A stretch of DNA of 32,000 nt from Candidatus Heimdallarchaeota archaeon (GCA_030668875.1 DAOVER010000025.1:1-32000), one strand, 5' to 3'. Shown: positions 1 to 32,000, numbered from the stretch's first letter. Numbers and translations are program-made. Notes: a model not told the origin generated them from the letters alone.

Positions 1-222
1 CATCCCGAAACTTGTGGTAAAGTCGAGCGTCTCCATGGTACAATCATCAGGGAGATGAAGAGGCTAGGATTAACTTACTGTAACGCTGACCTCCGTCGTT
101 ATCGTGACTATTACAACTTCTCCCGCCCTCATCAAGGAATAAACCTTCAAACTCCTGGTGAAAGGTTTATGAATGTGCCCTTGACTCTCTCTATACCCTC
201 AAGTGTAACCCATGTCTGTTGA
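1..222 (+). CDS. IS481-family (rve integrase core) transposase, C-terminal part, 5' truncated by window edge
   Basis: Not in the ORF track. Frame 1 reads HPETCGKVERLHGTIIREMK...YRDYYNFSRPHQGINLQTPGERF...THVC*. This matches the P.TNGKVER.H.T and YN..RPH..L...TP.E.F signature of IS481/IS3-type DDE transposases. Stop TGA at 220-222. Confidence 0.85.
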   Translation, partial: HPETCGKVERLHGTIIREMKRLGLTYCNADLRRYRDYYNFSRPHQGINLQTPGERFMNVPLTLSIPSSVTHVC

Positions 223-229
223 GTTAACA
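1..229 (+). mobile_element. Right end of an IS481-family insertion sequence; putative terminal inverted repeat at about 203-229
   Basis: The transposase stop lies inside gtgtaacccatgtctgttgagttaaca, whose reverse complement starts TGT, the IS481-type terminus. The sequence becomes AT-rich directly after 229. The left end is outside the window. Confidence 0.7.
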
Positions 230-244
230 ATAGTTCTAGAAAGA

Positions 245-258
245 GCAAAACCTTTATA
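245..258 (+). promoter_or_regulatory. Archaeal BRE/TATA promoter for the 287 gene
   Basis: gcaaaacc-TTTATA (253-258), ending 29 nt before the ATG at 287. Confidence 0.55.
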
Positions 259-286
259 CAAGAATTAGCAAATTTCTTTGATTTAA

Positions 287-1429
287 ATGAAAGTTTTCAA
301 TCTAGAAAGTAAACCTGGAGAGAAGGTTTTTGGGTATATTGACATGTTTGAATATCCGCATGGAACTATAGAGAAACTCCCTGTAGCGCTAATCGAGGGA
401 TTAGAAGATGGTCCTAAATTTCTTTTAAGTGGTAATATCCATGGTGATGAACTTCATGGACTTGTAACTTTGCAAGAAGTCATTCAAGAACTAGACCCAA
501 ATAAAATAAGAGGAACAATCATCATTTTCCCAACTCTCAATCCTGGAGGATTATTAACACAAACAAGAACACCATTCTATGCACAAAAGGATCCAAACAG
601 ATTATGGCCAGATCCTAAACCCAAGAAGAAACCTAAACTCAAATATCACGACCCTTATGATGAAAATCTAGATGAAGATAATTTTCCTAACATTCAAGAG
701 GTTTTTTACACTAAGTTGTATGAGATATTTACCTCTGTTGACTACTATATTGATCTGCATTGCCATGCTATTCAGTCTGTCCCATATTCCTATATTGATC
801 GTATATATTACGACGAGAAAAAAGAGGGGGACGAGATTCTTGCACAAGAAGTTTTTGATAAAACTAAATCTTTAGTTGAGAGTTTTGGTTTTACTATAGT
901 TCTTGAATGTCCACCTAAGTCTTATTTTGGAGAAAAATTGCACCGCTCTACAACAGGAAGTTTCTCAAACAAACTAAGAAAACCAGGTTTTACAGTTGAA
1001 TTAGGTGGAGCAAGAATTGTTGATACTAATATTATAAAAGCTGCTAAAACTGGTGTTTATAACACTCTTAAATGGGCTAAAATGTTAGAAGGAGAAATTG
1101 AAAAAATTACGAATATCAAAATTCTCGAAGAGGAGCTATGGCGCGAGATAAATATTAGATCTAAACATTCTGGTTTCTTTGTCACAGTGGTGGATATAGG
1201 CGAAATAGTAGAAAAAGGTCACCCTATAATCGAAATTAGAGATGTATTTGGAAAAGTAAAAGAAACGATAATAGCTCAAGAAAGAGGAGCAATTTTAGCA
1301 GTCTGGGATGATGTTAAGTGCTATCCCAATAGCGAGATTGGTGTTTTCCTAATTAAAAATGACATAGATACAATTATGCCTTGGGAATATGAGGAAAAAG
1401 AAGAGAAAAAGGAAGAGAAAAAAGAATAG
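287..1429 (+). CDS. Succinylglutamate desuccinylase/aspartoacylase family (M14-like) zinc hydrolase
   Basis: GNIHGDE (H52, E55), NR (104-105), DLH (H158), VELGG; C-terminal barrel-sandwich hybrid-like domain. Confidence 0.85.
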   Translation: MKVFNLESKPGEKVFGYIDMFEYPHGTIEKLPVALIEGLEDGPKFLLSGNIHGDELHGLVTLQEVIQELDPNKIRGTIIIFPTLNPGGLLTQTRTPFYAQKDPNRLWPDPKPKKKPKLKYHDPYDENLDEDNFPNIQEVFYTKLYEIFTSVDYYIDLHCHAIQSVPYSYIDRIYYDEKKEGDEILAQEVFDKTKSLVESFGFTIVLECPPKSYFGEKLHRSTTGSFSNKLRKPGFTVELGGARIVDTNIIKAAKTGVYNTLKWAKMLEGEIEKITNIKILEEELWREINIRSKHSGFFVTVVDIGEIVEKGHPIIEIRDVFGKVKETIIAQERGAILAVWDDVKCYPNSEIGVFLIKNDIDTIMPWEYEEKEEKKEEKKE

Positions 1430-1435
1430 GATATT

Positions 1436-2116
1436 TCAATCCTCTTCTAAATCCAATATGGCAATTTCCATCTCAGGAAGTTGTTGCTTGAAATCTTCAA
1501 TGAATGATAGTTCACCAATTCCTCTACCAATGTGCATGGGTATAGTTACTTGAGCTTGTATTTCTTTTGCTGCTTCAACAGCTTCAGTAACATCCATAAC
1601 ATAAGTACCTGAAATAGGGATTAGGGCAATGTGAGGTTTCAGATTCTTCATTTCAACAATCTTATCCGTATCTCCAGCATGGTAAATGATAATTCCACCT
1701 ATATCCAAAATAGGACCGATATGTCCCTCTTCTTTTGGATGAAAAGGAGTCTTTGTTTGAGGATCTCGGAATCGATGGAAGTTATAAGCAGGTATAGCAG
1801 ATATTTTGATGTCAGAAACCTTGACTGTACCACCAGGGTTGAGTTCTAGTACTTCTTTTTTACTATTTATTTCAGTAGTAAGTTTTTCTTGGCAAATCTT
1901 TGGACCTATTAAAATAGTGTCTTTATTTGAAATCATATTGATAGCTTCAACATTGAGATGGTCATAATGGTCATGAGTTGTAATAATAATGTCAGCTTTA
2001 GGAAGTGAAGATTTCTCCAATCTATAGGGATCAATGTAGATGTTCAAACCTTTTGCTTCTAGCCAAAATGCGTCGTGACCTAACCAATGAATAATGATTC
2101 CTTCGTATTCGTACAT
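1436..2116 (-). CDS. MBL-fold metallo-hydrolase (UPF0173/UlaG-like)
   Basis: WLGH, IDPY, THDHYDH, YHAGDT, IPMH. ATG at 2116 is preferred over the track's TTG at 2125 because TTTATATA (2145-2152, minus strand) lies 29 nt upstream. Confidence 0.85.
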   Translation of the reverse strand: MYEYEGIIIHWLGHDAFWLEAKGLNIYIDPYRLEKSSLPKADIIITTHDHYDHLNVEAINMISNKDTILIGPKICQEKLTTEINSKKEVLELNPGGTVKVSDIKISAIPAYNFHRFRDPQTKTPFHPKEEGHIGPILDIGGIIIYHAGDTDKIVEMKNLKPHIALIPISGTYVMDVTEAVEAAKEIQAQVTIPMHIGRGIGELSFIEDFKQQLPEMEIAILDLEED

Positions 2117-2164
2117 AGTAATCAAAGAAAAAAATAAATCTTCATATATAAAGATTTTATCTGG

Positions 2165-3502
2165 TTAGTAAATTCTCTTATCCCCAACAAAAACAAAAAT
2201 TTCAGCTGAGTCGATGTAAGACTTAAGCTTTGTTCCTACTTTTATTTTAGCATATTCTTCAGCTTGTTCAACTACATCAAGAAGGAGGATAGTATCATCT
2301 TTAAGTTTACCAGTCATCTTAACCTCTGTACCAAGATATTCAATAGTGTTAACCTCGATTTCAATGGGACTATCAGATTTAGTGGTTAAATTAACATTTT
2401 CTGGACGAATGACAAGAGAAACTTCTTCACCAATAGGAATATCGGTTTTAACTTTAAGATTGATAAGTTCACCACCAGCTAATTGAACAGTATTAGGTTT
2501 GATAATTTTGCCTACTAGAGTACTGGAAACGCCAATAAATTGACCAACAAAAAGTGTGTGAGGGTCAGTGAATACTTCAGTAGGAGTGCCATATTGCTCG
2601 ATGAAACCGATATTAAAGACAGCGATGCGATCGCTGATAGCTAAGGCTTCAGTCTGGTCATGAGTGACATAAACAGTGGTCATGCCGATGCTCTTGATAA
2701 TGGAGCGAATTTCAGTACGAAGCTCTTTACGGAGTTTAGCATCGAGATTACTTAAGGGTTCATCACATAATAACACATCTGGTTCGACTACTAACGACCT
2801 GCTCAAAGCTATCCTCTGTTGCTGCCCCCCACTTAGCTGTGTAGGATTTTTGAATGCTTGATCTTCTAGATGTACTAACCTCAGCGCTTCAAACACTTTC
2901 TCTCTTCTATATGTCCATTTTGGATCAATTTTTTCTTTTTTCTCACGAACATAATGGTCAATTCCTTTTGATAGTGCTTTTAACCATCTGAATCCAATAA
3001 ATGTGTACCACTTTAGCCCTGTGAATACTCCTCCATTTTTTGAACAATATTCTTCTTTAGCTTCTTCCAGATATTCAATTGTTTTATTATGAGTTTTGCC
3101 TAAGAAGAAGTAGTATGGTTTTGTAACCCATAGAAATCTACTATACCATGGACTTTTCAACGCGGCTAACTCTTCATTTTCTCTTAACTTCAGACCATAC
3201 TCAACATTCTTGAAAATTGTCAGATGTGGCCAAAGAGCATAGTTTTGGAAAATCATTGCTGTGTTTCGCTTCTGAGGAGGTAGAAGAGTAACATTATCAT
3301 CACCTATGAACACATTACCTTCAAAAGGTTCCACAAAGCCTGCTAAAGCTCGCAAAACGGTTGTTTTTCCACACCCTGATGGACCAAGGAGGGTTGTAAT
3401 TGTTCCATGTGGGATTTCAAGATTGAAGTTCTCTACAACTATAAAATCACCGTACGCTACGCCTATATTTTCATATTTAACAGAAACCATATTACTCAAC
3501 AC
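2165..3502 (-). CDS. ABC importer ATP-binding subunit (PotA/MalK-like, C-terminal TOBE) with large helical-domain insertion
   Basis: GPSGCGKT, FQNYALWPH, LSGGQQQR, LLCDEPLSNLD, VTHD; TOBE-like C-terminus. Alternative ATG start at 3490. Confidence 0.9.
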   Translation of the reverse strand: MLSNMVSVKYENIGVAYGDFIVVENFNLEIPHGTITTLLGPSGCGKTTVLRALAGFVEPFEGNVFIGDDNVTLLPPQKRNTAMIFQNYALWPHLTIFKNVEYGLKLRENEELAALKSPWYSRFLWVTKPYYFFLGKTHNKTIEYLEEAKEEYCSKNGGVFTGLKWYTFIGFRWLKALSKGIDHYVREKKEKIDPKWTYRREKVFEALRLVHLEDQAFKNPTQLSGGQQQRIALSRSLVVEPDVLLCDEPLSNLDAKLRKELRTEIRSIIKSIGMTTVYVTHDQTEALAISDRIAVFNIGFIEQYGTPTEVFTDPHTLFVGQFIGVSSTLVGKIIKPNTVQLAGGELINLKVKTDIPIGEEVSLVIRPENVNLTTKSDSPIEIEVNTIEYLGTEVKMTGKLKDDTILLLDVVEQAEEYAKIKVGTKLKSYIDSAEIFVFVGDKRIY

Positions 3503-3610
3503 TTCAAGACTTAAGTCTCGGTTATAGACTCAAATATAAAAGTTTTTGCTGAAACTACCATTTTATTTCTTATCGTAATACTTTATAGAAAGACTAACTA
3601 AGTCTAGGGT

Positions 3611-4573
3611 ATGAAAGAGCTTGGAGACAATCTCTACCTTATTGAAGGTAATCACTACAAATTGCGCAGAGGTTTGGGTGCTCCTAATTCTTTAATTGTT
3701 AAGGATGACAAAGAGTTCATTGTAATTGATCCTGGTGTTACTACATATCAACTTAAGAAATTCAAGAAATTAGAAAAAGCTGGTTATCTCACGTTAAACA
3801 AGATCAGTAAAATTTTTCTATCGCATCACCACTGGGATCATTCACTTCTTGCAAGCTATTTTCAAAAAAGATTTGGTTCAAAGATTTATTGTCATCCATT
3901 GGAAAAAGAAGGAGTTGAAGATGGTAACATAATTTATAATCTCTATTGGGAGAGTTTTGAAATTTTAGAGAGAGAGATTAAACCATTCCCAGATTGGGGT
4001 ATAAAGCTTGTACTCTGGTTCATGTGGGGAAATTATGAGCCAATGAAAGTTAATGAAATTTTTATGGAAGGTGACCTACTCTCAGCTAATGAAAAAATTC
4101 AAGTTGTTGAACTACCTGGCCATTCACCAGGAATGGTAGGGTTTTATTTTCCTGAGTCTAGGGTATTTTATCTTAGTGATTTATTTGATACTGAATTTGG
4201 AATAGCAATGGACATGAATAATCCTTTCTCAAATTATGATTGTGCTTTAAATTCTCTTCATAAGATTCTTAACTTTGATGTAGATGTACTAATTCCTGGA
4301 CACGGAGAGGCTATTTATGGAAGAGATTATTGCATGATTTATACAAATAAAAAAATCGAAGAAGCTATTGAAATTAGAGATAAATTACTCAATTTATTAG
4401 GGCAGAAGAAGTGGAAATTCATTGAGATAGTCAAGGCGATTATTCCAAAACCATTTGATGTCACAAAAATTTACCTTGCCAGACATTTTATTTATGTTCT
4501 TCTAGTAGATATATGGAAAAAAGAGGGTTTGAAAATCGAAAAGCGAGGAAGAAGAAATTTAGTTTATCGATAA
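3611..4573 (+). CDS. MBL-fold metallo-hydrolase (glyoxalase II/LACTB2-like) with probable C-terminal winged helix
   Basis: IDPG, SHHHWDH, PGHSPG, SDL, PGHG. Confidence 0.8.
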   Translation: MKELGDNLYLIEGNHYKLRRGLGAPNSLIVKDDKEFIVIDPGVTTYQLKKFKKLEKAGYLTLNKISKIFLSHHHWDHSLLASYFQKRFGSKIYCHPLEKEGVEDGNIIYNLYWESFEILEREIKPFPDWGIKLVLWFMWGNYEPMKVNEIFMEGDLLSANEKIQVVELPGHSPGMVGFYFPESRVFYLSDLFDTEFGIAMDMNNPFSNYDCALNSLHKILNFDVDVLIPGHGEAIYGRDYCMIYTNKKIEEAIEIRDKLLNLLGQKKWKFIEIVKAIIPKPFDVTKIYLARHFIYVLLVDIWKKEGLKIEKRGRRNLVYR

Positions 4574-4639
4574 TTCATATATAGAAGAGTAAGAATTAAA
4601 AAGCTTAATATTTTTTGTGTGTTTAGATAAGGTGTCTTT

Positions 4640-5875
4640 ATGGTAAAAAGAAATCCTACACAATTTTTGAAAGATGAATATCAAAAAATTCAAGCAGAAG
4701 GTAGAGAATGGGTTCACAGAAGTTTAGAAACACCATCTGAAACACAGGTTGTCGTTGATGGACAGGAACTACTCATGCTTTGTTCAAACAATTATTTGAA
4801 TTTGAGCAACCACCCTCATTTGAAAAAGAAAGCAATAGAAGCAGCAGAGAAACTTGGTGCTGGGTCTGGATCCGTTCGTGCAATCGCAGGGAATATGGCG
4901 ATACACGAAGAGTGGGAAAGAAGACATGCTGATTTCAAAGAACAAGAAGCAGCAATGGTCTGGATGAGTGGTTTCATAGCAAATGAAGGTGCTATACCAA
5001 CTTTAGTTCGAAAGGATGATTATATTCTAAGTGACATGTTAAATCACGGGTCAATAATCGATGGTGTTAGACTTACAAAAACACAAAGAAAGCTTTACGA
5101 ACACTGTGATATGGGCAGTCTAGAAGAACAACTTAAACTAATTGATTCTGAAGATCCAAACGGTGAAAAGAGAATTCTACTTATCACGGATGGTGTATTT
5201 TCAATGGATGGGGATATGGCTCCATTAGATGAAATTGAAAAATTAGCTTCTGAATATGGAACGATGATTTACGTAGACGACGCTCATGGTGACGGTGTTC
5301 TTGGAAGTGATAAAAAAGGCAAAGGAATTGTTGATCATTTTGGTTTACAAGGCAAGGTTCAAGTCGAGATGAACACTTACAGTAAGGCAATGGGCGTAAT
5401 TGGAGGTTCTATTACTGGCTCTCAAGATTTAGTTAATTTCCTCCGAAATACAGGTAGATCTTATCTCCTCAGCGGTTCTCCACCCCCAGCCATAGCAGGT
5501 GCAGGAATTGGTGCTTTAGAAGTACTAGATCCTAAATCTAAATATTTTGAACCCGTTGTTGAAAAACTTCTAGATAATTGTAGTTACTTTAAGAGTAAAA
5601 TCGTTGACTTAGGTTTCGGACACGAAATAACTGCAGCTTCTGCTAAATGTCCAACTGCTATTGTTCCTATCATCTGTGGAGAAAACGACGTTGCAAAGAA
5701 TTTAAGTGATCGATTGATGGAAGAAGGTATCTTTGCTTTACCAATAGTCTTTCCGATGGTTCCAAAAGGAACAGCTAGAATCAGAGTCATGATGAACGCT
5801 GGTCTCACTAAAGAGAACTTAGATTTTGCTTTAATGAAGTTCGAAGATCTTGGAAGAGAGTTAAAAATCTTCTAG
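4640..5875 (+). CDS. kbl: Glycine C-acetyltransferase / 8-amino-7-oxononanoate synthase family (PLP alpha-oxoamine synthase), most like Kbl
   Basis: SNNYL, GAGSGSVRAIAG, SDMLNHGSIIDG, TDGVFSMDGD, DDAHG, TYSKAMG (PLP lysine), ARIR. Confidence 0.75.
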   Translation: MVKRNPTQFLKDEYQKIQAEGREWVHRSLETPSETQVVVDGQELLMLCSNNYLNLSNHPHLKKKAIEAAEKLGAGSGSVRAIAGNMAIHEEWERRHADFKEQEAAMVWMSGFIANEGAIPTLVRKDDYILSDMLNHGSIIDGVRLTKTQRKLYEHCDMGSLEEQLKLIDSEDPNGEKRILLITDGVFSMDGDMAPLDEIEKLASEYGTMIYVDDAHGDGVLGSDKKGKGIVDHFGLQGKVQVEMNTYSKAMGVIGGSITGSQDLVNFLRNTGRSYLLSGSPPPAIAGAGIGALEVLDPKSKYFEPVVEKLLDNCSYFKSKIVDLGFGHEITAASAKCPTAIVPIICGENDVAKNLSDRLMEEGIFALPIVFPMVPKGTARIRVMMNAGLTKENLDFALMKFEDLGRELKIF

Positions 5876-5905
5876 TTCTCCTTTTTTTCTATTTGTTTTT
5901 CTTTA
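5876..5905 (+). terminator. Oligo-T tract, probable archaeal intrinsic terminator
   Basis: ttctcctttttttctatttgtttttcttt directly after the kbl stop codon. Confidence 0.45.
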
Positions 5906-6026
5906 TGAGAAAATATTGGTTTCTTCTTTCAATTTTTCTCAAGCTCGCCTTATTCTAGTTTCCTCAAACATATATTATATATAATGAAAAAACTAGTAAC
6001 ATATAACCTTAAACGGGGGTTTAAAC

Positions 6027-7535
6027 ATGAAAAAAAGGATTATTACAATTGGACTTTTAATTTTATTAAGTTATAGTATAATCGGTTTTGGTTTACAACA
6101 AGTAACTGCAGAAGAGTATCCCCCTGCTTTATCTCTTATAGCTCCCCACAAAGCAAGCATCTTTCTTGATGCTTCAAATAGCGAATGGGATGATTATTAT
6201 CAAGGCTATATTGATGTAACAGAATTTTCAGATGTTTCTTCTGCTTCTACAGAAGCTGTTGATATCATAAGCGTAACTATTAACTTTGCACATAACTCAA
6301 CTCACCTTCATGTGTATGCGTTTATTCCTGAAGACTATGGAATTGTTAACGGACTCCTCTTACATTTCTTTGGGAAACCAGGTATGGAAGATGGAATTCA
6401 AATGGACGCAGTATATGATACAGTATTAGATGTAGCATGGGCAGACGAAGGTGTATATGAACCACCCAAACCTGATGAATTCTTAGGAGGAACTCAGGAT
6501 GCTAAAGCAAAAACCTTCAGACACATAGGAGTTGGAACATATTTTGAAGGAACTAAATTAATCAATTCTGGAGACTCTTTAGGTAAAGATATTGCTTTAG
6601 GATGGGGACAAGCCATAGCCGTTGAAGTCTTAGTTTGGGTTGGAACTCAACCAGATGTAGAAGGACCAAATTGGGGTTCTATCAATCAAGATGGTTTCAG
6701 ATATATTCGATTGGATATAGGTGCTAACCAAGGAGATGAACTGGATATCTACGTTCCAGAACCTATGGAAATGAATTATGTAGTTGGTGAAGAATATGAA
6801 GCTGAATATATATCAACTTCTATAACAATTGATGGACAAGATACGGATTCAGTTTGGGCAGATGTTATTGAATATAATCTCTCCATAAGTGGGTATGACT
6901 TCAATACTGGAACATGGTACTCAGAAGATAAATTGGATGGATCACTCAAGGTATTCCATGATGGAACAAATTTCTATGTGCTCTTCAAGATTTATGATGT
7001 AACCATAGATGAACAAGACAACACAATGTTCATGATTGGAAAAACTGAAAATATGTTAAACACTACAGATGGAATAGACTTCGTTTCAGTTAATTCAGAT
7101 GAATATTACGATCAGATGATTATTCCTTCTGATGGTTCTGGACCTAAAAATGATATTGATGTTGGAGGCAGTAATGATGGTGAAGGAAATATAACTTATC
7201 AAGGAAACTATAGATATACAGAATTTTCTAAACCGATGAATCCAAATGATCCAAGTGGCAAGGATTTTGATTTTGCTGCTGGAGATACAATGTTTATATC
7301 ATACCTTATAGCTCAAGATAGTGATACTGGACCAAACTACTTCCATATGAAAGACGCTAATGGTACAGTAGCATTTATTGTAAATCCAGTTAGGTTTCTT
7401 GCTGAAGGTGAAGAACCTACAGGTGGAGATAACCAAAACACTTTTTCTATTGGATTTAGCACTATCGATCTTTTCCTAATCTTAGCTGCATTATCGCCAG
7501 TAGTTCTATTAGTTTATAGAAGAAAGAAGAAGTAA
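6027..7535 (+). CDS. Cell-surface protein with signal peptide, two tandem DOMON/CBM9-like domains and C-terminal membrane anchor
   Basis: MKKR plus a hydrophobic stretch ending VTA. Internal repeat pairs: IFLDA..W / ITIDG..W, AHNSTHLHV / FHDGTNFYV, PKPDEFLGGTQD / PKNDIDVGGSND, YFEGTKLINSGDSLGKD / YTEFSKPMNPNDPSGKD. Ends SIGF, TM helix, RRKKK. Confidence 0.7.
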   Translation: MKKRIITIGLLILLSYSIIGFGLQQVTAEEYPPALSLIAPHKASIFLDASNSEWDDYYQGYIDVTEFSDVSSASTEAVDIISVTINFAHNSTHLHVYAFIPEDYGIVNGLLLHFFGKPGMEDGIQMDAVYDTVLDVAWADEGVYEPPKPDEFLGGTQDAKAKTFRHIGVGTYFEGTKLINSGDSLGKDIALGWGQAIAVEVLVWVGTQPDVEGPNWGSINQDGFRYIRLDIGANQGDELDIYVPEPMEMNYVVGEEYEAEYISTSITIDGQDTDSVWADVIEYNLSISGYDFNTGTWYSEDKLDGSLKVFHDGTNFYVLFKIYDVTIDEQDNTMFMIGKTENMLNTTDGIDFVSVNSDEYYDQMIIPSDGSGPKNDIDVGGSNDGEGNITYQGNYRYTEFSKPMNPNDPSGKDFDFAAGDTMFISYLIAQDSDTGPNYFHMKDANGTVAFIVNPVRFLAEGEEPTGGDNQNTFSIGFSTIDLFLILAALSPVVLLVYRRKKK

Positions 7536-7559
7536 AATTCAATTCTTCTCTTTTTATTT

Positions 7560-9065
7560 TTATTCATCATTAATATCGCTTAGATTGCATATCCAAAGTG
7601 GCCTTCTTTCAATGAAAGTGTACAAATTCTCAGCAAATGTAGAATCTAATTCATAAATTTCTCTTAGTTTTTCATCTATTCCTAGCACTTTCATTTTCTC
7701 TTTGATTTCAACTTTTAGAAAGGAATCAACATTGAGAACAAAGGTGTTTTTCTTTACTAAGCTTTCTAGAAAGTCCCGTATTTTTTGACCCTTTTTACTC
7801 AAATGTACTGCCCATCTTTCATTATCAATAAAAGGTCCAGCTACAACATCAATATGCTTCGAATAGTGTTTCAAGAATTTTAGAGAATCCTTAGAGGTTA
7901 TTTCCGGACCATCCTTTCTAAGCGATAACTGAGGATCGGCATTCATCAAAGAAATCATTAATCCGTAATAATCGTCGGAAACAAATGCGTGAGACCTTTC
8001 AAGGATATAATTATTTGAAAAAATTTCAGAAGCAAATGCAGATTTAATGGATAATGTTTTCTGCCAACAAATTTCAGCTTCTTGAAATTTACGTTTGAGA
8101 ATGAGTATTAGTGTTTCCCTCCCAGTTGAAATGATTTTTCTTACTAAAGTATCAAATGGTGGGATTTCACACACAAGATCCTCAAAGAAATGTAATGTAG
8201 GTTCAAACATGTAGGTATTAGCTGCTGCAATAAGTGACATAAATTGCAACATAGAAACATCAGCTGCGACATTATCTTTAGGATTTAAGGGGTCTTGCAC
8301 GTAAAGAGGATAATAACGACTAAGCATTTCACTTGTTAAAGAATCAACATCCTCAATCTGCACTTTTTTCCTTTTGATATCGATTATGGTTCTAGGTTTC
8401 CAACTACTGATGCCTATAATAGCTTCCCAAAAGGAACCATAGAATACAATTAGTAGCTCACATAGATACCCGTTAAAACCTACAGCACCAATTTCATTCC
8501 GATACACACCTACAGTTTTCATGAACTTCTTAAGCAGCAAAACCTCATTCCTATCTTGTTCTTGCATATGAGTAAGGAGATATTGTGTATGCATTGGGAT
8601 TGAATCAAAAATAGAGATTTGTTTCTCTCCTTGTGATACTTCAAAACCTACAAATAAATTTACGACTTCATCCCCAGCAATAATCCGCAAATGAGGTATT
8701 TTACCTGTCTGTTTTTTCACTTCTAAGAGAGAATTTCTAATCCTATCTTTTTTCAAACGTTTTACAAGTGAATCGAGGATTTGGTGGACTTTTGCTCTTT
8801 CAGCCTGTGGTAATATCAACAAAAGATCATAGACTTCGTCTTCTCCGAGGTAGGTTTTCCTAATAAAGGACCCTTGAACTTCTACTCTTCCTTTGAAACC
8901 TAGAGAAGTAAGATCTAACAGAATTTTTTCTTTAAGAATAGACAAAACTTCTCTGATTTCCTCATGTCTTTCCCATTGAACTTGGATAACTTCAATAACT
9001 TGCTTCTCAATTTTCTTGTGATGTTTGTTATTTTTATAGTCTGAAACAGATGATTTTTCACTCAT
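7560..9065 (-). CDS. cca: Class I (archaeal) tRNA CCA-adding enzyme homologue with apparently degenerate active site
   Basis: QGSFIRKTYL, EVLLLKKFMKTVGVY, GFNGYLCELLIVFYGSF, DPLNPKDNVAA and GP..D..RW are class I CCA family hallmarks. Adjacent to thpR, as is common in archaea. Several key residues are substituted (see findings). Confidence 0.85.
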   Translation of the reverse strand: MSEKSSVSDYKNNKHHKKIEKQVIEVIQVQWERHEEIREVLSILKEKILLDLTSLGFKGRVEVQGSFIRKTYLGEDEVYDLLLILPQAERAKVHQILDSLVKRLKKDRIRNSLLEVKKQTGKIPHLRIIAGDEVVNLFVGFEVSQGEKQISIFDSIPMHTQYLLTHMQEQDRNEVLLLKKFMKTVGVYRNEIGAVGFNGYLCELLIVFYGSFWEAIIGISSWKPRTIIDIKRKKVQIEDVDSLTSEMLSRYYPLYVQDPLNPKDNVAADVSMLQFMSLIAAANTYMFEPTLHFFEDLVCEIPPFDTLVRKIISTGRETLILILKRKFQEAEICWQKTLSIKSAFASEIFSNNYILERSHAFVSDDYYGLMISLMNADPQLSLRKDGPEITSKDSLKFLKHYSKHIDVVAGPFIDNERWAVHLSKKGQKIRDFLESLVKKNTFVLNVDSFLKVEIKEKMKVLGIDEKLREIYELDSTFAENLYTFIERRPLWICNLSDINDE

Positions 9066-18208: not shown

Positions 18209-18705
18209 GATGTAAATTTTCTCAAACATCTTTAACAGATTTAACTATGTTTGAAAATGACTTCTTTGATCTAATTGTTTCAAATATCGTCTTAGTGGAT
18301 ATACAAGACTATCAAAAAGCTTTCTTAGAAATAAATCGTGTACTGAAAAAAGATGGAAGATTTATTTGGTCAAATTCGCATCCCACTTTTGGAAGATTAG
18401 GGTCAATGGATCTTAGATTACCTTTTGATGCGTCTAGAAATGAAGAAAATCTATACAAGATAATCGACAGATATTTTGACAGCGGAGGAACATTAGTATC
18501 TTGGGGGAAAGTTCAACCTCTTTGGCAGTTCGATAGAACATTATCAGAGTATAGCCACGCGTTAAAGGAAGCAGGATTTGCTATAAGAGAGATTATAGAA
18601 CCAAAACCAGATTTGGAACTGATTAGAAAAAACCCAAGATTTTTAGCGTTTGATGCTGATAGATATCCTCATTTCATAATATTCGATTGTATAAAATTGG
18701 AGTGA
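18187..18705 (+). pseudogene. Class I SAM-dependent methyltransferase, 5'-truncated (lacks motif I)
   Basis: FENDFFDLIVSNIVL.DI, EINRVLKKDGRF...HP, RTLSEY..AL.EAGF.I..I.EP. No GxGxG; the upstream DNA is TnpB rather than the methyltransferase N-terminus. Confidence 0.75.
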
Positions 18706-18712
18706 ACATTTC

Positions 18713-19303
18713 TTACAGTTTGCTCAATTCAAGTTGATAGACCAACCACGTAAAAGCTTCATAGACACCTTTACCATTTAGAGCACTACAATCGAACACT
18801 GAGAAAGTGCGGTCTTTCAATTCTAAATGAAGGTTCAACAACTGAATCATCAATGGTGCTTGGATAGCATCAGGTAAATCTTGCTTGTTTGCAAGAATAA
18901 GAGTTGGAATCTTTTCGAGATGAGGATTATTAAAAACATGAGTTCTCAATATATCTCGAGCTTCTGGTAATCTTTCGATATCAGCAGCATCTATCACGAA
19001 AACAGCTGCAGAACAACCTGGATAGTGTACTTCCCACAAAAACCGAAATTGTTCTTGACCAGCTACATCTATTGTTGTTATATCCCATCCTTCGAAGTTT
19101 ATTGAGTCAATATTCTGACCTATTGTAGGAGAAGTATCACCTTGATATTCACCTGTATTCATGTATTTTGTCAAGGTAGTTTTTCCTGCTGAATCAAGTC
19201 CAACGACAAGAATTTTAGCTCTTTTCTCAGCTTTTAGTTTTCTTCTTAACCATAGGGAAAATGAAGTAAAAGCACTCATCCTGACACCTCTGTTTATCGA
19301 CAA
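18713..19303 (-). CDS. Arf/Arl-related small GTPase
   Basis: G1 GLDSAGKTT, G2 PTIG, G3 DVAGQ, G4 NKQD, G5 CSAL; N-terminal amphipathic segment. Start is TTG 19303 or ATG 19279. Confidence 0.92.
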   Translation of the reverse strand: MSINRGVRMSAFTSFSLWLRRKLKAEKRAKILVVGLDSAGKTTLTKYMNTGEYQGDTSPTIGQNIDSINFEGWDITTIDVAGQEQFRFLWEVHYPGCSAAVFVIDAADIERLPEARDILRTHVFNNPHLEKIPTLILANKQDLPDAIQAPLMIQLLNLHLELKDRTFSVFDCSALNGKGVYEAFTWLVYQLELSKL

Positions 19304-19467
19304 ATCTAATTTGTTTACTAATCAATCTCAACTAATATATTCTTTGATAGTTAATGGGTATATAAAACTTAATTTGTTTAAGCAATTGTTTTTAGCAAAT
19401 TTCATCTCCCAATTAGACATTTTTACTCTCAACAAACTTTTTATTGATACCACTTTATCCCTCTCTT

Positions 19468-20907
19468 ATGACGGAAGCAGAAGAGCGATATGATAGGAGA
19501 TTGCTTTCTGTTGATGTAGTCAAAGGAATAGCTATTATGGGTGTTCTTTTCATCCACCCTACAATCTATGGAATTTGGCAAACAGAAGCTATAGCGTTAG
19601 AAACTGTTAGTTTTTGGGTTGTGATTGGCTTTATTCCTATTATTCTTATGGGTACATGGGGTGGAGGATTTCCTCTTATCAGTTCTTTAATTAACACTTA
19701 TACTGTTTTTAACAGACTTGAACGAGGAATTAAGTTCAGAAGAGCTGTTGTCCCTATTTTAATCAGCAGTACCATCCTTCTACTTCTAGATCCACTCAAA
19801 GGTTTTCTTTTTGGGAGAACATGGACTAATACCTTCCCAACAGATACAACTATTTATGGAAAATACAATTTCTCAGTACTTACTCATTTGTTAGAGTATG
19901 GAACTTTCAGACTTCCTACAGCTGAAAAAATATTCCAAATAGGAGCCTTACCAGCAATTGGGTTAAGCGGTTTTATGGTTGTTTTTCTTTTGTGGATACT
20001 CTTCAGAAACGGAGGAAGAGAGAAGACAAAACGAAATGTAATTATTTTGATTAGTATTGGACTAGTTTGGGCAGGAATAAATAATTTTGTTTGTGAATGG
20101 ACTTACGATTATATTGGTGCTCTATTTCTTAAAGGAGGAATATCCACATTCTTTGCATACATCTTACGCTTATTTTTTGGCGCTCAACTCTCATTCTTTC
20201 CGATGGGTATCTATGCCATTTTTGGAATGGTTGGAGGTTATCTTGTTGTACAAAAACAGGATATTAAATGGATCAAACGCTATGGATATGGATTTGGTAG
20301 CCTTTTCTTAGGAGGCTTCGTTATTACAACTGCTATTACTCTAGCTAATGCATCAGGTATTGAAGCAGGACTTTTTGGTATTTTAGATTATGAGATTTAT
20401 CCAAGAGAGTTGTTTTTCCTAAGTATAGGTTGTATGATGTTCATTTTCGTTTTTCTTGTTAAGAAATTTGAGTACACTAGTAGTGACAATAAAATTCGCT
20501 TAGCTAAAAAAACTGCATATATCAGAAGGTTTGGAGTAGCAACTTTAACAATCTACTTCTTTGAACCATTATTCAATGGTATTTTTCCGTTTATTTTCCA
20601 TCGATTATTTGGAGGACCAGTTCAAGAGTTTGGAACCCCTGATCTATTTATGACAAACATTGGAGCTATTTTCCTCTATGAGTTTGTCCTCTTCACTTTT
20701 TGGGGTTTAGGTGTTTATTTGTGGTCTAAATCAGGATATAAATTTGGTTTAGAACATCTAATAATTGTTACAACGAGACCCTTGCGAAAAGTGAAAACGA
20801 AACGTCTTCAACTATATATTCCGAGCAAGGAAGAACTTGAAGCCTTACCAAAGAAAATAAAACGTAGGAATAGAAGAGACAAAGGAGAAGTTGAAAAAGA
20901 ATCATAG
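19468..20907 (+). CDS. Polytopic membrane protein, DUF1624/HGSNAT-catalytic-domain-like (putative transmembrane acyltransferase)
   Basis: N-terminal RLLSVDVVKGIAIMGVLFIH resembles the S.D..RG.A...M...H motif; about 11-12 hydrophobic segments; basic C-terminal tail. Confidence 0.6.
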   Translation: MTEAEERYDRRLLSVDVVKGIAIMGVLFIHPTIYGIWQTEAIALETVSFWVVIGFIPIILMGTWGGGFPLISSLINTYTVFNRLERGIKFRRAVVPILISSTILLLLDPLKGFLFGRTWTNTFPTDTTIYGKYNFSVLTHLLEYGTFRLPTAEKIFQIGALPAIGLSGFMVVFLLWILFRNGGREKTKRNVIILISIGLVWAGINNFVCEWTYDYIGALFLKGGISTFFAYILRLFFGAQLSFFPMGIYAIFGMVGGYLVVQKQDIKWIKRYGYGFGSLFLGGFVITTAITLANASGIEAGLFGILDYEIYPRELFFLSIGCMMFIFVFLVKKFEYTSSDNKIRLAKKTAYIRRFGVATLTIYFFEPLFNGIFPFIFHRLFGGPVQEFGTPDLFMTNIGAIFLYEFVLFTFWGLGVYLWSKSGYKFGLEHLIIVTTRPLRKVKTKRLQLYIPSKEELEALPKKIKRRNRRDKGEVEKES

Positions 20908-20954
20908 AAAGAGAATTTCATAAAATTCTTAAATTCAAACTATTCTTGTAAAAC

Positions 20955-21551
20955 ATGAACAAAGAGAATCTTGTCAAGGAAGGATATGATAAGATTTCAG
21001 AGAATTTTCTCAGCTTTAGACATCAATTTGATAATTCTCAGGAGCTAGAAAAGTTTGTTGAATACCTCCCTGAGAACGGAAAAGTGCTTGATGTAGGGTG
21101 TGGAGTGGGGATTCCAATAGCAAGATTTTTTATCGAAAATGACTTTGATTTGACTGGAATAGATATTTCCGAAGGGATGTTAACTAAAGCAAGGGAAAAT
21201 GTTCCCGAAGCGCAGTTTTTTCTATATAATATGTCTGAATTAGATTTTCTAGATAACTATTTTGATGGTTTAGTATCTATCTATGCATTGTTTCATGTTC
21301 CAAAAAATAAGCATGGTGAGATTATTAAAAACTTTCATAGAATGCTAAAAAAAGATTGTCATATGATGCTAGTTTTCAATCCACGAGAAAATGAAGGAGT
21401 GGATGACTTCCTTGGAACAGATATGTATTGGAGTTGTCATAAACCTGAAATATCTAGAAAACTAGTATTAGACGCTGGATTTGAAATCATCTTTGATGAA
21501 ATTCTTGATAGAGGAAATGAGTTTATGTATTGGGTAATAGCTAAGAAATAA
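20955..21551 (+). CDS. Class I SAM-dependent methyltransferase
   Basis: GYD.I...F, VLDVGCGVG, TGIDISEGM, FDGLVSIYALFHVP. Confidence 0.88.
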   Translation: MNKENLVKEGYDKISENFLSFRHQFDNSQELEKFVEYLPENGKVLDVGCGVGIPIARFFIENDFDLTGIDISEGMLTKARENVPEAQFFLYNMSELDFLDNYFDGLVSIYALFHVPKNKHGEIIKNFHRMLKKDCHMMLVFNPRENEGVDDFLGTDMYWSCHKPEISRKLVLDAGFEIIFDEILDRGNEFMYWVIAKK

Positions 21552-21610
21552 GCACAAATCATGTTCTATATTTTCGAAAAACTTATCACAGTTCCATAGT
21601 TCTTTTGCTT

Positions 21611-22432
21611 ATGTTTGCAAAGAAAGAGGATGAAGTTGTTAAGAAAACGAAAACACCAATCACGCAAAACAGCCTAATTGAAGATTTTAAAAAATTGGGT
21701 TTGAAAGCAGGTGATGTTGTTATTGTTCATGCCTCTATGAGTAAAATAGGTTGGATTGCTGGAACTTCAGTTGCTGTAGTCAATGCGCTTTTGGAAGTTC
21801 TAACACCTGAAGGAACGCTTGTGATGCCAACAATGACTTCAGATAACACAGACCCAGAAAACTGGAAAAACCCACCTGTTCCCGATGAATGGAAACAAAT
21901 AATTCGGGATAATATGCCAGCCTATCATCCAGATTATTCTACTTCAAGAGGTATGGGTAGAATATCAGAAACATTTCGTAATTACCCAGATGTGTTACGA
22001 TCAAATCATCCTCAAAGTTCATTTGCAGCTTGGGGAAAGTATAAGGAAAAGATATGTGGCCGACATGACCTAACACCATGTTTTGGTGAAAATACTCCTC
22101 TTGAGGAGTTATATAATCTTAAGGCAAAGATTCTTCTACTGGGTATTGAACATTTAAACAACACATCACTCCATTATGCTGAATGCAAAGCCAACATAGA
22201 TGACAAACCCATCCAAAAGCAAGGTGCAGCATTGTTTGACAATGGTAAGAGAGTATGGGTTAGTTTTGAAGATCTTGATTATAATGATGAAGATTTTCTC
22301 CAAGTAGGTGTAGAGTTTGAAAAAGAAAATCCTATCTTAAAGGGAAAGATTGGTCAAGCAGACTCGAAGTTACTTCCAATCAAAGAACTCATAGATTTTG
22401 CAATTCCTTGGTTTGAGAAGAATAGGAAATAG
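21611..22432 (+). CDS. AAC(3)/YokD family N-acetyltransferase
   Basis: LGL..GD.VIVHASMSKIGW, GTLVMPT, RSNHPQSSFAAWG, ILLLG, NTSLHYAE. Confidence 0.88.
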   Translation: MFAKKEDEVVKKTKTPITQNSLIEDFKKLGLKAGDVVIVHASMSKIGWIAGTSVAVVNALLEVLTPEGTLVMPTMTSDNTDPENWKNPPVPDEWKQIIRDNMPAYHPDYSTSRGMGRISETFRNYPDVLRSNHPQSSFAAWGKYKEKICGRHDLTPCFGENTPLEELYNLKAKILLLGIEHLNNTSLHYAECKANIDDKPIQKQGAALFDNGKRVWVSFEDLDYNDEDFLQVGVEFEKENPILKGKIGQADSKLLPIKELIDFAIPWFEKNRK

Positions 22433-22460
22433 ATTTTTAAATTCTATATTTTACTACTTT

Positions 22461-23645
22461 TTGGTTAGCAAGTTGAAGGAAAAAGTATCTTCATTTATAG
22501 ATGAGAATAGGGAGTTATTATTAGCAGTAAGTAAAGAAATCTTTGACAACCCAGAACTAGGATTTGAGGAGTTCAAAGCATCTAAACTTTTATCAGAAAA
22601 AATTCAGGAAGCAGGCTTTGAGACAAAACTTGGTGTTGCGAATCTTGAAACAGCAATTCACGCCATACATCCAGATATTAGTGATGGTCCAGTTGTAGCA
22701 ATTCTTGCCGAATATGATGCCCTACCAGGGCTAGGACATGGGTGTGGTCATAACTTAATAGCTACAGCTGGATTGGGTGCAAGTTTAGCTTTAGGTTCAA
22801 TCAAAAAGGATTTGCCAGGTAAATTGGTTTTTATGGGCACTCCAGCGGAGGAATCAGGAGGGGGAAAAATATTCATGATAAATGCTGGATTGTTTGACGA
22901 AGTTGATGCAGCAATAATGTTTCATCCCTCAGCAACTAAGAATTATGTTGGAAGAGGAGGATTAGCTGTTCAAGCAATCAAGATAGAATTTTTTGGTAAA
23001 ACTGCTCATGCTTCCTCTGAACCTGAAAAAGGGATTAACGCCTTGGATGCAATTATTCAGACTTTCAATGGTATTAGTGCCTTAAGACAGCACATAACCA
23101 GCGATGCTAGAATTCATGGAGTTATTATAAATGGAGGAGTTAAACCAAACATTGTTCCTGATTATGCTTCAGCTGAATTTTATGTAAGAGCACAAGATGA
23201 TAATTACCTTGAAGAACTTTTAAACAAGGTTGAAAACTGCGCCAAAGGAGCAGCTTTGAGTTCTGGAGCAAGATTAGAATTTAGTGAAGTAGGCAATGCC
23301 TATATGTCTAGAAATGTAAACAAGATTCTAGGGGAAGCCTTCTCAAAGAATATGAATGCAATTGGAGAGGAAACTCATACAGTACCTCATGGAAAAGGTT
23401 TAGGATCAAGTGATATAGGAAATGTTAGTCATGTAGTTCCTACAATTCACCCGTACATAGGAATAAGTAAGATTGAAATCAATGGTCATTCTACAGATTT
23501 TGCAAAAGCAGCAAATAGTGAATACGGAAACGAACAGATGCTCAAAATAACTAAAGCATTAGCAATGACAGCCATTGATGTGTTTACCACTCCTAAACTT
23601 GTTGAAGAGATGAAAAAGGAATTTGCAATAACAAAAAAAGGATAG
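22461..23645 (+). CDS. M20 family amidohydrolase (PM20D2/AbgB-like)
   Basis: PELGFEE, AEYDALPGLGHGCGHNLI, GTPAEE.GGGK, GKTAHA, GSSDIGNVS. TTG at 22461 avoids overlap with the upstream gene. Confidence 0.88.
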   Translation: MVSKLKEKVSSFIDENRELLLAVSKEIFDNPELGFEEFKASKLLSEKIQEAGFETKLGVANLETAIHAIHPDISDGPVVAILAEYDALPGLGHGCGHNLIATAGLGASLALGSIKKDLPGKLVFMGTPAEESGGGKIFMINAGLFDEVDAAIMFHPSATKNYVGRGGLAVQAIKIEFFGKTAHASSEPEKGINALDAIIQTFNGISALRQHITSDARIHGVIINGGVKPNIVPDYASAEFYVRAQDDNYLEELLNKVENCAKGAALSSGARLEFSEVGNAYMSRNVNKILGEAFSKNMNAIGEETHTVPHGKGLGSSDIGNVSHVVPTIHPYIGISKIEINGHSTDFAKAANSEYGNEQMLKITKALAMTAIDVFTTPKLVEEMKKEFAITKKG

Positions 23646-23722
23646 TTTTTTCTCCAGAATAACAACCTCTTCTCATTTCAATAAGTACTTCAGCCTCTGG
23701 ATACTCTAGAAGCTCATCAAAA
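23352..23722. repeat. Left copy of a diverged direct repeat (M20 3' end plus convergent GNAT 3' end)
   Basis: Aligns by eye with 29848-30231, e.g. ttcagcctctggatactct vs ttcagattctggatactct. Confidence 0.8.
23646..23722 (-). pseudogene. Remnant of GNAT acetyltransferase C-terminus
   Basis: Minus strand reads FDELLEYPEAEVLIEMRRGC(frameshift)ILEKKL, compared with FVEIEEYPESESPKLDGVTWTYMEKKL* in the 30147-30665 GNAT. Confidence 0.7.
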
Positions 23723-23789
23723 TAAGTTGAGTTTCTCCTTCTATCTAGAAGACTCCTGTATTAACCTAAGAATTAGCCAAATTAATAAC

Positions 23790-26135
23790 TTACTCTTCTT
23801 CAATTGCTTGTGCAAGGTTTTTACCTCCTAAAAATTGAAACTCAGGTATTAAGGAAATTACAACTGTCATAATTGAAAAGGAAATTGTAATTAAATAGTC
23901 CCAACCAGTGGTACTTGATTCTATTTTGAAAAATATATCAGAAATGAGCGATAACCAGTAACAATTCAAAAATAGTCCTGATATAAATCCTAGACATAGA
24001 GCAACAAGTGTTAGCATTGCTATTTCCAACCCTAATTGTAGAAGAATCTGAGATTTTGAAAAACCAAAAACCCGTTCTAAAGAAACTTCCCGCGTTCTTT
24101 CAATTGTAATTATAAATGTTGTAGAGAAAATTGCTAAAAATGCAATAATGAAGCCCAAAATCATCATAATTTTAACAATTATTGTTTGAATGTCAATAAT
24201 GCTTTCAATTCTATCTTGAAAAATACTTTTCGATAAAGCTAGTCGAATATCCTTATGGGTATTCATTTCGTCCATCAAATCCCCTGATTTGTTATTTTGT
24301 GAAGACGCTATTATACCATTTACTGGCAAATATCCTAATCTTTCTTCTAAATATGGAAGCTGAATAAACATCGCTATAGGAGATCCGACAGCTCTACACA
24401 ATCCCACAATAGAAATATTAACTTGCTCTGTATGAAACCAAAAACTGAAGTTATCACCTGATTTTACATCTAGTTTCTTTGCAATATGAGTTGACATTAT
24501 TACCTCTGCAGCTTTTTCTCCAGAAAAGTCTTGACCTTCTTGAATATCTATTTCTATCAATTGTGAATCACTGACAATCCCTCTTAACTGTACTATTAAT
24601 TCACTACGTATATCAGGTTGAACTATAGCTTCTAAATATGGCTCTGAATGTTCTATCGAATTGAACTGGCTAATTTCATCGTAAATAGCATGAGTATAAT
24701 CAAACGTGTTGAAAAGACCTTTCACATCCCACTTCACTTTTGTGTCAAAATACACATTTTGGGTTGTGGATAAGCTTGTTTGAGCAGAGAGAAGTGAAAA
24801 AGACAACATAATAGAACCCATAAAAGCTATAAGGGTTAGCGTAGTTCTAAGTTTATTGCGAGATAAGTTGCGAAAGGCATACTTCAATTGCAAAGGAAAT
24901 CTAATTGGTAATGGTTTTTTCTTTGTTTTTGGTTTAAACTCTTTTACTTTACCACGAAGTGCTTCATAGGGTGTCATAGAAACATTTTCCTTGGCAGCTA
25001 AATAAGTAAAAATTAATGAAATAAATAGGGTTATACCTACAACTTCAACTAAAACCCCTATTGAAAAGAAAGATGTTAAATCTAAAATTCCCCAAAGTGT
25101 CGCAAGCATTCCCGACAAAAATTTTAATAAAAACCATGAAGCTACAATCCCAACCCCTATTGCAAATAGAGCAATGACTAATGTTCTTAAGAGAAACGCT
25201 TTCATTATAGTTGAAGAAGAAAATCCAAATGAATAGAGCATGCCCGTCTGTTTTCTCTGTTCGAAAGCATATCTTTTCGTGATTATGAAGACTACAAAAC
25301 CTGCAATAATCATTATTATTATCGCAGATGAATTTAGATATTTGGATGTTAGGTTTAATATATCAGTTAATGAAGCACTTATGCTAATCTCACGTACTTG
25401 CCATATTATAATCAGTGGTAGATGAGCTTCAATGAAAACATCATGTAAATAATCTGAACAGTCATTTATTTCATCTTTTGAAACTTCATCAGAAAAATAT
25501 ACTAGTACATTATTAAAAAAGGGAAAGGGTATGTTAGCTATACTGCGAAGATCTTTTTCTGAAATATAAATTGCCCCTTCTTGAGTAAAGTCATAACTCA
25601 TAAATTCAATTGATCGAATTATACCAACAATGGTAAATTGTTGAACACCAGTTTCTCCATAAAGAGAGATGGAGTCATCTAAAGATAAATTGAGATGATT
25701 GGCAAAGGATTCTAAGATGACAGTTTGATTATCAGAAATATCTAGAGTTCCTTCAACTAGTTTTATTTCATTAACATCCATAGTTTTAGAGTCATTAACC
25801 CCTACGATGTTTACTGGATACCATTCAGTCTCATGAAAAATTTTGTATCCTGAACTAACTCTTGTTGAAATTCTCTCTGGAGCCCATCCAAGGCAATCAA
25901 TAATTGAATTATTTATCAATGGAACTATTTCAGTAGTTACATTAGTAAAACGAATGTCTAAATGGGCAAGATGATAATCTTGTGAATTAACATCTATTGA
26001 ATAGGTAATTGAAGGTGCTGTAGAAAACATTGCAATTGGAAATGCAACAATTACTAGAATTGTTAGGAATGTGATAAAACTTCTTGATTTATTAAAATAT
26101 ATTTCGCGTATGACTGCGCGATAAATTTTAGCCAT
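23790..26135 (-). CDS. FtsX/MacB-type ABC transporter permease (duplicated periplasmic plus TM halves)
   Basis: Two repeats of TM, large extracytoplasmic domain and three TM helices; EQRKQTGMLYSFGF and ERTREVSLERVFGF motifs. Confidence 0.88.
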   Translation of the reverse strand: MAKIYRAVIREIYFNKSRSFITFLTILVIVAFPIAMFSTAPSITYSIDVNSQDYHLAHLDIRFTNVTTEIVPLINNSIIDCLGWAPERISTRVSSGYKIFHETEWYPVNIVGVNDSKTMDVNEIKLVEGTLDISDNQTVILESFANHLNLSLDDSISLYGETGVQQFTIVGIIRSIEFMSYDFTQEGAIYISEKDLRSIANIPFPFFNNVLVYFSDEVSKDEINDCSDYLHDVFIEAHLPLIIIWQVREISISASLTDILNLTSKYLNSSAIIIMIIAGFVVFIITKRYAFEQRKQTGMLYSFGFSSSTIMKAFLLRTLVIALFAIGVGIVASWFLLKFLSGMLATLWGILDLTSFFSIGVLVEVVGITLFISLIFTYLAAKENVSMTPYEALRGKVKEFKPKTKKKPLPIRFPLQLKYAFRNLSRNKLRTTLTLIAFMGSIMLSFSLLSAQTSLSTTQNVYFDTKVKWDVKGLFNTFDYTHAIYDEISQFNSIEHSEPYLEAIVQPDIRSELIVQLRGIVSDSQLIEIDIQEGQDFSGEKAAEVIMSTHIAKKLDVKSGDNFSFWFHTEQVNISIVGLCRAVGSPIAMFIQLPYLEERLGYLPVNGIIASSQNNKSGDLMDEMNTHKDIRLALSKSIFQDRIESIIDIQTIIVKIMMILGFIIAFLAIFSTTFIITIERTREVSLERVFGFSKSQILLQLGLEIAMLTLVALCLGFISGLFLNCYWLSLISDIFFKIESSTTGWDYLITISFSIMTVVISLIPEFQFLGGKNLAQAIEEE

Positions 26136-26138
26136 TTT

Positions 26139-26867
26139 TTAAGCTCCATCCAAAGAATTTTCAATCAAAATATCAGAAATAATTGTTCCAGAACGCAATT
26201 CGATTATCCTATCAGCATATTTCTTCAGTTCTGGATCGTGTGTGACAAGAATTACTGTTTTTTGATAACGCTTTGCAATATCTCTTATTAATGATACAAC
26301 ACTTTCACCAGTTTCTTGATCCAACTGACCTGTTGGCTCATCTATCAACAAAATTTCTGGGTTTTTTGCTAATGCTCGAGCAATTGCAACTCTTTGTCTT
26401 TCTCCACCTGAAAGCTGTGAAGGAAAATTGTTTGCCCTATCTTCTAAATTAACCATTTTTAGGTAACTTATGGCTTCTTTACGAATTTTTCTACGATCCA
26501 CTCTCATTAATTCCATCGTTAATTCTACATTTTCAACAGCTGTCAATGTTGGTATTAGAGAATAAAATTGAAACACAAATGAAAGTCGAGCCTTTCGATA
26601 CTTAGTTAATTTTTTATCGGAATATTCAGAAATATTTTCACCGCAAACATCTATTTCTCCCTTTGTTGGAGAATCAATTCCACCTATTAGGTTTAGCAAA
26701 GTGGTCTTTCCAGAACCACTAGAACCCATTACAAACAACAGTTGACCAGCCGGGATAGTGAAAGATACATTTCTTAAGGCATAAACAGGATTGGTCTTTA
26801 AATTATAGGTTTTTTCTAAGTTAGAGATTAAAATAACAGGTTGAATAGCTAGATGAGTGTTCAACAT
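26139..26867 (-). CDS. LolD/MacB-type ABC transporter ATP-binding protein
   Basis: GSSGSGKTT, FVFQFYSLIP.LTA.ENV, LSGGERQR, DEPTGQLD, VTHD. Confidence 0.92.
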   Translation of the reverse strand: MLNTHLAIQPVILISNLEKTYNLKTNPVYALRNVSFTIPAGQLLFVMGSSGSGKTTLLNLIGGIDSPTKGEIDVCGENISEYSDKKLTKYRKARLSFVFQFYSLIPTLTAVENVELTMELMRVDRRKIRKEAISYLKMVNLEDRANNFPSQLSGGERQRVAIARALAKNPEILLIDEPTGQLDQETGESVVSLIRDIAKRYQKTVILVTHDPELKKYADRIIELRSGTIISDILIENSLDGA

Positions 26868-26910
26868 TAATATTTCATTAAGACACTACCAATATAAAGG
26901 TTTAGTATTC

Positions 26911-26935
26911 AAATAATTTGTTTTTCAAATTATTT
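26911..26935. promoter_or_regulatory. Perfect 10-5-10 inverted repeat, candidate regulator binding site
   Basis: aaataatttg-ttttt-caaattattt, between the divergent ABC ATPase and MarR genes, just upstream of the minus-strand TATA box at 26893-26898. Confidence 0.5.
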
Positions 26936-26944
26936 TAATTTCAC

Positions 26945-26957
26945 ATTATCGGATAAT
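26945..26957. promoter_or_regulatory. 6-1-6 palindrome, second candidate operator
   Basis: attatc-g-gataat, 37 nt upstream of the MarR ATG. Confidence 0.35.
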
Positions 26958-26993
26958 CAAAAGAAATAAATAGAGGTAAGAGACAGTATATAC

Positions 26994-27455
26994 ATGGGTA
27001 GAGACTACAATCAAGTTATAGATTTATTTTTCAACTTCCTGTTTAAGATGAAAGTAGAGATATTAAATAAGAGACCCATGGTTCTAGAATTCCTTAGATT
27101 AAATAAACTTGACATTAAAAGAGATCCATTTGGCAAGTATTTGCGAATGATTGATTTTATTGGAGAAAAAAACCAAGTTAATATGAAAGAGTTTACAAAT
27201 CGTTTCAGTTTGGATGCAGGAACAGCTACAGGGATTATTGATAAACTAGTAAAGAAGAAAATTATTGTAAGAGTAACAGATGAATCCGATCGGCGGAAGG
27301 TAGGATTGGAATTAACCAAGTATGGAACAAAAATTTACAATAAACAAAAAGAGATACAGAAGGGAGAAATAAAGAGGATTTTAGATATATTAACAGATGA
27401 AGATATTGAACATGTGATTAGAATTTTGAAAAAAATAGATGCGATATCAAACTAG
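26994..27455 (+). CDS. MarR family transcriptional regulator
   Basis: Winged HTH (LDAGTATGIIDKLVKK), wing RVTDESDRRKV.LELT..G. Confidence 0.9.
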   Translation: MGRDYNQVIDLFFNFLFKMKVEILNKRPMVLEFLRLNKLDIKRDPFGKYLRMIDFIGEKNQVNMKEFTNRFSLDAGTATGIIDKLVKKKIIVRVTDESDRRKVGLELTKYGTKIYNKQKEIQKGEIKRILDILTDEDIEHVIRILKKIDAISN

Positions 27456-27492
27456 TAAAGGATAAAGGAAAAATGAGAGAGGTTAACTCTCT

Positions 27493-28776
27493 TCATTCAG
27501 GTTTAAAGTGTTTTCGCGAATATAAGAAAAGTCCTAGTGCTAAGAATAATGCCGATAGGACTATTAGTAGGATGAGATCGAATAGATGATTAGATAGGGT
27601 ATTACCGTGAAGGAGAAGTCCTCTAAAAATCCTTATAGCTGGTGCAGCACCAAGTAGATCAAACAAACCTACTGAATTTCCAAGTATATTTGGGATAACT
27701 GTTGGATTAGGTATGACAAAGAACGCACCAGAGATTAATGCTATGGGTGTTGCAGTAATTGCTGCTAAACCTCTACCTGCTGAAGCATTCCTTACTACAC
27801 CTGCAAAAATGAAACCCATTCCGCTAGTAGCTAGAGACAAGAAAATAGCAGGTAAGAAGGCATAAAGAATTTGTATGGAAAATGGGAAACCAAACAACAA
27901 TGCTGTAGCAAATGTTATAGGAATCTGTATAAACGCAATGACCATTTGACTAGCCAAAATAGAAAATACATACATTGGGGGTGTAACTTTACTGAGTCTA
28001 AGTCGTTTAAGAGTTCCTCTTTCTATATCACTAAGAGCAATATCAGTTGTAGAACCTAGATTGTTTAGTATTGCATAAACAATTAATCCTGGTAGAACAA
28101 AATCAAAGACAGTAAAACCAGAGGTTAATAGACTTCCATATACATCAATAATTACACCTTCAACAGGAGATTCCCCAAAATTAAAGAAATATTGAGTTAT
28201 CTTATCGATAATGGTCCCAGTTACGGTGAAATCTTGCAGAGTACTATCGCCTTCAACTAGTAAGACTGTTTTGAAATCTGAACTGGGATAACCTGACCAG
28301 TTTCCTGTCGCAGCAGTAAGTATAGGATCATCTCCAAATTTACTCCTAAAAGCTGCAAGGACACCTGTACTAAAGTTTTCAGGTAGCGTTACCAGAGCCA
28401 TGATGTTTCTGCTTTCAAGCAGTTCTTGAGCATCTTCATGTTCTGATTGGTTGAAGACATGAACATCAAATATTGTAACATTACTTTCTGGAAACAAAAC
28501 TGTATCAAGGACTCTGATATACTCCTCGGAATAGAAGGTTTGATTCACAATTGAAGTATTCCAAAAAGCTATAACACTTTCATCAATTCCGGTGTCATAA
28601 CTTATGATGCCTATAGTTTTTGATGAAGTAATAGGATCACTCCATTGAAATGCAAAACCGAAAACTCCTACAAAGCATAATGGAAAAATAATCGTAAAGA
28701 AAAATGCTGTCTTGTTTCGTGTTATAGAAAGTATATTTGTTTTCAGTAGGGAGTAAAATAGTTTAATTTTTGACAT
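27493..28776 (-). CDS. ABC-2 type exporter permease
   Basis: FFTIIFPL N-terminal TM, large extracellular loop, DIERGTLKRLRLS, multiple C-terminal TM helices. Confidence 0.88.
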   Translation of the reverse strand: MSKIKLFYSLLKTNILSITRNKTAFFFTIIFPLCFVGVFGFAFQWSDPITSSKTIGIISYDTGIDESVIAFWNTSIVNQTFYSEEYIRVLDTVLFPESNVTIFDVHVFNQSEHEDAQELLESRNIMALVTLPENFSTGVLAAFRSKFGDDPILTAATGNWSGYPSSDFKTVLLVEGDSTLQDFTVTGTIIDKITQYFFNFGESPVEGVIIDVYGSLLTSGFTVFDFVLPGLIVYAILNNLGSTTDIALSDIERGTLKRLRLSKVTPPMYVFSILASQMVIAFIQIPITFATALLFGFPFSIQILYAFLPAIFLSLATSGMGFIFAGVVRNASAGRGLAAITATPIALISGAFFVIPNPTVIPNILGNSVGLFDLLGAAPAIRIFRGLLLHGNTLSNHLFDLILLIVLSALFLALGLFLYSRKHFKPE

Positions 28777-28792
28777 CTAATCACCTTTCTTC

Positions 28793-29794
28793 CTATTCTC
28801 TTAGGGCTTTCCCTGTAAGACCAATGAACACATCTTCTAATGTACTTCCACGAAGTTGTAAGCTTTTAATATAATCAGTAACATCCAATTTCACAGCAAT
28901 CTCAATTATATCAGGTATAAGAGATGCACCATTCTTTGTGAAAATCTTAATTTTATTTTCATGGAATGTAATCTTCGAAAACTCTTTTCGTAGATCTACA
29001 ATAAATGAATCATTGAGTTTGGCATCTAAACTTTCGTCCATAATAAGTTCTATTAATTCTTCAGCACCATATGTGGTTTTCAATTCATCAGGAGTTCCTT
29101 GAGCTATGATTTTTCCATAATCTATAATCAAAATGCGGTCACAGAGTCGGTCAGCAACTTCCATCAAATGGGTTGTTAGTATTATAGAAATTCCTTCCTT
29201 TTTAGACAATCTTTCAATATTTTCCCAAAGAATATGACGGCTTTGTGGATCCATGCCTGCACTTGGTTCATCTAGAAACAATATTTTTGGAGAATGTAAC
29301 ATCCCCAAAACTAAATTTAGTCTTCTTTTCTGACCACCACTTAATTTTTCTGCTCTTCTTCTCTTAAGTTCCGTCAGTTGAAAAAGGTCAAAGAGTTCAT
29401 TTATTCTAGCTTTCTTATTTTGTATCTGATAACAATCAGCAAAAAGCTCAGCATTCTCCTGAACAGTTAAAAAGTCATAAAAAACCAATTCTTGAGGTGT
29501 GTAACCAATTAATTCACGGATTGTTTTGTAATCATTAATATCCTTGCCGTAAATTGAAAAATCCCCTTTAGTTTTTTGAATTATTCCAAGTAAAATGGAA
29601 ATGGTAGTAGTCTTTCCAGCTCCATTAGGACCCAGAAAACCTAGAACTTCTCCATCAAATAACTCAAAATTCACACCACGAACTGCATGTACTTTTCCAT
29701 CATAGATTTTCTCTAAGTTTTTAGTTTCCACTACTATCTCTTTGAGTGATTTATTTACTGCCTGATTCTTTGCTTCAACAGCTTCTTCAACCAT
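28793..29794 (-). CDS. ABC-2 type exporter ATP-binding protein (DrrA-like)
   Basis: GPNGAGKTT, LSGGQKRR, LDEPSAGMDP, TTHLMEVAD, LEDVFI.LTG..LRE. ATG at 29794 has TATATAAG (29818-29825, minus strand) upstream; the track's longer start overlaps a pseudogene. Confidence 0.92.
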   Translation of the reverse strand: MVEEAVEAKNQAVNKSLKEIVVETKNLEKIYDGKVHAVRGVNFELFDGEVLGFLGPNGAGKTTTISILLGIIQKTKGDFSIYGKDINDYKTIRELIGYTPQELVFYDFLTVQENAELFADCYQIQNKKARINELFDLFQLTELKRRRAEKLSGGQKRRLNLVLGMLHSPKILFLDEPSAGMDPQSRHILWENIERLSKKEGISIILTTHLMEVADRLCDRILIIDYGKIIAQGTPDELKTTYGAEELIELIMDESLDAKLNDSFIVDLRKEFSKITFHENKIKIFTKNGASLIPDIIEIAVKLDVTDYIKSLQLRGSTLEDVFIGLTGKALRE

Positions 29795-29847
29795 AGTTTT
29801 CAATTCTTTATACGCTCTTATATACCTAGCTCTTTGATTTCCAATAC

Positions 29848-30140
29848 ACGAATGCAATAAGAGATGATACTCATGTTGTAGAACATGAAAGGGATTTAGG
29901 TTCTAAAATATGGGAATCGTGAATCATTTTGTTCCAACAATTCATCTTTGTATGGGGTTAAGCAAAGTTGAAATCAATGGATACTCGACAGATTTTGCTG
30001 AAGTAATAAGCAGTGAATGTGGAAACAAACAGATGTTGAAGGTAACAAAAGCTTTGGCTATGACCGCAATGGATATTTTTGCTGAACCTGAACTAGTTTA
30101 AGAGATGAAAGAAGAATTTGAACAGATAAAGAAGGGATAG
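29848..30140 (+). pseudogene. Decayed 3' fragment of an M20 amidohydrolase paralogue
   Basis: NAIRDDTHVVEHERDLGS(1-nt deletion near 29905)NMGIVNHFVPTIH...EPELV*EMKEEFEQIKKG*. About 49 of 75 aa are identical (hand count) to the C-terminus of the 22461-23645 gene; internal TAA at 30099-30101. Confidence 0.88.
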
Positions 30141-30231
30141 TCTTCTCTAAAGTTTTTTTTCCATATATGTCCAAGTCACACCATCCAGCTTTGGAGATTC
30201 AGATTCTGGATACTCTTCAATTTCAACAAAA
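29848..30231. repeat. Right copy of the diverged direct repeat (M20 3' end plus GNAT 3' end)
   Basis: Homologous to 23352-23722; the 13-nt length difference is accounted for by the observed 1-, 12- and 2-nt indels. Confidence 0.8.
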
Positions 30232-30665
30232 CCTTCTGATTGATATAATTTTTGAGCAGATTTCATGAAAGGTCCAGCGTCTAATCTTAAAGAAGAATAA
30301 CCCAGTCTCTTACCTTTCTCTATTAATCTGTTAAGAAGGGATTTTCCAAGTCCTTTTCCTTGATACTCGGGTTTAACATACATCCGCTTTATTTCACCAA
30401 TTTCGGGGCTTATTCTTCTTAGGGCACCCATTCCAACAATGTTACTTTCAACTCGAACAAGATAGAACACTCCTCCTGGAGGTTGGAAAAGCTCCAGCTC
30501 ATCAAGGATTCTTGCAGCATAACTATGAGCAGAACCAATGTGTGCTTCAAGATCAATATTCAACTGCTTTTTACACTGATTCACAATCCATTGTAAATAT
30601 TCAGTATTCATTTCAAGAAGTATGGATAAGTGTTTTACAATATTCAAAGTAACAAAATCAACCAT
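30147..30665 (-). CDS. GNAT family N-acetyltransferase
   Basis: VGMGALRR, GEIKRMYVKPEYQGKGLG (acetyl-CoA motif A), LRLD, A..LYQSEGF. Confidence 0.9.
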   Translation of the reverse strand: MVDFVTLNIVKHLSILLEMNTEYLQWIVNQCKKQLNIDLEAHIGSAHSYAARILDELELFQPPGGVFYLVRVESNIVGMGALRRISPEIGEIKRMYVKPEYQGKGLGKSLLNRLIEKGKRLGYSSLRLDAGPFMKSAQKLYQSEGFVEIEEYPESESPKLDGVTWTYMEKKL

Positions 30666-31067
30666 TTTTAAACCTTCACTTTTCCTTTGCGAATTTTGAT
30701 AGTGATAGACTATAAGTAAGTATAGTTTTGTAATATTCTTCGATGCATACCTTATTCTTCTAGTATCTTAAATAATTTTTTTGCATTACTTCTTTTAACA
30801 ATTTGTTGAAACAGATTTTGCAAGTGATTTTAATAAGCACAAGAATTTTTCACATACGCTCTAGTATATATTCATAACTTAAACGCTTTAAAAACTAAAT
30901 TTGATTACAAAGTGCTTAGTTTTAGTCTTTATCGATTAATAGTTTCTCCTTGGAAGAAAGTTCAGTACCATCTAGATTATTGTTAGCAGAAATTGATAAA
31001 ACATCAATGTCGACCATACTTTCCACACACTTATATATATGATGGAAAACATAGTGCACAGATACTA

Positions 31068-31526
31068 ATGAGGTCTAAGAAAGTATTGAAATTACTCTTT
31101 ATTTTAATGATGGGTGTTTTGCTTGTACCCAATCTTGGTGTAGACGCAAGTACCTATGGTATAAATATTGAACATGTGGAATATTGTGATCTTGATGATG
31201 ACGGGAAAGAGGATGATGTGTATGCTGAAATTCTTGTCACCATGTTTGAAGGCACAAAGAATTTGATTTTTAAAACAACTTTGAAATTTGATGGAGAGAT
31301 TCTTCATTCAATATATAGAGATAATCACGTAAGAACTGAAGATGAAATATTGTACAAATTTTATTTCATCAATGTCGCATTCGAGAGTGGGTGGTACGTT
31401 CTATACGCTTGGTTCTATATATACACTGAAGTGCAAAGCGGATTTTACTTTGATATAACAATTTTCGATCCACCAGGAGGTGACCCAGACTATCCAATAG
31501 GAGGAGGGGTAGATCCAGGTCCATAA
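31068..31526 (+). CDS. Hypothetical secreted protein with DxDxDG motif and Pro/Gly-rich C-terminus
   Basis: ATG at 31068 gives a signal peptide (MRSKKVLKLLFILMMGVLLVPNLGVDA); TTATATAT at 31031-31038 upstream; DLDDDGKEDD. Confidence 0.65.
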   Translation: MRSKKVLKLLFILMMGVLLVPNLGVDASTYGINIEHVEYCDLDDDGKEDDVYAEILVTMFEGTKNLIFKTTLKFDGEILHSIYRDNHVRTEDEILYKFYFINVAFESGWYVLYAWFYIYTEVQSGFYFDITIFDPPGGDPDYPIGGGVDPGP

Positions 31527-31565
31527 ACATTTATCAAATACCTAACAAAATTAGAAACGATCTGG

Positions 31566-32000
31566 ATGAATAACATGAGAGGTTTTACTAAAGAGATACT
31601 GGATATACTTCGAATTCTCGAAAATTATCCATTAGATTCCTTTAGTGATCATGCAAGAAAACTTGGGATATCAACTCAAACGATGATAAGAAAAGTTGAA
31701 TATCTTAAGGATGCGGATAAAATAAGAGAGGTTCATTCTACACTCAATCCTGAGAAAATGGGATTGGAGAGATATGTAGTGATCTTCAAAACAACAACAG
31801 TTGAACAAATTTCATTCCTTGAACTTTCATGTGACATTCATCCATATACAAACTCTAGAAACAGACTCTTTGGTCATATGTATGGGTTATATACAGTTTT
31901 TGATATCCCAAAGGGAACGAGAAAGTATTTGGAGTCGTTTCTAGAATTCATGCTAGGGAGGGAGTTCTGCTCACATTATCAGATTTATAAATCATCAGGG
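31566..32000 (+). CDS. Lrp/AsnC-type winged-helix regulator, 3' truncated by window edge
   Basis: Not in the ORF track. MNNMRGFTKEILDILRILENYPLDSFSDHARKLGISTQTMIRKVEYLKDADKIREVHSTLNPEKMGLE..., open to the window end. Confidence 0.75.
   Translation, partial: MNNMRGFTKEILDILRILENYPLDSFSDHARKLGISTQTMIRKVEYLKDADKIREVHSTLNPEKMGLERYVVIFKTTTVEQISFLELSCDIHPYTNSRNRLFGHMYGLYTVFDIPKGTRKYLESFLEFMLGREFCSHYQIYKSSG

Follow-up and report, generated by a model that had tools for sequence, protein, structure and literature searches.

[quoted passage not shown]

Results

A cca1-like gene among genes for tRNA 3′-end maturation

The window, by which we mean the whole 32,000-nucleotide stretch of DNA that was analysed, comes from a MAG of the family Heimdallarchaeaceae (Asgard). 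On its minus strand, positions 7560..9065 hold a cca1-like gene whose reading frame begins with ATG, is open throughout and encodes a 501-aa homologue of class I CCA-adding enzymes with a degenerate active site, a member of what we refer to as the 'silenced CCA1' clade. In a Pfam profile search, the 501-aa protein matched the neck family PF09249 (E 3e-29) and the C-terminal family PF21133, and had no match to PF01909, the family of the catalytic head. TIGR03671, the NCBIfam equivalog model for EC 2.7.7.72, aligns to the protein from end to end, at 212.8 bits, which is below its cutoff of 281.3. The open frame and the end-to-end match bear out the original prediction that the gene encodes a full-length, uninterrupted class I CCA scaffold.

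The gene directly upstream, thpR (9095..9655, also on the minus strand), encodes an RNA 2′,3′-cyclic phosphodiesterase of the 2H family (TIGR02258; 135.2 bits against a cutoff of 65.7). The catalytic motifs of ThpR are intact, and neither of the two H-x-T motifs varies among 26 orthologues. The spacer between the thpR stop codon and the cca1 start codon (9066..9094, minus strand) is 29 nt long and includes a GAAGGTG ribosome-binding-like motif before the ATG. This spacer is too short to leave room for a separate promoter, and the two genes are likely transcribed as a bicistronic unit.

Upstream of thpR there is an AT-rich, TATA-like box, and a UPF0200-type P-loop kinase-like gene (9737..10327, plus strand; Pfam AAA_17/AAA_18, NF006226) runs divergently from thpR. 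This is followed by a gene for a UPF0201/PF01877 'RNA_binding' protein, assigned by profile match (10324..10773, plus strand). Further along, on the minus strand, are genes for RNase Z, the tRNA 3′-trailer endonuclease (10776..11684; NF000801, 271.1 bits against a cutoff of 252), and for a THUMP-domain tRNA guanine-N2 methyltransferase-like protein (11689..12717; Pfam THUMP and UPF0020), for which the top family, TIGR01177, scores 266.9 bits, below its cutoff of 316.55. Judged from these assignments, the neighbourhood of cca1 is one of tRNA 3′-end maturation genes.

The same arrangement is found across the source family (f1), where thpR lies upstream of cca1 on the same strand at 25 of 26 loci, with stop-to-stop frames that abut or overlap in most. 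In the sister families with canonical enzymes, f2 and f4, the CCA1 genes of f2 and of one f4 genome are paired with thpR likewise, and in two f4 genomes thpR adjoins the canonical CCA1 gene on the opposite strand. In the Hodarchaeales-like family (f3), the kinase-thpR pair is retained and unrelated genes take the cca1 slot. Since the pairing of thpR with cca is common to the canonical CCA1 of the sister families, it is taken as the ancestral arrangement, which supports the proposal that the cca1-like gene has been kept at its ancestral place. We found no earlier literature on cca-thpR linkage.

Two of three catalytic carboxylates are replaced throughout the family

The catalytic triad of the Archaeoglobus fulgidus enzyme (AfCCA) is Glu59/Asp61/Asp110 (PMC3794860). 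We mapped substitutions by phmmer alignment of the window protein to solved AfCCA chains (1R89, 2ZH7 and others; E 3e-25). The equivalent of Glu59 is V78, and Asp61 is retained as D80; both lie in the stretch D76-E77-V78-Y79-D80 (codons 8826..8840, minus strand). The third catalytic carboxylate, Asp110, is replaced by N136 (codon 8658..8660, minus strand), such that D80 is the only one of the three to be kept. The nucleotide-selecting Arg, R224 in AfCCA, is replaced by D264 (codon 8274..8276, minus strand). Of the surrounding motifs, GS..R.T is retained, YAEHPY has become TGKIPH, DRTPFH has become DSIPMH, and GFSGY has become GFNGY. The alignment reproduces every active-site substitution that had been listed originally, and the codons were verified.

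These changes are not unique to one assembly. Position 78 is V, T or S, and position 136 is N or H, in all 26 family orthologues, which represent five genera; in four canonical sister-family enzymes position 136 is D. Position 264 is D, E or N across the family, and N in the genus of Ca. Heimdallarchaeum aukensis (H. aukensis). Across the same 26 orthologues, DRTP has changed to D[SLY]xP and GFSGY to GFNGY. The 501-aa sequence itself was found in four separate metagenome assemblies from one study. We conclude, from the aligned residues, that the substitutions are ancestral to the family and reflect neither chance nor error.

A second set of positions has not changed at all. D80 does not vary among the 54 aligned proteins, degenerate and canonical together, and is one of 18 positions that are invariant in both groups alike, including also S66, D154, H159, K179, Y200, E203 and N265. 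The phosphate-binding positions (GS, K179, H159 and Y200) are likewise invariant. A further 47 positions are invariant in the 26 clade members and absent from canonical relatives, and many of these surround the former active site. Among the clade-specific features is an acidic motif, E238-D239-V240-D241 (codons 8343..8354, minus strand), which is invariant in all 26 family members, is followed by YYP(L/I)YV, and lies in an insertion in the neck domain that canonical enzymes lack. The loop is modelled at low confidence, with a pLDDT of ~51 for residues 241-250, near the EDVD. The clade-invariant positions and the EDVD insertion argue for a functional protein rather than a relic.

The degenerate enzyme arose once and is under purifying selection

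We surveyed 46 genomes of the order, using TIGR03671 to detect class I enzymes and PF01743 to detect class II enzymes. Genomes of f2 and f4 carry a class I enzyme (4/4; 277-323 bits) and no class II enzyme (0/4). In the source family, 26 of 29 genomes have a class I homologue, at 180-243 bits and in every case below the cutoff, and 25 of 29 have a class II enzyme. In f3, a class II enzyme is present in 11 of 12 genomes, and class I matches are limited to partial head-domain matches of 24-31 bits (4/12). In the source genome itself we found a single class I homologue and a single class II gene, the latter on contig C34; the search for a second CCA enzyme that the original prediction had suggested thus finds one.

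The survey independently reproduces three states of CCA-enzyme content described in a 2026 preprint (Cassidy, Doktor, Betat, Morl, Prohaska; bioRxiv 10.64898/2026.05.29.728689): Heimdallarchaeaceae ('Heim12') carry both class I and bacterial-type class II enzymes, Gerdarchaeales class I only, and Hodarchaeales class II only. The same work found that H. aukensis CCA1, made as a recombinant protein, has no activity at all on tRNA, the substrate being yeast tRNA-Phe lacking CCA, that CCA2 adds CCA, that the templating Arg is Asn in H. aukensis CCA1, and that the key CCA1 substitutions are conserved across Heimdallarchaeaceae. The window protein is 52% identical to this orthologue and resembles it in belonging to the same clade, in having lost the carboxylates and the Arg, in coexisting with a class II enzyme and in having thpR as its neighbour. 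The two differ in that they come from different genera, and in that Arg has become Asp, a charge reversal, in the window protein but Asn in H. aukensis CCA1.

A search of 5.8 billion proteins returned 37 clade members, which share 52-100% identity and all lack PF01909; where a source name is given, it is 'hypothetical protein' in nearly every case. There is a gap in identity beneath the 52% limit of the clade, and canonical enzymes begin at ≤28%. The clade is monophyletic with the CCA1 proteins of H. aukensis and H. endolithica (28 sequences; SH-aLRT 100), and by this tree it arose once. Its stem measures 2.4 substitutions per site and its internal branches are short, consistent with a burst of change followed by constraint.

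In 26 genomes, two of which are closed, the reading frame runs its full length without interruption; the orthologue in genome G010 stops ~6 residues early. For nine pairs with unsaturated dS, the dN/dS of cca1 (Nei-Gojobori) is 0.03-0.145, well under the value of 1 that had been proposed as the benchmark for selection on this gene, and in 9/9 pairs it is lower than that of thpR (0.08-0.35). Strong purifying constraint extends over all four domains, the head being no less constrained than the others. The Heimdallarchaeum pair gives omega values of 0.033 (inactive CCA1), 0.080 (thpR) and 0.104 (active class II enzyme).

CCA is encoded in tRNA genes and a class II enzyme is intact

The class II gene of the source genome (C34:5162-6592; PF01743, 90.8 bits) has intact GGxVRD..DVD, RRDFTIN and EDYLRILRAVRF motifs. 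Its product is 39% identical to the Heimdallarchaeum enzyme and 26-34% identical to f3 enzymes. We considered whether the gene might be contamination and rejected this: it lies on a 91.6-kb contig with a GC content of 0.339 that ranks 5th of 99 in nearness to the genome tetranucleotide mean, and the gene recurs in 25/29 family genomes, including two that are closed.

We counted tRNA genes that encode CCA using ARAGORN, at sampled loci in a few genomes. In the source family, CCA is encoded by 33 of 35 predicted tRNA genes in the source genome, both exceptions having implausible introns, and by 33 of 34 in H. aukensis (G044). The corresponding counts are 30/30 in an f4 genome (G028), 12/14 in an f2 genome (G024), and 6/21 and 6/30 in two f3 genomes (G029 and G031, respectively). 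On these gene predictions, the source genome covers its need for CCA independently of CCA1, through gene-encoded CCA and a class II enzyme with intact motifs, which agrees with the earlier expectation that CCA must be supplied in another way. More generally, the presence of a class I gene, live or dead, goes together with gene-encoded CCA, so that de novo addition would be unnecessary in those genomes. By the same reasoning, de novo addition would be necessary in the class-II-only family f3, since most of its tRNA genes lack CCA. Gene-encoded CCA is thus a plausible explanation for how the loss of CCA1 catalysis could be afforded.

The predicted structure is that of class I CCA-adding enzymes

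An AF2 model of the window protein (pLDDT 88.3, pTM 0.84) indicates that the head-neck-body-tail four-domain fold is intact. AfCCA structures were the top Foldseek matches to this model (E 4e-32, TM 0.66-0.76), and structural alignment to AfCCA gave Z 28.8, with 434 residues aligned at an rmsd of 5.0. At 22% sequence identity, the window protein shares with A. fulgidus CCA (PDB 1R89, 4X4N) the four-domain fold and the equivalents of the GS motif, D61, H133, K152 and Y173. Unlike A. fulgidus CCA, it has altered beta-turn, DRTP and GFSGY motifs, a ~13-residue neck insertion that includes the EDVD, and extensions at both its N- and C-termini.

The best match outside the CCA-adding enzymes was Utp22, which ranked 15th in the Foldseek search (E 4.6e-12, 11% identity). 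The window model aligned to Utp22 with Z 21.4 and to NOL6 with Z 20.1. As a control, we modelled a canonical f4 CCA1 (pLDDT 91.2), which gave Z 29.3 with AfCCA, 22.0 with Utp22 and 21.5 with NOL6. For the window model, TUTases and poly(A) polymerases score on a level with Utp22 (Z 20-21). The head and neck of the window model are also matched, at Z 12-21, by the DZF domain of NF45/NF90, by MiD49/51 and by MAB21L1, in which the NTase fold has been kept for binding over catalysis. MiD51, for instance, binds ADP without turnover. These proteins belong to unrelated lineages and, unlike the window protein, are without the body and tail tRNA-binding domains. A predicted complex of CCA1 with ThpR, based on two alignments, scored 0.04 against a mark of 0.32, which we take as evidence neither for nor against an interaction.

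Discussion

A retained protein, proposed to act at tRNA ends

The substitutions in the window protein, together with the inactivity of the H. aukensis orthologue (bioRxiv 10.64898/2026.05.29.728689), agree with the original prediction of a catalytically degenerate class I enzyme. That inactivity has been published, so the pseudoenzyme status of the clade was already known. The interpretation as a pseudoenzyme is therefore right but not new, and its extension to Utp22 is unsupported. The window protein is itself presumably inactive, by analogy with an orthologue 52% identical to it that was assayed on one substrate. D80 is kept, and the acidic residues D76 and E77 stand just before the strand, so some residual or different metal-dependent chemistry is possible to judge by these residues.

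We think it probable that the window protein is a class I CCA enzyme that has lost CCA-adding catalysis and has been kept as a working protein that binds tRNA ends. In every family member, two of the three metal-binding carboxylates and the templating Arg are replaced. According to this model, since tRNA genes already encoded CCA, addition would have been needed only for repair, and replacement by an imported class II enzyme would have been tolerable. The former enzyme would now bind the acceptor or 3′ ends of tRNA without catalysis, perhaps with nucleotide binding retained, and would probably act with ThpR and RNase Z in 3′-end repair or quality control. Conservation and gene context both point to such a tRNA-binding role. 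The family is less basic than the f4 canonical enzymes (pI 5.6-8.5 against 9.0-9.3), so that stronger RNA binding is not favoured, although with a pI of 5.8 for f2 canonical enzymes the comparison is not informative.

Rather more tentatively, the protein may have been re-purposed, in that a remodelled, strictly conserved pocket (D80, D76/E77, N/H136 and EDVD) and its conserved coupling with ThpR would equip it for a new role at the 3′ ends of tRNA. Such a role might be the sensing or handling of ends with a cyclic phosphate or 2′-phosphate, or the guarding of gene-encoded CCA during processing by RNase Z. A new role of this kind would explain why selection is tighter on this protein than on the active class II replacement.

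Alternative explanations

The remodelled pocket might instead be a new active site, the protein being a nucleotidyltransferase or other RNA-end enzyme with a changed substrate or chemistry; it could act, for example, on the 2′-phosphate/3′-OH ends made by ThpR, by way of D80, D76/E77, N/H136 and EDVD. The 47 clade-invariant positions, many of them at the former active site, would fit such an enzyme, as would the EDVD insertion, the invariant GS, K179, H159 and Y200, a head domain constrained like the remainder of the protein, and the conserved operon linkage with an intact ThpR. However, V/T/S and N/H at two of the three metal-ligand positions cannot bind Mg2+ canonically, confidence in the modelled EDVD loop is low, and we know of no NTase-fold enzyme that works with such an arrangement. 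Moreover, the H. aukensis orthologue adds no nucleotide in vitro (bioRxiv 10.64898/2026.05.29.728689), and we regard a new active site as unlikely. The same assay, together with loss of the E59, D110 and R224 equivalents, weighs against a CCA-adding enzyme that continues to work redundantly with class II, for which the full-length fold and the many retained substrate-binding positions could be cited; we consider this highly improbable. Least credible is a decaying pseudogene or an error of assembly or sequencing. The score below the equivalog cutoff, the NCBI name 'hypothetical protein' and the G010 orthologue that is ~6 residues short might suggest decay or error, but both are refuted by the full-length frame in 26 genomes (two of them closed), by dN/dS values of 0.03-0.15 and by the occurrence of the changes in five genera.

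The original prediction went further in proposing a candidate intermediate towards Utp22/NOL6, which would make the protein an incipient factor of ribosome biogenesis. Utp22/NOL6, a eukaryotic 90S pre-ribosome factor, resembles the window protein in being NTase-derived, in its degenerate carboxylates and in its domain types; Utp22 is accepted as a derivative of class I CCA enzymes whose active sites are also degenerate (PMC3794860), it is the top non-CCA structural match, and the Heimdallarchaeia lineage is close to eukaryotes. However, the canonical sister-family CCA1 model resembles Utp22 and NOL6 at least as closely, and at 11-15% identity the two are no nearer to the window protein than to canonical CCA1. 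Utp22 is also a tandem fusion (PMC3794860) of two modules, about 1,100-1,240 aa in length, that binds Rrp7 and pre-rRNA, whereas the window protein consists of one module of 501 aa. All 65 proteins obtained within our search range of 275-877 residues are 284-514 aa long. Homology between Utp22 and CCA enzymes is undetectable by sequence (PMC3794860), so it is weak evidence that the Nrap/Utp22 Pfam families had no match at E ≤ 1 in the 54 aligned members and that Nrap (PF03813) had none in the source genome, which is 92% complete. The gene context concerns tRNA processing rather than ribosomal RNA, the clade is restricted to one family, with the gene missing from the Hodarchaeales-like family, and catalytic residues can be lost convergently. 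We conclude that a step towards Utp22 is very unlikely, and favour a non-catalytic protein of tRNA ends.

Implications

Searched by term, the main text of the preprint yielded nothing on tRNA genes, repair or synteny. What the present analysis adds to that text is the strength of selection, the synteny with thpR, the invariant EDVD insertion and the observation that gene-encoded CCA has been lost from the family with class II only. An essential-looking enzyme of information processing has been displaced by a bacterial one in the archaeal lineage closest to eukaryotes, and, as published, three states coexist within one order: class I alone, dead class I with class II, and class II alone. It is of interest that purifying selection is stronger on the dead copy than on the live enzyme that replaced it, as is the role of the dead copy beside ThpR and RNase Z. 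That role can be tested directly, since enrichment cultures exist for two Heimdallarchaeum species and the proteins can be expressed in E. coli. Gene-encoded CCA has largely been lost in the class-II-only family, which is a eukaryote-like state; if upheld, this would tie the structure of tRNA genes in a concrete way to which CCA enzyme is used.

Gene neighbourhood and clade-specific insertion of the degenerate CCA1

The thpR-cca1 pair, in which cca1 encodes the class I CCA-adding-enzyme homologue with a degenerate active site (dead CCA1), adjoins a conserved tRNA-maturation neighbourhood (window positions 9737-12717, both strands) comprising a UPF0200 kinase-like gene, a UPF0201 (PF01877) gene, and genes for RNase Z and a THUMP methyltransferase. 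On the other side of cca1, and convergent with it, lies a gene for a 502-aa secreted protein (6027-7535, + strand) with a weak CBM9-like match and a C-terminal transmembrane helix followed by a basic tail. This gene is present in 12 of 20 loci of the same genus, and is absent from the examined loci of other genera.

The neck domain of dead CCA1 carries a clade-specific insertion with the motif E-D-V-D (residues E238-D241; 8343-8354, - strand), which is invariant in all 26 family members, as is the YYP(L/I)YV sequence C-terminal to it; the insertion has low confidence in the structure model. Contig JBHLQZ010000149.1, labelled Candidatus Thorarchaeota, encodes a protein that belongs to this Heimdallarchaeaceae-specific clade (68% identity). 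The corresponding MAG is probably mislabelled or misbinned.

A divergent class II CCA enzyme and loss of cca1

The genome containing the window also encodes a 476-aa class II CCA enzyme (CCA2) with a TTG start (contig C34, 5162-6592, + strand; equivalently 1315-2745 of locus L002). It scores far below every cutoff of the NCBIfam class II equivalogs (best 123.5 bits versus 438.8), such that automatic annotation would leave it unnamed. Its motifs are nonetheless intact, and it represents a very divergent class II lineage.

In the Hodarchaeales-like family, which has CCA2 only, five loci (L064-L068, from genomes G033, G027, G031, G025 and G029) retain the divergent kinase-thpR pair, but unrelated genes lie downstream of thpR where cca1 would sit: either a small GTPase-like gene, or a gene on the opposite strand for a membrane protein of ~177 aa. 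We conclude that cca1 was cleanly excised.

Gene-encoded CCA follows the CCA-enzyme repertoire

We counted tRNA genes with an encoded 3′ CCA in all contigs of the window's genome and in loci L069-L195 from G029, G028, G044, G031 and G024. On contig C15 of the window's genome and in G029 and G031 loci, ARAGORN predicted genes with introns that it labelled ‘tRNA-Stop (tta)’, ‘tRNA-Pyl (cta)’ and ‘tRNA-SeC’. Given that the C15 gene (3151-3261, + strand) shares its 3′ end with a tRNA-Arg, these calls probably reflect misplaced introns rather than suppressor tRNAs; introns are common among tRNA genes of these genomes.

Within the order, the presence of gene-encoded 3′ CCA follows the CCA-enzyme repertoire. 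The family with dead CCA1 and CCA2 encodes CCA in 33/35 tRNA genes (window's genome) and 33/34 (H. aukensis), and the CCA1-only families in 30/30 and 12/14; for the CCA2-only family, the counts are just 6/21 and 6/30. A term search of the main text of a 2026 preprint (bioRxiv 10.64898/2026.05.29.728689) found no mention of this link. The low counts in the CCA2-only family suggest that it is in a eukaryote-like state, combining a class II enzyme with CCA-less tRNA genes.
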